Assembly (NCBI GenBank): GCA_963771355.1
Contig: CAVYTA010000007.1
Coordinates: 64,001 to 128,000 of the forward strand
Direction: 5' to 3'
Source of the DNA: an uncultured Candidatus Rokubacteria bacterium
GTDB lineage: Bacteria > Methylomirabilota > Methylomirabilia > Rokubacteriales > CSP1-6
Length of the DNA: 64,000 nt
Shown here: positions 1 to 64,000 of the stretch, one piece after another
Position numbering within the stretch: position 1 is the first letter of the stretch
Layout: the number at the start of each line of letters is the position of its first letter
Position numbers and translations under genes: made by a program
The notes under the pieces: generated by a model
The model's input: only the letters and a program-made list of their open reading frames with translations
Database searches by the model: none
Told to the model about the DNA's origin: nothing

Positions 1-211
1 GGGCGGCTTCCTTCTTGGTCTTCGCGAACTTCTTCTCACAGTCGGCCTTGGCCGCGTCGTCCTTGGCCATCTTGAGGCAGTCGGCCTTGGTCTCCTTGGC
101 GGCGGCCTTGGGAGCCTCAGCGGGCTTGGCGGCCGGCGCCTGGGCCGCCGCGAAGCCGGCGAGGCCGAGCGAGAACGCGATGCTTACCACCAGCGCGATC
201 ATCTTTTTCAT
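1..211 (-). CDS. small secreted Ala/Lys-rich protein, runs off window start
   Basis: Manual translation MKKMIALVVSIAFSLGLAGFAAAQAPAAKPAEAPKAAAKETKADCLKMAKDDAAKADCEKKF...; signal peptide; GGAGG RBS upstream. Confidence 0.8.
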   Translation of the reverse strand, partial: MKKMIALVVSIAFSLGLAGFAAAQAPAAKPAEAPKAAAKETKADCLKMAKDDAAKADCEKKFAKTKKEAA

Positions 212-360
212 GAGTGTTCACCTCCCTTCCGTCGTAGATAATGGCAACCTATTGGGATGGCAATCGTAACTATGCACTAACAATGCGTTTACCACAAAAC
301 TTATAGTTAGATTTCCCTCTGGAGGTGTCAAGGGCAAACTCGCGGTTCTCCCCGACCCTG

Positions 361-389
361 TTGACCGGATCTTGGCCCCATGCTGTAAT
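361..389 (+). promoter_or_regulatory. sigma70-type promoter for mltD operon
   Basis: TTGACC-N17-TGTAAT with extended TG. Confidence 0.55.
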
Positions 390-408
390 CGAAGAGTAGT
401 CCTTTCCC

Positions 409-1812
409 ATGCAGCCCTCGCTCAATCGGCGACTCGTGGTGCTGCTGCTCCTGATCATCGGCTCCCTGGCCTTCTCGGGCAAGGCGGCCGCGTCGGAGCC
501 ATACCATTTCTCTCTGAAGGACGAGGAGACCGCGCTGCTCCCGGCCGAGCCTTCCGAGCCCTCGGCGGCGGGTACCTACCGTGCGATTGAGGTCGAGCTG
601 GGCTTGGTCCCTCCACCCGTAAAACGGGAGGTTGACGAGGATAGTTCCGTGGTCGAGAGGCCAGGGGACTCCCCGCGGGACCCGGGGGACACGATGGGAG
701 ACTTCCCGCCCACCGTGAGCCTACCCTCGCCGGACGCGCCGTCGGGGCCCGCCATCGTGTCGTTAGGGCGCAAGCGCATGCCTCCTTACGAGATCGATGA
801 CCGCCCCGAGGTTCGCCAGTTCGTGGATCGCTACCAGACCGGCTATCGACGGGCCGTGGTCGAGCGCTGGCTCAGCCGCTCCGGCCGCTACCTTGACATG
901 ATCCGCGAGATCTTCGCGCAGCGCGGCCTGCCGGAAGAGTTGATCTTCACGGCCATGATCGAGAGCGGGTTCGACCCCGTGGCGGCCTCGCGGGCGGGGG
1001 CCCGCGGACTCTGGCAGTTCATGGCGCCCACCGCGCGTCTCTATGGGCTGCGGGTCGACCGCTGGACCGATGAGCGCCTCGATCCCGAAAAGTCCACGCG
1101 CGCGGCGGCGGCCTATCTCAAGGACCTCTTCACGACATACGGGTCCTGGACGCTCGCCCAGGCGGCGTACAACGGAGGGGCCGTCCGCATCAACCGGGCC
1201 ATTCAGAACCTCAAGACCACGGATTTCTGGCAGCTCACGCGCGGGCGTCACCTCGCCGAGGAGACGAAGAACTTCGTCGCCGCCATCCAGGCCGTGGTGG
1301 TCATCGGTCGCGAGCCGGAGCGCTACGGCTTCTCGATAACACCCGAGCCCGCGCTTCGCTACGAGACCATCCGGGTGCCCGAGGGCACCAAGCTTCCGCG
1401 CATCGCCGCCGACTCCGGCATCGACCCCACCGAGCTCAAGCAGCTGAATCCCGAGCTACGCCTGGAGCAGACGCCGCCGAGCGAGCCCTACGCTCTCAAG
1501 GTGCCCCCGGGCGGTGCCGATTTGGTACGCGTGGTGCTCGAGCGCGCGGCGATCCAGCGCCAGGTGGCCGCGGCCCCGCGGCGCGGCGCCGTGGCAGTGG
1601 CCTCGGTACGCCGCGACGCCAACGACGTGCACGTGGTCAAGGCGCAGGATACGGTGGGCGGTATCGCGAAGCGCTACGGAGTGTCGGTGGCCGAGATCCG
1701 GCGCTGGAATCAGCTGTCCGAGCAGGCCAGGATCTTCCCCGGCGACCGGCTCCGGGTGGCCATGGCGCGGACGGTAACGCGGGAAGAGGGTGGCCAGAGC
1801 AGCTTCCGTTGA
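409..1812 (+). CDS. mltD: MltD-like lytic murein transglycosylase with LysM domains
   Basis: SLT motifs IESGF, GLWQFM, AAYNGG, ETKNFV; C-terminal LysM (HVVKAQDTVGGIAKRYGVS); N-terminal hydrophobic segment. Confidence 0.88.
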   Translation: MQPSLNRRLVVLLLLIIGSLAFSGKAAASEPYHFSLKDEETALLPAEPSEPSAAGTYRAIEVELGLVPPPVKREVDEDSSVVERPGDSPRDPGDTMGDFPPTVSLPSPDAPSGPAIVSLGRKRMPPYEIDDRPEVRQFVDRYQTGYRRAVVERWLSRSGRYLDMIREIFAQRGLPEELIFTAMIESGFDPVAASRAGARGLWQFMAPTARLYGLRVDRWTDERLDPEKSTRAAAAYLKDLFTTYGSWTLAQAAYNGGAVRINRAIQNLKTTDFWQLTRGRHLAEETKNFVAAIQAVVVIGREPERYGFSITPEPALRYETIRVPEGTKLPRIAADSGIDPTELKQLNPELRLEQTPPSEPYALKVPPGGADLVRVVLERAAIQRQVAAAPRRGAVAVASVRRDANDVHVVKAQDTVGGIAKRYGVSVAEIRRWNQLSEQARIFPGDRLRVAMARTVTREEGGQSSFR

Positions 1813-2057
1813 AGGTCCGGCTCCGGCTCTTTGCCCACCTCGCTGAGTACCTCCCTCCCGACGCCGATGGCGACGGTGTCACCCTTGAGCTTCCCGAAGA
1901 CGCGCGAGTCTCCGACGTCCTCGCCCGGCTTCGCATCCCCGAGCGCGTCCCCTTCCTCAGCGTCGTGAACGGCCACGAGGTGGAGGATCCGCATCCCCTT
2001 CACGATGGTGACGAGCTGACCATCTTCCCGCCGCTGAGCGGTGGCCGCGCTCGCTAG
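1809..2057 (+). CDS. MoaD/ThiS-family ubiquitin-like sulfur carrier
   Basis: MKVRLRLFAHL...VNG...LHDGDELTIFPPLSGG, followed by RAR; 4-nt overlap with mltD stop. Confidence 0.85.
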   Translation: MKVRLRLFAHLAEYLPPDADGDGVTLELPEDARVSDVLARLRIPERVPFLSVVNGHEVEDPHPLHDGDELTIFPPLSGGRAR

Positions 2058-2067
2058 GAGATCCCGC

Positions 2068-2892
2068 ATGCCCACGGTCCGACTGCGCGACGCCTCCGAG
2101 TATCCCGATCCCGCCCAGAAGCTCTTCGAGCTGTCGAAGAGCTGGTTTAACCACGACTTCAAGCACCCGCCCGCGATGAGCCGCGTCATGGCCTGGGATC
2201 CCGAGTTCGGTGGCCCGCATGGACGCGCGATGAAGCGAGCCATGGCGCCGGGGGAGTGGAGCCGCGGTGAGAAGGAGATGGTGGCGGCGGTCGTCAGCGG
2301 GGTCAATGCCTGCGCCTACTGAACGCTGGCGCATACTGCAGCCGGGAAGCTGCAGGGGATGGAGGGTGATCACCTCTGGTACGAGGCCGCCCACGTGGTC
2401 GGGATCACCAATGCGCTGAACGTGGCCGCGGATGGTCTGGCCGCGCTGCCCACGGTGACGGCGCTGCTGCCTCCGGTGGCGGAGGCGCAGGCGGGCGACA
2501 CGGCGGGGGATCTATTCGCCGAAATCCGCGCCTTCTACGCTCGCGGGGACGTGCCGCCGGTTTTCCGACTGCTCGCCCGCGACCCGGCCTATGCTGCCGA
2601 CGTGTGGGCGGCGACGCGCCGGGCCTTCGGGGACAATCGGCTCGCCCGGCGGTTCAAGGAGGCGCTGGCTTTCGCTGTCTCCCTGACCTCGCGCTCCGAA
2701 TGGGGCACGGGCTTTCACCTGGCGGAGATGAAGCGGCTGGGGGTGGGGGACGGCGGGGTGATGGAAGTGATCGGCGTCACGCAGATGTTCTCGAGCTATA
2801 CCAAGATCGCCGACACGCTCCAGCTCGAACCCGACATGGGCGACATCGCCCCGGTGGACGATTCACCCGCGCCCGGAGGGGCCCCGCGCTAG
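2068..2892 (+). CDS. AhpD/carboxymuconolactone-decarboxylase-like selenoprotein (Sec at TGA 2320-2322), two tandem CMD-like domains
   Basis: AGGAG RBS + ATG 2068; EKEMVAAVVSGVNAC-A-Y-TGA-TLAH continues in frame into ORF 2359-2892; the TGA sits at the second Cys of the AhpD CxxC...H motif. Confidence 0.85.
2336..2355 (+). promoter_or_regulatory. bacterial SECIS-like hairpin
   Basis: CTGCAGC-CGGGAA-GCTGCAG perfect 7-bp stem; loop starts 20 nt after UGA with G at loop position 2. Confidence 0.7.
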
Positions 2893-3209
2893 ACGAGCGG
2901 CGGCCCGACGGGGATTCGCGGGAGGATCGAGTTCGGCAGCGTGACGTGCTCGACGCAGTACAGGCAGAAGAAGTCGATCTCCAGCCCTGCGCGCGTTCCG
3001 TGGAACTCCAGCGGCTGGCCGCACCACGCATGGTGCAGCTCGCCGTCAGTGTGGAAGTACACGGTCACGATCGGCGGGTTCCCGGGCGGATTCCCGTCCT
3101 GTCCTCGCGGCGTGCGGCGCGTCCCGGGACGGCCACGGCGGCGCGGGGTAGCATCATCACGGCGGCTGGGCGCCGAGGATTCCTGCGTGGTGATCGGGGC
3201 GACTGCCAT
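2889..3209 (-). CDS. small putative zinc-ribbon protein (HxxC...CxxC), paralog of 5022-5282
   Basis: HAWCGQPLEFHGTRAGLEIDFFCLYCVEHVTLP; GGAGG RBS. Confidence 0.75.
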   Translation of the reverse strand: MAVAPITTQESSAPSRRDDATPRRRGRPGTRRTPRGQDGNPPGNPPIVTVYFHTDGELHHAWCGQPLEFHGTRAGLEIDFFCLYCVEHVTLPNSILPRIPVGPPLV

Positions 3210-3330
3210 GGCTCTCTTCCTCCCTCATCCTCTTCGATGTGTCACTTGGCCGAACCCTGCCCGGTCTGAACGAGGGAGAGAGCAAGAGGCGTTCCAGACC
3301 TGACACGCAGCATAAACATAGGATTCTAAA

Positions 3331-3367
3331 GGCTGACATATTCTCAGCCCGGCCTCAAGGGTGTCAA
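3331..3367 (-). promoter_or_regulatory. putative promoter with overlapping palindromic operator
   Basis: TTGACA (3367-3362)-N16-GAGAAT; inverted repeat GGCTGA-N7-TCAGCC at 3331-3349. Confidence 0.35.
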
Positions 3368-3648
3368 AACTCAAGACAAACTGCGAAGGCCGGAGGCGCG
3401 GGTGACGCTTTTTGTAGGGACGAGGGTGCTGGGATACTGCCCTGCCCTCTCCCGGAGAGAACTCCGCCGCGCACGCAGTCTCGCGCGTTGCGCCCCCAGC
3501 AGTACCGGGGTCTCGTCGTCCAACTACTCCCCCAGGTTCCGTCACCCCACTCCGGTCGTGAATCGGGGGAAAGAGTGGCTATACTGAGCCGCAGGGGAAT
3601 GGCGCCGACCCCGGAACCGGTGTCACGGTCAACACAAGGAGATACCCC

Positions 3649-4608
3649 ATGAAGCGAGCGATGGCACTGTTGGTCCTGGCGGTCCTTCTGCTCATCCCCG
3701 CCCTGTGGGCGGCCGATGCGTGGGCGCGAGCGGGAGGCGGAAGCTCGAGCGGTAGCCGCGGCTCGCGGAGCTATTCCGCGCCGGCTTCACCCAGCACTTC
3801 ACCCTCGAGCCGGCCAAGCACACCGGCGTCGAGCTATCAGCAGCCGGCGCCGCAGCGCTCCGGTTGGGGCGCGGGTCTCGGGGGGATGCTCGGCGGCCTC
3901 GTCCTCGGTGGCTTGATCGGAAGCCTTCTCTTCGGCGGCATGGGCCACCTGGGGGGCGGCGGCATCGGCCTCCTCGAGATCGCCATAGTCGGCGCGCTGG
4001 TCTACTTCGGCTTTTCCTATATGCGCCGCCGCCAGCAAGCCGTCGCCGCCGGCCCCGCCGGCTACGCTGATCCCCAGTCGGCCCCGCCGTCATGGAAACC
4101 CGAGCCAACCTCACGGAGCGCCGCCGTGCTGGACGCGCCCGGCGCCGGCGCGGTGGACACGGATCTCACGCGCGGCATCGCCCATATCCGCCAGATGGAC
4201 CCCGGCTTCGACCCCGCTCGGTTCGGTGAGATGGCGTCGGACGTCTTCTTCCGGCTGCAGGGCGCGTGGATGACCCGCGACATGGGTGGAATGCGGGGGG
4301 CGCTCACCGAGGAGATGTACAAGACGCTGCAAGCCCAGTGTGACCAGCTTCGCGCGGAGCGCCGGGTGAACCGCCTCGAGAACATCGCGGTACGCTCGGT
4401 GGAGCCGACGGAGACGTGGCAGGAAGAGGGACGCGACTTCGTCACCGTCCGCTTTCTCGCCAACCTGCTCGACTACACGACGGATGAGAGCGGCACCCAG
4501 CTCGTGGACGGGAACCGGACGGAACCGGTGAAGTTCGAGGAGTTCTGGACCTTCACGCGCCCGGTGGGTCCCGGCGCGTGGCGTCTCTCGGCGATACAGC
4601 AGGCCTGA
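3649..4608 (+). CDS. Tim44 domain-containing membrane protein
   Basis: Signal + RAGGGSSSGSRGSRS, Gly-rich TM segments, C-terminal Tim44-like domain (DPGFD...FEEFWTFTR...WRLSAIQQ). Confidence 0.9.
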   Translation: MKRAMALLVLAVLLLIPALWAADAWARAGGGSSSGSRGSRSYSAPASPSTSPSSRPSTPASSYQQPAPQRSGWGAGLGGMLGGLVLGGLIGSLLFGGMGHLGGGGIGLLEIAIVGALVYFGFSYMRRRQQAVAAGPAGYADPQSAPPSWKPEPTSRSAAVLDAPGAGAVDTDLTRGIAHIRQMDPGFDPARFGEMASDVFFRLQGAWMTRDMGGMRGALTEEMYKTLQAQCDQLRAERRVNRLENIAVRSVEPTETWQEEGRDFVTVRFLANLLDYTTDESGTQLVDGNRTEPVKFEEFWTFTRPVGPGAWRLSAIQQA

Positions 4609-4615
4609 TCGGTGC

Positions 4616-4642
4616 GCCCGGGCTCGGCCGCCGAGCCCGGGC
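4616..4642. terminator. GC hairpin between convergent genes
   Basis: GCCCGGGCTCGG-CCG-CCGAGCCCGGGC perfect 12-bp inverted repeat; no U-tract. Confidence 0.5.
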
Positions 4643-4663
4643 CCATCGACGCTGGATTGTCGC

Positions 4664-4795
4664 TCAGCGCTCGATGAGCTTCATGGTCCCGCCGCACGAG
4701 CGGCAGCGGGGCAGAACGGCCAGCGAGCTGCTGCGAGTGCGCCCGCAACAGATATAGGTCCTCGGCGCGGGGGCCGCGCTCGGCGGCGGGGTCAT
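4664..4795 (-). CDS. 43-aa Cys-rich zinc-ribbon-like protein (not in ORF track)
   Basis: MTPPPSAAPAPRTYICCGRTRSSSLAVLPRCRSCGGTMKLIER; ATGA overlap with upstream stop. Confidence 0.6.
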   Translation of the reverse strand: MTPPPSAAPAPRTYICCGRTRSSSLAVLPRCRSCGGTMKLIER

Positions 4796-5001
4796 TGCCA
4801 GGGCCTCCCCTCACAGATCGGGCAGGCCTCGACCTCGCGCTGACACAGGCACTGCGGGCAATACCAGGACTCGTTCACCGCGCGGAGCTCGCTTCCACAG
4901 GGCTCGCAGCGGGCTCGCTCACGCGGCGGCGTCTGGTGGAAGATGCAGTGGGCGATCATGTGGATGGCCCCTGCGTGCCGGACTTGCTCGAGCACCGCCA
5001 T
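4792..5001 (-). CDS. 69-aa multi-CxxC zinc-finger-like protein
   Basis: CIFH, CEPC, CPQC, CPIC motifs; AAGGGAG RBS. Confidence 0.7.
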   Translation of the reverse strand: MAVLEQVRHAGAIHMIAHCIFHQTPPRERARCEPCGSELRAVNESWYCPQCLCQREVEACPICEGRPWQ

Positions 5002-5021
5002 GACTGGTCTCCCTTACCCGC

Positions 5022-5282
5022 TCAGTCCGCCCCGGCGATGGCGAAGCGCGGGGACCAGGATCCAGGCGCGTGCACACCCATCTCCAGGCTGGGCAGCCGG
5101 CGAAGCGGAAGCGATACGTGCTCCTGGCAGTCGAGGCAGAAGAAGTCCACCGCGACACTGCCGCGCGTGCCGTGGAACTCGAGCGGCTGCCCGCAGCGGG
5201 CATGCGAGATGGTCCCGTCGGAACCCATGGAGGCGGCGGCCTCCTGCTTGAGGCTGCCCGTTTCCGTGGCGCAAGTCGTCAT
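5022..5282 (-). CDS. small putative zinc-ribbon protein, paralog of 2889-3209
   Basis: HARCGQPLEFHGTRGSVAVDFFCLDCQEHVSLP; purine-rich RBS. Confidence 0.75.
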   Translation of the reverse strand: MTTCATETGSLKQEAAASMGSDGTISHARCGQPLEFHGTRGSVAVDFFCLDCQEHVSLPLRRLPSLEMGVHAPGSWSPRFAIAGAD

Positions 5283-5492
5283 GTCAGTGGCCCCCTCTCT
5301 CCTGTCCTTGGAACATTAGGGGAGCAAGATCCGTTCCACCGGAGCGGCGGTGGACCTTTGTCGATCTATTCGATACTTGGCGAGGGGCGCCGGCCGGGGT
5401 GGGTGACGACCTTGGTAGAAGAGACTCCCTTTCCGACGATTCTTTGCAGGGTGGTCCTTTCGTCCTTCGCCCCGATCTGCTACAACCGGGCG

Positions 5493-6254
5493 ATGCGAAA
5501 GGCCATCTTCATCGCGGCGGGCCGCGGCCGGCGGCTGATGCCGCTGACCGAGGACGTGCCCAAGTGCTACGCGGAGATCGGTGGGCGCCGCATCCTGGAC
5601 TGGTGTGTCGCGGCGCTCCGGAGCGCCGGGCTCGACGACATCGTCTTCGTGGGCGGCTACCGAATCGAGCGGGTCCGCGCCGACTACCCCGGCTTTCGGT
5701 TCTGCGACAACGCGGCGTGGGAATCGAACAATATCCTGAGCTCGCTCTTCTGCGCCGAGCATGAGATGGCGGACGGCTTCGTCTCCTCGTATGCGGACAT
5801 CCTCTATACTCCCGCCGCGGTGCAACGCCTGCTGGCGAGCCCGGGCGACATCGCGCTGCTCGTGGATACCGACTGGCGCCGGCGCTATCAACCCCGCACC
5901 GAGCACCCCGAGACCGACGGGGAGAAGGTACGGCTGCGCGATGGCCACGTAGTGGAGGTCAACCGCGCCATTCCGCCCGCCGAGGCGCCCGCGGAGTTCA
6001 CCGGGGTGGCCAAGTTCACGCCGCTGGGCGCCCGGCTCCTCACCGAGCACTATCACCGGGCGCGCCGGCGGCACGACGGCGGCCCCTACCGGGGAGCGCC
6101 CACCTTCGAGAAGGCGTACCTGATCCATCTCCTCCAGGACATGCTGGAGGCCGGGGTCGTGATGCGCGCGGTGGAGACGCACGGTGGCTACTTCGAGATC
6201 GATACCACCCAGGACCATGGGCTCGCCGAGCGCGGCTGGAGCGCGTCGGCATGA
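5493..6254 (+). CDS. nucleotidyltransferase (phosphocholine cytidylyltransferase/LicC-like)
   Basis: MRKAIFIAAGRGRRLMPLT..PKC, YADILY, EIDT motifs. Confidence 0.85.
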   Translation: MRKAIFIAAGRGRRLMPLTEDVPKCYAEIGGRRILDWCVAALRSAGLDDIVFVGGYRIERVRADYPGFRFCDNAAWESNNILSSLFCAEHEMADGFVSSYADILYTPAAVQRLLASPGDIALLVDTDWRRRYQPRTEHPETDGEKVRLRDGHVVEVNRAIPPAEAPAEFTGVAKFTPLGARLLTEHYHRARRRHDGGPYRGAPTFEKAYLIHLLQDMLEAGVVMRAVETHGGYFEIDTTQDHGLAERGWSASA

Positions 6255-7309
6255 CCACCGCTCGGCTGCCGCGCTTCGCCGCCTCGGTGGTGGGCAGCAT
6301 GCCCCGCTCGCAGCTCGTCCGCGATCTCCTCGAGGAGCCGGAGGAAGCGCCCGACCGCGCGGCCGCCATGGATGCCGCGGTGGCCTATGTGCTTGCCCTT
6401 CAAGAGGCGGCCGGTCTGGACGTGGTTTCCGACGGTGAGTGGCGCCGGCGCTCGTACATCGGGGTGATCGCCGAGATCATGCACGGCTTCACGCGCGAGA
6501 CGCGTGACGGTCTTTCCTGGCATACGGTGGTGGCGCCCATGACGCCCCGCCGGCCCGGACTCCTCGGCGAGGAGGCGCGCTTCCTGGTAGCTCGGGCGCG
6601 ACGCGCCACCAAGGTGGCCCTGCCCTCACCCTATCTCCTCGGCCAGCGGATGTGGGATCCGGCGCGGTCGCGAGAGGCGTATCCCACCCGCGAGGCCTTC
6701 ATGTGCGCGCTGGTCCCCGTGCTGCGCGCCGAGCTCCTTGCCGTCCGCGCCGCGGGAGTGGCGGTGGCCCAGTTCGACGACCCGCACCTCTGTCTCCTCG
6801 CCGACCCGAGGGTGCGTGCCGAGCACGAGGATCCCGACGCGGAGGCGGCGCTGTGCGTGGATCTCCTCAACGAGATCACCGACGGGGTGGACGGGATCCA
6901 GACCGCGGTGCACCTGTGTCGTCGCAACAAGGGCCGGGGCGGGTGGATCGGGGAGGGCGGCTACGATCCCATCGTCCCCGCGCTGCGGCGGCTGCGCGTG
7001 GACCAGTACGTGCTCGAGTTCACCATTCCGGTGGCGGGCGACTTCGCCGTGCTGCGCCGGCTGCCCGACGACCGTCAGATCGGGCTGGGCTGCGTGGACT
7101 GCCGCGGCGCCCAGGTGGACGGGCCGGCCGCCATCGTGGGCCGTGTGGAAGAGGCCCTCCGGCACGTGGATGCCGCGCGCGTGTCGCTGAACCCCGACTG
7201 CGGCTTCGCGCCGGGCAGCGCGGCCGACATCCCCGTGGATGAGGCCTACGCCAAGCTCCGGAACGAGGCCCTCGCCGCGCGTATCCTCCGCGACCGTCAT
7301 CCCGGCTAG
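6251..7309 (+). CDS. cobalamin-independent methionine synthase II family protein (catalytic domain only)
   Basis: VVGSMPR, VSDGEWRR, HLCRRN, LEF, NPDCGF Zn ligands. Confidence 0.85.
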   Translation: MTTARLPRFAASVVGSMPRSQLVRDLLEEPEEAPDRAAAMDAAVAYVLALQEAAGLDVVSDGEWRRRSYIGVIAEIMHGFTRETRDGLSWHTVVAPMTPRRPGLLGEEARFLVARARRATKVALPSPYLLGQRMWDPARSREAYPTREAFMCALVPVLRAELLAVRAAGVAVAQFDDPHLCLLADPRVRAEHEDPDAEAALCVDLLNEITDGVDGIQTAVHLCRRNKGRGGWIGEGGYDPIVPALRRLRVDQYVLEFTIPVAGDFAVLRRLPDDRQIGLGCVDCRGAQVDGPAAIVGRVEEALRHVDAARVSLNPDCGFAPGSAADIPVDEAYAKLRNEALAARILRDRHPG

Positions 7310-7328
7310 ACCGACCAGGAGAGGACGA

Positions 7329-8099
7329 ATGACCGACCACGCGCGTCTCACCGATTGTCCCGACGGCGGGTACCGGTTTCTTCCCGGTATCGAGCCCTAC
7401 TCGTCCGGCGTGGTCGCCATGCCGGGGCACGAGATCGTGCATGCGACCCTGCAGGCGGCGCTGCCCTATCGTGAGGGCTTCGCGCTGATCGAGCGCCACC
7501 TCGCCGGGATCGGGCGGGCGCGGGCGGCGCTGTGCGCTATCGAGCTGCGTATCCCGGCCCCGCTGTCCTTCGACGGGTTCGGCGCGTTCAACCGGGACTA
7601 CCGGGCCCTCCTCACTGACTGGAAGCTCCTCGTCGCGGGCGTCAATCCCATCGCGCGGACCAATGTGGCGCCGGTGGTGCGCCCGCCCACCGAGCCCGTG
7701 CTCCACGCGTTCTCCTACACCCGTCGCGGCGACCGCCCGGGGACGCCGACCTTCGTCAACGCGGGCTCGGGCGAGCTGCGCAAGGGCGCGATGTCCGCCG
7801 AGGGAATTGTCCGGCGCGGCGAGACCTCACCCGCGGCGATGGCCGAGAAGGCGGCGCACGTGATGGGCGAGCAGGCGGCGCGGCTGGCCGGGCTCGGCGT
7901 CGACTGGTCCGACGTCACCGCGGTGGACGTCTACTGCCCGCACCCGCTCCACGGCTTTCTCGCCGCAGGCGTTCTCGGCCCGATGGGGCCCGCGGCCGCT
8001 CACGGCGTCCACTGGTTCCTCAGCCATCCGCCCATCGCGGGCCTCGAGTACGAGATGGACATGCGGGGCGTCCGCGACGAGATCCGGATCAACCGCTGA
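7329..8099 (+). CDS. CnbZ-like (2-amino-5-chloromuconate deaminase family, RidA-like) protein
   Basis: GGYRFLPGIEPYSSGV, LCAIELR, NPIARTNVAP, PPIAGLEYEMDMRGV; AGGAGAGG RBS. Confidence 0.7.
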   Translation: MTDHARLTDCPDGGYRFLPGIEPYSSGVVAMPGHEIVHATLQAALPYREGFALIERHLAGIGRARAALCAIELRIPAPLSFDGFGAFNRDYRALLTDWKLLVAGVNPIARTNVAPVVRPPTEPVLHAFSYTRRGDRPGTPTFVNAGSGELRKGAMSAEGIVRRGETSPAAMAEKAAHVMGEQAARLAGLGVDWSDVTAVDVYCPHPLHGFLAAGVLGPMGPAAAHGVHWFLSHPPIAGLEYEMDMRGVRDEIRINR

Positions 8100-8187
8100 C
8101 CATGCTCGAGACCGGGAACATCCTCGAGCACCGGACGGGCTGCCGCCCATCGCGGACAAGGCGCCGAACGCGAACGGGATGCTCTAG

Positions 8188-9003
8188 CTAGGGGCGGTAA
8201 AAGGGCTTGTCGCCGCTGATGGTTACGCGATGTCCGTGGCGGCGCTGAGGAAAGTAGTCCCACATGGCGTGATGCTGGACGCAGCGGTTGTCCCAGAAGG
8301 CGATGGACCGGGGCTGCCAGCGGAAGCGGCACTGGTACTCCGGCGTCTCGATGTGACGGTACAGCATCTCCAGCACCGCGGCGCTCTCGTCCCGCTTGAG
8401 CTGGACGAGGCGTGTGGTGAAGCCGCGGTTCACGAAGAGCGCGGGCCGTCCGGAGACGGGATGGGTGCGGATGACCGGATGCTCCGCCTCCGGGTACACC
8501 CGGTTGCGATCGTCCACGCCGTAGGTGCCGCGATAGACGTGCTCGCCGCGGTGAAGGGCGGTCATCCCTTCCAGCATGCGCTTGAGCGGCTCCGACAGAC
8601 CGTCATAGGCCGCGTACATGCTGGCAAAGAGCGTATCGCCGCCCACCGGCGGCAGCTCGTGCATGTAGAGAATGCTCCCCATCGGGGGCTCGGCATCGCA
8701 GGACACGTCGGAGTGCCAGTTTTCGCCGGCCACCCGCTTGGACTTCTCGTCGGCGTGGATGACGAGGATCTCGGGGTGTCCTTCGACGAGGCCCGGGGCC
8801 GCGGGGTGGATGGCCAGCTCGCCGAAGCGCCGGCCGAAGGCCTTGTGCTGCTCGACGGTGAGCTGCTGATCGCGGAAGAAGATCACGCAGTTCTCGATGA
8901 GGGCGTCGTGGACGGTCTTGAAGGTGTCCTCGGATAGCGGCTGAGCGAGGTCCACACCCAGCACCTCGGCTCCGATATGCGGCGTCAGCTTCCGGATCTC
9001 CAT
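8188..9003 (-). CDS. TauD/TfdA Fe(II)/2-oxoglutarate dioxygenase
   Basis: WHSD, GGDTLF, HPVIRTHP, WDNRCVQHHA; GAGGAG RBS. Confidence 0.92.
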   Translation of the reverse strand: MEIRKLTPHIGAEVLGVDLAQPLSEDTFKTVHDALIENCVIFFRDQQLTVEQHKAFGRRFGELAIHPAAPGLVEGHPEILVIHADEKSKRVAGENWHSDVSCDAEPPMGSILYMHELPPVGGDTLFASMYAAYDGLSEPLKRMLEGMTALHRGEHVYRGTYGVDDRNRVYPEAEHPVIRTHPVSGRPALFVNRGFTTRLVQLKRDESAAVLEMLYRHIETPEYQCRFRWQPRSIAFWDNRCVQHHAMWDYFPQRRHGHRVTISGDKPFYRP

Positions 9004-9214
9004 CGATCGCTCCTCCTTGGCTCTCTGGTCCCCGGCGCCCCTCGTCCTGCCGAGCGGGCGCCATCGGGGGCGATGGTAGTCGCCGGCGCCCCGTTCTTCA
9101 AGTGCGTGCCGAACTTCGTCCTTGACCGCGTCGGCCCACCAGTGTATCCGAGGGCAGTGCCGGAGACTCGCCGGGGACGGCGGGGATGTTCCCGGATCCC
9201 AAGGGAGGTTCACC

Positions 9215-10816
9215 ATGGCAGTGGGAACGAAGCGAAAGGTCTCCCGGCCGGCGGCCGGGTCGGCGACCGACACGGCGGGCAAGAAGGGCACCCGGCCCTA
9301 TACCGGAAAGGAATTCCTCGCCAGCCTCGACGATGACCGCGAGGTCTGGATCTACGGGGAGCGCGTCAAGAACATAACCACGCATCCCGCCTTCCAGAAC
9401 ACCGCCCGGATGCTCGCCCGGCTCTACGATGCCCTGCACGAGGACCACCGGAGTGGGAAGAACGTCCTCACCATGCCCACCGAGTGGGGCGGCTTCACGC
9501 ATCGCTACTTCCGGGCGCCCACCAATGTGGACGAGCAGGTGGCTGGGCGGGATGCCATCGCGGCCTGGGCGCGTCTCACCTATGGCTGGCTCGGGCGCTC
9601 CCCCGACTACAAGGCGGCCTTCCTCGGCACTCTCGGCGCCAACTCGGACTTCTACGCGCCCTACCAGGCCAACGCGAAGCGCTGGTATCGCTACTCCCAG
9701 GAGCGCGTGCCCTTCATCAACCACGCCATCATCCATCCCCCGGTGGATCGCAACATTGCGCCAGGTGCGCCGGGTGGCGCCACCGACGTGTTCGCGCGGG
9801 TGGTGAAGGAGACGGACGCGGGCCTCTACGTGACGGGCGCCAAGGTGGTCGCCACCGGCTCCGCGCTCACGCACTTCACCTTCGTGGCGCATCACGGGCT
9901 CATTCCCGTCCAGGGCAAGAACTTCGCCGTCGTGTTCATGGTGCCGACCAACGCGAAAGGCGTGAAGCTCATCTGCCGTGTGTCCAACGAGATGCGGGCG
10001 GCCATGCTGGGCAGCCCCTTCGACTATCCGCTCTCCAGCCGGCTGGACGAGAACGACGCCATCTTCGTCATGGACAAGGTCTTCGTGCCCTGGGAGGACG
10101 TGTTCGTCTACGGCGACGTGGAGAAGGCTAACAACTTCTTCCCGCGCACGGGCTTTCTCCCGCGTGCCCTCATTCACGGCTGCACCCGACTCGCGGTGAA
10201 GCTCGACTTCATCACCGGCCTCCTCATCAAGGCCACCGAGATCACGGGGGCGCGGTCGTTCCGCGGGGTCGAGGCGAATATCGGCGAGGTGATCGCCTGG
10301 CGCAACATGATCTGGGGCCTCTCCGACGCCATGGCCAAGACCGCGGATCCGTGGACGGGGGGCTGCATCCTGCCCGGCATGGAGCCGGCGGCCGCTTACC
10401 AGGTCCTCGCCCCCGAAGCCTACGTGCAGGTCAAGAACCTCATCGAGAAGACGGTGGCGAGCGGGCTCATCTACCTGAACTCGCACGCGCGCGACTTCGC
10501 CGCGCCCGAGATGCGGAAGTATCTCGACCTCTACCTGCGCGGGTCGGGCGGGGTGGACGCGGTGGGCCGCGTCAAGCTGATGAAGCTCCTGTGGGACGCG
10601 GTGGGCACGGAGTTCGGCGGCCGGCACGAGCTGTACGAGATCAACTACTCCGGCAGCCACGAGGAGATCCGCCGTTACGCGCTGTTCGGCGCCCTGGCTT
10701 CCGGCCAGTACGACCGCTGGAAGCAGTTCGCGGAAACGTGCATGGCGGAGTACGACCTCGATGGCTGGAAGGCCAAGGACCTTGTCGACACCAGCAAGAT
10801 CTCTGCCCTCCCCTGA
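9215..10816 (+). CDS. hpaB: 4-hydroxyphenylacetate/phenol 2-component flavin monooxygenase, oxygenase component
   Basis: [44 protein letters not shown]. Confidence 0.88.
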
Positions 10817-11333
10817 GTTCGACGAGCGGACGTTCCGGAGCGCGCTGGGCCGCTTCCCCACCGGCGTCATCGTGCTCACGGTGGGACCGCAGCGCAACCC
10901 GCATGCCATGACCGCCAATGCCTTCATGTCCGGCTCGCTGGCGCCCCCTCTGGTGGTGGTGTCGGTGGGACTCAAGGCGCGCATGCACGAGCGGATCGTG
11001 CGCGCCCGGCGTTTTGGCGTCAGCATCCTCGAGACCGAGCAGGAGACCGAGAGCCGCCATTTTGCCGGCCAGCCCGTGGCGCGCTTCGCGCCCCGCTTCG
11101 CCGCCCTGGGAGGCGTGCCGGTCCTCGCGCGCGCGGCGGTGGCGCTGTCGGCGCGGGTCGCGCATCGTTACACCTGCGGCGACCACACCCTCGTGGTGGG
11201 CGAGGTGGAGCGCCTCGAAGTCGACAACTTTCCTTCGCCGCCGCTCGTGTTCTACAACGGCCGTTATCGCGAGCTGCTGCCCGTCGTGGACGCACCGGGG
11301 CGAAGCCCCGAGATTTTTCCGTCTTTCTTCTGA
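10761..11333 (+). CDS. flavin reductase (HpaC-like); start uncertain
   Basis: [30 protein letters not shown]. Confidence 0.88.
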
Positions 11334-11353
11334 GCGGAACGAGGAGGTTCCCC

Positions 11354-12661
11354 ATGGCCGGTCGTGAGCACCCGATGAGCTGGTCCACGCGTCTGCCTCG
11401 CCGGAACGTGCTAGCCGTCGGCGCCGCCGCGGCCACCGCCGGGGTCGGCGCGGCGCTGCATCTCCCCGCCTTCGCCCAGGGGCCGCGGCGCATCAAGATC
11501 GGCTATGTCTCGCCGCAAACCGGTCCCCTGGCCGCCTTCGGCGAGGCGGACAAGTTCGTCATCGGCGAGGTGCAGAAGCTGCTCAAGGACGGGCTCGCCA
11601 TCGGCGGGCGCAAGTATCCGGTGCAGGTGGTGGTGCGGGACAGCCAATCGAATCCGAACCGCGCCGGTGAGGTGGCCGCCGATCTGATCCTGAAGGAGAA
11701 GGTCGACATCATGGCCGTCGGCAATACGCCGGAGACGGCCAACCCGGTGTCGGACCAGTGCGAGCTGAACGAGGTGCCCTGCGTGTCGAGCCTCTGCCCG
11801 TGGCAGCCGTGGTTCTTCGGCCGCAAGGGCGATCCCGCCAAGGGCTTCACCTGGACCTATCACTTCTTCTGGGGGCTCGAGGACATCATCGCGGTGTTCC
11901 TCAATTTGTGGAACTCCGTCCCCTCCAACAAGGTGGTGGGCGGGCTCTTTCCCAATGACGGGGACGGCAATGCCTGGGGCGATCCGCAGCGCGGTCTTCC
12001 GCCGGCGCTGGCCAAGGACGGCTACAAGCTCGTCGATCCGGGCCGCTTCCAGAACCTCAACCAGGACTTCAGCGCCCAGATCGCCGCCTTCAAGAAAGAG
12101 AATGTCGAGATCGTCACCGGCGTGGTGATCCCGCCCGACATGAAGACCTTCTGGACCCAGGCGCGCCAGCAGGGGTTCCGGCCCAAGGTCGCGACGGTGG
12201 GCAAGGCGCTGCTCTTCCCCGCCGCCATCGAGGCCCTGGGCGAGCTGGGCGACGGCATGTCCACCGAGGTGTGGTGGACGCCCGGCCATCCCTTCAAATC
12301 CTCGCTTACCGGGCAGACCGCTGCCCAGCTCGCGGCCGCCTACGAGGGAGCGACCAAGAAGCAGTGGACCCAGCCCATCGGCTTCGTCCACGCGCTGTTT
12401 GAGGTGGCCATCGACACCCTCAAGCGCGCCAAGGAGCCCGGGGACAAGGCCGCCATCCGCGACGCGCTCGTCGCCACCGACTTGCGCACCATCGTGGGGC
12501 CGGTGGCGTGGGGCAAGGGACCGGTCAAGAACGTGACCCGGACGCCGCTGGTCGGGGGGCAGTGGGTGCGTGGCAAGAAGCACAAGTACGAGCTGGTGGT
12601 GGTCGACAACCGCACCGCCCCCGAGGTGCCCACCGGCGGCAAGCTGAAGCCGCTCGGCTGA
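11354..12661 (+). CDS. branched-chain-type ABC substrate-binding protein, Tat-like signal
   Basis: RRNVL signal; IKIGYVSPQTGPLAAFG; DSQSNPNRA. Confidence 0.9.
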   Translation: MAGREHPMSWSTRLPRRNVLAVGAAAATAGVGAALHLPAFAQGPRRIKIGYVSPQTGPLAAFGEADKFVIGEVQKLLKDGLAIGGRKYPVQVVVRDSQSNPNRAGEVAADLILKEKVDIMAVGNTPETANPVSDQCELNEVPCVSSLCPWQPWFFGRKGDPAKGFTWTYHFFWGLEDIIAVFLNLWNSVPSNKVVGGLFPNDGDGNAWGDPQRGLPPALAKDGYKLVDPGRFQNLNQDFSAQIAAFKKENVEIVTGVVIPPDMKTFWTQARQQGFRPKVATVGKALLFPAAIEALGELGDGMSTEVWWTPGHPFKSSLTGQTAAQLAAAYEGATKKQWTQPIGFVHALFEVAIDTLKRAKEPGDKAAIRDALVATDLRTIVGPVAWGKGPVKNVTRTPLVGGQWVRGKKHKYELVVVDNRTAPEVPTGGKLKPLG

Positions 12662-12695
12662 TCGGCCGCTCCCGGCGCGACCGGCGCTTGTCCCG

Positions 12696-13418
12696 GTGAC
12701 GGAAGTCCTGGCGCTCGAGCGGGTCTCCAAGGCGTTCGGCGCCGTCCGCGCCGCGGACGGCGTCTCCCTCACCGTGGGGGCCCGCGAGGTGCTGGGCATC
12801 ATCGGCCCCAACGGCGCGGGCAAGACCACCGTCTTCAACCTGATCGGCGGCGACGTGCGTGTGGACTCGGGCACCATTCGCTTCCAGGGCGCGGACATCA
12901 CACGGCTCGCCCCGCATGAGCGCTGCCGCCGCGGCATCGGCCGCTCGTATCAGATCCCGCATCCCTTCGGCGGTATGACGGTCTACGAGAACCTGCTCGT
13001 GGCCGCCTGCTTCGGCGGCGACCGGACCGAGCGCGCCGCCGCGCCGGGCTGCCGCGAAATCCTCGAGAGCACCGGGCTCGAAGCCAAGGCGAACCGGGTG
13101 GCCGGCTCGCTCGGGCTCCTCGACCGCAAGCGGCTCGAGCTGGGCCGCGCCCTGGCCACCGGCCCCGCGCTGCTTCTCCTCGACGAGATCGCGGGCGGGC
13201 TCACCGAGGCCGAGTCGGCCGAGCTGGTGGCCCTCATCCGGCAGATCAAGGCGCGCGGCGTGGCCATGATCTGGATCGAGCACGTGGTGCATGCCCTCCT
13301 CGCGGTCGCGGACCGGCTGCTGGTGATGAACTCGGGCGCAACGCTTGCCGAGGGCGATCCGGCCGAGGTGATGGCCGATCGGGAAGTGCGGCGGATCTAT
13401 CTGGGCATCGAGGCATGA
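12696..13418 (+). CDS. ABC ATP-binding protein (LivG-like)
   Basis: GPNGAGKT, LLLLDE. Confidence 0.92.
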   Translation: MTEVLALERVSKAFGAVRAADGVSLTVGAREVLGIIGPNGAGKTTVFNLIGGDVRVDSGTIRFQGADITRLAPHERCRRGIGRSYQIPHPFGGMTVYENLLVAACFGGDRTERAAAPGCREILESTGLEAKANRVAGSLGLLDRKRLELGRALATGPALLLLDEIAGGLTEAESAELVALIRQIKARGVAMIWIEHVVHALLAVADRLLVMNSGATLAEGDPAEVMADREVRRIYLGIEA

Positions 13419-14116
13419 GCCGGCTTCTCGCCACCACGGGGCTCTCCGCCTTCTACGGCGACTTCCAGGCGCTGTTCGGGATCGACTTCGAGGTCGGACC
13501 GGGCGAGGTGGTGGCCATCATCGGCGCCAACGGCGCCGGCAAATCGACGTTTCTGCGAGCCATCTGCGGGTTGCTGCCCGTCGACCCCGGGCAGGTGCGC
13601 CTGGATGGCGAGCCAATCGGCGGGCTGCCCGCGCATCGCGTTGCCGCGCGAGGCCTGGCCATGGTGCCCGAGGGCCGGCGTCTCTTCGGAAGCCTCAGCG
13701 TGGAGGAGAATCTGCTCGCGGGCGCCTATCTCCGCCGCGCCGGCCCCTGGAACCTGGCCCGCGTCTACGAGCTCTTCCCCGTGCTCAGCCAGAAGCGGCG
13801 GGCCTACCCGCGCACGCTATCGGGCGGCGAGCAACAGATGACGGCCATCGGCCGGGCGCTGATGGCCAACCCGCGACTCCTCATCTGCGACGAGCTCTCG
13901 CTGGGGCTGGCCCCCGTGGTGGTGAAGAGCCTCTACGAAGCGCTGGGGCGGGTGGTGCGGGAGGGAGTGACCGCCATCATCGTGGAGCAGGACGTGGCGC
14001 TGGCGCAGGGCATGTCCTCCAGCCTCTATTGCTTCCAGGAGGGCCGAGTCTCGCTGCGCGGCGCCTCCGCCGAGGTCACGCGCGCCGAGATCACCCGTGC
14101 CTATTTCGGCATCTGA
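13415..14116 (+). CDS. ABC ATP-binding protein (LivF-like)
   Basis: GANGAGKS, LSGGEQQ, DELSLGLAP. Confidence 0.92.
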   Translation: MSRLLATTGLSAFYGDFQALFGIDFEVGPGEVVAIIGANGAGKSTFLRAICGLLPVDPGQVRLDGEPIGGLPAHRVAARGLAMVPEGRRLFGSLSVEENLLAGAYLRRAGPWNLARVYELFPVLSQKRRAYPRTLSGGEQQMTAIGRALMANPRLLICDELSLGLAPVVVKSLYEALGRVVREGVTAIIVEQDVALAQGMSSSLYCFQEGRVSLRGASAEVTRAEITRAYFGI

Positions 14117-14987
14117 CCTGATCGGCGGGCTCGACACTCTCATCCAGGGCGTGCTGCTGGGCGGCCTCTACGCGCTGTTTGCCATGGGGCTGTCGCTGGC
14201 CTTCGGGGTCATGCGGCTGGTGAATATCGCCCACGGCGATCTCATCGTGCTCTCGGCCTTCGTCGGCGTCGCGCTGGTGCAGGGCACCGGGTGGAGCCCC
14301 TTTGTCGCATTCGCCGTCGTGGTGCCCGCGATGGCGGCGCTGGGCTATGTGCTCCAGCGCGCGCTCCTCAATCGCACGCTCGGCGGCGATATCCTTCCCC
14401 CGCTGCTCGTGACCTTCGGCCTCTCGATCGTCATCCAGAACCTCCTGCTGGAGATCTTCTCGGCGGATTCGCGCTCGCTCCGCGCGGCGGGATTCGAGAC
14501 CGCGAGCATCCAGCTCGGCGGTGGCATCGCGGTGGGCTGGCTGCCGCTCAGCGTGCTCCTCGCCGCCGTCGCCGTGACCGCGGGGCTGGAGCTTCTCTTC
14601 GGCCGCACCCGCCTCGGTCGCGCTTTTCGCGCCACCTCGGACGACCTGATCACCGCGCAGCTCATGGGCATCGGCCACCGGCACGTGTATGCCCTGGCCG
14701 CCGCGGTCGCGATGGCCCTGGTGGCGGTGGCCGGCATCTTCCTCGCGTTCCGCACCACGGTGGCCCCCAGCGACGGGCCCGGTTATCTCCTCTACGCCTT
14801 CGAGGCGGTGATCATCGGTGGCATGGGCTCGTTCTGGGGCACCTTCGGCGGCGGCGTCATCCTCGGGGTGGCGCAGGCGGTGGGATTCCGCTTCGATCCG
14901 GGCTGGGGCATCCTCGTCGGTCACCTGGCCTGCCTGGCCGTGCTCCTCACGCGTCCCCAGGGCCTCTTCCCGCGCACGCGGGACTGA
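14097..14987 (+). CDS. ABC permease (LivH-like)
   Basis: GGLYALFAMGLSLAFGVMRLVNIAHG; multiple TM. Confidence 0.9.
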   Translation: MPISASDLIGGLDTLIQGVLLGGLYALFAMGLSLAFGVMRLVNIAHGDLIVLSAFVGVALVQGTGWSPFVAFAVVVPAMAALGYVLQRALLNRTLGGDILPPLLVTFGLSIVIQNLLLEIFSADSRSLRAAGFETASIQLGGGIAVGWLPLSVLLAAVAVTAGLELLFGRTRLGRAFRATSDDLITAQLMGIGHRHVYALAAAVAMALVAVAGIFLAFRTTVAPSDGPGYLLYAFEAVIIGGMGSFWGTFGGGVILGVAQAVGFRFDPGWGILVGHLACLAVLLTRPQGLFPRTRD

Positions 14988-15003
14988 TCCCGTGCCCGAT
15001 CCC

Positions 15004-15972
15004 ATGACCGCACACCCGATGCGCGCCGGCCGCGCCGGTCTCTGGGGCGGCGCCGCGCTCGCCGGCTTCCTCGCCACCCTGCCGTGGTGGGCGGATGCCA
15101 GCACGCTCAGGCTCGTGGTCGAGGCGGTGTGCCTGCTCGTGCTCGCTCAGATGTGGAATCTCCTCGCCGGCTATGGCGGCCTGGTCTCGGTGGGACAGCA
15201 GGCCTATGTCGGGCTCGGCGGCTATACCCTCGTCGTGCTCGCCGACCTGGCGGGCCTCAACCCGTTCCTCTGCGTTCCGCTTGGCGGTCTGGTCGCCGCG
15301 CTGGCGGCGGCGCCGGTATCGCGGATCGCATTCCGTCTCCAGGGCGGCTACTTCGCCATCGGTACCTGGGTGATCGCGGAGGTGTTCCGCCTCGCGGTGG
15401 CGAATGCTTCCGCGCTCGGCGGCGGCTCCGGGCAAAGCCTTGTCGCCATGCGCGCGTTTCCCCGGGAGCTCCGCGAGTCGCTGACCTACTGGGTTGCGCT
15501 GGCGCTGCTGGTGGCGGTGATGGCGGGGGTGTACCTGCTGCTGCGCTCGCGTCACGGGCTGGCGCTGACCGCGCTGCGCGACAGCGAGGTGGCGGCGGAG
15601 AGCCAGGGCATCGACGTGGCCGCCACCAAGTTCATGGTCTACACGGTGGCGGCGTTCGGAGGGGGGTGCGCGGGGGCGCTCTACTTCCTCATGAACCTGC
15701 GCATCTCGCCCGACGCCGCCTTCGGCGTGAGCTGGTCCGCCTTCACCATCTTCATCGTGGTGATCGGCGGCACCGGCACCCTCGAAGGGCCCATCGCGGG
15801 AACGCTGCTCTTCTTCCTGCTGCGCGAGATGCTCGCCGATCACGGCACCTGGTACCTGATCGTGATCGGCGCGGTCGCCGTCGTCACCATGCTGGCCTTC
15901 CCCCAGGGACTCTGGGGCTGGGTGACACGCCGGCTCGACTTCTCCTTCTTTCCCGTGCGGCGGCGAATCTAG
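15004..15972 (+). CDS. ABC permease (LivM-like); start uncertain
   Basis: WNLLAGYGGLVSVGQ, GYFAIGT, IGGTGTLEGP. Confidence 0.88.
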   Translation: MTAHPMRAGRAGLWGGAALAGFLATLPWWADASTLRLVVEAVCLLVLAQMWNLLAGYGGLVSVGQQAYVGLGGYTLVVLADLAGLNPFLCVPLGGLVAALAAAPVSRIAFRLQGGYFAIGTWVIAEVFRLAVANASALGGGSGQSLVAMRAFPRELRESLTYWVALALLVAVMAGVYLLLRSRHGLALTALRDSEVAAESQGIDVAATKFMVYTVAAFGGGCAGALYFLMNLRISPDAAFGVSWSAFTIFIVVIGGTGTLEGPIAGTLLFFLLREMLADHGTWYLIVIGAVAVVTMLAFPQGLWGWVTRRLDFSFFPVRRRI

Positions 15973-16373
15973 AGCTCGCGGTAGCCCCGAGCGTCGCTCC
16001 GCCCGCCGTCCTTGTACGCGACGATCCGCTTGGGCGAGGCATGGGTGCCGAGGAGCCGCAGCGGCTGGTCTCCGACTACGCGAAAGGAGTGCGGCACGCC
16101 GGGTGGGAGCGCGATGGTGTCCCCGCGACGGAGGACGATCTTCTCCGCTTCCCGCCCTTCCATCCAGGCCTCGGCCACCCCGTCCAGGATGTGCAGGACC
16201 TCCAGATACGGATGCGAATGCAGCGGGGCCTGATAGCCGGGCTGCGCGGTCTGGATACCGGTGCGTATCGGCGTCGTCCCCGCGTCGTCCCCGATGATGG
16301 GCTGATAGTTCGACAGCGGCCCGAAGGAAACCGTCTCGGTGTCGGCCAGGCGAACGACCTTGAGATCCGTCAT
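15969..16373 (-). CDS. cupin domain protein
   Basis: HSHPYLE...GDTIALPPGVPHSF. Confidence 0.85.
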   Translation of the reverse strand: MTDLKVVRLADTETVSFGPLSNYQPIIGDDAGTTPIRTGIQTAQPGYQAPLHSHPYLEVLHILDGVAEAWMEGREAEKIVLRRGDTIALPPGVPHSFRVVGDQPLRLLGTHASPKRIVAYKDGGRSDARGYREL

Positions 16374-16392
16374 GCTCGGGCCCTCCTGGGAC

Positions 16393-18196
<1,804 letters not shown>

Positions 18197-18205
18197 GTTC
18201 GGGGC

Positions 18206-18234
18206 ATTGTCTCCGCGCGCCAAGGCATTGTCAA
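18206..18234 (-). promoter_or_regulatory. sigma70 promoter of leu leader
   Basis: TTGACA-N17-GACAAT, 9 nt before leader ATG. Confidence 0.7.
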
Positions 18235-18371
18235 GTCTTGCCTCCCAGTCCGCGGGACCCCCTCTGGAAGGCCCCCGGACCTGGCTCCGGTCCACAAGAG
18301 CCTGGAATATCGGGGCTTCCGGACGGCCGACCCCTTGCGGTGGGCAGAGTTTCCGACTACTCTGCCGCTTG

Positions 18372-19457
18372 ATGCGAGTCCCCGCGCCGAAGATCCGTGA
18401 GCAGCTCATCGCCGTCCTCCGTGCGTGGGGGATGTCGGACGCGCATGCCGCCACCACGGCCGAGATGATGCTGGAGACCGATCTCCGCGGGGTGGACTCT
18501 CATGGCCTCTCGATGCTGCCCACCTACGACCGCGAGCTCCGGAGCGGCCGGCTGAACATGCGCCCGCAGTGGAAGACTCTGCGGGATGGGCCATCGATGG
18601 CGCTGATCGACGCCGACGCCTCGCTCGGCCACCCCATCTCGGTGCACGCCATGAATCTCGCCGTGGACAAGTGCCGCGAGAGCGCGGTGGCGGTGGTGTC
18701 GGTGACCAACTCGCATCACTTCGGCGCCGCCGGCTGCTATGCGCGGATCGCGGCCGAGCGCGGCGTGATCGGGATGGTCACCTCGTCCACCCGCGGCGTG
18801 ACCCTGGTGCCGACCTTCGGGGCCGAGCCGGTGATGGGCACCAACCCGCTCGCGTTCGCGGCGCCCGCGCGCCGCAATCCGCCCTTCCAGCTCGACATGG
18901 CCACCACCACGGTGGCGGCGGGCAAGGTCAAGGTTCACAAGCTGAACCATCGGCCGGTGCCCACGGGCTGGGTGGTCGACGGCGACGGCCGTCCGGTGAC
19001 CGACCCCGAGGAGGCGTTCCGCCACGTCTTCGAGCGCCCGGAGGGCGGCATCACGCCGCTCGGCGGCCCGCGCGAGGCCGGCGGCCACAAGGGGTACGGG
19101 CTGGCGGTGATGGTGCACATCCTGGGCGGCGCGCTGGCGGGCGCGTCCTTCTCGCCGATCCGGAACCGCACTCAGGGGCCGTCCGATCCGCACAATATCG
19201 GCCACTTCTTCCTCGCCATCGATCCGCGTGCCTTCCGCGCCGCGGGTGAGTTCGAGGACGACCTCGACCAGGTGATCGACGTGCTCCACGGCGCCCGGCG
19301 CGCCGATCCCGCCCAGCCCGTGCTGGTGGCGGGCGATCCGGAGATGGCGACGCGCGCGGAGCGGCTCCGCGACGGGGTGCCGGTTCCGGACGATCTGATG
19401 CAGCAGATCCAGGCGGTGACCCACAGCGCCGGCGTTCCGTTCATCCTCGGTCCGTAG
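18372..19457 (+). CDS. Ldh_2-family (malate/L-lactate/sulfolactate-type) oxidoreductase
   Basis: DLRGVDSHG, SHHFGAAG, GTNPLAF, LDMATT, GHKGYGL. Confidence 0.9.
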   Translation: MRVPAPKIREQLIAVLRAWGMSDAHAATTAEMMLETDLRGVDSHGLSMLPTYDRELRSGRLNMRPQWKTLRDGPSMALIDADASLGHPISVHAMNLAVDKCRESAVAVVSVTNSHHFGAAGCYARIAAERGVIGMVTSSTRGVTLVPTFGAEPVMGTNPLAFAAPARRNPPFQLDMATTTVAAGKVKVHKLNHRPVPTGWVVDGDGRPVTDPEEAFRHVFERPEGGITPLGGPREAGGHKGYGLAVMVHILGGALAGASFSPIRNRTQGPSDPHNIGHFFLAIDPRAFRAAGEFEDDLDQVIDVLHGARRADPAQPVLVAGDPEMATRAERLRDGVPVPDDLMQQIQAVTHSAGVPFILGP

Positions 19458-19480
19458 GACCGAAGTCCCGGGAGGAGATC

Positions 19481-20428
19481 ATGGCAGTGATCAAGGTGAA
19501 AGACCTCGCGTTCGGGCGGCTGCGCTCACCGGACCTCGACCAGGCGGAGGAGTTCCTTACCCATTTCGGGATGATCCGCGCGGCGCGCACGCCCACGGCG
19601 CTCTACATGCGCGGGACGGACGCCGGCCACCATCTGCACGTGACCGAGCTGGGCGCGCCCGGCTTCGTGGGGCTCGCCTACTACGCGGCGAGCGAGGAGG
19701 ATCTCCAGCGCGTGGCGAAGGCGCCCGGGGCCTCCGCGGTGGAAGCCATCGACGAGCCGGGCGGGGGCCGGCGGGTCCGGTTGCGGGAGCCGAACGGGTA
19801 CCAGGTCGAGGTCGTCCACGGCATCGAGGCGCTGCCGCCGATCACGGTGCCGCGCCAGCCCATGAACACGGGCACCGAGCCGCTGCGGCGGGCAGGCGAG
19901 CTGATGCGGCTCCGCAAGTCCCCGGCGCCGATCAAGCGGATGGGGCACGGCGTGCTGGGCACGCCGAAGGTCGGCGAGACGGTGCAATGGTTCCGGGACA
20001 CGCTGGGCTTCATCCGGTCGGATGACGTCTACGCGGGCGCGAAGGACAATATCATCGGCTCGTTCAACCGCTGCGACCGCGGCGACGAGTACGTGGACCA
20101 CCACACGCTCTTCTGCGTCATGAACGAGCGGGCCGGGCTCAACCACATGTCTTTCGAGGTCCCCGACGTGGACGCGGTGTTCATGGACCACGAGTACCTG
20201 GCCCGGCTCGGCAAGTACGAGCACATGTGGGGCGTGGGGCGGCATCTCCTGGGCAGCCAGGTCTATGACTACTGGTGCGATCCCTGGGGCCGCGTGCACG
20301 AGCGGTGGGCGGACACCGACCGGCTGAACGCCCGGACGCCGGGGAATCTCCTGTCCGTCGAGGAAGGGTTCGTCAGCCAGTGGGGCGAGGCCCCGCCCGA
20401 CAAGTTCATCCACCACGTCAGCCAGTAG
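19481..20428 (+). CDS. VOC-family extradiol dioxygenase (trihydroxytoluene oxygenase DntD-like)
   Basis: PDLDQAEEFLTHFG, RMGHGVL, DRGDEYVDHHT, WGVGRHLLGSQVYDYW.DP. Confidence 0.8.
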   Translation: MAVIKVKDLAFGRLRSPDLDQAEEFLTHFGMIRAARTPTALYMRGTDAGHHLHVTELGAPGFVGLAYYAASEEDLQRVAKAPGASAVEAIDEPGGGRRVRLREPNGYQVEVVHGIEALPPITVPRQPMNTGTEPLRRAGELMRLRKSPAPIKRMGHGVLGTPKVGETVQWFRDTLGFIRSDDVYAGAKDNIIGSFNRCDRGDEYVDHHTLFCVMNERAGLNHMSFEVPDVDAVFMDHEYLARLGKYEHMWGVGRHLLGSQVYDYWCDPWGRVHERWADTDRLNARTPGNLLSVEEGFVSQWGEAPPDKFIHHVSQ

Positions 20429-20443
20429 CGGGGGGCCATAGCC

Positions 20444-20827
20444 ATGAGCGGCCGGCGGATCCTGTCCTTCGTATTCCCGGCGCTAATCTTCGTGGCCTTG
20501 GTGGCGTCGCCTCGCGCCGCTCAGGCGATGGAGGAGATCGCCCGCATGGAGACTCGTGAGGTCACCTGCGCGGACGGCGGCGACTTCTGCAAGCAATACC
20601 TCCACCAGCTCACTCTCACGAACCTCAACCAGACCCGGGCCGGCCGCACCTTCTTCGTCTACACCACAGACGAGATCGACGAGCGGCTCAAGGGGCTGAG
20701 GGCGGCGGTGCTCGACCCCGCCCTCGCCGCGTTGGCGGGCGAGATAGAGCGGCTCAAGCGCTCGCTGGTGGAGGTGGGCGCGGTGTGCTCGGAGGCGCCT
20801 CGCCCGGCCGCCCACACGACACGCTGA
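20444..20827 (+). CDS. hypothetical secreted protein
   Basis: Signal peptide (..AAQA), Cys pair, C-terminal coiled coil; follows dioxygenase by 15 nt. Confidence 0.6.
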   Translation: MSGRRILSFVFPALIFVALVASPRAAQAMEEIARMETREVTCADGGDFCKQYLHQLTLTNLNQTRAGRTFFVYTTDEIDERLKGLRAAVLDPALAALAGEIERLKRSLVEVGAVCSEAPRPAAHTTR

Positions 20828-20834
20828 GCGTGCG

Positions 20835-21728
20835 TCAGCTGCCGCGGAGGCGCGGGTCCAGCGTATCGCGGAGGGCGTCGCCCAGGAGATTGGTGCCGAA
20901 GACGGCCAGGCTGATGGCGATGCCGGGATAGATCACCAGCCACGGCGCCTTGGTGGCGTACTCCGCGGCGGCGATCGAGAGCATTCGGCCCCAGGACGGA
21001 AAGGGCTCCGGCACCCCCAGCCCGAGGAACGACAGCGCGGCTTCCGCGAGGATGGCGCCCCCGAGCTGCGCCGTGATGAGCACCACGAAGGGCCCGAAGG
21101 TGTTGGGCAGGATGTGGCGGAAGGCGACCCGCCCGTGGCCTCCCCCGAGAGCGTGGGCGGCCTCGATGTAGATGAACTCGCGGATGGCGAGCACGCTGGC
21201 GCGGACCACGCGTGCGGCCCGCGGCGCAATCACCACCGAGATGGCGATGATGGTATTGGTGAGGGAAGGACCCAGCGCGGCGGCCATCACCAGGGCCAGC
21301 ACGAGGATGGGCAGCGCCTGCATGATGTCCATCAGCCGCTGCGCGACCAGATCCGTCTTCCCGCCGACATAACCGGACACCAGCCCCACCAGCCCGCCCG
21401 TCACCGCGCCCAGGAGCGTGGAGGCGACGCCCACCAGGAGCGAGATGCGGGAGCCGTACACCAACCGGCTCCAGAGGTCGCGCCCGAGATTGTCCGTGCC
21501 CAGCCAGAACTCCGCCCCCGGCGCCACCAGCACCCGGGACGAGGTACGGATGGGATTGTGGGTGGCCAGGACCTCGGCGAGTACGGCGGCGATGATCAGG
21601 ACCAGCATGAGCAGCCCGCCCGCCGCGCCGAGCGGATTCTTCCGCACGAATAGCCAGAGCGCCCCGCCCCAGCCCCGCTCCTCGGGCAGCGCGTTGCGAA
21701 TGGGGACATCCAGGGTGCGGATGGCCAT
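20835..21728 (-). CDS. peptide ABC permease (DppC-like)
   Basis: WLGTDNLGRD, GSRISL, EAALSFLGLG. Confidence 0.9.
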   Translation of the reverse strand: MAIRTLDVPIRNALPEERGWGGALWLFVRKNPLGAAGGLLMLVLIIAAVLAEVLATHNPIRTSSRVLVAPGAEFWLGTDNLGRDLWSRLVYGSRISLLVGVASTLLGAVTGGLVGLVSGYVGGKTDLVAQRLMDIMQALPILVLALVMAAALGPSLTNTIIAISVVIAPRAARVVRASVLAIREFIYIEAAHALGGGHGRVAFRHILPNTFGPFVVLITAQLGGAILAEAALSFLGLGVPEPFPSWGRMLSIAAAEYATKAPWLVIYPGIAISLAVFGTNLLGDALRDTLDPRLRGS

Positions 21729-22684
21729 CAAGCTTTCCCGTACTTGATGCGCGGGTCGAGCCAGGTGTACAGAAGGTCCACGGTGAGATTGGCCATCACC
21801 ACCACCACCGCGATCAGCATGACCAGGTTCTGGACGATGGGGTAGTCGCGCACCTGGATGGCGTCTACCAGATAGCGCGCGATGCCGGGCAGGTTGAACA
21901 CCGTCTCGGTGACGATGAGCCCGCCGATGAGGAAGGCGAACTCGATGCCGATGAGGGTGACGACGGGCAGGGAGGCGTTCTTGAGCGCGTGCCGCCACAC
22001 CACCTGCGTCTCCCGCTGGCCCTTGGCCCATGCCGTCCGGATATAGTCCTCCCGCAGCACCTCCAGCATGGTGGAGCGGGTGATGCGCATGATGAGGGCG
22101 GAGCTGCGATAGCCCACCGCCAGCCCGGGCAAGAGGAACTGGAAGAGGTTCGCGCCCAGGTTCTCGAAGGGGGACACGTAGGTCATGGACGGGATGAGGC
22201 CCAGTGAACGGACCAGGAGCAAGATCACGATCATGCCCAGCCAGAAGGACGGCATCGAGAGGCCGGCGAGCGAGAACACGCGCAGGGCATAGTCCACGGG
22301 TCGCCCTCGCCGGACGGCGCTGATCACGCCCGCCGGCACCCCCAGCAGCACCGAGAATCCCAGCGCGATGACGGCGAGCTCGAGGGTCACGGGCAGGCGC
22401 GGTTTGATGACTTCCCACGCGGGCAGATCGTAGCGGTAGGACTTGCCGAGGTCGCCGCGCAAGAACTCGCCGAGCCAGCGCACGTACTGGACCGGCACCG
22501 GCTTGTCGATGCCCAGCTCCGCCTCCAGCTTCCGGCGGTCCGCCTCGTCCACGTAGCCCGCCGACTCGAAGATCATGTCGGTGATATTGCCCGGAGCCAG
22601 GCGCATGAGGACGAAGATGAGGATGGACATCCCCAGGAGGGTGACGCCCGCGATCACCAGACGCTTGAAGATGTAGACCCGCAT
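21728..22684 (-). CDS. peptide ABC permease (DppB-like)
   Basis: GDLGKS, DYIRTAWAKG, RDYPIVQ. Confidence 0.92.
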   Translation of the reverse strand: MRVYIFKRLVIAGVTLLGMSILIFVLMRLAPGNITDMIFESAGYVDEADRRKLEAELGIDKPVPVQYVRWLGEFLRGDLGKSYRYDLPAWEVIKPRLPVTLELAVIALGFSVLLGVPAGVISAVRRGRPVDYALRVFSLAGLSMPSFWLGMIVILLLVRSLGLIPSMTYVSPFENLGANLFQFLLPGLAVGYRSSALIMRITRSTMLEVLREDYIRTAWAKGQRETQVVWRHALKNASLPVVTLIGIEFAFLIGGLIVTETVFNLPGIARYLVDAIQVRDYPIVQNLVMLIAVVVVMANLTVDLLYTWLDPRIKYGKA

Positions 22685-22706
22685 GGCGCGCCGCGCCCCG
22701 CCCGCG

Positions 22707-24325
22707 CTACTTGTCCAGCCAGACGTCCTGGCGCCGGCTGATGTTGTAGATGGAGTTCTCGTGGGTAACCCAGTTCTTCACGTGCGGCCAGAGTACCCAG
22801 TGCTGCTTGCCCCAGCCCAGGATCGGCCGCGCTCCGTCCACCTGGAGCTTGCGGTCGATCTCGTTGACCAGAGCCAGCCGCTTCTTCGGGTCCGTCGTCT
22901 GCGACTGCTCGAGCATGAGCCGGTCGATCTCCTCCGAGCAGTAGCCGGAGAAGTTCCGCTGCGAGCCGCAGCGGTAGTTCTCGAAGAGCTGGGCGTCGGG
23001 ATCGTCGATGCCGACGCCGGTGAGGTTCAGCGCGACCGAGTACTCGAGTCGGGTCATCTTCGGGTGCCAGACCCCGGTCTCGATCTGCTCGAGGGTGGTC
23101 TCGATGCCCACCTGCTGGAGCTGGTCCACCATCCAGCTCGCGGTGTCCACGTAGATGGGCAGCGCCCGGGTCGAGAGCGTGAACTTCAGCGGGTTGCTGG
23201 GCCCGTAGCCCGCTTCGGCGAGGAGCTTGCGGGCCTCCGCCTTCTGCTTGGCCGGGTCGCCCATGCCGGCCAGCTTGGCGACCTCGGCGGCGGGCAGCCC
23301 CCACACCCCGGCCGGGCGCGGCAGCAAGGCGCCGCCGAAGGTGGCCGCTCCTTGCCGCGGCCCCACCAGATAGGCCTTGCGGTCCAGCGCCAGGTTGATG
23401 GCCTGCCGGATCCGTCGGTCGTTGAACGGCGGCTTCTTGAAGTTGATGAGGATGTTGTCGTTGACGTTGCTGTCGGTCTCGACCACGAGGAGCTTCGGCG
23501 CGCCGCCCTTTGCGTCTTCCGCGTTGGTGCGGTTCCAGCCGGTGCCGGCGACATCGAGTTGCCCGGATTGCACCGCGGCGATCTGGGTCGAGCGGTCGCG
23601 GATCACGATGAACTTGAGCCCGTCGAGGTAGGGCCGCCCCTTGACGAAGTAGTCGGGGTTCTTCACGTACTCGACGTACTCGCCCGGCTTGCTCTCCTTG
23701 AGCTTGAAGGGCCCCGTGCCGATGCACTTGTTCTTGAACTCCGCCAGCGGCACGTGCGCCGGATAGACGGGCGAGTAACCCGAGGCCAGCATGGGAAGGA
23801 GCGAGGGCTGCGGTTTCTTGAGGCGGAAGACCACGGTGTAAGGGTCCGGCGCCTCGATGGCGTCCACGTTCTCGTACCAGAGCTTGCGCGGGTTCACCTT
23901 GAGCTTCGCCTTCGCGTCGGCCGCCCCCCGCACCGCGTCGAAGGTGTACTTCACGTCCGCCGACGTGAAGGGCTTGCCGTCGTGCCACTTCACGTCCTTT
24001 CGCAGGAAGAAGACGAGGTTGCGATGCCCGTCCTGCCATGACCACCGCTCGGCCAGCTCGGGGATGATGGTGTCCACGCTCTCCTGCTTCTTCGCCGGGT
24101 CGTAGTAGATGAGATTGTTGAAGCAGGGGCTGGCCTGCTGGGTGGTCGCGACGGTGGACTCCTCGTGGGGCGAGAAGCTCGGCGTCGCGGACAGCGGGTG
24201 AGTGACGAGCACCCCGCCGTATTTGGGCGTCGGCGCCGACGGCGTCTGCGCCAGCGCGGCGCGCCCGGCCAGGCAAGGAGGACCAGCAGCGAAACCAAGG
24301 GGACGAGCGGTCGCGAACTTTTCAT
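22707..24325 (-). CDS. peptide ABC substrate-binding protein (frameshift near 24262)
   Basis: Signal MKSSRPLVPLVSLLVLLAWPG with GGAGG RBS in one frame, mature SBP_bac_5 domain (KWHDGKPFTSADV, IGTGPF) in another. Confidence 0.85.
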
Positions 24326-24529
24326 GGCGACCTCCGCGGGAGCGGAACGGTTCGACGTCGGACCGGCATGTGGTGGGGGAGTCTATCTGACGGGGATGCC
24401 GCTGGCAAGGGCTCCGCGAAGGCGCGAGGCTCCCAAGAATCATGGCGCGTCGCGTCTAGCCAACGGGCCTGCCTGCACCTTAAGGTTGGGCGCCGCCGGC
24501 GCATCCAGCACCGGGGAAGGAGGACGTCA

Positions 24530-25981
24530 ATGGGGACCTTCAACCGCATGTACGTCAACGGGGAGTGGATCGGGGCCGCCGGCGGAGCCGAGTTCGAGGT
24601 GCGCGACCCCGCCACGGGACAGGTGGTGGGCTCGGTCCCCGACGGCGGCGCCGCCGAGACGCAGATGGCCCTCGACGCGGCGGCGGCCGCCTTCCCGCGC
24701 TGGTCGGCGACGCCCGCCAAGGACCGCGGCGTCATCCTCAATCGCATCGGAGCCGGGATGGAGTCGAAGCGCGACGACATCGCGCGCCTCATCGTCCAGG
24801 AGAACGGCAAGCCGTTCGAGGAGGCGAAGAAGGAAGTCGCCTTCGCGCTGGGCTACTTCGCCTGGTTCGCCGAGGAGTCCCGTCGCCTCGGCGGCCAGTG
24901 GGTGCCCTCGCCGATGCCCGGCAAGCGGCTCTGGGTCTTCCACCAGCCGGTGGGGCCGGTCGCCGCCATCACGCCCTGGAACTTTCCCTCCACCATGGTG
25001 ACCCGCAAGATCGCGCCCGCGCTCGCCGCCGGCTGCCCGGTGGTGCTCAAGCCCGCCTCGGCCACGCCGCTCACCGCGCTGGCCCTGGCCGAGATTTGCC
25101 ACGAGGCGGGGCTGCCGGCCGGCGTCTTCAACGTGGTGACGAGCAAGCGCTCGTCGGTGGTGGCGGAGGCAATCCTCGCCGACGCGCGCATCCGCAAGAT
25201 CGGCTTCACCGGCTCCACCGAGGTGGGCAAGTGGATCATGGAGCGCGCGGCCAAGCAGCTCAAGCGCCTGTCCTTCGAGCTCGGCGGCAACGCGCCCTTC
25301 ATCGTCTTCGACGACGCCGACCTCGACGCGGCGGTCGAGGGCGCGGTGGCCATCAAGTTCCTGCGCGTGGGCGGCCAGTCCTGCATCTGCGCCAACCGGA
25401 TCTACGTGCAGCAGGGCATCGCGGGACGCTTCATCCCCGCGTTCACGGAGGCGGTGAAGAAGCTCGTGGTCGCGCCCGGATTCGAGCCCGGGGCCCAGGT
25501 GGGCCCGCTCATCAACGCGGCGGCGCGCGAGAGCGTGCACGCCCTGGTCGAGGACGCCGTGCGCCGCGGGGCGCGGGTGGCCGCCGGCGGCGGTCCGCTC
25601 ACGGAGGGGCCGCTCGCGCGCGGGTACTTCTACGCGCCCACCGTGCTGCTGGACGTCACCGACGACATGCGCGTCTGCCAGGAAGAGATCTTCGGCCCGG
25701 TGGCCCCGGTCGCCACGTTCGCGAGCGAGGACGAGGTGGTGCGCCGCGCCAACGACACCAGCTTCGGGCTGGCCGCCTACTTCTACACGCGGGACATGGC
25801 CCGGCTCGTCCGCGTGTCCGAGCGGCTGGAGTACGGGCTGGTGGGCGCCAATGACGCCGCCGGGTACACCCACGAGATCCCGTTCGGCGGATTCAAGGAG
25901 AGCGGGCTCGGTCGGGAAGGCGGCCACGACGGCCTCGAGGAGTACATGGAGGTGAAGTCCGTCGTGGTGAATCTCGCCTGA
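24530..25981 (+). CDS. NAD(P)-dependent succinate-semialdehyde dehydrogenase-like aldehyde dehydrogenase
   Basis: ITPWNFP, FTGSTEVG, ELGGNAP, GQSCIC, EEIFGP. Confidence 0.92.
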   Translation: MGTFNRMYVNGEWIGAAGGAEFEVRDPATGQVVGSVPDGGAAETQMALDAAAAAFPRWSATPAKDRGVILNRIGAGMESKRDDIARLIVQENGKPFEEAKKEVAFALGYFAWFAEESRRLGGQWVPSPMPGKRLWVFHQPVGPVAAITPWNFPSTMVTRKIAPALAAGCPVVLKPASATPLTALALAEICHEAGLPAGVFNVVTSKRSSVVAEAILADARIRKIGFTGSTEVGKWIMERAAKQLKRLSFELGGNAPFIVFDDADLDAAVEGAVAIKFLRVGGQSCICANRIYVQQGIAGRFIPAFTEAVKKLVVAPGFEPGAQVGPLINAAARESVHALVEDAVRRGARVAAGGGPLTEGPLARGYFYAPTVLLDVTDDMRVCQEEIFGPVAPVATFASEDEVVRRANDTSFGLAAYFYTRDMARLVRVSERLEYGLVGANDAAGYTHEIPFGGFKESGLGREGGHDGLEEYMEVKSVVVNLA

Positions 25982-26018
25982 GGTGGTTCACGCGGACTCC
26001 AGTTCAGGAGGATGCTCA

Positions 26019-27050
26019 ATGACGCGGAACATGCTCGCCGGCTTCGCGGTCGCGCTCCTGTACCTCGCGCCGGCCGCCCCCGTCACCGCTCAGGAGGTCA
26101 TCAAGCTCAAGGTCTCCCACTTCGTCCCCGCCGCCCACAACCACCACGTCTCGGTGCTCGCGCCGTGGGTGGAGGAAGTGAAGAAGCGGACGAACGGCCG
26201 GGTGGAGCTGACGATCTTCCCCGGGGCCTCGCTCTGCAAGCCGCCGCAGCAGTACGACTGCGCGCGCGACGGCATCACCGACATCGCCTTCGGGGTCACC
26301 GGCTGGAGCCCGGGACGCTTTCCGCGCACCTCGGTGATCGAGCTGCCCTTCATGATGCACACTGCGGCCACCGGCTCGCAGATGCTGGCCGACCTCTGGG
26401 ACAAGTACTTGAAGGAAGAGTACGGGGACGTCCACGTGCTCTACATGAACGTCCATCCGGGCGGGCACATCCACACCTCCACCAAGCCCGTTCGCGCGCT
26501 GGAGGACTTGAAGGGGCTGAAAATCCGCACGCCGACCGCGACCATCGGTGACCTGCTCGAGACGCTGGGGGCGGTGAAGGTCGGCATGCCGGTGAACCAG
26601 ATCTATGAGTCGATGTCCACCAAGGTCATCGACGGCTTCGTGGTGCCGTACGAAGTGTTCCCGCCGCTGAAGCTGTTCGAGGTGTCGAAGTACCACACGG
26701 AGGTCGGCATGTACACGACGGCCTTCGCGACCTTCATGAACAAGAAGAAGTACGAGTCGCTGCCCGCCGACGTGCGCCGGGTGCTCGACGAGACGACGAG
26801 CGCGAAGGCCGGCTACTGGAAGAGCGTGGGCGCGCGGTGGGACGCCGCCGAGGCGCCGGGCCGCAAAGCGATCCTGGACCGCAAGAACGAGATCTACGTG
26901 GTGTCAAAGGAGGATCGCAAGAAGTGGCGCGACGCCACCCGCGGCCTCGACGACAAGTGGGTGGCCGAGATGGAGAAGAAGGGACAGCCGGGGAAGGCGC
27001 TGCTGAAGGAGGCGCGCGACCTCGCCGCGAAGTACGGCGAAGCCGACTAG
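26019..27050 (+). CDS. dctP: TRAP transporter substrate-binding protein
   Basis: Signal peptide; EDLKGLKIRT; upstream of small and large TRAP permeases. Confidence 0.9.
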   Translation: MTRNMLAGFAVALLYLAPAAPVTAQEVIKLKVSHFVPAAHNHHVSVLAPWVEEVKKRTNGRVELTIFPGASLCKPPQQYDCARDGITDIAFGVTGWSPGRFPRTSVIELPFMMHTAATGSQMLADLWDKYLKEEYGDVHVLYMNVHPGGHIHTSTKPVRALEDLKGLKIRTPTATIGDLLETLGAVKVGMPVNQIYESMSTKVIDGFVVPYEVFPPLKLFEVSKYHTEVGMYTTAFATFMNKKKYESLPADVRRVLDETTSAKAGYWKSVGARWDAAEAPGRKAILDRKNEIYVVSKEDRKKWRDATRGLDDKWVAEMEKKGQPGKALLKEARDLAAKYGEAD

Positions 27051-27051
27051 G

Positions 27052-27585
27052 GTGTCGCTCCTCGCCCTCGAGCGAGCCGCCGTGGCCTCGACCCGGCGGC
27101 TCGCGCTGTTTGCGGGCTGGCTGCTGCTCGGCCTCTCGTTCGCCACCGTGCTCGACGCGCTGCTGCGGTACCTCTGGGGCCGGCCGATCCACGGGGCGTT
27201 CGAGGCGACCGAACTGCTGCTGGCCGGCATCATCTTCCTGGGCCTGCCGCACGCCAACATCACCGACGGCCACGTCTCGGTGGACCTCCTCACGCAGCGC
27301 TTTTCTCCCCGCGCCCAGCACGCGCTCATCGCCGCCAATGCCGTGCTCTCCGCGGCTCTGCTCGCCCTCATCACGATCGAGATGGCGCGGCTGGCGGCGG
27401 AGTTCTACGCGACGAGCCGGACCACGATCACCGCCCGGATCCCGATCTTCCCCTTCATCGTTCCGGTGACGGCGGCCGGCGGCCTCGCCGTGCTGGGCTT
27501 TCTGGCGCAGGCCGCGGGCGCGCTGGCGCGGGCGTTGCGAGGGGGGCTCCCGCCGCTGCCGGGGGCGGCCGGGCCACCGTCGTGA
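27052..27585 (+). CDS. dctQ: TRAP small permease
   Basis: 4 TM, GHVSVDLL. Confidence 0.85.
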   Translation: MSLLALERAAVASTRRLALFAGWLLLGLSFATVLDALLRYLWGRPIHGAFEATELLLAGIIFLGLPHANITDGHVSVDLLTQRFSPRAQHALIAANAVLSAALLALITIEMARLAAEFYATSRTTITARIPIFPFIVPVTAAGGLAVLGFLAQAAGALARALRGGLPPLPGAAGPPS

Positions 27586-28883
27586 GCGAGATGGCCGTCG
27601 CCACCCTCGGGTTTGCGGTGCTGCTGGCCCTCATCCTGTTGCGCGTGCCGATCGCGGTCGCGATGGCGCTGGTCGGTGTCGGCGGGACCGCGTGGCTGTC
27701 GGGGTGGCCGGCGGCGCTCGCCGTCCTACGCCTGGGGCCGTTCGAGCGGGCCTCGTCCTACACGCTCGTGGTGATCCCGCTGTTCGTCCTCATGGGCTAT
27801 CTCTCGGCGCGCGCCGGACTGAGCCAGAGCCTGTTCCGCGCCGCCAACGCGTGGCTGGGCCACTGGCGCGGCGGCCTCGCCATGGCGACGGTGGCCGGGT
27901 GCGCCGGGTTCGGCGCCATCTGCGGCTCCTCGGTGGCGACCGGCGCCACCATGTGCTCGGTCGCGCTCCCCGAGATGCGCCGCTACCGCTACGCCGACAG
28001 CCTCTCCACCGGCTCCATCGCGGCGGGGGGGACCCTCGGCATCATGATTCCCCCCTCGATCATTTTCGTCATCTACGGGATCATGACGGAGCAGTCGATC
28101 GGCAAGCTGCTCATGTCCGGAGTCCTGCCGGGGATCGTGGAGACGCTCCTTTTCGTCGGCGCCATTGCGGTGGTCACGGCGTGGTCGCCGGCGCTCGGCG
28201 CGGCCGGCCCTCGTGCGACCCTGCGTGAGCGGCTGCTCGCGCTGCGCGACATCTGGGAAGTCGGCGTGCTCTTCCTCATCGTCATCGGCGGCATCTACGG
28301 CGGGCTCGCCACCCCCGTCGAGTCGGCGGCGTTCGGCGCGGTGGGCGCGCTCCTCTTCGGCCTCGCCAAGCAAACCCTGACCTTCCGCGGGCTGCTGGAC
28401 GCGCTGGAGGAGACGATCCGCACGACTGCCATGGTTTTCTTCATCGTGATCGGCGCGGACCTCTTCGGCTACTTCATGGCGCTGTCGCAGATGCCCATGC
28501 GCCTGGCGGCATGGCTCGGCGCGATGCAGGTGGCGCCGGTGATCGTGCTGTGGGCGATCATCCTGACCTACATCGTCCTGGGCGCGCTGATGGACGAGCT
28601 GGCGATGATCCTGCTCACGGTGCCGATCTTCTTTCCGGTGGTGACGGCGATCGGGTACGACCCCATCTGGTTCGGCGTCGTCATCGTGGTGGTGGTGCAG
28701 ATCGGCCTCGTCGCTCCGCCGGTGGGGCTGAACGTGTTCGTCATCGGCGGCATGGCGCGCGACGTCCCGCTCGCCACCATTTACCGCGGGGTCATGCCGT
28801 TTCTGGTCGCGATGATCGTCCTGCTCGTCATCTTGACACTCTGGCCCGGTCTGGCGCTGCTGCTGCCGAACCAGATGCGATAG
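27582..28883 (+). CDS. dctM: TRAP large permease
   Basis: GSSVAT, GGTLGIMIPPS, PPVGLNVF. Confidence 0.92.
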   Translation: MSEMAVATLGFAVLLALILLRVPIAVAMALVGVGGTAWLSGWPAALAVLRLGPFERASSYTLVVIPLFVLMGYLSARAGLSQSLFRAANAWLGHWRGGLAMATVAGCAGFGAICGSSVATGATMCSVALPEMRRYRYADSLSTGSIAAGGTLGIMIPPSIIFVIYGIMTEQSIGKLLMSGVLPGIVETLLFVGAIAVVTAWSPALGAAGPRATLRERLLALRDIWEVGVLFLIVIGGIYGGLATPVESAAFGAVGALLFGLAKQTLTFRGLLDALEETIRTTAMVFFIVIGADLFGYFMALSQMPMRLAAWLGAMQVAPVIVLWAIILTYIVLGALMDELAMILLTVPIFFPVVTAIGYDPIWFGVVIVVVVQIGLVAPPVGLNVFVIGGMARDVPLATIYRGVMPFLVAMIVLLVILTLWPGLALLLPNQMR

Positions 28884-29005
28884 CGGGGGAGGTTGGAGGA
28901 GACAATGGCGAACGCGGCGGGCGACCCGGTGGCACGGTACAAGGCACCGACTCGGTGGACAAGAGAGAGCACGCCCCCGGCCGGGACTGACCCTCCCGGC
29001 GCGTG

Positions 29006-29746
29006 TCAGTCGATGCGGCGGGACTTGACGACGTTCGGCCGAAAGGATGGCTGGGCCATCGTCCCACAGTTGGGCGTCAGGAACTTCACGTCCTTCGTTT
29101 CGTTCGGCTTCAAGACGACGTTCTGGCTCCTCGAGAGTTGATCCTCGGAGCAATCCAATGAGCGAACCGCGCCTTGCCAGGTCTGTGTCTGCACGTTCTT
29201 GATCTGAAACAGCGCGTCCACGTTGGTCTTGTTTTGCGGGTTCAGGCCCCAACGATACCGGTATTGGACTCCCTCGCCGCGAGTCCACTTCGACCACTCG
29301 CCGGTCCGGTACGCAGCGGCCGGCGAGGCCGGGGCGGCCGGCGGGGCGGTTGGTGGCGCGGCTGGCGGGGCGGTCGGCGGGATGGCCGGCGCCGCGGACG
29401 CGCGGCGGGCGGCCGCCGCGCGGTTGTCGGCGGCCGTCTGGGCGCGCGTCTCGGGCGTCACGCAGACCACATCGTCAGGGCGCGCCTCCCTCCACACATA
29501 CCCGCCCACGCAGGTGTTCGGCCCGTACGCCCCTCCGCCCGGCTGGCGCCGGGCGCCCGCTTGGGCATTGTCCTCGGCGGCTTGCTGGCGGATCGCCGGG
29601 GTGACGCAGACGTGGTCGCCGGGGACGGCCTCGCGCCAGACATAGCCTTGGCGGCAAGCATCCGACGGAGGCGACTGGGCACGGGTGGTGGCGGCAAGAC
29701 CACAAACGAGCCCCGCGACGAGGAGGCCGGCTGTCATTCGGGTCAT
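29006..29746 (-). CDS. secreted protein with two Cys-bridged GYVWREA repeats, Pro/Ala linker and C-terminal beta domain
   Basis: Signal peptide; C.xGYVWREA.P.D.VCVTP..R.Q.A.DN twice; GGAG RBS. Confidence 0.8.
   Translation of the reverse strand: MTRMTAGLLVAGLVCGLAATTRAQSPPSDACRQGYVWREAVPGDHVCVTPAIRQQAAEDNAQAGARRQPGGGAYGPNTCVGGYVWREARPDDVVCVTPETRAQTAADNRAAAARRASAAPAIPPTAPPAAPPTAPPAAPASPAAAYRTGEWSKWTRGEGVQYRYRWGLNPQNKTNVDALFQIKNVQTQTWQGAVRSLDCSEDQLSRSQNVVLKPNETKDVKFLTPNCGTMAQPSFRPNVVKSRRID
29423..29656 (-). repeat. intragenic duplicated 30-aa module
   Basis: Residues 31-60 and 79-108 of the 29006-29746 protein. Confidence 0.8.
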
Positions 29747-29766
29747 GGGTTCTCCGTGAGGAGGCG

Positions 29767-29991
29767 CTACTCGCGAAAGACGACGCGCCAGCCGGTGTCG
29801 CCGATCTCGATGCGCTCGACGCGCACGATGGCGAGCGGCTTCCAGGGTGCGGCGAGCAGCGTCGCGAGCGCGGCGTTCTTCCCCGCATTGGTCGTCTGAG
29901 TGTCGGGCTCGAAGAGCGACGTCTCCACAAACGGGGCCGCCGCCGGGCTCGCCGCCGCCGCGGCCCGCTTCCTCGACCTGGGCTTGCCCAT
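29767..29991 (-). CDS. 74-aa hypothetical protein with basic N-terminus
   Basis: ATG 3 nt after upstream stop, GAGGG RBS, fills the gap in the operon. Confidence 0.6.
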   Translation of the reverse strand: MGKPRSRKRAAAAASPAAAPFVETSLFEPDTQTTNAGKNAALATLLAAPWKPLAIVRVERIEIGDTGWRVVFRE

Positions 29992-29994
29992 CGT

Positions 29995-31512
29995 CTAACC
30001 CTCCACGCCCGCGAGGTACACCTTGGTCCGCGCGAGGAGCGCATCATGCTTCCGGATCTCCTCGTCGAGCGCCTTGAGCGCCGATTCGTTCGCGGCGAGC
30101 TGCTCGCGCAGGTACTTCTCGGCGTCGGGCCCGCGCGTGGGGAAGCCCGCGACCGCCGTCGCCGCATTCGCCTGCGCCCGCTTGATCGCGGCGATCGAGA
30201 CGTAGAGCCGCCCGCGATACGTGGTGACCCGGTCGAAGCCCGCGCCGACGTCGAGCGGCCGGCCGGCCGCCCACACCACCTCGAGCGGGCCGCCGGGGTT
30301 GCGCACCCCGAGGAGGTTGGAGGGATAGGTGGCGGGAACAATCCCGCCGAGCGCGTCGAGCTCGCCGACCAGCCCGCTCGCACCCTGGTCGCCCCGGGCG
30401 GTGAGGGCCTTCAGCGTCTGGTACTCGATGGCCAGGGCCGCCGTCGAGGAGAGCCGCACCCCGAGGTCGCCGCGCAGCGCGGGACTCACGCCGCGCTCCA
30501 GCACCGCATGCGTGGGCATGGGCGGCCCGAGCAGCCCCCCCGGTCCGATGGCCATGTCGAAGCCGAGATAGCCGATCACCAGCGGCCGGGCGAAGTCTTC
30601 GGCCAGGGAGATGCTCCCGGACGAGGCGGAGACCACCTTCACGGTGCCGCCAGGGGCGAGATTGCTCCCGCCCACGCGCTCGAGGGCCTTGGCGATCATG
30701 GTGTTGAGCGCGGCGATATTGCTCGTATACGCCTCCAGGGTGTTCTTCTGCGGATCCGCGCCCGCGTTCGGCACCACGAGGTCCACCGGCTTGGCGGCGC
30801 CGCCGGACAGCGTGGCCCCCGAGCTCTTCGAGGACTGGAGCGAGACGTTGATCCGTCCCGTGATGTAGACGCGTGAGACCACGCGGACGTAGTTGGTGCG
30901 CTGAGGATCGCCGCCGTAGTACTGGAGGAAGGCGCGGTTACCGTCGGCCCAGCGCCGGACGTCGTCGTACAGCGAGATGGTATCCACGCCGTAGGTCCGC
31001 GCTTCCGCGATGGTGATGGTGCCCTGGGTGGCGTCGCCGCCGAGCAGGCTCAGCCCCACCGGGATGCCCTGCACGGGGAGCGCCACGTTGAAGCCGCCGC
31101 CCCGACGCGCGGAGAAGGCATAGGTGGGGAAGCTCGCGTTCGGCGCCAGCGTCCAGGAGGCCGGCTTGCCCGGCTCGAGCCAGTGCTTGGGCAGGGGATG
31201 CTGGGGGTCGCCCGCCTCGAAGGACTGGCGATAGAACGTCTCGTAGCCGCGAGGATCGAGCCGGAAGATGAGGTTGTCGAGCGGGAGGAAGCCACGCTCG
31301 CGATAGGTCTTGGCCTGCTCGTCCACCGTCACCTGGACGAGGAAGATGTCGCCGGGCTGGAGGTCCTCGGTCAGCGGATAGACGGGGACGATCTGGCTCG
31401 CACGGATCACCATGGACCAGTCGCGGGCGACGCGCTGAAGCTCGCGGTCGCTCACCGCCCGCGCACATCCCGATGCCGCCAGCGCCAGCAGGATCCAGAC
31501 GATCACGCGCAT
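29995..31512 (-). CDS. lipoprotein with putative gasdermin-like pore-forming domain and C-terminal extension
   Basis: Lipobox LAASG-C16 and GGAGG RBS are seen directly; the fold is inferred from motif order (YPLTEDLQPGD, YVRVVSRVY, PLVIGY). Confidence 0.6.
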   Translation of the reverse strand: MRVIVWILLALAASGCARAVSDRELQRVARDWSMVIRASQIVPVYPLTEDLQPGDIFLVQVTVDEQAKTYRERGFLPLDNLIFRLDPRGYETFYRQSFEAGDPQHPLPKHWLEPGKPASWTLAPNASFPTYAFSARRGGGFNVALPVQGIPVGLSLLGGDATQGTITIAEARTYGVDTISLYDDVRRWADGNRAFLQYYGGDPQRTNYVRVVSRVYITGRINVSLQSSKSSGATLSGGAAKPVDLVVPNAGADPQKNTLEAYTSNIAALNTMIAKALERVGGSNLAPGGTVKVVSASSGSISLAEDFARPLVIGYLGFDMAIGPGGLLGPPMPTHAVLERGVSPALRGDLGVRLSSTAALAIEYQTLKALTARGDQGASGLVGELDALGGIVPATYPSNLLGVRNPGGPLEVVWAAGRPLDVGAGFDRVTTYRGRLYVSIAAIKRAQANAATAVAGFPTRGPDAEKYLREQLAANESALKALDEEIRKHDALLARTKVYLAGVEG

Positions 31513-31543
31513 GCGTCTCTCCTCCCGCGCGCTTGCACGCGCT

Positions 31544-32326
31544 TCAGGTCCCGCCCACCGCTCGCTCGCGCAGCGCCTTCACCATGCCCGCGTCGAAGGC
31601 CTCGCGCACGGGCAGCCCCTCGCGCTCCTGGAACATGCGGAGCGCGGAGCGTGTGAATCGCCCCACCATGCCGTCCACCGGCCCCGGGTTGTAGTCGAGG
31701 TAGACGAGATAGGCCTGGATGGCCCGCACATTGAGGTCCGGCAACGCGCCCGTCACGTACTTCTGCTGCGCGGCGCGCAGCCGCTCGTCGTAGGAGTTCT
31801 TGGCGTAAGCCGGACCATTGTAGGCGGCGGCGAAGGCCGGCCAGTTGTGCGCGCGTAGATGCTTGTCGGCGCCGATCGACGCGATGAAGCGCGCCATGCC
31901 TTCGAGCTGGGCGTTCTCCGACTCCACGAACGCGGCGACCATGGGCTCCACGTCCGGGAATCCCGCCGCCTTGAAGTTCTCCCCCATCACCTGCCCCAGC
32001 CCCCACGAGGCGCTCCGGAGCGCCGCCGCGCGGTCGAGCTTCACCGCCTGCCCCAGCCGATCGTACTCGCGCGTCCCGCCGCTATACCCGCCCCACTGCT
32101 TGTTGCTGATGTCCGGGGCCTGCACGTCGAACTTCCGCTTGGTCAGGCGGCTGAAGTAGTGGCGCTCGAAGAGGATGAGCGGCCGGCGATCGGCCAGGAA
32201 GCCGCAGCCGCGCGTCTCCACGGTGAGGACGGCCCAGAGCTCGGCGGCATGCACGTGGAGCGTATCGCAGGCCGCGGCGATCCCGCCGGCATCGAGCACC
32301 AGGCCCGGTCCTTGAAATGCCGCCAT
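31544..32326 (-). CDS. N-acetylmuramidase (DUF3380) with C-terminal peptidoglycan-binding domain
   Basis: AVLTVETRG, ILFERHYF, SASWGLGQVMGEN, YNGPAY; GPVDGMVGRFTRSALRMFQ; no signal peptide. Confidence 0.9.
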   Translation of the reverse strand: MAAFQGPGLVLDAGGIAAACDTLHVHAAELWAVLTVETRGCGFLADRRPLILFERHYFSRLTKRKFDVQAPDISNKQWGGYSGGTREYDRLGQAVKLDRAAALRSASWGLGQVMGENFKAAGFPDVEPMVAAFVESENAQLEGMARFIASIGADKHLRAHNWPAFAAAYNGPAYAKNSYDERLRAAQQKYVTGALPDLNVRAIQAYLVYLDYNPGPVDGMVGRFTRSALRMFQEREGLPVREAFDAGMVKALRERAVGGT

Positions 32327-32453
32327 GACTTACCGCGCGGAGGATGTCGACAACGGCCGGCGGTGGCGATCGGGGAAGGGCATGGCGGGACCAGTCTTGA
32401 TTGATACGGGGCCACTTGGCAAGAATTCTCTGCCCGTTGATCGAACCGGTCCC

Positions 32454-32482
32454 TTGACGGTGCCGTGCTCCGCGGCTAGCAT
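32454..32482 (+). promoter_or_regulatory. sigma70 promoter, near-leaderless transcript
   Basis: TTGACG-N17-TAGCAT, 8 nt before ATG 32491. Confidence 0.65.
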
Positions 32483-32490
32483 CGTGACGG

Positions 32491-33738
32491 ATGATCTCGC
32501 AACTGCTCAAGATTCTGCGGGAATCGATCAAAGCGGTGCCGGCGATGAAGTATGCGCTCGCCGTGGCGGGAATCCTGGCCGTGGTGGCGATGGTGGGCGC
32601 CTTCAAGATATCGCCGTCGATGGCGGTGTTCGGCGCCGTCATCACCCTCGTCCTGATGGTGGCGATGGTGATCTTCGCGCGGCTCACCACCACGGCCTCG
32701 CGGCATTTTTTTCTCCCCGTCACGATCATGATGTGGGCATTCCTCGTCATCACGGTGGCGACCGCCTTCCTGTTGTTCACCTCGGCCTTCTTTCAGTGGC
32801 CGCGTGGCCTGCGCGAGCTGATCGGTCCTCCGGTGGCGGCCGTCCCGGCAGCAGGGGTCCCCCACGAGGACACCGGCCCGCTGGTCGCCGCCGCGCAGAG
32901 GCAACGGGAGAACCGCGACTATACCGGCGCCTGGAGCGCCATCACCCGCGCGGTCGCCGGCGCGCCCGGCTCGAAAGCGGCGCGCGAGGAGCAGACGCAG
33001 ATTGCGATGGCGTGGATCCGCGACATGCGGGTCACCGCCCCGGCGACCTTCACGAGCACGGTGATGCCGTTGTCGGAGCACCTGAACCTGGCTTTGGCGA
33101 CGGCGACGGGACCGCTCGCGGCCGACATCCGCGCTCACCTGGGGCACGCGAACTTTCTACGCCACCGGGAAGGCGCCCGTGACCTCAAGATCGCGGAGGA
33201 ATACGCCGCCGCGGTCGCGCTCGACGCCGCCAATCCCTTCGCGCAGGCCATGTGGGGGCACTGGCTCGCCGTTCAGCACCGGCCACTGGAGGAGTTGAAG
33301 GAGCGATTCCGCATCGCCCTCACGTCCGGACGGGAGCGCGCCTATGTGCAGCGAACCCGGCTCGCCGCTCTCAAATGGCACGGGACGCACGAGGCAGACG
33401 TCGAGCGGGTGCGAGTCGCCGATGAGATGCGGCGCAATAACGAGCCAGCCGAGATGGCGTCACGGCTCGAGATCGTCCGGGACGCCTACCCGCGCGGGCC
33501 CACGGGCGCCGAACCGGCGATGCTGGCCGCCTTGCCCGCGGCCGACCACCTCGCGACGTTTCGCTGGCTAGTCGAGGGCCGCGATCTGAGCAACTCCCCG
33601 ATCGAATCCTATTACCTCGCGCGGCTGACGGAAGCGGCCGGGGATTGTGCGGGCGCGGCCACGCTCTATCGCCCGCTCCTCAGCCTCAACTCGACCTTCG
33701 AGGAGAAAATCAAGGCTGGCCTCGCGCGTTGTGAGTAG
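32491..33738 (+). CDS. membrane protein, 3 N-terminal TM helices plus helical TPR-like domain
   Basis: Three hydrophobic segments in residues ~20-105; TPR-like segments (YTGAWSAITRAVAGAP, YAAAVALDAANP). Confidence 0.75.
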   Translation: MISQLLKILRESIKAVPAMKYALAVAGILAVVAMVGAFKISPSMAVFGAVITLVLMVAMVIFARLTTTASRHFFLPVTIMMWAFLVITVATAFLLFTSAFFQWPRGLRELIGPPVAAVPAAGVPHEDTGPLVAAAQRQRENRDYTGAWSAITRAVAGAPGSKAAREEQTQIAMAWIRDMRVTAPATFTSTVMPLSEHLNLALATATGPLAADIRAHLGHANFLRHREGARDLKIAEEYAAAVALDAANPFAQAMWGHWLAVQHRPLEELKERFRIALTSGRERAYVQRTRLAALKWHGTHEADVERVRVADEMRRNNEPAEMASRLEIVRDAYPRGPTGAEPAMLAALPAADHLATFRWLVEGRDLSNSPIESYYLARLTEAAGDCAGAATLYRPLLSLNSTFEEKIKAGLARCE

Positions 33739-33779
33739 CCAGGTCCTCGGGCCCGCGCGGTAGCCGAAGGGAGAACAGG

Positions 33780-35933
33780 ATGGCCAGGAAGAAGGTCGCG
33801 AGACGCTCCCGAACTTCACGATCGACCCGGGCTTCCGAGCGGTCTCCGAAGACGACCCGGCCGTCGAGCATTGCCCGGCGGGAGCCCGAGCGCGCCCGCG
33901 GCGCCGGCGCCAAGATGGGGCGCACGCTCGATGCGTTCCCCGACCGGGTGGATATCCGCGACTGGTTTTACCAGCCACCGCTCATCGCCCTGCCCGACCA
34001 GGTGGTGAGCTGCGACCTGGTTCCCACCGTCCTCGACCAGGGGCAGGAGGGGGCCTGCACCGGGTATGCGCTGGCTGCGGTGGTCAACTTCCACCTCTTC
34101 CATCGCCGGATCCGGCGGACGGTCAGCCCGCGCATGCTCTACGACATGGCGCGCCGGTACGACGAGTGGCCCGGCGAGAAGTACGAGGGCTCGTCGGCCC
34201 GCGGCGCGATGAAGGGCTGGGTGTCGCACGGCGTCTGCAATGAAGTCTCGTGGCCGGCCACGCTTCACGGCGCCCAGTTCCTCACGCCCGCGCTGGCAAC
34301 GGAAGCGCAGGAAACACCCGGCGGCGCCTACTACCGCGTCATGCACCGGCAGATCCGCGACATGCACGCTGCGCTGGCGGAGGTGGGCATTCTCTACGTC
34401 ACGCTCATGGTGCACGAGGGCTGGAACGCGCCGGGGCCCACGACGGTGACGGTGGACTACGTCGAGTCGGGCAACTCCAAGAAGCTCACCCTTCCGGTGA
34501 TCCGACGCGCGGGGCGCGCCGACGGCGGGCACGCCGTGGCCATCGTCGGCTACACCCGCGACGGGTTCATCATCCAGAATTCCTGGGGCCCCGACTGGGG
34601 CGCGCGGGGGTTCGCGCTGCTTCCGTACGAGGATTTCATGCTGCACTCCACCGACGTGTGGGTCGCCCAGCTCGGTGTCCCCGTGAAGATGACCGGATGG
34701 ACGGAGGAGGGCGGCGCGGACACCACCGCCGGCCTGCATCGGGCCATGCAGGCCATTCCGCTCGCCGATATCCGCCCGTACGTGGTGGACATCGGCAACA
34801 ACGGCGAGCTGTCGGACTCCGGCTCCTATTGGACCACCACCGCGGACCTCGACCGGCTCTTCAACGAGATCATCCCCGAGCGGACCCAGACGTGGGCCCG
34901 GCGCCGGGTGATGCTGTACCTGCACGGCGGCCTCAACAACGAGCGGGCGGTGGCGGAGCGCATCGTGGCCTTCCGGGATGTGTTCCTCGAGAACGAGATC
35001 TACCCCGTCCACATCATGTGGGAGTCCGGCGTGTGGGAATCGCTGAGCGGGCTCATCGAGGACCTCTTCACCGACGTGGACGAGCGGGCGGGGGCGGTGG
35101 GGGACTGGCTCCGCGGCCTGCGGGACGGGATGGTCGAGGCCAAGGACCGCTCTCTCGAGCTCACCGCCGCCTTGCCCGGTGGGGCGCTCTGGGGCGAGAT
35201 GAAGGAGAACGCCAAGCTGGCCTCGGCGCAGCCGGAGCGCAAGGGCGGGATGCAGCTCATCGCCCAGCACGCGCAGAAGGCGCTCGGCGACGTGGACGAG
35301 GCCGAGCGCAAGAAGTGGGAGCTGCACGTGGTGGGGCACAGCGCCGGGAGCATCTTCGCGGCGCACGCGTTGCGCCACCTCATCGACCTCAAGGTGACGC
35401 TCAAGACCGTGCAGTTCATGGCGCCCGCCATCACCGTGAAGGCGTTCAAGGAGCTCGTGCTGCCGCACGTCAAGTCGGGGGACTGCCCGTCGCCGACCCT
35501 CTACATCCTCAGCGACAGCGGGGAGCTCGACGACGAGGTGGGGCCCTACGGCAAGTCGCTGCTCTACCTGGTGAGCAATGCGTTCGAGGAGAGACGGGGC
35601 ACCCCCATCCTGGGGATGGAGAAGTTCCTGGTCGGCCCCGACGCCGATCCGGAAACGGCCAAGCTGTACCGACCGGGTGGCGCCGGCCATCTGGTCGTGG
35701 CCGGCAAGGGGAAGGATCCGGCCGGACAAAGCGCGAGCGAGACCCACGGCGGCTTCGACAACGATCCCCGGACGCTGAACTCGGTGATGTATCAGATCCT
35801 AGGCGGCCCGCCGAAGCGGCAGTTCCAGGTTCGCGATCTCCAGTTCGAGGACACGAAGGACGCCGCCGCCGGCCGGGGCCGGCGCGCCGGCGCTGCCGCC
35901 AACGGCTGGGGAGCGCACTCGCGGCGAGGCTGA
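33780..35933 (+). CDS. papain-like C1 cysteine peptidase fused to alpha/beta-hydrolase domain
   Basis: DQGQEGACTG, GGHAVAIVGY, IQNSWG; LYLHGGLN, VVGHSAG, HGGFDND. Confidence 0.88.
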   Translation: MARKKVARRSRTSRSTRASERSPKTTRPSSIARREPERARGAGAKMGRTLDAFPDRVDIRDWFYQPPLIALPDQVVSCDLVPTVLDQGQEGACTGYALAAVVNFHLFHRRIRRTVSPRMLYDMARRYDEWPGEKYEGSSARGAMKGWVSHGVCNEVSWPATLHGAQFLTPALATEAQETPGGAYYRVMHRQIRDMHAALAEVGILYVTLMVHEGWNAPGPTTVTVDYVESGNSKKLTLPVIRRAGRADGGHAVAIVGYTRDGFIIQNSWGPDWGARGFALLPYEDFMLHSTDVWVAQLGVPVKMTGWTEEGGADTTAGLHRAMQAIPLADIRPYVVDIGNNGELSDSGSYWTTTADLDRLFNEIIPERTQTWARRRVMLYLHGGLNNERAVAERIVAFRDVFLENEIYPVHIMWESGVWESLSGLIEDLFTDVDERAGAVGDWLRGLRDGMVEAKDRSLELTAALPGGALWGEMKENAKLASAQPERKGGMQLIAQHAQKALGDVDEAERKKWELHVVGHSAGSIFAAHALRHLIDLKVTLKTVQFMAPAITVKAFKELVLPHVKSGDCPSPTLYILSDSGELDDEVGPYGKSLLYLVSNAFEERRGTPILGMEKFLVGPDADPETAKLYRPGGAGHLVVAGKGKDPAGQSASETHGGFDNDPRTLNSVMYQILGGPPKRQFQVRDLQFEDTKDAAAGRGRRAGAAANGWGAHSRRG

Positions 35934-36002
35934 GGCGGTGAGGCTGTCCGTGTCTCGGGTATGATGTTCCCTCATCACCAAACCCGACATCAGGAGGACG
36001 AC

Positions 36003-36579
36003 ATGGCCGACAATCCGCATATCCTCGGCGACAAGGTCCGCATCGCTCGAGGATGAGTTCTTCCGGAAGGAGGACCAGCGCGCCATGCAGCAGCTCCGCG
36101 AGCTCCGCGAGAAAGCGGCCTCCCGCGAAGCGCTCACGAAGGTCTCCGGGATCAAGAACGAGGCCATCCTCGACAAGCTGATCCAGCTGGGCATCCGGGC
36201 CGAGGTCCTCGCGGCGCTCGCCCTCGCGCCGCTGGTCGAGGTGGCGTGGGCGGACGGCTCGCTCGATGAGCGGGAGCGGCGGGAGATCCTCGGGCGTGCC
36301 GAGAAGTCCGGCATTGCCCCGGGCTCGCCGGGCCATGCCATCCTCCAGAGCTGGCTCGAGCGGAAACCCGAGCCGAAACTGCTCACGGCGTGGATCCACA
36401 TGGTGGAGGGACTCTGCGAGCATATGACCCCGGAGCAGGTCGGGGCCCTGCGCGCCGGGCTGATCGAGCGTGCCCAGGCCATCGCGAGCGCGAGCGGCGG
36501 CGTCCTCGGCATTGGCAAGGTCTCGGCGGCGGAGGCCGACATGATTCAGCGGCTCGAGTCTGCCTTCGGCCGGACGTAA
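36003..36579 (+). CDS. TerB-like helical hypothetical protein (frameshift near 36040)
   Basis: AGGAGG RBS + MADNPHILGDKVR then frame change to SLEDEFFRKEDQ...PLVEVAWADGSLDERERREIL. Confidence 0.7.
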
Positions 36580-36610
36580 CCGGAGGCCTCGCGCGCCGGG
36601 GATCGTGTGC

Positions 36611-37332
36611 TCACCGCGGCGGATGACGCACTCCGGGTGGGCGGGACCTTGTCCACCCACTCCGCGGCGCGCGCGTCTGATCCGCCGACCGAGCGGCCGC
36701 GTCTGAGCCATGACGTTGCCGGCGCTGACCGCGTACAGGGAGGTGATCGGCAGTCCGGCCGAACGCAGCGCCCTCGCCGTCCAGGTGTTGCACGTCTTCA
36801 GCAGGGAGTATTTCTCGCGCGCCGCGTAGAAGCGGCTGTTCGCGTAGTGGCCCCGGCCGGAGATCCATTGTCCTGCCCGAATCGTCCTTCGCGTAGGCGT
36901 CCGCGATGAAGGCGGCGAGCCCCCGGAACCCGCGAGCGGAGACGAGGATCTCGACGATCTCGCGCTGAGCGGAAGAACTGCTGGACAGGACCGTCGAATC
37001 CCACGATGTGCAGGACGCCCGGGGAGGGCCAGAGTACTGCCTTCAGCGCCAGCCCCGGTGTGCCTTCTGGGGCCATATAGAACTCCCTGGCGCCCCAGCC
37101 AACTCTCCAGGTACTCGGAGTCCGCGACCTCAGCATGTTCAGCCCAGACACCTTCAGGAATGTCAGCTCGCCGGACTGCGATGCCGGTGTGCCATCCGTG
37201 GTTGATGACATATATCGCCTTGACGGGTTCGGCCGGCCCGGGCGGATAGAGCCCGTCGATGGATCTGGCGCAGCCCACAGGCCCGGTGCTGAACACCACC
37301 AGCCCGACGAGGGCAACCTGGAGGGCGTTCAT
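36611..37332 (-). pseudogene. DUF2459-family protein with several frameshifts; 3' end approximate
   Basis: NHGWHTGI, VGWGAREFY, FYAAREKYSLLKTCNTW pieces in different frames; breaks near 37103, 36965, 36858. Confidence 0.7.
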
Positions 37333-37455
37333 GTTGCCCATCCTCTCATCAAGATGGTCTGGGAGAGGCTGGCACGTCCCGGAGATGCGCGGAGATGTGC
37401 GGTGATAGACTCTCGCCGGCGTACGCCCGTGTCGCGATCGTGGCGGAGGTGCGAA

Positions 37456-38496
37456 GTGCGTGAGTCGCGCTCGTCCGGATTGGTGAGCGGGATCAGGGCG
37501 GCGGCCCTGGCCGCCCTCCTGCTCGGCGTGGCCGCGCGGGGTGAGGCAGACCTCCGGCTGGCTCGCGAGGAGTACCCGGTGGTGGACGGGTCCACCTCCA
37601 CCCAGCCGCTCGGGATGCTGGTGGCCGGGCGGGTGACCCGGACGAGCGTCGAGTGGCGCCGCACCTCGTTCTTCGACCCCACGCGTTTCCTCGCTCTCAC
37701 GGGCGCCCCGTACGACGACTCGAGGAAGCTCTCGCTCGAGCCCACGGCGGCCGAGCCACGCGGGCCGGATCTCGGGACCGCCCTGTCCTCCATCGGTCAG
37801 CTCGCGGAGCGCGTCCGGCACTTCGGCACCCATCAGAGCTATGCGCGCCTGGCCACCGGCCAGGCCGACCTGGTGCTGGCCGCGCGGGGGCCCACGCCGG
37901 CCGAGCGCGAGGCGGTCCGGCGCGCCGGCACCGAGATCGTCGCGTTACCGATCGCACGGGACGCGTTCGTCTTCCTGCGCCACGCGAGCAATCCCGTGAC
38001 CGGCGTCACCCTGGACCAGGTGCGCGACATCTATGCCGGCGTCCTGACCAGCTGGAAGTTCCTCGGTGGGGCCGATCGCCCCATCGTGGCCTATCAGCGC
38101 GACGCGACCTCGGGAAGCCAGGTGGAGATGGAGCAGCTCGTGATGCGGGGTCGACCCATGCGGGAGGGCCCGGACATCCGGGTCACCATGGCCATGTTCG
38201 GTCCTTTCAACGCCATCCGCCACGACCCGACCGGGATCGGGTACTCCTACCACTACTACGAGCGCTTCATGGCCGTGGTGCCAGAGGTGACCACGCTGGC
38301 CATCGACGGGATCCCGCCCGAGCCGGCGACGATCGCCTCCGGCCGCTATCCCCTGGGGACGGCAGTCTATCTCGCCCATCGCGCGGACTTGCCGCCCGGC
38401 GGCGCGGCGGCTCGCCTGCGCGACTGGCTGCGCACGCCGGCCGGCCAGGCGGTGATCGCGGAGAGCGGGTACGTGCCCCTGCGGCCGGCGCCATGA
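37456..38496 (+). CDS. PstS-like periplasmic binding-domain protein
   Basis: GGAGG RBS + GTG; VDGSTSTQPL, IARDAFVF, YQRDATSGSQ, GQAVIAESGY. Confidence 0.82.
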   Translation: MRESRSSGLVSGIRAAALAALLLGVAARGEADLRLAREEYPVVDGSTSTQPLGMLVAGRVTRTSVEWRRTSFFDPTRFLALTGAPYDDSRKLSLEPTAAEPRGPDLGTALSSIGQLAERVRHFGTHQSYARLATGQADLVLAARGPTPAEREAVRRAGTEIVALPIARDAFVFLRHASNPVTGVTLDQVRDIYAGVLTSWKFLGGADRPIVAYQRDATSGSQVEMEQLVMRGRPMREGPDIRVTMAMFGPFNAIRHDPTGIGYSYHYYERFMAVVPEVTTLAIDGIPPEPATIASGRYPLGTAVYLAHRADLPPGGAAARLRDWLRTPAGQAVIAESGYVPLRPAP

Positions 38497-38530
38497 AGGT
38501 CGAGCTGCCGTACGGCGAAGTCGGCGCCGC

Positions 38531-38559
38531 TTGACGCCACGCCCGCCCCGGGGGAGCAT
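38531..38559 (+). promoter_or_regulatory. sigma70 promoter, leaderless transcript
   Basis: TTGACG-N17-GAGCAT, 7 nt before ATG 38567. Confidence 0.5.
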
Positions 38560-38566
38560 GGCGCCC

Positions 38567-39439
38567 ATGCCCGTCACCCTCGTCACCGGCACCAGCACCG
38601 GCATCGGCTTCGCCACCGCACTCCACCTGGCGCGGCATGGGCACACCGTGGTCGCCACCATGCGGAACCTCGCCAAGGCGGGTCCGCTCGAGGCGGCCGC
38701 GCGCGCGGAGGATCTGCCGCTGGTCCTTCGTGAGCTGGACGTCACGAGGCCGGATTCGATCGATCACGCAGTGGCGGCGACGCGGGAGCGCGAAGGCGCC
38801 GTCGACGTGCTCGTCAATAACGCCGGCATCGGCGGGGCGACGCCCCTCGAGCTCACGCCTGAAGCGGAGCACCGGGCGATGTTCGAGGCGAACTACTGGG
38901 GCCCCATCCGGATGATCCAGGCGGTGCTGCCGGCGATGCGGGAACGGCGGGCCGGATGCATCGTGAACGTCACGTCGATCGCGGGGCGCATCGCCACCCC
39001 GAACCAGATCCCATACTCCGCGTCGAAGCACGCGCTGGCCGCCGCGAGCGAAGCGCTGGCCCACGAGGTAGCCGCCTTCGGGATCCGCGTGGCCATCATC
39101 GAGCCCGGCGTCATCCAGACCGCCATCTTCGAGAACTCGGCGGACGCCACGCGCTACGACAAGGCCTCGCCGTATCGGCAGATCATGCGCCGCAACGGCA
39201 AGCTCTTCGCCGCCGGCTTCCGCAACCCGGGCCAGCCCGAGACGGTTGCCGCCACGATCCTGGAGGCCATCACCACCGACCGGCCGCGCCTGCGCTACCC
39301 CGTGGGCGTCGATGCGGAGGGTCTGGCCGCGGGGCGCGCTCGCATCAGCGACGAGGAGTGGGTCGCGATGGGCGGCGAGCTGAGCGACGAGGAATACAAT
39401 GCCCGCTTCAAGCGCTACTTCGGGATCGAGCTGCGGTAG
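38567..39439 (+). CDS. short-chain dehydrogenase/reductase
   Basis: TGTSTGIG, VNNAG, YSASK. Confidence 0.92.
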   Translation: MPVTLVTGTSTGIGFATALHLARHGHTVVATMRNLAKAGPLEAAARAEDLPLVLRELDVTRPDSIDHAVAATREREGAVDVLVNNAGIGGATPLELTPEAEHRAMFEANYWGPIRMIQAVLPAMRERRAGCIVNVTSIAGRIATPNQIPYSASKHALAAASEALAHEVAAFGIRVAIIEPGVIQTAIFENSADATRYDKASPYRQIMRRNGKLFAAGFRNPGQPETVAATILEAITTDRPRLRYPVGVDAEGLAAGRARISDEEWVAMGGELSDEEYNARFKRYFGIELR

Positions 39440-39941
39440 CCCCGCGCGCGCGGCGCCACCGTCGCGCCATCACCCGGTCGTGCCAAGCGCGGCGAAAGCG
39501 GCCGTGTTGATTCAGCCCAGTCCGCCGGCCGATTGACGGCGGTGGTGTGTCTGGCCTAGCATGCCGCTCACCCGAGTCGATTCGCTCGACCCGGGAGGAG
39601 CCCGCTGATGTGCACTGTCGCAGCGGCTCCTGGGGCGGCCGGTCGGGAATGGAGCCCACGGCGGGGCGATCGCCGCCGGGAGGGTGCTAGAGTTGGCTAC
39701 GCTCCGCATAGCTCGCGGCGGGCCCAATGCCCGGATGGCGAAGGAGTTGGGCTCGCCCGTTTCTGGGCGAGGAGGGGCTGCCGACGTGTTATCTCGCTCT
39801 TCTCTTGGCGGATTACCTCATCGAGCGGCGAGGACTCGCGCGCGGGAAGGCATACTTCTGCTCATTCTCAAGCTCGTGAGACTGGCTGAGGAACTTCGCG
39901 CCGAAAGATGGGGCTTGGCCAGGGCGGCTGGCCGCCTGCGC

Positions 39942-41490
39942 ATGGGGACCGACAGCGGAGAGAGGGCCTTTGTCCTGACTATCCGCTTGGCCGCCGCCGC
40001 CCTGCTGATCGCCGGCTGTGCGACCGTGCCGACAGACTACCCACGAACCGAGTCGACGGCGTTCCAGCTCCACGAGTCCACCAGCATCGGCAAGGATCTC
40101 GCCGGCCTTGCCGCGCAACACCCCGGCGAATCGGGCTTGGCGATCATCCGGCGGGGGCGCATGGCGTTCACGGCCCGCGTGGCCCTGGCCGATCTCGCCG
40201 AAAAGACGCTCGACGTCCAGTACTTCCTCTGGGAATCCGACGCCACCGGACGCATCCTGGGCGACCGCCTCATGCGCGCGGCCGACCGGGGCGTCCGGGT
40301 ACGGATCCTGATCGACGACGTCAATCTCAAGGATCGCGACGCGGGCATCGCCGCGCTCGACGCGCACCCCAACGTCGAGATCCGCCTGTTCAATCCCTTC
40401 GCCCACCGCGGGTCGCATCTTCTTGGATTCTTGACCGACTTCGATCGCGTCAACCATCGCATGCACAACAAGCTCATGGTGATGGACAACGCCCTGGCGA
40501 TCGTCGGCGGGCGCAACATGAGCGATCCCTACTTCGAGGTGGACCCTCGAGCGAACTTCCGCGACCTCGACATCGCGGCGGCTGGTCCCGTGGTCCGGGA
40601 TCTGTCACGAGTCTTCGACCGATTCTGGAACGGCGACTGGTCAGTACCCATCGCGGCGCTGGTCGACCGGCCGTACACCGAGGCGGACTATCGCGCCCAC
40701 GTGCAACGCACACGCGAGGAGATCGCGAAGGGAGGCTATCCGCATCCGCTGGACGAGGACGTTGCCACGCTCAAGTCGGAGCTCTCGACCCTCGTTCGCG
40801 ACTTCATCTGGGCCCCCGCGCACGCCGTGTACGACGATCCCGCCTCGATGAGCGACCAGAGCCGGACGCGTGATGCACACGTTGCTGTTCCAGAGATTCG
40901 AGCGGTTGCAGACGGAGCTGCTGATCGAGTCGGCCTATTTCATCCCGCTCGACCGGGGCGTCGCCAAGCTGAAGGAGCTGGTCGACCGCGGCGTCCGGGT
41001 CCGGGTCCTCACGAACTCCCTCGCCTCCAATGACGTCATCGCCGCCTTCGCCGGATACTCGAAAAGGCGCGAAGCCATGGTCCGGAACGGCGTCGAGCTG
41101 TACGAATTGCGCCCGGAGCCGGGGCCGGTGCGCAAGCGGCTGTTCGGCGGCGGCTCAAGAGCGGGCCTGCACACCAAGGCGATCGTCTTCGACCGCAAGG
41201 ACGTGTTCATCGGCAGCTTCAACCTCGACGCGCGGTCGAGCGCCATCAACACCGAGGCGGGACTTTACGTGGAAAGCCCGGCACTCGCCGCGCAGGTGAT
41301 CGAATTCATGAATGAAGGAGTCGATCCGGACGTCAGCTTCCGACTGGAGCTCGACAAGGAGGGGAAGCTCCACTGGGTCGCCGAGGACGAGGGTACGCCG
41401 CTGCGCTACGACAAGGATCCGATGTCGACGTTCCTGCAGCGGTTCGCCGCCGGCTTGATCCGCCTGTTGCCGGTCGACACTCAGCTCTAG
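39942..41490 (+). CDS. phospholipase D / cardiolipin synthase ClsC-like lipoprotein (frameshift near 40866)
   Basis: Lipobox IAGC; two HKD motifs RMHNKLMVMD and LHTKAIVFD split across ORFs 39684-41033 and 40870-41490. Confidence 0.85.
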
Positions 41491-41694
41491 CCGCGTCAGT
41501 CGAACAGGACGCGCGTATGCGCGTGCAGCACCGCGCGGCTCAGTTCGCGGTTTGCCGAAGCCTCGCGCGGCCGTCCGTTGAGACAACGAACACCGCGCGG
41601 CCGCGCGCGACTCCAGCAAACCGATCCTCGGTCACCTCAGCTGTGACGCGTTCGCTGCGGCTACCCAGCCGGCCGGTCGGCGCTTACGCCCGGC

Positions 41695-42096
41695 TTAGTC
41701 GAATCCCCAGATCTGGAGCCTAGCCGTCGGCGCAGTACCAACGATTTTGTACTCGACCGTCACCGCCTCGAGCCGTGCCTTGCGTCCCGGAGCATCCCTC
41801 GGAACCGACTTTCCTCCAGCTTTCACGAGTCCGAAATCCGTGATCGTGTCGTCTCGGCGATTGTCCCAGTTGAGGATGACCTTCGTGATCTGCACGTCAG
41901 CACCCTCGATGCCGATCCTCATCTGCTTGATGTCCTTCGCCCACCGACCGCCTGAACTCTTGATGAGCGTGCCTTGATCGACTGCCTTGATCGTCTGCTC
42001 GCCGAGCATGGACCACTCGTCCGCGGCTCTGGCCACGGGGCCCATGAGGACGACGGACGCGACAGCGATAATGGCCACCAAAAATCGTGCGTTCAT
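41695..42096 (-). CDS. secreted beta-rich protein (DUF2541/YaaI-like)
   Basis: Signal peptide; WSMLGEQTI...G.S.P.D.PG....LE.V...Y...LQIWG. Confidence 0.6.
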   Translation of the reverse strand: MNARFLVAIIAVASVVLMGPVARAADEWSMLGEQTIKAVDQGTLIKSSGGRWAKDIKQMRIGIEGADVQITKVILNWDNRRDDTITDFGLVKAGGKSVPRDAPGRKARLEAVTVEYKIVGTAPTARLQIWGFD

Positions 42097-42578
42097 TGTT
42101 CGCCCTTCTTTCTCATCTCCGTCAGCCGAAGATGGATTCGCCTACCGTTTGTTCGGTGAGGAGCACTACGACCCCCGGTTCTTCATTTGCCTCCTTTCTT
42201 GCAGTCCCAGGGCGAAGCCAGGGAGTGCCGTCTTTGCCTCTGCGCCTCCGTCGAGACGCTCAAGTCGAAGAGCACGGCGCGGACGGCCCCGCAGGACCAC
42301 CGCCAACCGGTTCTGAGCCAGAGTTCGCCACTCAGGGTGTGCCACCTCCCGCAAACTTGGTAGAATTCGGTCTGGTGGGCAATAAGACCTTGGGCCTACT
42401 TGGTGTCAGTATGATCGGTCGTTCCGCCCGACGATGAGACGTTGAGTGCAGTCGCTGTTGCTGGACCTACATCAGTTGCGTTCGCAGACGGCGAGTCCGG
42501 AGGCGTGAAGGTCCTCCGCTGCATCGCATGTGCCATGCCCGGCTCGCCGCCCGCGGCCCGTACTAGCGTAGTGGCCCT

Positions 42579-44195
42579 GTGATCTCGCTCGTGTTGCTCT
42601 GGCTGCGCGCGGCCGGACTCGTGGGCCAGGCAATATCGCTCGGCGGGGCGATCTTCGCGCTGGGCGTCTTGCGCCCGGCGCGCACGCGGGCCGCGGCCGG
42701 CATGTTCGATCGCGTGCTCACGCTCATCACCTTCGGCGCCCTCCTCGCCGCCGCCGCGCAAGCCGGCGTGCTCGTTGCCCTGGCCAAAGCCCTCGGAGAC
42801 GATGTCGGCTGGCCGCTGGGCGCCCTGCTCGGCTCGACGGTCGGCGTGATCGGCCTCACCCGCATCGCGGTCGCGCTGCTGGGCGCCGCGGCCGCGCACG
42901 CGCTGCGTCGCGATCCAGAATCTTCCGCGCGAAGTATCTGGCTCTTGATGTCGGGCGTCTTGCTGGCCGTCACGGGGGCGCTGGCCAGCCATGCGGTGGG
43001 CCGTCTCGACGGAAGTGTCTGGCTCGTGACCGTCGGCGCCCTCCACCAGGCGGCCGCCGCCACGTGGACGGGCGGGCTCGCGTGCGCCACCGTGGTGGCA
43101 CTTCGCTCGGCGCCCGGGGCCCCGGACACGTGGCTCAGGCCGTTCTCGACGCTCGCGCTCGCCGCGGTGGTCGTCCTGGCCCTGACCGGCGGCGCGCTTT
43201 CTCTCGCCTACATCGCCACGCCGGCCGCCGCCATCGGCACGTCCTACGGAGCCATGACCCTCACGAAAATCGTCCTCTTCGCTGCGATGCTAACCCTGGG
43301 CGTGCTCAACCACCGCGCCCTGCATGGCCGACTTGCTGCGGGACGCCGGCTCACGTCGCGGGCGACGACGGCCCCTGACCCAGCCCGATCGGGCTCGATG
43401 CTGTTCCGTCGACGTCTGGAGGTGGAAGCGGGGCTCGCCATCGTGACGCTCTTCCTCGCCGCGTCGATCGGCTCCGCCCCGCCGGCCGCGGACGTACGAG
43501 ACGAGCGGGCAACGCTGTCAGAGATCCGCAGCGTGTTCACGCCCCAATGGCCCCGGCTCCAGGCGCCTAGCTTGGCCGAGCTCTCCGCGGCCACGGCTCT
43601 CGGGGACCCTTCCACGCCTCACTCGGCCGAGGAGACGGCCTGGTCAGAGTTCGGCCATCATGTTTCCGGCCTGTTCGTCTTAGCCATGGGAGTGCTCGCC
43701 ATGCTGGAGCGGACCGGACGGGCTCCGTGGGCCCGGCATTGGCCCCTCCTCCTCATCGGGCTGACCGGCTTCGTCGCGTGGAACATGGACCCGGAGGGCT
43801 GGCAAACCGGGCGGATCGGCTTCTGGGAGCATCTGCTGGGTCTCGAGGTGCTGCAGCACCGCATCTTGCTCGCTTTCACGGCGATTCTCGGAGTCGCCGA
43901 GTGGCGGGTGCGGAGCGGCCGGCATCCCGAATCCCGCTGGCGCTATGTCTTTCCGTTCGTCTGCATTGGAGCCGGCATCTTGCTACTGTCCCACGCCCAT
44001 GAGGTATCCAATGCCAAGTCGGCCTTCCTGATCGAGCTCACGCACCTGCCCCTCGGCCTCGTCATTCTGGTGGCCGGCTGGTCGCGCTGGCTCGAGCTGC
44101 GCCTGTCGCCGCCGGACGACCGTGCGCCCGGGCGGCTCTGGGGACCTGCCTTGACCGTGTTCGGGCTGCTCCTGCTCTTCTACCGTGAAGCCTGA
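42579..44195 (+). CDS. CopD-family copper resistance membrane protein
   Basis: ALASHAVGR, LHQAAAATWTGGL, GTSYG, WSEFGHH; many TM. Confidence 0.8.
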   Translation: MISLVLLWLRAAGLVGQAISLGGAIFALGVLRPARTRAAAGMFDRVLTLITFGALLAAAAQAGVLVALAKALGDDVGWPLGALLGSTVGVIGLTRIAVALLGAAAAHALRRDPESSARSIWLLMSGVLLAVTGALASHAVGRLDGSVWLVTVGALHQAAAATWTGGLACATVVALRSAPGAPDTWLRPFSTLALAAVVVLALTGGALSLAYIATPAAAIGTSYGAMTLTKIVLFAAMLTLGVLNHRALHGRLAAGRRLTSRATTAPDPARSGSMLFRRRLEVEAGLAIVTLFLAASIGSAPPAADVRDERATLSEIRSVFTPQWPRLQAPSLAELSAATALGDPSTPHSAEETAWSEFGHHVSGLFVLAMGVLAMLERTGRAPWARHWPLLLIGLTGFVAWNMDPEGWQTGRIGFWEHLLGLEVLQHRILLAFTAILGVAEWRVRSGRHPESRWRYVFPFVCIGAGILLLSHAHEVSNAKSAFLIELTHLPLGLVILVAGWSRWLELRLSPPDDRAPGRLWGPALTVFGLLLLFYREA

Positions 44196-44273
44196 AGGAG
44201 GTCATGCCGCGCTGCGAGGACCTCGTCCCGAAGTAGCGGAACGGACGCCGAGGGCCGAGCGCCCGCTAGGGCG

Positions 44274-47200
44274 TCATGACGGGGGGCGATCGTCGCGGCC
44301 CGGCACCGCGGGCAGGACGATGCGGAAGACGGCCCCGCCCTCGGCGTCGTTCTCCGCCCAGATCTTTCCGCCGTGCGCGCGCACGATGGTGCGGCTCACC
44401 GACAGGCCCATGCCCATCCCCGTCGGCTTCGACGTGACGAAGGGATCGAAGATCGAGCCCACCTTGTCGGCCGGGATGCCCGGCCCGTTGTCGGCCACCT
44501 CGACCTGCACCCAACGCCCGTCGTGCACGCGCGTGCGCACCACCAGCCGTCCCGCGCGATCGGGCGCGTCCGCCATGGCGTCGAAGGCGTTCATCACGAG
44601 ATTCAAGAGGACCTGCTGCAGCTGAACGCGGTCGCCCGACCACCAGCAGGAGCCGGGGCGCGAGGTCGAGGTGGACGACGATGTTCCGGAGCAGGGCGTC
44701 GGTGCCCACCAGGGACATCACGTCGTTGATCAGGTTGTTGAGCAGGAGCGGGCGGCGCTCGACGTCGCCCTTCTTGAAGAGGGAGCGCAGATGCTGGATC
44801 ACCTGGCCCGCGCGCTGGTCCGAGAGGACGATGTCCTCGAGGATCTCGCCCAGGCCGCTCTCGGTGTGCTTGCCCGAGGCGATGAGGCCAAGGCCGGCCT
44901 GGGCATTGGTGCGGATCGCGGTCAGCGGCTGGCTGAGCTCGTGGACGATGGCCGCGCTCAGCTCGCCCATGGTCGCGACGCGTGAGATGTGCTCCAGATC
45001 CTGCCGCAGGCCCTGCGTCTCCATCTCCGCGCGGCGCCGCTCCGTGATGTCGACGATCGAGGCGACGACCAGCACGCCGTCCGCGGTGCTGATCGGATTG
45101 AGGCCGATCTCGACGGCGACCTCGCTCCCGTCCTTGCGGCGTGCGAACAGAGGCCGCCCCGATCCCGTGGCCCGCGCTTCCGGCTTGCCCTCGAACTCCT
45201 TCCGCCAGATGAAGTGATCGTGGCGGGCCCGCACGGGCACCAGCATCTCGATAGGCTCTCCGGCGAGCTCGTCCCGCGTGTAGCCGAAGAGCTTCTCCGC
45301 TTCGGCGTTGACCAGCACGATCCGGCCCCTTTCCTCGACCATGACCATGGCATTGGGTGCCGCTTCGAATACCTGACGGAACTTCTCCTCGGCGCGCAGG
45401 CGCTCGGTGATGTCCAAGCACGACCCGATATAGCCGGTGAAGGTCCCCTCCGCGTCGTATCGGGGCACTCCGTGATCCGCGATCCAGCGGTATTCGCCGT
45501 CGTGTCGACGCAGCTGGTACTGCATCTCGAACGGGCGGCGTGCGCCGAAGGCCTCGGCATAGGTCTCGAGACAGCGCGACCGATCGTCGGGGTGCACGCC
45601 GTCGGCCCATCCGTCCCCCATCTCCTGCTCGACGGTGCGGCCGGTGAACTCGAGCCAGGGCCTGTTGACGAACGTGCACCGCTTGTCGGGTCCCGCCATC
45701 CAGATGAGCACCGGGGCCGAGTCGGCGACGGACCGGAACCGAGACTCGCTCTCGAGCAGGCGCTCCTCGCCGCGCTTCCGATCCGTGATGTCCACCGAGG
45801 CGCCGCTCCACCGTCGACCGCCGGCGGGCGGCCCTCCGTCGTGATGCCCCCGCGTGCCGATCCAGCGCTCGACACCGTCCGGCCGCACGATCCGATACTC
45901 CAGGTCCAGCTCGAGGCCCTCCCGCACCGACTGATCGATGGCGCGCGCGACCCGCTCCCGATCGCCGTGGTGGACCAGCCTGAGGAACTTTGCGTAGCTC
46001 AGGTCGTCGTCGGGGCCGATGCCGAAGACCTCGCGGAGCCGGGGCGTCCCCCACGCGCGGCCGGACGCGAGGTCGAGGCCCCACAGGCCGGCCCGCGCCG
46101 ACTCCGCGGCCAGGTGCACGCGCCCCTCACTCTCGCGTAACGCCCGCTCCACGCGCCACCGCCGCGCGAGGTTCAGCGCGAGTTGGGCGATCAGTGCCGC
46201 CTGGATCAGGCCCACGGCGAGGGCGCCGATGATCGATAGCCAATGTCGCTGCCAGAGCGTCGGTTCCCGAAACTCCACGCGGCTGCCCGGCGGGAGCCCA
46301 TCCTCCGGGATGTTCCAGCGCTGGAGCTCTCGCCAGTCATACCGTGGCTTCTGCGCCTCGATGATCCGCGGCGGGTGGCTCGACACAGGCTCGCCCCGCA
46401 GGAGTCGGATGGCGAGGCGCGCGCTCTCCTCCCCCTCCAGCTCCGCCTGGTAGAGGCGGCCGCCGACGATGCCCAGGCCCAGCTGGTTCTGGAAGAGGCC
46501 GTTGATGGGGACGTTCGCGGCCGCCCGGAGGCGCTGGAGGGCCTGGTCCTGGTTGTACGTCACTCCGCGCACGTCCCGCACGAGCAGGGCCAGCAAGATG
46601 AACGAGCGCGGGGGCAAGGAGGCCACCCGGCGGAGCATCTCCTCGAAGGACAGATCGTTGAGCCACGTGAAGGTCACGCGATCGGAGAACCGCGCGAACT
46701 CCCGTTGCATGGTTTTGGTCCAGAATTGCTCGAGTGGCGACGCCCCGATCACCACCACGATGTTGGTCGTGTCCGGCCGAAGCTGCAGGATGTCCTCGAC
46801 GAGGCCGGGCAGGTCGAAGTTCTCGCCCACGAAGGTGGCATTGCCTCCGAGGTCGGGCGGCAAGGTCCGGCGGTCCATCCCCGTGTAGATCACCGGGGTG
46901 CGAGGGAACAGGCGATCCCGATACTTCACGACGAAGCGACCCGCCGGCGATCCCACCGGCGCGACCAGGTCCGGCTGCCACTTCGCCAGCCGCTTGAGCA
47001 AGAGCTGGACGAGCGCCTCCTCCATGTCGGGCTCCGCGTAGCGCGCCATGCCGAGGGAGACCTCGTCGAGATCGATGGCCTCGCCCATCTCCGCGGCCAG
47101 GGTGGCCTCGAACGCGGTGGAGTGGGTCGTGAACGGCGGCGTGCCGGCGCCGAAGGAATTGACGATCAGGACCCGCTTTGCGTCAGCGGCGGCTGCCTCC

Positions 47201-47280
47201 GTCTCCGCGCACGTGAGCAGGAGCAGGAGCAGCCCGAGCGCGCACCGGCCGACGACCCGCATGGCAAGATAGCGTCTCAT
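44274..47280 (-). CDS. multi-PAS sensor histidine kinase with periplasmic ABC-SBP-like domain (frameshift at 44635-44637)
   Basis: Three PAS/PAC blocks, H-box VHELSQPL; HATPase (NLVMNA, DNGPG, GMGMGL) in shifted frame 44274-44606. Confidence 0.88.
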
Positions 47281-47347
47281 AGAAATGGTCCCGGCGAGCC
47301 TCAGGAGCTTCAAGCTCAAGGTGCGCCACCGAAGCCGAGGCCTGCGA

Positions 47348-47382
47348 GATAAGTGACAGTTTTGCCCGGATAGGTTACAGTT
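47348..47382. repeat. 14-bp direct repeat at 21-bp period, probable regulator site
   Basis: GATAAGTGACAGTT / GATAGGTTACAGTT (12 of 14 identical). Confidence 0.55.
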
Positions 47383-47403
47383 CGGCGCTCCCCTGGCCGG
47401 CGA

Positions 47404-47412
47404 TGGTACACT
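47404..47412 (+). promoter_or_regulatory. extended -10 element upstream of tRNA-Sec
   Basis: TGgTACACT. Confidence 0.5.
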
Positions 47413-47446
47413 CTTCCCGCTGATTTCTCAGGGCAGTTAGACTCAT

Positions 47447-47544
47447 GGAAGCGTTTGCGGCGCCGGTGCACGCCCCGGACTTCAAATCCGGTGTTCGGCT
47501 CTAGACAAGTCGAAGGTGGGTTCGACTCCCACACGCTTCCGCCA
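47447..47544 (+). tRNA. selC: tRNA-Sec (anticodon TCA)
   Basis: 8-bp acceptor GGAAGCGT/ACGCTTCC, G discriminator + CCA, anticodon loop CTTCAAA (TCA 47482-47484), long variable arm, 5-bp T stem GTGGG-TTCGACT-CCCAC. Confidence 0.96.
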
Positions 47545-47598
47545 GCACTCGAGCGCAAATAAAATACTAGGCAACGCTAGCCAGACGCGAGGAGGCGC

Positions 47599-48165
47599 AT
47601 GGCCAAGGCAAAGAAGAAGGGACCGGGGCAGGGGGAGAAGGCGAAGGGCGGATCGCGCTCGGCGCGGCGCCGGCGCCGCACCATCATCGGCATCGTGGCG
47701 GCGGTGATCGTGGCGGGCGTCGTCGGCTACTTCGCCTATCAGTCGGCGGCGAATCTGCCCGGCGTGTCCTACCCCGACCAGGGCAATCTCCACCTGCAGA
47801 CGGAAGCCGACCCGCATGTCCCCTACAACTCGGATCCGCCCACCTCGGGGCCGCATCTGCCCTATATCGCCCCCTGGGGTGTTCACACCGCGCCCATCGT
47901 CAAGGAGCTCCAGGTCCATAACCTCGAGGACGGGGGCGTCGTCGTGCAGTACCACTGCCCGGCCGGCTGTCCCGAGCTGGTCATCAAGCTTGCCGCCATC
48001 GTGAAGGGCTACGATCGCCAGGTGCTGCTGGCGCCCTATCCCGGGCTCAAGACCCGCATCGCCCTCACCGCCTGGACCCGCCTCGACGGCTTCGACGAGT
48101 TCGACGAGGCCCGCATCGTCCGCTTCATCCGCGCCTATCGTGGGATCGACCATCACAAGCGGTAA
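47599..48165 (+). CDS. DUF3105 domain-containing protein
   Basis: YNSDPPTSGPH, VHNLEDGGVVVQY, IALTAW; N-terminal TM. Confidence 0.88.
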   Translation: MAKAKKKGPGQGEKAKGGSRSARRRRRTIIGIVAAVIVAGVVGYFAYQSAANLPGVSYPDQGNLHLQTEADPHVPYNSDPPTSGPHLPYIAPWGVHTAPIVKELQVHNLEDGGVVVQYHCPAGCPELVIKLAAIVKGYDRQVLLAPYPGLKTRIALTAWTRLDGFDEFDEARIVRFIRAYRGIDHHKR

Positions 48166-48174
48166 GATGGCGGC

Positions 48175-48675
48175 ATGAGGCGCGCCCCGCGTCGTCCTCT
48201 CGTCCTGGCCCTGGCCGCCGGGCTGCTCCTGGCCGGCACCGGCGGCTGCTCGCGGCCCTTCGTGTCGCCCATCCTTCCGCCGCCCTTCCGCGACCAGATC
48301 CCGGCGGCCTACGACGCGACCTGGCGGGCGCTCATCCGCGCGCTCGCCTACGAGAACGTCCCGCTGCGCGCGGTGGCCAAGGACTCCGGCGTGCTGGCCT
48401 CCGACGAGATCCTGTCGCCCATCGGGGTCTATGCCGACTGCGGCCGGCTGGGCGACGTGGGGCTCGAGGGCGAGGCCACGGTGACCTTCACCGTGTTCGT
48501 CCAGGACAACGGCCAGCGCTCCACCGACGTGCAGGTCAATGCCAAGATGCGCACGCAGAGCTGGCGGCGCGGAGATTCCGGCAAGTTCCTGCCGGAGCCG
48601 GTGTACCCCTGCGTCTCCACCGGGCGCTGGGAGGCGAACCTCATGGACACGCTGCGCCGGCTCGTGCAGGAGTGA
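48175..48675 (+). CDS. hypothetical lipoprotein
   Basis: Lipobox-like TGGC; ADCG...CVSTGRWE. Confidence 0.7.
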   Translation: MRRAPRRPLVLALAAGLLLAGTGGCSRPFVSPILPPPFRDQIPAAYDATWRALIRALAYENVPLRAVAKDSGVLASDEILSPIGVYADCGRLGDVGLEGEATVTFTVFVQDNGQRSTDVQVNAKMRTQSWRRGDSGKFLPEPVYPCVSTGRWEANLMDTLRRLVQE

Positions 48676-48960
48676 TGGCCGTGCCTCCCAGGCTGCCCGA
48701 GCTCATCAAGCGCGCCCGCCGGCTGGCCCACGAGCGGGACCGACTCGTGACGGAGCTGGCCCGCGAGTGGACGGGGGCGCTGCGCGGCCAGGGCTTCTCC
48801 CCCAGCGACCTCGACGAGCTCTGGGCCGGCCTCACCGAGGAGGCGGTGCGCCGCCTGCTCCGGCACAGCCCGGAGGGCGTGAGCCCGGAGGCGCTGCGGC
48901 GCGAGGCCAACGAGGTGATCGCGCGGGTGAAGGAGCGCGTGGAGACGGGCCTTGCCGCGG

Positions 48961-48968
<8 letters not shown>
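48672..48968 (+). CDS. hypothetical helical protein
   Basis: GTGA overlap with upstream stop, AGGAG nearby. Confidence 0.7.
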
Positions 48969-50401
<1,433 letters not shown>

Positions 50402-50429
50402 CATGCGGGATGTCCGCCGATTGGGGGAG

Positions 50430-50456
50430 TGCGGGGGCCATTTCGAGGCCCCCGCA
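50430..50456 (+). other. hairpin between selA and selB
   Basis: TGCGGGGGCC-ATTTCGA-GGCCCCCGCA 10-bp stem. Confidence 0.6.
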
Positions 50457-50484
50457 GGTAATGAAAATGACCAGTTCTCCGGCG

Positions 50485-52395
50485 ATGACTGAACCCAAAC
50501 ACGTCGTCGTCGGCACCGCGGGCCATATCGACCACGGCAAGACGTCGCTGGTCAAGGCGCTGACCGGCACCGACACCGACCGGCTCCCGGAGGAGAAGGC
50601 GCGCGGCATCACCATCGATCTGGGCTTCGCCTTCCTGGAGGAGCCCGACGGCCTGACCATCGAGATCGTGGACGTGCCCGGCCACGAGCGCTTCGTCAAG
50701 AACATGCTGGCGGGGGTGGGCGGCATCGACCTCGCCCTCCTGGTGATCGCCGCCGACGAGGGCGTGATGCCGCAGACGCGCGAGCACCTGGCGATCTGCT
50801 CGTTGCTGCACATCAAGAGCGGCATGGTGGCGCTGACCAAGACCGACATGGTCGAGCCCGACTGGCTCGAGCTGGTGCGCGACGACGTGGCGCGCCTCCT
50901 CGACGGGACCTTCCTGGCCGGCTGCCCCATCGTCCCCGTCTCCTCGAAGACCGGCGCGGGCCTGCCCGAGCTCCGCGCCGCGCTCGCCGAGCTGGCCCGC
51001 TCCGTGCCGGCCAAGGCGCTGGACCGGACCGCGCGGCTCCCCGTGGACCGCGTCTTCACCGTGAAGGGCTTCGGCACCGTGGTGACGGGCACGCTCACCG
51101 CCGGCCGCCTCGCGATCGATGAACGGGTCGAGGTGTATCCCCGCGGGCTGCAGAGCAAGGTGCGCGGGCTCCAGGTGCACGGCCACGCGGTGGAGAGCGC
51201 GCAGGCGGGCCAGCGCACCGCGGTCAACCTCCAGGGCGTGGAGCGGACGGCCATCGAGCGGGGCGACGTGGTGGCGCCCGCCGGGACGCTCGTGCACACG
51301 GTGCTGGTGGACGCCACCGTGGAGCTGCTGGCCGACGCGCCGCGGCCGCTCAAGATGCGCGAGCGCGTGCGCTTCCACGTGGGGACGCAGGAGGTGATGG
51401 CGCGCGTGCTCCTGGTGGGGGAGCCCGAGCTTCCCCAGGGCCGCGCCTCGTTCGGCCGCTTCCGGCTGGAGGCCCCGGTGGTGGCGCTCCCGGGCGACCG
51501 CTATGTCATCCGCACCTACTCGCCCATCGTGACGATCGGCGGCGGCACCTTGCTCGATGTCGCGCCTCCGCGCTTCAAGCGCAAAGCCCCCGCGCTTCGG
51601 GCCCACCTCGAGCTGCTGGCCACGGGGTCGCCGGCCGAGGTCGTGGAGGAGCATCTCCGCCAGGCGGGCGCCGCGGGTGCGCGCCTGGTCGATCTCCGCG
51701 CCCGCACCCCGTTCGGTCCCGAGCTCCTGCGCACGCTCCTCGAGGGATTGCAGAAGGCGGGCGCCGTGGTGGCGGTGGACCGCGAGGCCTATCTCCACCG
51801 GGACGCGAACGACCGGCTCCGCGCCGCTACCCTCGGACTCCTGGAGGCCTTTCACGCCGAGCACCCGCTGCGGGGCGGCATCTCGCGCGAGGAGCTGCGC
51901 AGCCGGGCGGGGAACGCGCAGGAGAAGGTCTTCGGCCAGCTCCTGGGGACGCTCGAGACGGAAGGCATGGTGCGCAGCGAGAAGGACCAGGTGCGGCTCG
52001 CCTCGCACACCATCCGGCTGTCCCCCGAGCAGCAGCGGGTGGTGGACGGAGTGGAGGCCGAGTTCCGCCGCGCCCTCGCCGCGCCCCCGGCGGTGGAGGA
52101 GACGCTCGCCAAGTTCGGCGTCAAGGGCACGGAGAAGCACGAGCTCTTCCAGCTCCTCCTCGCCGACCGGAAGCTGGTCCGGGTGCGGGAATCGCTGTAC
52201 TTCCACGCGGCCGCCCTCCAGGAAATCCAGGACACCCTGGTGGCCCACCTCAAGGCCAAGAAGGAGCTCAGCCCCGCCGACATGAAGGACCTCTTCGGCG
52301 TCAGCCGCAAGTACGCCATCCCGCTCATGGAGTATTTCGACGCCCAGCGCGTGACCGTCCGGCAGGGTGAGCGCCGGGTGCTCCGCGGCGCCTAG
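50485..52395 (+). CDS. selB: selenocysteine-specific elongation factor
   Basis: [20 protein letters not shown]-terminal winged helix [13 protein letters not shown]. Confidence 0.96.
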
Positions 52396-52408
52396 AAGGC
52401 GCCCCGCC

Positions 52409-53257
52409 CTAGCCCTTCAGCCCGCTGAGCCGGACGCCCTCGACGATGCGCCGGTTGGCGACCAGGAAGACCAGCAGCAGCGGTAGCGCGCTCAGCGCGG
52501 CGCCGGCCATGATGGGCCCGTAGGACTCCGAGCTATAGGCGCCGCGCAGCAGCGCCAGCGCCACCGGCAAGGGGAACATCTCCGCCTTGTTCACCGCGAT
52601 GAGCGGCCACAGGAAGTCGTTCCACGCCGACCGGAAGGCGAAGATGGACAGCGCCGCGAGCACCGGCTGGGAGAGCGGCAGGACGATTTTCGAGAAGACT
52701 TGCCACGTGTTCGCCCCGTCGATGCGCGCGGCGTCCTCCAGCTCGCCCGGCATGGTGAGAAAGAACTGGCGGAGGAGGAAGACGCCGAAGGCGAAGGTCA
52801 TTGCCGCCTCGGGCACGATGAGCCCCTGGTAGGTGCTGAGCCAGCCGAGCTGCTGCACGAGCACGTATTGCGGCACCAGTACCACCGCGTTGGGAATCAT
52901 CAGGCTCCCGATGATCATGACGAAGACGAGGTTCCGCCCCGGGAAGCGCATGCGGGCCAGCGGATACGCGGCCAGGGCACTGGTGCCCACCACCACGACT
53001 ACCGTGCCGAGGGAAATGATGATGCTGTTGACGAAGGCGCGCCCGATCCGCGCGGTGCGCGAGCTGCTGAAGAGCACCTCGACATAGTGCTCGAGGGTGG
53101 CCGGCCAGGGGATCCACTCCGGCGGCACACGGATGATGTCCGGAGTGTGCTTGAGCGAGGTCACCACCACCCAGACCACCGGCAAGAGCCAGAGCACGGC
53201 CAGCGCGCCGAGCCCGACGGTGAGCACCAGCCCCTCGAGGTCTCGCTGTCGCGGCAT
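52409..53257 (-). CDS. carbohydrate ABC permease
   Basis: ELEDAARIDGA, WNDFLWPL. Confidence 0.92.
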   Translation of the reverse strand: MPRQRDLEGLVLTVGLGALAVLWLLPVVWVVVTSLKHTPDIIRVPPEWIPWPATLEHYVEVLFSSSRTARIGRAFVNSIIISLGTVVVVVGTSALAAYPLARMRFPGRNLVFVMIIGSLMIPNAVVLVPQYVLVQQLGWLSTYQGLIVPEAAMTFAFGVFLLRQFFLTMPGELEDAARIDGANTWQVFSKIVLPLSQPVLAALSIFAFRSAWNDFLWPLIAVNKAEMFPLPVALALLRGAYSSESYGPIMAGAALSALPLLLVFLVANRRIVEGVRLSGLKG

Positions 53258-53266
53258 GCGCGCGCC

Positions 53267-54163
53267 TCAGTATTCCGTGTGACCGCGCAGAAGGCGGAAC
53301 TGCAGCACGGAGAAGACCAGGATGATGGCGAAGAGCACCCACGCCATGGCCGAGGCGGCGCCGAAGGCGAAGAAGTTCTGGAACGCGGTCTCGTAGAGGT
53401 GCTGGACCACGGTGCGGGTGGCGTCGCCGGGCCCGCCCTGGGTGAGGACGAACACCTGCCCGAAGATCTGGAACGAGCCGATCATGTGGGTGACGAAGAC
53501 GAAGAGCAGCACCGGGCGCAGCAGCGGCAGGGTAATGGCCCAGAAGCTCCGGATGGCGCCGGCGCCGTCGAGCGCGGCCGACTCGTAGAGGTCGCGCGGA
53601 ATATCCTGGAGCCCGGCCAGATAGATGACGAGGTAGTAGCCGGTCACCCACCACACCGTGGTGACGATGATCACCCACATCGCGGTGATCGGATCGGCCA
53701 ACCACGAGCGCGCCGGCCCGCCCAGCGCGCGCAGGTAGTAGTTAAAGGGGCCGACCACGGGATCGAGGAGCCAGAGCCAGGTCAGGCCCACCGTGACCAC
53801 GGAGAGCGTGAAGGGAAAGAAGAACGCGCCGCGCAGCACCGTCCGCATGGTCCCGCGGTTGAGGGCCACCGCCAGCAGCAGGGGAATCGCGAGGATCGGC
53901 AGCGTGCTGGCCACCGTGTAGAAGACGGTGTTGTAGAGGCTGGTGTGGAAGCGCGTGTCCTCGAGGAGGCGCTCGTAGTTGGCGAGCCCGACGAAGGCCT
54001 GGGCGGGCCGGCCCAGGCGCGCATTGGTGAAGGAGAGCCGTAGGCCATCGAGCAGGGGATAGAGGCGGAAGGCGGCGAAGAGCAGCAGGCCGGGGGCGAG
54101 GAAGAGATACGCCGTCAGCCAGCCCCGCCGGGACACGGTCCCCCCGCGCCGCCCGCGTCGCAT
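53267..54163 (-). CDS. carbohydrate ABC permease
   Basis: FVGLANY, LYESAALDGA, TQGGP. Confidence 0.92.
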   Translation of the reverse strand: MRRGRRGGTVSRRGWLTAYLFLAPGLLLFAAFRLYPLLDGLRLSFTNARLGRPAQAFVGLANYERLLEDTRFHTSLYNTVFYTVASTLPILAIPLLLAVALNRGTMRTVLRGAFFFPFTLSVVTVGLTWLWLLDPVVGPFNYYLRALGGPARSWLADPITAMWVIIVTTVWWVTGYYLVIYLAGLQDIPRDLYESAALDGAGAIRSFWAITLPLLRPVLLFVFVTHMIGSFQIFGQVFVLTQGGPGDATRTVVQHLYETAFQNFFAFGAASAMAWVLFAIILVFSVLQFRLLRGHTEY

Positions 54164-54192
54164 GATGGCGCGTCGCTCGGTAGGCGCGCGGA

Positions 54193-55470
54193 TCAGACGG
54201 GAAGCGCGTTGATCTGTCGGGCCAGGTCCTCCATCGCGGCCCGGCCGGGCTTCTGCGCGATGTAGACGCTCTCGATCACCGGCCGGGTGAGGTTCTCGGC
54301 GGCCACCCAGCGTGGGCTCGACTGGCCGACCTGCCAGTTCGCGCCCTGGGACATGAGCACACGGAGCACGGGATCGGCGGCGATGCGCGGATCGCTGTGG
54401 GCCTTCCGCGACGCCGAGATCTGGCCGGCCTTGAGCGTCCACTCCGCCACGTGGTCGGTCATCCAGCGGATATGCGTCCAGGCCGCGTCGCGCTTGGCGG
54501 CGTCGGCGGCCTTGGGCTTGGGGAAGGTGAACTGATGCGGCATGGACCACACCACCGGCTGCTTGAAGAGCCGCGGCACCGGCGCCGCCGCGAACTCGAC
54601 CTTGGCCTCCCGGAGGCCGGTAAAGTTCCACGAGCCCGCGATCCACATGCCGAGCTTGCCGGCGATGAAGGCGTCGCGGCAGCTCGCATTGGCGGGGGGC
54701 GCGATCTTGAGCGGCCCGAAGAGATTGCCCCAGAACTCGGCCACCTCGATGGCGGCGGGGTCGGCGAGCGCCGAGCGCTTGAGATCGGACGTGAAGACAT
54801 TGGCGCCGTTCTGCCAGAGGAGGTTGTGGAAGCCCCAGGTGTACCGGCCCGGCGCCACCGTCCCGATGGCGACGCCGAAGCTGTCGCCCTTGGACATGGC
54901 TTTCGCCATCGCGATGAGCTCGTCGCGGCTGCCCGGCACCTTGGGCCGCCCGTCGGGGCCCACGAGGCCGGCTTCCTTCATCACCTTCACGTTGAGATAA
55001 AGGACGTGCTGCGGGACGTCGAGCGCGATGGAGTAGCGCTTGCCCTCGTAGGTGCCGCCCTGCCAGGTGGCCGGCAGATAGTCGGGGGCGCGGAAGCCCT
55101 TGTTCCCGAGCACCCCCTCGTCGATCACTTCCAGGACCCCGTCGCTGGCGAAGTGCGGCACCTCGACGGTGTGGATCAGCGCCAGGTCGGGCCCTTCGCC
55201 GGCCGGCACCGACACTTGCAGCTTCGCGTAGAGGTCCGCCCAGGGGATGCGCTGCTGCTCGATCTTGATGCCGGTCTCGCGCGTGAACTGGTCGATGAGC
55301 TCGTCCATCACCTTGCCGTCGGCGCCGGTGAGCCCGTTCCAGTAGGTGATGGTGGGCTTCGCCTGCGCGGCGGCGCGGCGCGTGCCGCCCGCCAGCCAGG
55401 CCGCGCCGCTGGTGGCGGCGGCGCCGGCGATGAATTTCCGACGGCTCACTCCAGCGTGTCTCTCGCTCAT
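54193..55470 (-). CDS. carbohydrate ABC substrate-binding protein, Tat signal
   Basis: SRRKFI twin-arginine; SBP_bac_1-type motifs. Confidence 0.9.
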   Translation of the reverse strand: MSERHAGVSRRKFIAGAAATSGAAWLAGGTRRAAAQAKPTITYWNGLTGADGKVMDELIDQFTRETGIKIEQQRIPWADLYAKLQVSVPAGEGPDLALIHTVEVPHFASDGVLEVIDEGVLGNKGFRAPDYLPATWQGGTYEGKRYSIALDVPQHVLYLNVKVMKEAGLVGPDGRPKVPGSRDELIAMAKAMSKGDSFGVAIGTVAPGRYTWGFHNLLWQNGANVFTSDLKRSALADPAAIEVAEFWGNLFGPLKIAPPANASCRDAFIAGKLGMWIAGSWNFTGLREAKVEFAAAPVPRLFKQPVVWSMPHQFTFPKPKAADAAKRDAAWTHIRWMTDHVAEWTLKAGQISASRKAHSDPRIAADPVLRVLMSQGANWQVGQSSPRWVAAENLTRPVIESVYIAQKPGRAAMEDLARQINALPV

Positions 55471-55521
55471 GACGCCTCCCTTGGCGCGGTGGAACGCGGA
55501 TCGGCTCGCTCGCCGGCCCCG

Positions 55522-55591
55522 ACTCTAGGCGCTCCCTTGCGGCCTGTCAAACCCCCCCCGCGTTGACAGGGCGGGGGCGGGCCCCTAGACT
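55522..55591. promoter_or_regulatory. back-to-back sigma70 promoters
   Basis: minus TTGACA-N17-TAGAGT (55550-55522); plus TTGACA-N17-TAGACT (55563-55591). Confidence 0.75.
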
Positions 55592-55639
55592 CCGCGGCGC
55601 GGAGACTACCCGGCGGACGATCGAGAAGGAGAGCGCTTC

Positions 55640-57139
55640 ATGGGACGCATCGGCATCGACCTCGCGCGGCGCATCGGCGCCGTGGACCGGCGGATCTTCG
55701 GCAACTTCATCGAGCATCTCGGCCGCTGCATCTACGGCGGGATCTACGACGAGGGCTCGCCGCTGAGCGACGCGCGGGGGTTTCGCAAGGACGTGCTGGA
55801 GGCGGTGCGCCCGCTCCGGGTGCCGCTCCTCCGCTGGCCCGGCGGCAACTTCGTCAGCGGCTATCACTGGCTGGATGGCGTGGGCCCCAAGGATCAGCGC
55901 CCCCGGCGCACCGAGCTCGCGTGGTACGCGGAAGAGTCGAACCGGTTCGGGACGCTCGAGTTCATCGAATACTGCCGCGAGATCAAGGCCGAGCCCTTCA
56001 TCTGCGTCAACATGGGCTCGGGCACCATGGACGAGGCCCAGGCCTGGGTCGAGTACTGCAATGGCACGGGCAATACCTCGTGGGCGAATCTCCGCCGCCA
56101 GCACGGCCACCCGGCGCCGCTCGGCGTCAAGTACTGGGGGCTGGGCAATGAGATGTACGGGAGCTGGCAGATCGGGAACCTCAACGCGCACGACTACGTG
56201 AAGAAGGCGCGATCCTTCGCGACCGTCATGAAGCGCACCGATCCGTCCATCCAGCTCATCGGCTGCGGCCAGAACGGGTGGAATGACTGGGACGAGATCG
56301 TCCTCGGCGGGCTCGCCGATCTGATCGACTTCCACAGCATACACCTCTACACGGGCAGCGCCGACCACTACACCACGGTGTTCCAGTCGCATCAGGCGGA
56401 GCGGGCGGTGCGCATCTGCGCGGCCCTCATCGAGCGGGTCCGCGCCGCGCAGCAGATCGCGCATCCCATCGCCATCGCCTTCGACGAGTGGAACGTGTGG
56501 TACCGCACGCGGAGCCACGAGGATCGGGTGGGCGGCGTGGAGGAGCGCTACAACCTCACGGACGCGCTCGCCATCGCGACCTATCTCAACGGCTTCATCC
56601 GACACTGCGACACCGTGAAGATCGCCAACTTCGCCCAGCTCGTGAACGCCATCGCCCCCATCTTCACGAGCCCGCAGGGGCTGTTCCTCCAGACCATCTA
56701 TCATCCGCTCCGGCTCTACGCCGAGCATCTGCTCGAGTTCGGCCTCGACGTCCACGTGAGCGGCGAGACCTACGACCTGCCGCCCGCCCAGGAAACGGGG
56801 AGCGTCGGCCGGGTCCACCACGTGTCGGATCTCGGGCCCTTCGCCTTCCTCGACGCCGCCGCCACCTGCGACGCCGCCGGCCGGAAGGTCACCCTGGCGG
56901 TGGTGAACCGGGACCGCGATCGGGCCCATGCCGCCACCGTCGATCTGGGCGGGGCGGTAGCCACCGGAGGCCTCTCCGTGACCGAGGTGAACGGGCCCGA
57001 CGTCGGCGCGACCAACTCCTTCGCGGAGCCGCGGCGGGTGGACGCGCGGGAGCGCCGGGTGGAGCGGGGCGGGGGGCGGTTCGACTACGAGTTCCCTCCC
57101 CATTCGATCACGGTGATGCGGTTCGCGGTGACTTCCTGA
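55640..57139 (+). CDS. abfA: alpha-L-arabinofuranosidase, GH51
   Basis: FIEHLGRCIY, RWPGGNF, WGLGNE, FDEWNVW, ANFAQLVN. Confidence 0.93.
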   Translation: MGRIGIDLARRIGAVDRRIFGNFIEHLGRCIYGGIYDEGSPLSDARGFRKDVLEAVRPLRVPLLRWPGGNFVSGYHWLDGVGPKDQRPRRTELAWYAEESNRFGTLEFIEYCREIKAEPFICVNMGSGTMDEAQAWVEYCNGTGNTSWANLRRQHGHPAPLGVKYWGLGNEMYGSWQIGNLNAHDYVKKARSFATVMKRTDPSIQLIGCGQNGWNDWDEIVLGGLADLIDFHSIHLYTGSADHYTTVFQSHQAERAVRICAALIERVRAAQQIAHPIAIAFDEWNVWYRTRSHEDRVGGVEERYNLTDALAIATYLNGFIRHCDTVKIANFAQLVNAIAPIFTSPQGLFLQTIYHPLRLYAEHLLEFGLDVHVSGETYDLPPAQETGSVGRVHHVSDLGPFAFLDAAATCDAAGRKVTLAVVNRDRDRAHAATVDLGGAVATGGLSVTEVNGPDVGATNSFAEPRRVDARERRVERGGGRFDYEFPPHSITVMRFAVTS

Positions 57140-57166
57140 CCCGGTCGCGACGCCCCGGGGCGCACG

Positions 57167-57195
57167 TTGACAACCCCCGGGGCAGCGCGTAGGGT
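57167..57195 (+). promoter_or_regulatory. sigma70 promoter for tatA
   Basis: TTGACA-N17-TAGGGT. Confidence 0.55.
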
Positions 57196-57230
57196 AAGGA
57201 CGCGTCAGGTAAAGGAAAGGAGCACCAACG

Positions 57231-57419
57231 ATGTTCGGTCTTGGGTATCAAGAGCTGCTGCTGATCCTGGTGATCGTGCTGATACTGTTCGGGGCTCAGC
57301 GTCTGCCCGATCTCGCGCGCTCGCTCGGCTCGAGCGTGAAGGAGTTCAAGAAAGGCGTCACCGAGCTGAACAAGGACGATAGTGCGGCGGCGAAGAAGGA
57401 CGACGAGAAGAAGGCCTGA
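57231..57419 (+). CDS. tatA: twin-arginine translocase TatA/E
   Basis: ELLLILVIVLILFG..RLP.LARSLG..VKEFKKG. Confidence 0.95.
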   Translation: MFGLGYQELLLILVIVLILFGAQRLPDLARSLGSSVKEFKKGVTELNKDDSAAAKKDDEKKA

Positions 57420-57457
57420 CCTCGCCCGCCCAGTAGACGCCCTTCCCGTCGCCCCCG

Positions 57458-58414
57458 ATGCCCGCTGACCGCTACGCCGTAGGGATAGACCTCGGCGGGA
57501 GCAAGCTGCGTGGCGGGCTCCTCTCCGAATCGGGCCAGCTGGTGGCGCGCGTCGAGACGCACACCGAGGCCTGGAAGGGGACCGCCAGCGTCCTCGCCAA
57601 CCTCAAGCGCATCGTCGCCGAGCTGCTGGACTCCACCGACCGCTCCCGCGTGACCGGCATCGGCATCGCCGCCGCAGGGCAGATCCATCCTCAGACCCAC
57701 GCCGTCGTCTACGCGCCCAATCTGCAGTGGACCAATGTCCCGCTGCGCGACGAGATCGAGTCCCACTTCGGCATGGCCACCTACGTGGAGAACGATGTGC
57801 GCGCCGCCGCGTGGGGCGAGTATCGCTTCGGGGTGGGGCGCGGCGTGCGCAGCCTCATCGCGGTGTTCGTGGGCACCGGGGTGGGCTCCGGCGCGGTGAT
57901 GGACGGCCTCTTGCTGCGCGGCTTCAACAACGCCGCCGGCGAGGTGGGGCACACGCAGGTGGTGGTGGACGGCCTGCCCTGTCCCTGCGGGCAGCGCGGC
58001 TGCGTGGAAGCCTATGCCTCCGGGAGCGGCTTCATCCGGCGGCTCCAGACCGCGCTCGACGAGAAGACCCCCACCGTGCTGGCCCAGGAGACGGGGGGCG
58101 ATGCCTCGCGGCTCACCGCGGTCCTGGTGGCGCGCGCGGCCGCCGCCGGCGACCCGTATGCCGCGTCGCTATGGGATGACGCCCTGCGATATCTGGGCGC
58201 CGCGCTCGCCAACTACGTCACCCTGCTCAACCCCGAGATCCTCGTCCTGGGCGGCGGCGTGATGCTGACCGTGCCCTCGCTGGCCGAGGCCCTCACCGAG
58301 CGCGTCCGTCGGCACGCCACCATGATGTCGCGCGATCTCCGCGTGGTGCGCGCCGGGCTCGGCGACTCCGCCGGCATCTTCGGCGCCGCCGATCGCGTGT
58401 GGCGCCAGGAGTGA
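57458..58414 (+). CDS. ROK-family sugar kinase
   Basis: GIDLGGS, VENDV, GTGVG, GEVGH, CPCG..GCVE. Confidence 0.92.
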   Translation: MPADRYAVGIDLGGSKLRGGLLSESGQLVARVETHTEAWKGTASVLANLKRIVAELLDSTDRSRVTGIGIAAAGQIHPQTHAVVYAPNLQWTNVPLRDEIESHFGMATYVENDVRAAAWGEYRFGVGRGVRSLIAVFVGTGVGSGAVMDGLLLRGFNNAAGEVGHTQVVVDGLPCPCGQRGCVEAYASGSGFIRRLQTALDEKTPTVLAQETGGDASRLTAVLVARAAAAGDPYAASLWDDALRYLGAALANYVTLLNPEILVLGGGVMLTVPSLAEALTERVRRHATMMSRDLRVVRAGLGDSAGIFGAADRVWRQE

Positions 58415-60060
58415 GGGCCCTGGCGGCGCGGGTGCGCGCGTGGCGGCCCCTCCAGGGCCCCGCGCTGGACGTGGTGGTCTCGGTCGGGCTCGCGCTGGTC
58501 ACCCTCGCCTCGCGCTGGCCGTACCGCGCCCGCATGCTCTACAACTGGGACGCGGTGCAGTTCGCGCTCGCGCTGCGCGAGTTCGACATCGCCAAGCATC
58601 AGCCGCATCCGCCGGGCTACGTGCTCTATGTGGGGCTGGGCCGCCTGGTGAACGCGACCCTCGGCGATCCGACCCAGGCCTACGTCACCCTCGCGATGGT
58701 GTTCAGCGCGGCCACCACCTTCACCGTGTACTGGCTGGCGCGCGCGCTCTACGACCGGGTCACCGCCGCCGCGGCGGGCGCGCTCCTCGCGGTGAGCCCG
58801 CTCTTCTGGTTCTACGGCTCGGTGGGGCTCACCTATGCGGGCGAGGCCTTCGGCGCTTCGCTGATGGCGCTGCTGGCCTATCGCACCCTCGCCGGCAGCG
58901 TTCCCCACCTCTACGTGGGCGCCGTCTGTCTGGGCCTCGCGGGCGGGCTGCGCCAGTCCGTGCTCGTCCTCCTCTTCCCGCTCTGCGCGGCCTGCGCGGT
59001 GCGGGGCGTGCGGTCCCGCGCGCGGCTTACCGCCGCCGCCGCGATCCTGGTGGCCGCGGTGCTGGCCTGGTTCCTTCCCCTGGTGTGGCTCTCCGGCGGC
59101 TGGACGGCCTATCTCCGCGCCTCCACCGAGCTGTACGGCTCCACCCTGGTCCCGACCTCGCTGCTGGGCGGAGACCTCGAGACCACCTTCCGACAGGCGC
59201 GCTACGTGCTCGAGTCGGTGCTGGTCGGCCTGGGGCCGCTCGCCATCGCGCTGGGCGCCTTGCCCTTCTACGCGCGCCGCCGCGGCTGGGCCACCCGCGA
59301 GTGGTTCCTCGTGACGTGGGTGGCGCCGCCCCTGGCCTTCTACACCCTGGTGCATTTCGGGCAGGCGGGCTACGTGCTGACCATCCTGCCCGCGCTCGTC
59401 ATCCTGCTGAGCGGCGCGGTGGTGGAGCTGGTCACCGCCGGCGCCGAGCGGCTCCGCCGCCCGCAGTGGCGCTGGGCGCTGACCCTCGCCGCGGTCGCCC
59501 CGCTGCTCCTCATCAATACCGGCTTCTTCGTGAGCGCGCGCCCGGAGCCGCGCGAGTTCGACCACCGGGCCGGGGACACCTGGGTCTCGCGGGCCCGCGA
59601 CGAGGCGCATGACTGGATCCTCTCGCGCACGGCGGCGGCCTTACGCGAGCACGAGGCGGTGCTCCGTACCTATGTGGAGACCATTCGCGCGGTCTACGAC
59701 GGCGAGGACACCGCGCTCCTCACCGAGCTGGGCAATCCGCGCTCCTATCCCTGGCTGCGCCACGCGATGTTCTACCTGCCCGAGTACCCGATCTACCAGC
59801 TCTACCTCCGCGCGGAGCCGCCGGGGTTCTACTCGTCCCAGTCGTCGGCGGCCATGACCCTGACGCCGGGGACCACCCTCACGGTGCCCAGTCGGGTGCG
59901 CCAGCTCGTCTGGTTCGTGGACCACTGGGACCCGGAGATGCCGCGGCCGCGCGGGCTGCTCGAGATCCAGCTCGCCTACGGGCGCTTCCTCTACGTGCTG
60001 CCGCTGGGCCGCCGTCCGGTCGAGCACGCCGGCTACACCTTCGTCCGCGACACCCGGTAG
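58411..60060 (+). CDS. GT-C-fold-like membrane glycosyltransferase
   Basis: WDAVQF, HQPHPPGY in first loop; about 10 TM. Confidence 0.7.
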   Translation: MRALAARVRAWRPLQGPALDVVVSVGLALVTLASRWPYRARMLYNWDAVQFALALREFDIAKHQPHPPGYVLYVGLGRLVNATLGDPTQAYVTLAMVFSAATTFTVYWLARALYDRVTAAAAGALLAVSPLFWFYGSVGLTYAGEAFGASLMALLAYRTLAGSVPHLYVGAVCLGLAGGLRQSVLVLLFPLCAACAVRGVRSRARLTAAAAILVAAVLAWFLPLVWLSGGWTAYLRASTELYGSTLVPTSLLGGDLETTFRQARYVLESVLVGLGPLAIALGALPFYARRRGWATREWFLVTWVAPPLAFYTLVHFGQAGYVLTILPALVILLSGAVVELVTAGAERLRRPQWRWALTLAAVAPLLLINTGFFVSARPEPREFDHRAGDTWVSRARDEAHDWILSRTAAALREHEAVLRTYVETIRAVYDGEDTALLTELGNPRSYPWLRHAMFYLPEYPIYQLYLRAEPPGFYSSQSSAAMTLTPGTTLTVPSRVRQLVWFVDHWDPEMPRPRGLLEIQLAYGRFLYVLPLGRRPVEHAGYTFVRDTR

Positions 60061-60064
60061 GGCC

Positions 60065-61627
60065 GTGGGCCGCCTCCGGCCAGCGTGGCTGCTCGCCGCC
60101 GCCCTGGTCCTGGGCCTCGGCGTCTTCCTCATCCGCGAGCAGCAGCTCGCCGGCGTGTCGGGGTTTCCCCTGGACGACTCGTGGATCCACTTGCAGTTCG
60201 CGCGAAACCTCGCGGAAGGCCAGGGCTTCGCCTATAACCCCGGCGTGCCGGTGTCGGGCTCTACCGCGCCGCTCTGGACCCTGCTCCTCGGGGCGCTCTT
60301 CCGCCTCGTGGGCAGCGAGCCGCTCATCGCCAAGGTGGTCGGGACGGCCGCCGCGCTGGCCGCCGCCTGGCTGGCCGCGCGTCTCACGCTCGAGTGGACG
60401 GCGGACCGCGGCGCCGCCGCCGTCGCCGGCATGCTCACCGCGCTGGCCGGTCCGGTGCTGTGGGGCGCGCTCTCGGGCATGGAGGTGACGCTCGCGGCGG
60501 CGCTGGTGACCGGCGGGCTCCTCGCCCATGTCACCGGCCGCGACCTCGCCGCCGCCACTCTCCTCGCGCTGGCCGTGCTCGCGCGGCCCGAGTCGGTGCT
60601 CGTCTTCGCGCTCGTCTGGGCCGCGGGATCCTGGTCGCCGCGCCGCGCCGCGATCTTCGCGCTGGCGCTCGCCGTCATCGTCGGACCCTGGGCCGCGTTC
60701 AACCTGGCCACCGTCGGCAGCCTGCTGCCGGCCACGGCGGCTGCGAAGATCGAGGGCGGCCTGGTCGGCGTCCTGTCCGGCCACCGCGAGTCCCTCGCGA
60801 GCACCTTCGGGACGCGTCCCTGGCGGTATTTCGTCGAGTGGGCGACCTGGCTGGCCACGGTCAACGCACTCTTCCCTCTCGTGATCCCGCCCGGATTGTG
60901 GCTGCTCTGGCGCCGCGGCGGCCGGCGGCTCCTGCTGCCGGGCACCGCGCTCATCCTCCACCCGCTCGCGATGGCGCTGCTGGCGCCCTATCGCGGGCCC
61001 GACTTCCAGGAAGGCCGCTACTCGATCCATCTCTTGCCGCTCGCCGCGGCGGTGGCCACGCTGCCGCTGGCCACCCTGACGGCGTGGGGTGCGGGGTCGA
61101 GCGCGCCGCGGGCCACGGCCCGGCAGCTCCCGCGTCTCCTCGCCGCGGGGCTCGTGGTCGCCGCGCTGGCCGGCCTCTGGCCCGCGGCCACCCGCTACGG
61201 CTGGGCGGTGCAGAACATCGAGGCCATGCAGGGACATCTCGGGCGCTGGGTCGCCGCGAACACGCCGCCCGACGCGCGCCTGGCGGTCAACGATGTCGGC
61301 GCCATCGGCTATCTCTCCCGGCGCGAGGTCGTGGACGTGATGGGGCTGGTGACACCCGCCATCCTGCCCTATCGGCGGGACGGTGAAGCCGGCGTGCTCC
61401 GCTATCTCGAGCGCGCGTGCCCGGACTACCTCATCGTCTTCCCCCGGTGGTTTCCACGCCTCACCGCGATGGTGGAGCGCTTCACGCCCATCTACCGGGT
61501 GGTGCTCGCGCGCAATACCACCGCCGGTGCCGAGGAGATGGTCGTGTACGAGACCATCTGGAACCGCGCGAGCCCGGCGCCGCGCCCCTGTCCCGGCGGT
61601 GCTCGCGCGTCTACAATGGCGTGGTGA
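60065..61627 (+). CDS. GT-C-fold-like membrane glycosyltransferase
   Basis: LDDSWIHLQFARN, SGME, ARPE, DVGAIGY, DVMGLV. Confidence 0.7.
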   Translation: MGRLRPAWLLAAALVLGLGVFLIREQQLAGVSGFPLDDSWIHLQFARNLAEGQGFAYNPGVPVSGSTAPLWTLLLGALFRLVGSEPLIAKVVGTAAALAAAWLAARLTLEWTADRGAAAVAGMLTALAGPVLWGALSGMEVTLAAALVTGGLLAHVTGRDLAAATLLALAVLARPESVLVFALVWAAGSWSPRRAAIFALALAVIVGPWAAFNLATVGSLLPATAAAKIEGGLVGVLSGHRESLASTFGTRPWRYFVEWATWLATVNALFPLVIPPGLWLLWRRGGRRLLLPGTALILHPLAMALLAPYRGPDFQEGRYSIHLLPLAAAVATLPLATLTAWGAGSSAPRATARQLPRLLAAGLVVAALAGLWPAATRYGWAVQNIEAMQGHLGRWVAANTPPDARLAVNDVGAIGYLSRREVVDVMGLVTPAILPYRRDGEAGVLRYLERACPDYLIVFPRWFPRLTAMVERFTPIYRVVLARNTTAGAEEMVVYETIWNRASPAPRPCPGGARASTMAW

Positions 61628-61727
61628 TGTCGACTGATCGTCCTCGTCCCGTGCTGACGTCGTCCCGGACGGTGTAGGGGAACCCGGCGCCTCCATGCTA
61701 GTCTTGCCGTTCAAGGGAGGAACCGGC

Positions 61728-62348
61728 ATGCTACGGCTTCTGGTCGCCGCGACGACGGTCTCGGCCCTCGTTCTGTGCCTCGCCCCGGTGGCCTCCGCCC
61801 AGGTCTATCGCTGGATGGACGAGCAGGGGCGGGTGAACTACAGCCAGGGTCTGGACAGCGTCCCCGAGCGCTTCCGCTCCGGCGCGCAGTTCGTCACCTC
61901 GCCGGCGGCGCCCCCCGCCGCTGCGCCCCTGACCCCGCCGAGCCGGGCCGCGGGCGCCGTGGTGACGGGCGGCGGCACGCAGATCCGCTTCACGCCCGGC
62001 CAGGCCATCATGGTCAATGCGCGGATCAACGATGCGGGCAACGTGCGGCTGCTGCTCGACACCGGGGCCTCGGTCACCACGATCAACCCGCGGGTGCTCG
62101 CCCAGCTCGGCGTGTCGAGCCGCGACGCGGTGCGCGGCTCCATCCGCGGCGTGACCGGCCAGGCCGACACCCTCTTCGTGGTGGTGAACTCCATCGACGT
62201 CAACGGCGCCAAGACGGGTCCCATCCGCGTGGTGGCCCACGACGTGGATCTGGGCCAGAGCGATGGCCTGCTCGGTCGCGACTACCTCGACCGCTTCCAG
62301 GTCTCCATCGACAACCAGGCCGGCATCGTCACGCTGACTCCGCGGTAG
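61728..62348 (+). CDS. secreted retropepsin-like aspartic protease with DUF4124 domain
   Basis: VYRWMDEQGRVNY; LLDTGAS; GLLGRDYL. Confidence 0.85.
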   Translation: MLRLLVAATTVSALVLCLAPVASAQVYRWMDEQGRVNYSQGLDSVPERFRSGAQFVTSPAAPPAAAPLTPPSRAAGAVVTGGGTQIRFTPGQAIMVNARINDAGNVRLLLDTGASVTTINPRVLAQLGVSSRDAVRGSIRGVTGQADTLFVVVNSIDVNGAKTGPIRVVAHDVDLGQSDGLLGRDYLDRFQVSIDNQAGIVTLTPR

Positions 62349-62374
62349 CCGGCCGGGCCCGGCTCCAATCGTTA

Positions 62375-64000
62375 ATGGACTACAAGGACACCCTCAACCT
62401 TCCGAAGACGTCCTTCCCCATGAAGGCCAACCTGCCCAAGCTCGAGCCCGAGATGCTCGAGCGATGGCAGGCCATGGACATCTACGGGCGGATCCGCAAG
62501 GCGGCCGCCTCGCGCCCGCTGTGGATCCTCCACGATGGTCCGCCCTATGCCAACGGGCACATCCACATGGGCACCGCGCTGAACAAGATCCTGAAGGACT
62601 TCGTGGTCAAGACGCACAACATGCTCGGCCACAACGCGGTGTACGTGCCGGGCTGGGACTGCCACGGGCTGCCCATCGAGCATCAGGTGGACAAGGAGCT
62701 GGGGCTGGACACCACCTCCGAGGATGTACGCAAGGCCATGGACCCGGTGGACAAGATCCGCCGGTGCCGCGAGTACGCGCTCCGGTTCCTCGACATCCAG
62801 CGCGAGGAGTTCAAGCGCCTCGGCGTCTTCGGCGACTGGGCGAATCGCTACGCCACGCTCGACCCGGAGTACGAGGCGGTCATCGTCCGCGAGTTCGGTC
62901 GCTTCGTGGGCCAGGGCGCCGTCTACAAGGGACTCAAGCCGGTCCATTGGTGCATGCACTGCAAGACCGCGCTCGCCCAGGCCGAGGTGGAGTACGAGGA
63001 TGAGACCACGCCGACGGTGTACGTGAAGTTCCCCGTCGTCAAGCCGAGTCCCGCCCTCGCGGAGGCGCTCGGTGGGCGCAAGGCCTCGTTCGTGATCTGG
63101 ACCACCACCCCATGGACCTTGCCCGCCAACCTCGCCATCGCGGTGCATCCCGAGGAGACCTACACCGCGCTCGAGGTGGACGACGAGTGGCTGGTGGTGG
63201 CCCGCCCCCTCGCGGCCGCGGTGGCCAATCTGCCCGGCGTGGCCGGGCGCGCGCGCGCCACCAGCCTGGCCCTGCCCGGCTCGGCCTTCGCGGGCACGGT
63301 TGCCCGGCATCCGTGGATCGAGCGCGACGCCATCGTCCTCGCCGAGGATTTCGTGGCGATGGACGCGGGCACCGGGCTCGTGCACATCGCCCCCGGCCAC
63401 GGCGAGGAGGACTACGAAAGCGGCCGCCGCGCCGGGCTCAGGATCTACAACCCGGTGGACGACGACGGGCGCTTCATCGCCGAGGTCGCGCACTTCGCGG
63501 GGCAGACGGTGTGGGAGGCGAACCCGAAGATCATCGCGCATCTCCGCCAGGTGGGCGCGCTCCTCGCCGAGATGCCGGTGAGCCATACCTACCCTCACTG
63601 CTGGCGCTGCAAGAACCCCACGCTCTTCCGCGCCACCGAGCAGTGGTTCATCTCGCTCGACAAGACGGGGCTCCGGCAGAAGGCGCTCGACGCCATCCGC
63701 AACCGCGTGCGCTGGATTCCCGCCTGGGGCGAGGAGCGCCTCTACAACATGGTGGCCCACCGGCCGGACTGGGTCCTCTCGCGCCAGCGCGTCTGGGGCG
63801 TGCCGATCGTGGCCTTCTATTGTCGCGGGTGCGAGGCCCTCCTCCTGGAGGAGCGTGTGTGCGAGCACGTGGCGGGGATCTTCCGCGCGGGCCGAGGCAT
63901 CGAGGAGTGGTACCTGCGCCCCGAGGGCGAGCTGGTGCCGCCGGGCACCCGGTGCGCCGGCTGCGGCGGTACGGAGTTTCGCCGCGAGACCGACATCCTG
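62375..64000 (+). CDS. ileS: isoleucyl-tRNA synthetase, runs off window end
   Basis: MDYKDTLNLPKTSFPM, HDGPPYANGHIH, GWDCHGLPIE, WTTTPWTLP, DWVLSRQR. Confidence 0.97.
   Translation, partial: MDYKDTLNLPKTSFPMKANLPKLEPEMLERWQAMDIYGRIRKAAASRPLWILHDGPPYANGHIHMGTALNKILKDFVVKTHNMLGHNAVYVPGWDCHGLPIEHQVDKELGLDTTSEDVRKAMDPVDKIRRCREYALRFLDIQREEFKRLGVFGDWANRYATLDPEYEAVIVREFGRFVGQGAVYKGLKPVHWCMHCKTALAQAEVEYEDETTPTVYVKFPVVKPSPALAEALGGRKASFVIWTTTPWTLPANLAIAVHPEETYTALEVDDEWLVVARPLAAAVANLPGVAGRARATSLALPGSAFAGTVARHPWIERDAIVLAEDFVAMDAGTGLVHIAPGHGEEDYESGRRAGLRIYNPVDDDGRFIAEVAHFAGQTVWEANPKIIAHLRQVGALLAEMPVSHTYPHCWRCKNPTLFRATEQWFISLDKTGLRQKALDAIRNRVRWIPAWGEERLYNMVAHRPDWVLSRQRVWGVPIVAFYCRGCEALLLEERVCEHVAGIFRAGRGIEEWYLRPEGELVPPGTRCAGCGGTEFRRETDIL

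Follow-up and report, generated by a model that had tools for sequence, protein, structure and literature searches.

Genes at the locus

The seven open reading frames lying between positions 29006 and 36579 of the window (the whole stretch of 64,000 nucleotides, from an uncultured Candidatus Rokubacteria bacterium, that was analysed) are computed to be real genes, and together they do not form one conserved system. The features are as follows.

29006..29746, minus strand: secreted Cys-repeat protein, 246 aa; neighbour outside the conserved unit (0/80 loci, 0/5 sister genomes)
29767..29991, minus: signal-less partner of 74 aa (type A), with a beta-alpha-beta-beta core over residues 23-73 and a basic low-complexity N-terminus
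29995..31512, minus: gasdermin-fold lipoprotein of 505 aa, the system's core gene (signal, fold, homologs)
29998..30465, minus: exchangeable helical C-terminal tail of the lipoprotein, type A, residues 350-505 (tail profiles, trees, complex prediction)
30496..31440, minus: gasdermin-like domain, residues 25-339 (structural alignment to 7n50 residues 2-250)
30598..30858, minus: predicted membrane finger 2, residues 219-305 (alternation), whose predicted tip bears a helical insert (about 239-286)
31009..31122, minus: predicted membrane finger 1, residues 131-168 (alternating hydrophobic/polar columns)
31465..31512, minus: predicted Sec/SPII signal peptide with lipobox Cys16 (sequence LAASG-C16)
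31544..32326, minus: signal-less N-acetylmuramidase, PF11860 and PG_binding_1; endolysin-like accessory gene whose linkage is confined to this genus
32330..32383, minus: 17-codon stub of a 434-aa TPR gene, found upstream of the muramidase in sister genomes; rearrangement mark
32491..33738, plus: 3-TM membrane protein with a helical C-terminal part; unlinked neighbour
33780..35933, plus: cytoplasmic C1 peptidase fused to an alpha/beta hydrolase; unlinked neighbour
36003..36579, plus: TerB-like gene, beginning at 36003, with a one-base error of the assembly near 36042; unlinked neighbour

The reading frames and strands given in a preliminary description of this DNA are borne out, as is the divergent gap of 164 nt (32327-32490), and an assembly chimera is excluded as the source of the arrangement by an independent soil contig that covers 30416-33476 with 13 differences. 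The muramidase is indeed signal-less, having no hydrophobic segment, and carries PF11860 (E 1e-57, 195.6 bits against a cut-off of 22.3) as well as PG_binding_1; its proposed endolysin-like character is upheld by a PHROG endolysin match (E 1.5e-71), and within this genus it is co-inherited with the lipoprotein, and of 101 related genomes the same 6 have the muramidase, lipoprotein and partner genes side by side, the three having moved as one 2.6-kb block. The C1 peptidase-hydrolase was also correctly recognised (Peptidase_C1 E 1.6e-7; motifs QG-CTG, GHAV and QNSWG; hydrolase motif GHSAG). In the case of the TerB-like gene the likeness is present, though under the Pfam cut-off, but the start had been misplaced, there being an earlier ATG at 36003; the window has one surplus base near 36042 that is missing from contigs of two other runs. 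The supposed TM/TPR protein has three N-terminal hydrophobic segments, but TPR repeats were not detected, there being no Pfam or NCBIfam match at E 0.1. RNA contigs span parts of the locus, one of them (29860-30070) joining the end of the lipoprotein gene to the partner, although such contigs cannot show transcription. PADLOC gave no match at the locus. An all-versus-all clustering of neighbouring genes was discarded, yielding lineage-specific synteny only and being noisy from false ORFs.

From this layout a module had been suggested in which sensing falls to the TM/TPR protein, cleavage of the gasdermin-like protein to the C1 protease and completion of lysis to the muramidase. The genes do adjoin one another, as they also do in an independent strain contig, the protease has kept its motifs, and proteases usually adjoin bacterial gasdermins, a dedicated protease being reported beside 43 of 50 of them in the available part of Johnson et al. 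(bioRxiv 10.1101/2021.06.07.447441). However, the model fails, because homologs of the protease, TM, Cys-repeat and TerB-like genes occur in none of 80 homologous loci (for 53 of which 4.5 kb or more of upstream sequence is available). Among five sister genomes, the closest C1 homologs (43-45% identity) are found on other contigs; only one of the five carries the TM gene, again on another contig, and none carries the Cys-repeat gene, which was seen elsewhere only in a strain contig with 99% identity (L100). Nor are proteases common neighbours in general: caspase, CHAT or trypsin genes stand beside 3 of the 80 loci (L033, L045, L059) and C1 beside none. Positions 32337-32424 match the start of the 434-aa TPR gene of locus L001 (84% at the DNA level), so that the gene junction is a deletion scar, and the stub of a different upstream gene that remains there shows the divergent layout to be a recent rearrangement. 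The protease is moreover cytoplasmic while the lipoprotein is exported, as the preliminary description had itself cautioned. Gene content thus indicates that the adjacent C1 protease has no conserved part and is a chance neighbour, and a sensor-protease-pore-lysin module is very improbable indeed. The expected association with muramidases holds within this genus but does not extend beyond it, where a wall hydrolase lies near 3 of 76 loci, namely L005 (M23), L040 (Amidase_2, 4 nt after the partner) and L057 (GH19).

The lipoprotein and its predicted fold

The description of the 505-aa protein as a gasdermin-like lipoprotein stands, on both the lipobox (LAASG-C16) and the predicted fold. The signal and lipobox are established from sequence across the family: a script found the lipobox in 217 of 230 homologs and the Cys is visible by eye in 12 of the remaining 13, Asp at +2 is rare (10/217), a twin-arginine-like motif occurs in 7 of 218 homologs, and lolA is present in the genome. 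A gasdermin fold is predicted by an AlphaFold model (pLDDT 89), for which VIA-align to 7n50 gave Z 10.7, with rmsd 4.4 and 207 aligned residues, the ten best rows all being gasdermins; in a structure comparison against 48,161 chains it was likewise a gasdermin, 7n50, that ranked first. Foldseek returned 7n50, 7n52 and 7n51 as best matches, although with a TM-score by target of only 0.46. The CDCs reach Z about 6, as against up to 10.7 for gasdermins, and no MACPF or CDC domain was matched in the lipoprotein by Pfam. Sequence methods were much less informative, there being no match above cut-off in Pfam, NCBIfam, PADLOC or PHROGs, and a best E of at least 0.25 in PDB sequence searches; an Atlas feature search gave unnamed clusters, with Trypco2 (0.82) and bGSDM (0.79) as the only leads.

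Two amphipathic membrane fingers are predicted, the assignment of finger 2 following gasdermin topology. Even/odd mean hydropathies are -1.13/1.94 and 2.21/-0.34 for the strands of finger 1, and -1.26/1.23 and a weaker -0.49/0.91 for those of finger 2, so that the difference exceeds the 95th percentile of background (2.41) in three of the four strands, the fourth being weaker. The finger 2 insert contains a helix (254-280) in the model, and the fingertip insert is longer by about 125-175 aa in 12 of 186 homologs.

Comparison with known systems, for which we draw on the available portions of the cited sources, shows both likenesses and differences. Bacterial gasdermins (bGSDM; 7N50, 7N51, 7N52) share the predicted fold over residues 25-339, the two amphipathic fingers and a predicted lipid-modified N-terminal cysteine, but they are cytoplasmic proteins of about 250 aa, whereas this family is exported and 400-700 aa long; they have a short C-terminal peptide in place of a helical tail of 65-180 aa, and a dedicated caspase, CHAT or trypsin protease far more often (43/50 against 3/80 loci), while the fingertip insert and cognate small partner gene belong to the family described here, and no match is found at sequence level. 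The cytoplasmic location, the adjacent dedicated protease (caspase-like or trypsin-like) and the short autoinhibitory C-terminal peptide, in place of any large C-terminal domain, that mark a canonical bGSDM defence system are not what is seen here. Equating the lipobox Cys with the palmitoylated Cys of bGSDM (Cys3/Cys4) was considered and found unsupported: model residues 25-27 align to chain residue 2 of bGSDM, which places the conserved Cys16 about 10 residues before the position aligned to the bGSDM start. Residues near 330-341 may match the bGSDM C-terminal peptide, the alignment output giving ranges only.

Gasdermins have been described as acting inside cells, the sterol-targeting pyroptolysins being a recent exception (bioRxiv 10.64898/2026.10.05.756811; first noted in PMC10153256). 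Pyroptolysins resemble what is predicted for the present family in having a gasdermin fold that works from the cell's exterior, and they too are encoded in an operon without a protease, but they are mostly solitary genes with sterol-membrane targets and a CDC-like C-terminal Ig beta-sandwich, which is absent here, the tail being helical in the model; conversely, the lipobox, helical tails and partner gene are features of the present family, and the word lipoprotein does not occur in the portion of the pyroptolysin text available. Gasdermin-like domains without Pfam annotation have also been reported among AlphaFold database clusters (PMC10584675), in the accessible part of which neither lipoproteins nor tails nor partners are mentioned; the comparison being by description only, those clusters may include part of the present family. 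A literature search found no published description of an exported gasdermin-fold lipoprotein with a partner.

The family comprises about 900 sequence clusters, unannotated, from seven phyla or more, among them Methylomirabilota, Planctomycetota, Acidobacteriota, Verrucomicrobiota and Nitrospirota, with homologs of 400-700 aa and helical tails of about 65-180 aa. None of 131 pattern matches in viral contigs was confirmed as a relative.

The exchangeable tail and its small partner

The 74-aa open reading frame, which the preliminary description had named without giving it a role, is the constant and key partner of the lipoprotein. A small, signal-less ORF follows the lipoprotein gene on the same strand at 68 of 74 loci, as compared with 25 of 372 control genes, so establishing the linkage of the two genes; the partners range from 40 to 125 aa across the family and have no export signal. 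Orphan partner genes are seen at L117, L141 and L142, and no partner-lipoprotein fusion was found among 264 homologs. Complex prediction for partner and tail gave a score of 0.86, against 0.01 for the best of three controls (the mark used for binding is attained by 116 of 157 solved pairs and 2 of 215 mismatched pairs), with runs sharing at least 95% of contacts and a partner pLDDT of at least 82. The predicted interface falls wholly within the tail, at residues 354-445, where the interface residues are no more conserved than the remaining tail (0.29 vs 0.34). Fold searches with the partner gave no significant Foldseek match (best VIA Z 4.8), an Atlas search no match and Pfam none in 66 partners scanned, although the partners may resemble DUF4177 or dodecin. 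By hhalign (probability 0.1) no homology is detectable between types A and B; judged by eye, all partner types share one apparent beta-alpha-beta-beta fold.

Comparison of profiles establishes that tail type is paired with partner type across loci. With tail profile A, each of the 27 type-A rows scores E <1e-20 and the remaining rows stay at 0.048 or above, and profile B matches all 31 type-B rows, bearing in mind that profile members score their own profile by construction and that homologous loci are not independent (14 type-B rows represent a single Acidobacteriota clade). Out of sample, tail A lies upstream of partner A in 31 of 37 metagenome loci found by partner A, these 37 including two spurious matches (L135, L136) and three partial remnants (L125, L129, L134), while tail B precedes partner B in L137-L140; of six Verrucomicrobiota matches to partner B, three appear spurious.

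That these ends are exchanged is equally established at the sequence level. Type A as a single clade is rejected on the gasdermin-domain tree (p-AU 5.2e-6; these were quick trees, the second of them without seven long-branch or untyped rows), and locus L006 shares 64% identity with the query over residues 3-342 yet has a different tail and partner. Furthermore, the ends occur on three unrelated, non-gasdermin lipoprotein bodies, tail A with partner A in L099/L118/L122 and tail B with partner B in L093 and L094. The end also diverges faster than the body, identity to L001 being 95% for the gasdermin domain, 62% for the tail and 70% for the partner. Searches with the tails among longer proteins, which are insensitive, gave 14 and 18 matches, among them one under a new id (P0274, the L093 protein) that has no gasdermin domain. 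The tails themselves are small helical domains with no Pfam match above cut-off, no match to a toxin fold (generic helical structure matches only) and no conserved set of catalytic-looking residues.

A proposed toxin with its antidote, and other readings

Our best explanation, offered tentatively and with its chances put a little short of even, is that the 505-aa and 74-aa genes are a two-gene cassette encoding a polymorphic toxin-immunity pair in which the toxin is a lipoprotein whose pore domain is a gasdermin. An undescribed toxin-and-antidote family seems likely because the end section swaps between species together with the partner gene predicted to bind it; a conserved N-terminal trafficking part joined to an exchangeable C-terminal domain, with a small downstream gene for a predicted tail binder, is also the layout of polymorphic toxin-immunity systems. 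The partner would keep the precursor harmless in the cytoplasm and stay behind when the lipoprotein is exported by Sec and lipidated; vesicles, shedding or contact would then carry the lipoprotein to a neighbouring cell, where, perhaps after a host or target envelope protease has cut the linker near residues 340-350, the gasdermin domain would oligomerise into a large beta-barrel pore that either kills or lets the tail in, cells having the matching partner surviving. In this genus the muramidase may aid release of the cassette or breach the target wall.

A precedent for such a layout is provided by the SitA lipoprotein toxins of myxobacteria and their SitI immunity proteins (PMC8546572). In these the N-terminal part, about 350 aa long, is conserved, the modular C-terminal domain recurs among N-terminal families that are not homologous, and the cognate immunity gene is not passed on; they differ in having nuclease tails and delivery by TraAB outer-membrane exchange, whereas the present family has a predicted pore former as its N-terminal part, small helical tails and hosts in other phyla. 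The CDCL/BcdI proteins of Bacteroidota (PMC11169675, PMC11952106) offer an SpII signal on a protein of giant-pore type, an activating envelope protease not encoded as a cytoplasmic neighbour, a co-transcribed immunity gene and an antibacterial role, all of which count as likenesses, but have a CDC/MACPF fold (CDCs score below gasdermins here), usually two components, and as immunity protein a 30-kDa surface lipoprotein rather than a signal-less partner of 40-125 aa.

Several points speak against a toxin. In sequence and model the tails give no match to a toxin fold and show no conserved set of catalytic-looking residues, unlike the SitA nucleases. An arms race at strain level is weakly backed, because all 6 carriers in the genus keep tail A and none of 95 non-carrier relatives has an orphan partner A. 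Immunity folds of unrelated toxins are normally unrelated, and the apparent single partner fold thus counts against an immunity role, though types A and B are not detectably homologous; so does the unremarkable conservation of the interface. No delivery machine was found; the T6SS sheath gene VipB was not detected in the genome (99.8% complete). The long helical insert modelled at the finger 2 tip would be hard to pass across a membrane.

Some of these difficulties would disappear if the cytoplasmic partner were a key and not an antidote. An inactive lipoprotein would then wait in the cell's own envelope until a breach of the inner membrane, by phage or toxin, let partner and muramidase escape to the periplasm; there the partner would open the pore by binding to the tail, and the wall would be stripped away by the muramidase. 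Such self-lysis would account for an exported protein being predicted to bind a cytoplasmic one, for the common partner fold and non-enzymatic tails, and for an endolysin-like muramidase that travels in one block with the pair, and bacterial gasdermins are suicide effectors (bioRxiv 10.1101/2021.06.07.447441, available part). We nevertheless think it unlikely: it requires contact between tail and body, yet the same tail sits on unrelated bodies; outside the genus wall hydrolases are near only those three loci, a count with no enrichment baseline; and there is no PADLOC match, the neighbours across homologs being mostly housekeeping genes. Rather improbable, in our view, is a non-toxic channel or signalling pore that the lipoprotein would build in the outer membrane of its own producer, in the manner of the curli channel CsgG, while its tail holds the partner as a chaperone for folding, as cargo or as a ligand. 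The lipobox is of outer-membrane type, the lipoprotein is kept genus-wide (5 of 7 sister genomes) and at a common position in several Thermoanaerobaculia genomes, long coiled-coil inserts could face outward, and the tails are non-enzymatic; but the distribution is patchy (0 of 93 other relatives; 7 of 151 genomes of one class), tail-partner exchange is repeated, no conserved cargo gene was found beside homologous loci, and the partner has no export signal.

A broader proposal, possible but doubtful, is that gasdermins may be controlled by spatial separation, with the pore former exported and its cognate microprotein cytoplasmic, alongside proteolysis and cleavage-free activation; the tail-microprotein pair would then be a general plug-in safety catch or trigger, used on at least four unrelated exported lipoprotein bodies of which the gasdermin pore is one. 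The family adds about 900 sequence clusters having predicted lipoprotein export, no dedicated protease, and an exchangeable tail matched by its microprotein. Should it prove to be a toxin-immunity pair, it would combine the gasdermin fold with polymorphic-toxin logic and be a candidate weapon for poorly studied soil and aquatic phyla, while a partner acting as trigger would represent a new way of sensing membrane breach. The tail-partner pairs also mark three further unannotated lipoprotein families as like candidates.

The lipoprotein locus and its reading

The feature is real, and its interest goes beyond that of the preliminary description for another reason: the 505-aa lipoprotein belongs to a widespread, predicted exported gasdermin-fold family in which a swappable C-terminal tail is accompanied by a matched microprotein, the product of a small ORF directly behind the lipoprotein gene (here called the partner). 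Seven ORFs do lie at the positions originally claimed for them, as follows.

29006-29746, minus strand: secreted Cys-repeat protein (two CxxGYVWREA-type repeats and a Pro/Ala linker)
29767-29991, minus strand: 74-aa ORF, the window's own partner (type A)
29995-31512, minus strand: lipoprotein (gasdermin domain, residues 25-339; tail, residues 350-505)
31544-32326, minus strand: muramidase with PG-binding domain
32491-33738, plus strand: membrane (TM) protein, 164 nt from the minus-strand group
33780-35933, plus strand: C1 peptidase-hydrolase
36003-36579, plus strand: TerB-like gene

Pfam upholds the muramidase/PG-binding and Peptidase_C1 assignments, detects none of the TPR proposed for the TM protein, and gives no match for the Cys-repeat protein, which the five sister genomes searched also lack. 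The TerB-like label survives as a weak Pfam match, with the start of the gene now placed at 36003, contig comparison having revealed a one-base error within the gene in this assembly. GC content is level at about 69%, and the layout may be taken as real because one independent soil contig spans 30416-33476. One base near each of 36042, 36676-36678 and 36970 is missing from contigs of other runs, marking single-base assembly errors; because those contigs lack the extra bases, both the TerB-like gene and its fragmented minus-strand neighbour at 36611-37316 (which we take to be DUF2459-like) are probably intact. Frameshifts also occur in a TerB-like paralog on contig C6.

Gasdermin fold and predicted export

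Although the lipoprotein has no family annotation in Pfam, NCBIfam, PADLOC or PHROGs, its proposed gasdermin-like nature is borne out by a gasdermin fold in the predicted structure (AlphaFold model from an alignment of 143 sequences; pLDDT 89.3, pTM 0.80). Three bacterial gasdermin crystal structures occupy the top Foldseek ranks (7n50 at E 1.1e-5), while VIA-align matches model residues 25-339 to residues 2-250 of the 7n50 chain with Z 10.7 and rmsd 4.4 over 207 aligned residues; its top ten rows are gasdermins throughout, cholesterol-dependent cytolysins come next at Z about 6, and among 48,161 chains 7n50 is again first. The likeness is at the level of fold, with 11-13% identity. One database contains 880 homologs and a second 914 clusters at 50% identity; the closest named loci, at 81-85% identity, are from Methylomirabilota (Rokubacteria), which makes this the probable group of the host. 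In one locus, L003, on a contig labelled Verrucomicrobiia, the cassette and its flanks resemble Methylomirabilota loci and the window's genome, and gene length and muramidase identity equal those of the sister genome G001, so that the label may mislead.

The strands expected to form the two fingers show family-wide alternation of hydrophobic and polar columns, clear in three and weak in the fourth, and finger 2 carries a helical insert at its predicted tip. Twelve of 186 homologs (P0144, P0154, P0155, P0158, P0161, P0166, P0167, P0175, P0176, P0178, P0185 and P0199) have this insert enlarged to a long, charged, coiled-coil-like helical stretch that might reach across a periplasm. A distant 622-aa homolog (L095:3046-4914) has a lipobox-like signal and a long helical insert in its N-terminal half but no tail, and the type-B search of its genome detected no partner type.

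Export of the lipoprotein is predicted from its N-terminus. After removal of 34 of the 264 homologs as truncated or lacking the anchor motif, 230 with an intact N-terminus were tested by script; a lipobox is present in 217, and in 12 of the 13 that failed the script the Cys is visible by eye. By the +2 rule of E. coli, absence of Asp at that position directs a lipoprotein to the outer membrane; Asp is scarce here (10 of the 217), so that the +2 residue points to the outer membrane as destination, and lolA is present in the window's genome. The lipobox Cys sits about 10 residues before the place where the palmitoylated Cys of bacterial gasdermins would align.

A constant partner and an exchangeable tail

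The small ORF is the lipoprotein's constant partner. In 68 of 74 lipoprotein loci (6 of the 80 being excluded, with contig ends too near), simple gene calling places an ORF of up to 130 aa on the same strand within 200 nt downstream, as against 25 of 372 other long genes. Hand inspection found the partner in four of the six missed loci, showed the pick in L005 to be the wrong ORF (the true partner is just behind) and left those in L042 and L079 ambiguous, giving a corrected linkage of about 70 of 74. Partners lack a hydrophobic signal (a hydropathy of 1.6 is reached by one of 65), have no Pfam match, and can be sorted into two major and several minor types. That of the window is predicted to adopt a beta-alpha-beta-beta fold (pLDDT 86.6), for which structure searches returned no specific match. 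Of 101 related genomes, the same six have lipoprotein, partner and muramidase side by side; among the 101 the muramidase has one additional, more distant match.

The partner is predicted to bind the tail. Modelled as a complex with the mature lipoprotein it scored 0.86, the best control scoring 0.01; 116 of 157 solved pairs attain the score mark, as against 2 of 215 mismatched ones, a calibration that is only rough for these alignments. Runs agreed on at least 95% of contacts, with a partner pLDDT of at least 82, and the confident predicted contacts are confined to tail residues 354-445, outside the gasdermin domain. Since structure searches found no solved structure resembling tail or partner, the prediction is unlikely to reproduce a known complex.

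Past residue 340 homologs carry unrelated helical tails, of 120-185 aa with type-A partners and 67-88 aa with type-B partners; tail profiles A and B show no cross-matches, and a separate tail goes with each of types D, E and G. In sample, members are scored against a profile built from themselves, so the real tests are those on further sequences. Scanning metagenomes with partner A yielded 37 loci, of which 31 have tail A directly upstream (gasdermin body in 26, contig too short in three, another body in two). Among 151 genomes of one class, partner B occurred in eight, behind a gasdermin lipoprotein in six and, in the other two, behind unrelated predicted lipoproteins ending in tail B (E 1.8e-9 and 2.1e-13). 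All four partner-A matches in a Planctomycetota sample of 301 genomes lay behind tail A, one on a non-gasdermin body, and all four partner-B matches in 401 Planctomycetota genomes lay behind tail B on a gasdermin body, while the two strong partner-B matches in a Verrucomicrobiota sample of 401 genomes were both orphans.

The non-gasdermin tail carriers (L093:3763-5102, L094:3729-4966, L122:2381-3680, L118:3-1013 and L099, on the minus strand) form three groups, none matching the gasdermin-domain profile, and these three unannotated families of predicted lipoproteins, with the same tails and partner genes, are candidate pore formers. The L094 body is glycine-rich and helical; another group has short beta-strand motifs and, in L122, is preceded by two more small lipoprotein-like genes.

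On a quick gasdermin-domain tree the ten labels require 19 changes (minimum 9, shuffled mean 35), and a second tree, from which seven long-branch or untyped rows were dropped, rejects type A as a single clade (p-AU 5.2e-6). Even if type A is ancestral, as it may be, repeated joint replacement of tail and partner is still required; because kin share labels, the tree shows exchange rather than co-evolution as such.

The partner genes at L117:726-968, L141 and L142 are orphans, no gene with a tail lying in the stretch of upstream DNA covered. At L125:485-577, L129:1141-1218 and L134:123-215, decayed C-terminal halves of type-A partners immediately follow two adjacent genes for helical proteins, as though left by a displaced cassette.

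Possible functions and neighbouring genes

The family combines a predicted gasdermin fold with the gene layout of a polymorphic toxin. Polymorphic toxins such as SitA/SitI (PMC8546572) are built alike: a conserved N-terminal module with a signal for export, an exchangeable C-terminal domain found also on unrelated bodies, and behind them the gene of a cognate cytoplasmic protein. CDCLs (PMC11169675) are pore-forming lipoprotein toxins that come with an immunity gene, their envelope protease being unlinked. Because of this layout and precedent, lipoprotein and partner are best read as a toxin-immunity pair, whose gasdermin domain would form a pore in neighbouring cells, a reading to which we give a little less than an even chance. 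Counting against it are the non-enzymatic look of the tails, a seemingly shared partner fold, the single tail type in the genus and the lack of orphan partners in non-carriers. A self-lysis switch, with the partner as a trigger released upon breach of the inner membrane, would account for the endolysin-like muramidase and is put at about one chance in five; a non-toxic channel is less likely still, and the remaining probability lies with other mechanisms.

The module first envisaged, in which a TM/TPR sensor and the C1 protease act with a gasdermin-like pore and the muramidase, is very improbable. Among the best 80 of 213 GTDB loci (at least 4.5 kb upstream in 53), tblastn found the muramidase in four, and no locus gave a match to the C1 protease, the TM protein, the Cys-repeat protein or the TerB-like gene. 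In the five sister genomes the C1 homologs are on different contigs from the lipoprotein, and the TM gene occurs in one, on another contig. DNA similarity between window and sister loci forms a single block, 29761-32340, and the divergent gene pairing is a recent rearrangement, because just upstream lies a 17-codon stub, the start of the TPR gene found ahead of the muramidase in the sisters.

Unlike the canonical bacterial gasdermin system, the lipoprotein is predicted to be exported, has no protease and bears a large tail; unlike pyroptolysins, it lacks an Ig domain. Full-text searches of a library with few subscription papers, supplements aside, turned up no description of such a family; the AlphaFold-database gasdermin clusters (PMC10584675) could contain members, as could the supplementary lists of gasdermin and pyroptolysin papers.

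The Pfam scan of flanking genes covered, on the upstream side, 73 genes in first position and 54 of 67 in second; on the downstream side it covered 60 of 69 in first position and 8 of 63 in second. The omitted first-downstream and second-upstream genes belong to close relatives of scanned loci. Flanking genes are mostly housekeeping. Caspase, CHAT or trypsin proteases adjoin three loci, as compared with a protease neighbour in 43 of 50 bacterial gasdermins (bioRxiv 10.1101/2021.06.07.447441): L033 has a caspase upstream on the same strand, L059 a divergent caspase and CHAT/TPR-S protein, and L045 a trypsin-PLD fusion next door. Wall hydrolases adjoin three loci outside the window's genus, and lipase/hydrolase genes several more. 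The C1 peptidase-alpha/beta hydrolase fusion at 33780-35933, with a 43-45% identical homolog at other sites in all five sister genomes (L087-L091), stands as an uncharacterised two-enzyme family of its own.

Follow-up and report, generated by a model that had tools for sequence, protein, structure and literature searches.

A family of predicted gasdermin-fold lipoproteins with an exchangeable helical tail and a linked small partner gene

The window, the whole 64,000-nucleotide stretch of DNA analysed here, encodes a 505-residue protein that very probably combines a gasdermin fold, a lipoprotein signal and a C-terminal tail bound by a small partner protein (Table 1). The protein is tentatively read as an outward-aimed beta-barrel pore-former, with the downstream gene encoding a cytoplasmic guard (immunity) protein for the tail. 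A still more speculative extension makes it an envelope weapon or tripwire and a third bacterial gasdermin branch, in which the exchangeable tail controls the barrel or is its payload, and compartment separation, not proteolysis, would be the safety catch.

Table 1. Features of the locus, with positions in the window
Feature	Position	Strand	Basis or remark
Gasdermin-fold lipoprotein gene, 505 aa (P0001)	29995..31512	-	RBS-like GGAGGAG just 5' of ATG
Type II signal peptide (residues 1-15) and lipobox Cys16	31465..31512	-	lipobox rule; no strict Tat motif
Gasdermin-fold core, residues 16-340 (predicted)	30493..31467	-	AlphaFold2 pLDDT 86, pTM 0.85; Foldseek and VIA matches
Hairpin 1, residues 128-168; predicted membrane-spanning part ~139-158	31009..31131	-	hydrophobic alternation
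Hairpin 2 outgoing arm, residues 208-243	30784..30891	-	R210 and R214 invariant; alternation 233/235/237/239
Variable hairpin-2 tip insert, residues 244-286	30655..30783	-	long amphipathic helix 254-279
Hairpin 2 return arm and last core strand, residues 287-322	30547..30654	-	core model and alignment columns
GxLGxPIPT conserved segment, residues 326-338	30499..30537	-	G326, L328, G329, P331 and T334 85-98% conserved; aligns with 7N50 end
Variable linker, residues 339-349 (cut site proposed in the earlier note)	30466..30498	-	E339 and R340 poorly conserved
Helical tail, type A, residues 350-505	29998..30465	-	predicted partner contact via residues 354-445
Small partner gene, 74 aa, without signal peptide	29767..29991	-	start 4 bp past stop of the 505-aa gene
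N-acetylmuramidase with peptidoglycan-binding domain	31544..32326	-	PF11860, E 1e-57; 31 bp before start of the 505-aa gene

The predicted core and its export signal

The 505-aa protein had no match in Pfam, NCBIfam or PADLOC, and querying the PDB by sequence, with the protein and with two profiles, returned nothing below E 0.19 and no gasdermin among the matches. In the ESM Atlas it matched unnamed clusters (0.95-0.96); the only named ones were Trypco2 (0.82) and bGSDM (PF26164, 0.79), to be taken as a lead only. Homologues number 880 at E<=0.001, and clustering at 50% identity gives 1152 clusters for the family. Among named relatives, the closest (81-85% identity) come from Methylomirabilota/Rokubacteria assemblies, with one labelled Verrucomicrobiia, and the best 80 of 135 genome loci span Planctomycetota, Verrucomicrobiota, Acidobacteriota, Betaproteobacteria, Nitrospirota, Spirochaetota and others. 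The setting of the family is bacteria of soil and water. Its occurrence is patchy (6 of 251 genomes of its own phylum, all one genus, and 9 of 201 in Thermoanaerobaculia), and the gene is single-copy in its own genome and in every genome searched. Distant members were found on plasmids and on one prophage-like contig. The contigs of three RNA libraries give a thin, even coverage across the whole region, from which transcription is not readable, and promoter and terminator scans of the region came out near chance.

Structural models were generated with AlphaFold2 for the full-length protein (pLDDT 79, pTM 0.64) and for residues 16-340 alone (pLDDT 86, pTM 0.85). In Foldseek searches of the PDB with both models, rows 1-8 were bacterial gasdermin entries, the best being 7N50 (E 1.5e-5 for the full model and 2.5e-6 for residues 16-340). 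VIA-align, run against 48,161 chains, aligned 206 of 240 residues of 7N50 (Z 10.8, rmsd 4.5 A), and its top 12 rows were all gasdermins, of bacterial, fungal and animal origin, with RCD-1 among them. After the gasdermins came pneumolysin (Z 5.6) and then CDCLs (5.0 and 4.3); a MACPF/CDC domain had no Pfam match, and the CDC and CDCL structures match weakly, well under the gasdermins. No CsgG or secretin structure stood among the top 50 rows listed in the Foldseek and VIA fold searches. The order of elements in the core (helix 1, strands, two hairpins) is that of bacterial gasdermins. On these models, the whole pore-forming domain is matched by gasdermins above other folds, which places the protein in the gasdermin superfamily by predicted structure. 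The relation is a distant one, because identity to gasdermins is 8-13% and TM-scores (0.36-0.48) stay below 0.5. A gasdermin-like fold had been guessed by eye in an earlier note on this DNA, and two models and two structure aligners now put gasdermins first. The segments quoted there were found at the residues given (Cys16, 41-59, 128-168, 208-237, 288-318, the LERG..LRG linker and a tail of ~165 aa).

The core is preceded by a lipoprotein signal that is kept across the family. Our own lipobox rule, used in place of SignalP, looks for a hydrophobic uncharged stretch followed by G/A/S/N-Cys. It was positive in 232 of the 239 homologues with an intact N-terminus; the other 25 of the 264 fall outside the count (15 start too late and 10 are without the anchor motif). 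Among genome loci, the rule was positive in 77/81 family genes vs 14/457 other genes of the same loci, and conservation of Cys16 exceeds 90%. This agrees with the Lgt-type signal proposed earlier. Tat export was considered and rejected, as the strict Tat motif occurs in 0/264 homologues. We infer Sec export followed by Lgt/LspA lipidation at Cys16. Asp stands at +2 in 10 of the 232 lipobox-positive homologues; by the E. coli lipoprotein sorting rule, which may not hold in the phyla of this family, the outer membrane would be the destination of most members.

Two amphipathic hairpins, also proposed before, are supported by conserved alternation in the alignment columns. In hairpin 1, hydrophobic columns alternate at 141/143/145 and 150/152/154/156, and a tip of 4 residues with strict amphipathic alternation is found in 149/149 diverse rows. 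In hairpin 2 the alternation is kept on both arms, around a tip insert whose length runs from 9 to 219 aa (median 43; >100 aa in 14/148 rows); residues 230-257 are of low confidence in the full-length model. Judged by their sequence pattern, both segments should be able to refold into membrane hairpins. How a gasdermin hairpin carrying a tip of 40-200 residues would insert is a structural puzzle. Tip inserts hard to thread through a bilayer, together with the low identity and TM-scores given above, would suit a gasdermin fold kept as a scaffold or adhesin-like surface protein after pore formation was lost. Such a loss is very improbable, given the invariant 4-residue tip and strict alternation of hairpin 1 in every row and the alternation on both arms of hairpin 2. 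The variable insert, the minus strand and the partner gene at 29991-29767 were absent from the earlier note.

The C-terminal end of bacterial gasdermins holds an inhibitory peptide (10.1101/2021.06.07.447441), and residues ~326-339 are, on the model, more likely its structural counterpart. The linker that follows is variable (E339 in 27% and R340 in 12% of 146 rows). A protease-domain gene is the nearest neighbour in ~11-12 of 80 loci, 7 of them from one betaproteobacterial lineage; 79 + ~30 flank genes were scanned directly for this count and the remainder was inferred from cluster representatives. These neighbours are a divergent caspase-like gene (in the 7 related betaproteobacteria) and single C14, S41, trypsin, M23 and weak S9-like proteases. 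The proposal that the tail is an inhibitor cut by a protease at LERG..LRG is not borne out by a variable linker and such rare protease neighbours.

A wider form of that proposal sees an exported but otherwise canonical gasdermin, with the tail as autoinhibitor, cut by a protease (at the target surface, as for CDCLs), and the partner as a folding aid only. It can draw on the helical C-terminal inhibitor of animal gasdermins (10.1101/2021.06.07.447441), on caspase-like genes flanking 8 loci, and on the reported activation of CDCL lipoprotein toxins by the target's proteases (PMC11169675), so that gene linkage to a protease would not be needed. It is nevertheless improbable: besides the variable linker, the tails are unrelated in type, exchanged or absent, and the strict co-variation of partner and tail, described below, would be left unexplained.

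The tail and its partner gene

The tail is predicted to be helical with pLDDT above 90 in the full-length model. Searched as part of the whole model, it gave generic helical-bundle matches only in VIA (Z<=7.2), and the tails have no evident catalytic residues, motif or known fold. Directly behind the core gene lies the small partner gene, and this arrangement is general: among genes with enough flank, an ATG ORF of 40-125 aa starts <=90 bp downstream of 68/73 family genes vs 54/322 other genes of the same loci. The 74-aa partner has 71 homologues. Visual sorting of the partners gave type A (30 loci), type B (31 loci) and rarer forms; tails are 145-183 aa long with type A partners and 66-89 aa long with type B. 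None of these partner forms belongs to a Pfam family, the ESM Atlas gave nothing for the partner, and profile comparison did not link types A and B (probability 0.6%). By eye, A and B partners have a common strand-helix-strand-strand layout. An h-region-like stretch occurs in 5/118 partner rows (4/77 and 1/41).

Partner and core gene also travel together at the level of genomes. A search of 251 genomes from the phylum placed the two genes together in 6 (one genus), always adjacent, and neither occurred alone. Across 201 Thermoanaerobaculia genomes, 8 of 9 B-partner matches lie directly behind a core gene, a count that probably overlaps with the loci used to build the profile. The partner profile matches once in each of 10 further genomes.

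Tail class and partner class co-vary strictly. In a leave-one-out comparison with relatives >50% identical removed, tail class equalled partner class in 58/58 loci; of the 61 labelled loci, weak scores affected 1 tail and 2 partners. A quick tree of 80 cores has starred branches that force at least 3 changes for type B and 7 for type A, and one well-supported verrucomicrobial clade carries A, B and a third type (labels C and D being assigned by eye). That the B cassettes form a single clade is rejected by an AU test, for which 32 of the 80 rows were used (p-AU 3.6e-33); cassettes have therefore been exchanged or replaced repeatedly, in a direction that the test does not give.

The cassette also occurs apart from the core. 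At locus L100, a B tail sits on a 389-aa lipoprotein without a gasdermin core, with a B partner 9 bp behind; this is the single exception among 28 longer proteins recovered by the B-tail profile, the other 27 having the core. The gene downstream at L040 joins a B partner to a second B tail, and a partner domain fused to a core homologue was found in 0/264. Conversely, the distant members L083, L084 and L101 (two plasmids plus L101) bear a lipobox and lack the helical tail, and no partner was seen beside them. Because these tail-less members are without a partner, the partner would guard the tail and not the pore core. Betaproteobacterial B tails contain a CxxxC pair, which suggests a disulfide and hence an exported location of the tail.

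A carrier with an export signal and an exchangeable C-terminal domain is thus the architecture seen in polymorphic toxins, with a cognate small gene downstream that is linked to the tail, co-varies with it and is predicted to bind it. The polymorphism among close relatives that marks polymorphic toxin-immunity pairs was not found: the tail type stays the same within genera, with type A in every close relative of the genus and type B in every Thermoanaerobaculia locus. Arrays of orphan cassettes were not seen either.

To model the contact, the complex of the mature protein and its partner was predicted for the type A pair, alongside 3 controls. The pair scored 0.80 and the best control 0.00; the score mark is reached by 116/157 solved complexes and 2/215 mismatched pairs, a rough calibration, given our own alignments. 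Contact agreement between runs is at least 96%, and the partner has a pLDDT of at least 82. All predicted contacts lie in the tail, within residues 354-445, and centre on partner residues 47-49. The partner is accordingly predicted, on this model, to bind the helical tail. No solved complex resembling the predicted one was found, and the predicted interface residues are no better conserved than the remaining tail (0.29 vs 0.33).

Genomic neighbourhood and candidate functions

Apart from the partner, nothing is conserved across lineages among the 81 loci, and most neighbours are housekeeping genes. The muramidase of the window was rejected as a general partner, being linked upstream in only 5/81 loci, all of one genus. 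The papain-like gene of the window was likewise rejected: it is on the opposite strand, three genes distant, and in the close relatives the muramidase is preceded by other genes. One family locus came from viral contigs; the member encoded there is distant (28% identity), sits in a prophage-like island of low GC and is followed by a gene of 105 aa. The L082 protein had no match among 50,697 phage records. PADLOC matched neither the 505-aa gene nor its five neighbours.

One rival reading sees the protein as a regulated channel in the producer's own envelope that does not lyse it, or as an export pore similar in role to CsgG, for which the partner would be cargo, plug or adaptor. Lipoprotein anchoring, synteny that is stable within clades, and large helical hairpin-2 tip inserts that look more like exposed loops or stalks than a lytic hairpin would all agree with such a channel, as would signal-less hydrolases upstream in a few loci (the muramidase, and an M23 peptidase in L005). 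It is rather unlikely, since neither secretion machinery nor cargo is conserved across the 81 loci, the distribution is patchy, and CsgG and secretins are missing from the top 50 rows listed in the fold searches.

Binding partners made in separate compartments could also be accounted for by a compartment-mixing suicide switch. Here a periplasmic pore-former, shut by its tail, would be triggered by the cytoplasmic partner after a breach of the inner membrane (by phage lysis proteins or attack) and would open pores in the cell's own envelope. No linked protease is needed for this, and cleavage-independent gasdermins exist (cited in 10.64898/2026.10.05.756811), with RCD-1 among the VIA matches; the muramidase upstream in the window's genus and the distant member in the prophage-like island point the same way. 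We consider the switch unlikely. Tail-less members would require another latch, the cassette is also found on an unrelated lipoprotein, the gene and its five neighbours drew no PADLOC match amid mostly housekeeping genes, and the packing of core against tail is uncertain in the model (pTM 0.64 vs 0.85 for the core alone).

For the outward pore-former with a cytoplasmic guard, the following sequence of events is envisaged. After Sec export and Lgt/LspA lipidation at Cys16, the protein would be delivered through contact or vesicles, as are BSAP, CDCL and SitA lipoproteins. It would oligomerise in other cells and insert both hairpins into the membrane, the tail would be released into the target cell via the pore, and inside the producer and its kin the partner would neutralise the tail in the cytoplasm. 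Several observations were counted against this weapon and guard. The tails show no catalytic signature, tail types are stable, the gene is single-copy and orphan arrays are missing, in contrast to polymorphic toxins that vary at strain level; a hairpin-2 tip of 9-219 residues would need to cross the membrane, and betaproteobacterial B tails have a likely disulfide. The interface is no better conserved than its surroundings, and linkage and binding fit an inhibitor or an activator alike.

Relation to known systems

The family shares its predicted core fold with the bacterial gasdermins (7N50, 7N51, 7N52, 8SL0), and in both an N-terminal Cys is lipidated (predicted here) and a conserved segment stands at the place of the C-terminal peptide. 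HMMER detected no sequence similarity to bacterial gasdermins. These are cytoplasmic proteins with a self-palmitoylated Cys3, whereas here a cleavable signal and an Lgt-type lipobox occupy another position; Cys16 is not the equivalent of Cys3, since residue 3 of 7N52 aligns near residue 26. Bacterial gasdermins end in a short C-terminal peptide, whereas here a helical tail of 55-183 aa follows the peptide-like segment, and the long hairpin-2 insert is a further difference of the new family. A protease is linked in 43/50 bacterial gasdermins (10.1101/2021.06.07.447441), in contrast to the linked partner gene here and proteases at ~11-12/80 loci. Going by sequence, the family would thus not be of the cytoplasmic Cys3 type, does not have a short C-terminus and lacks a regularly linked protease. 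Its export signal, large tail and irregular protease linkage fit the view, already put forward in the earlier note, that it forms a class distinct from the cytoplasmic bacterial gasdermins.

Gasdermins have been described as acting inside the cell after proteolysis, and pyroptolysins, a sterol-sensing chimera, are the one outward-acting bacterial branch found in print (10.64898/2026.10.05.756811). Like the present family, they have a gasdermin fold with a C-terminal accessory domain and come from environmental Gram-negative bacteria. They are reported to act from outside the cell, to sense sterols through a C-terminal CDC-like beta-sandwich and to be encoded mainly by solitary genes. The family described here differs in its helical tail, lipobox and partner gene; the available text of the pyroptolysin preprint mentions no lipoprotein, and the CDC-like Ig beta-sandwich was not found in our tail, which is predicted to be helical. 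As pyroptolysins are already on record with a gasdermin fold that works from outside, export by itself is less novel. What is new here is a predicted lipid-anchored gasdermin-fold family with a portable tail-partner module, named in no library searched. A literature search, with most subscription papers and bioRxiv supplements outside its scope, turned up neither a lipoprotein family of gasdermins nor such a partner; members could be present among the gasdermin-like clusters left unannotated in 10.1101/2023.03.09.531927 or in the sequence tables for pyroptolysins.

Closer functional parallels come from lipid-anchored toxins. BSAP (PMC12853789) and CDCL (PMC11169675) of Bacteroidota likewise carry an SpII lipoprotein signal, and in them a giant-beta-barrel pore domain is paired with a C-terminal domain that varies; they are used against other bacteria, and CDCL has a linked immunity gene. 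Their fold is MACPF/CDC and that of the present family is predicted to be gasdermin (CDCL Z 4.3-5.0 vs 10.8), and the CDCL immunity protein BcdI is itself described as a lipoprotein of the cell surface, in contrast to the signal-less partner here. The SitA/SitI system of myxobacteria (PMC5562445) also has a lipobox and a C-terminal domain that can be exchanged and is neutralised through a small cognate gene immediately downstream. Nucleases are among the SitA toxin domains, which differ inside a single strain and are transferred through TraA outer-membrane exchange. In contrast, the tails described here are small and helical and change only at deeper levels, and no gasdermin core is mentioned for SitA in the available text of that study. 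From the SitA/SitI-like layout, taken with BSAP and CDCL as known lipid-anchored giant-pore toxins, an outward pore-former with a cytoplasmic guard is therefore the favoured reading. The patchy occurrence of the family, and its distant members on plasmids and a prophage-like contig, also counted in favour.

The family, with ~1,150 clusters at 50% identity, compares with 50 bacterial gasdermins and 370 pyroptolysin sequences in the analyses of those papers. If the reading is true, gasdermins would be connected with the lipoprotein toxins that bacteria use against one another, and the family would point to a protease-free mechanism of control.

Members of the family with unusual architecture

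In five planctomycete homologues (loci L027, L033, L036, L038 and L058), the tip insert of the second amphipathic hairpin of the predicted gasdermin-fold core reaches roughly 190-210 aa and is charged and coiled-coil-like. The lipoprotein members that have neither tail nor partner (L083, L084 and L101) are hosted by Rhizobium and Cupriavidus plasmids and by one Thermoanaerobaculia genome. The lipobox of the Cupriavidus plasmid member lies upstream of the annotated start, and L101 carries a coiled-coil-like insert of ~300 aa early within the core.

The distant member at L082 has a short tail and a 105-aa gene downstream. It is located in an island of 42-48% GC, on the strand opposite to that of its flanking genes, which, judged by eye, we take to be phage lysis and late-regulator look-alikes. 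At L070, the family gene is split into two pieces, and the partner was not seen at this locus.

Coordinates of features in the window and at homologue loci
Feature	Locus	Position	Strand
246-aa protein, signal-like N-terminus and two Cys-rich repeats	window	29006-29746	-
415-aa protein, several predicted membrane segments, then TPR-like region	window	32491-33738	+
717-aa papain-like peptidase (PF00112) and probable alpha/beta hydrolase fusion	window	33780-35933	+
Family gene, Anaerolineales assembly	L070	1932-3583	+
Distant family member	L082	4236-5839	+
Tail-less, partner-less lipoprotein member	L083	4917-6173	
Tail-less, partner-less lipoprotein member	L084	5902-7221	
Tail-less, partner-less lipoprotein member	L101	1546-3414	
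Type B partner and type B tail fusion gene	L040	2204-2737	+
Lipoprotein with type B tail, then type B partner	L100 (G405:C1)	3263-4602	+

Genes near the family gene

In the window, the 246-aa gene starts 21 bp past the partner stop; its product gave nothing above cut-off in Pfam, and no such gene was found behind the family gene in close relatives. The family search likewise returned none above cut-off for the 415-aa protein. The N-terminus of the 717-aa protein is basic and Arg/Lys-rich, resembling those of many type A partners.

A caspase-like C14 gene is divergent from the family gene at seven loci of one betaproteobacterial lineage (L046, L049, L053, L061, L062, L068 and L072), and at six of these the family gene is also divergent from a large CHAT/lipase gene. 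The type B tails of these loci contain a CxxxC pair.

The type B cassette on other gene layouts

In a Candidatus Brocadia genome (L040), the gene downstream is a type B partner fused with an additional type B tail, the second at this locus. At L100, an unrelated lipoprotein of 389 aa, for which the Pfam search returned no family, ends C-terminally in a type B tail, and the type B partner gene lies directly behind it. The cassette may have a second carrier in the N-terminal domain of this lipoprotein.
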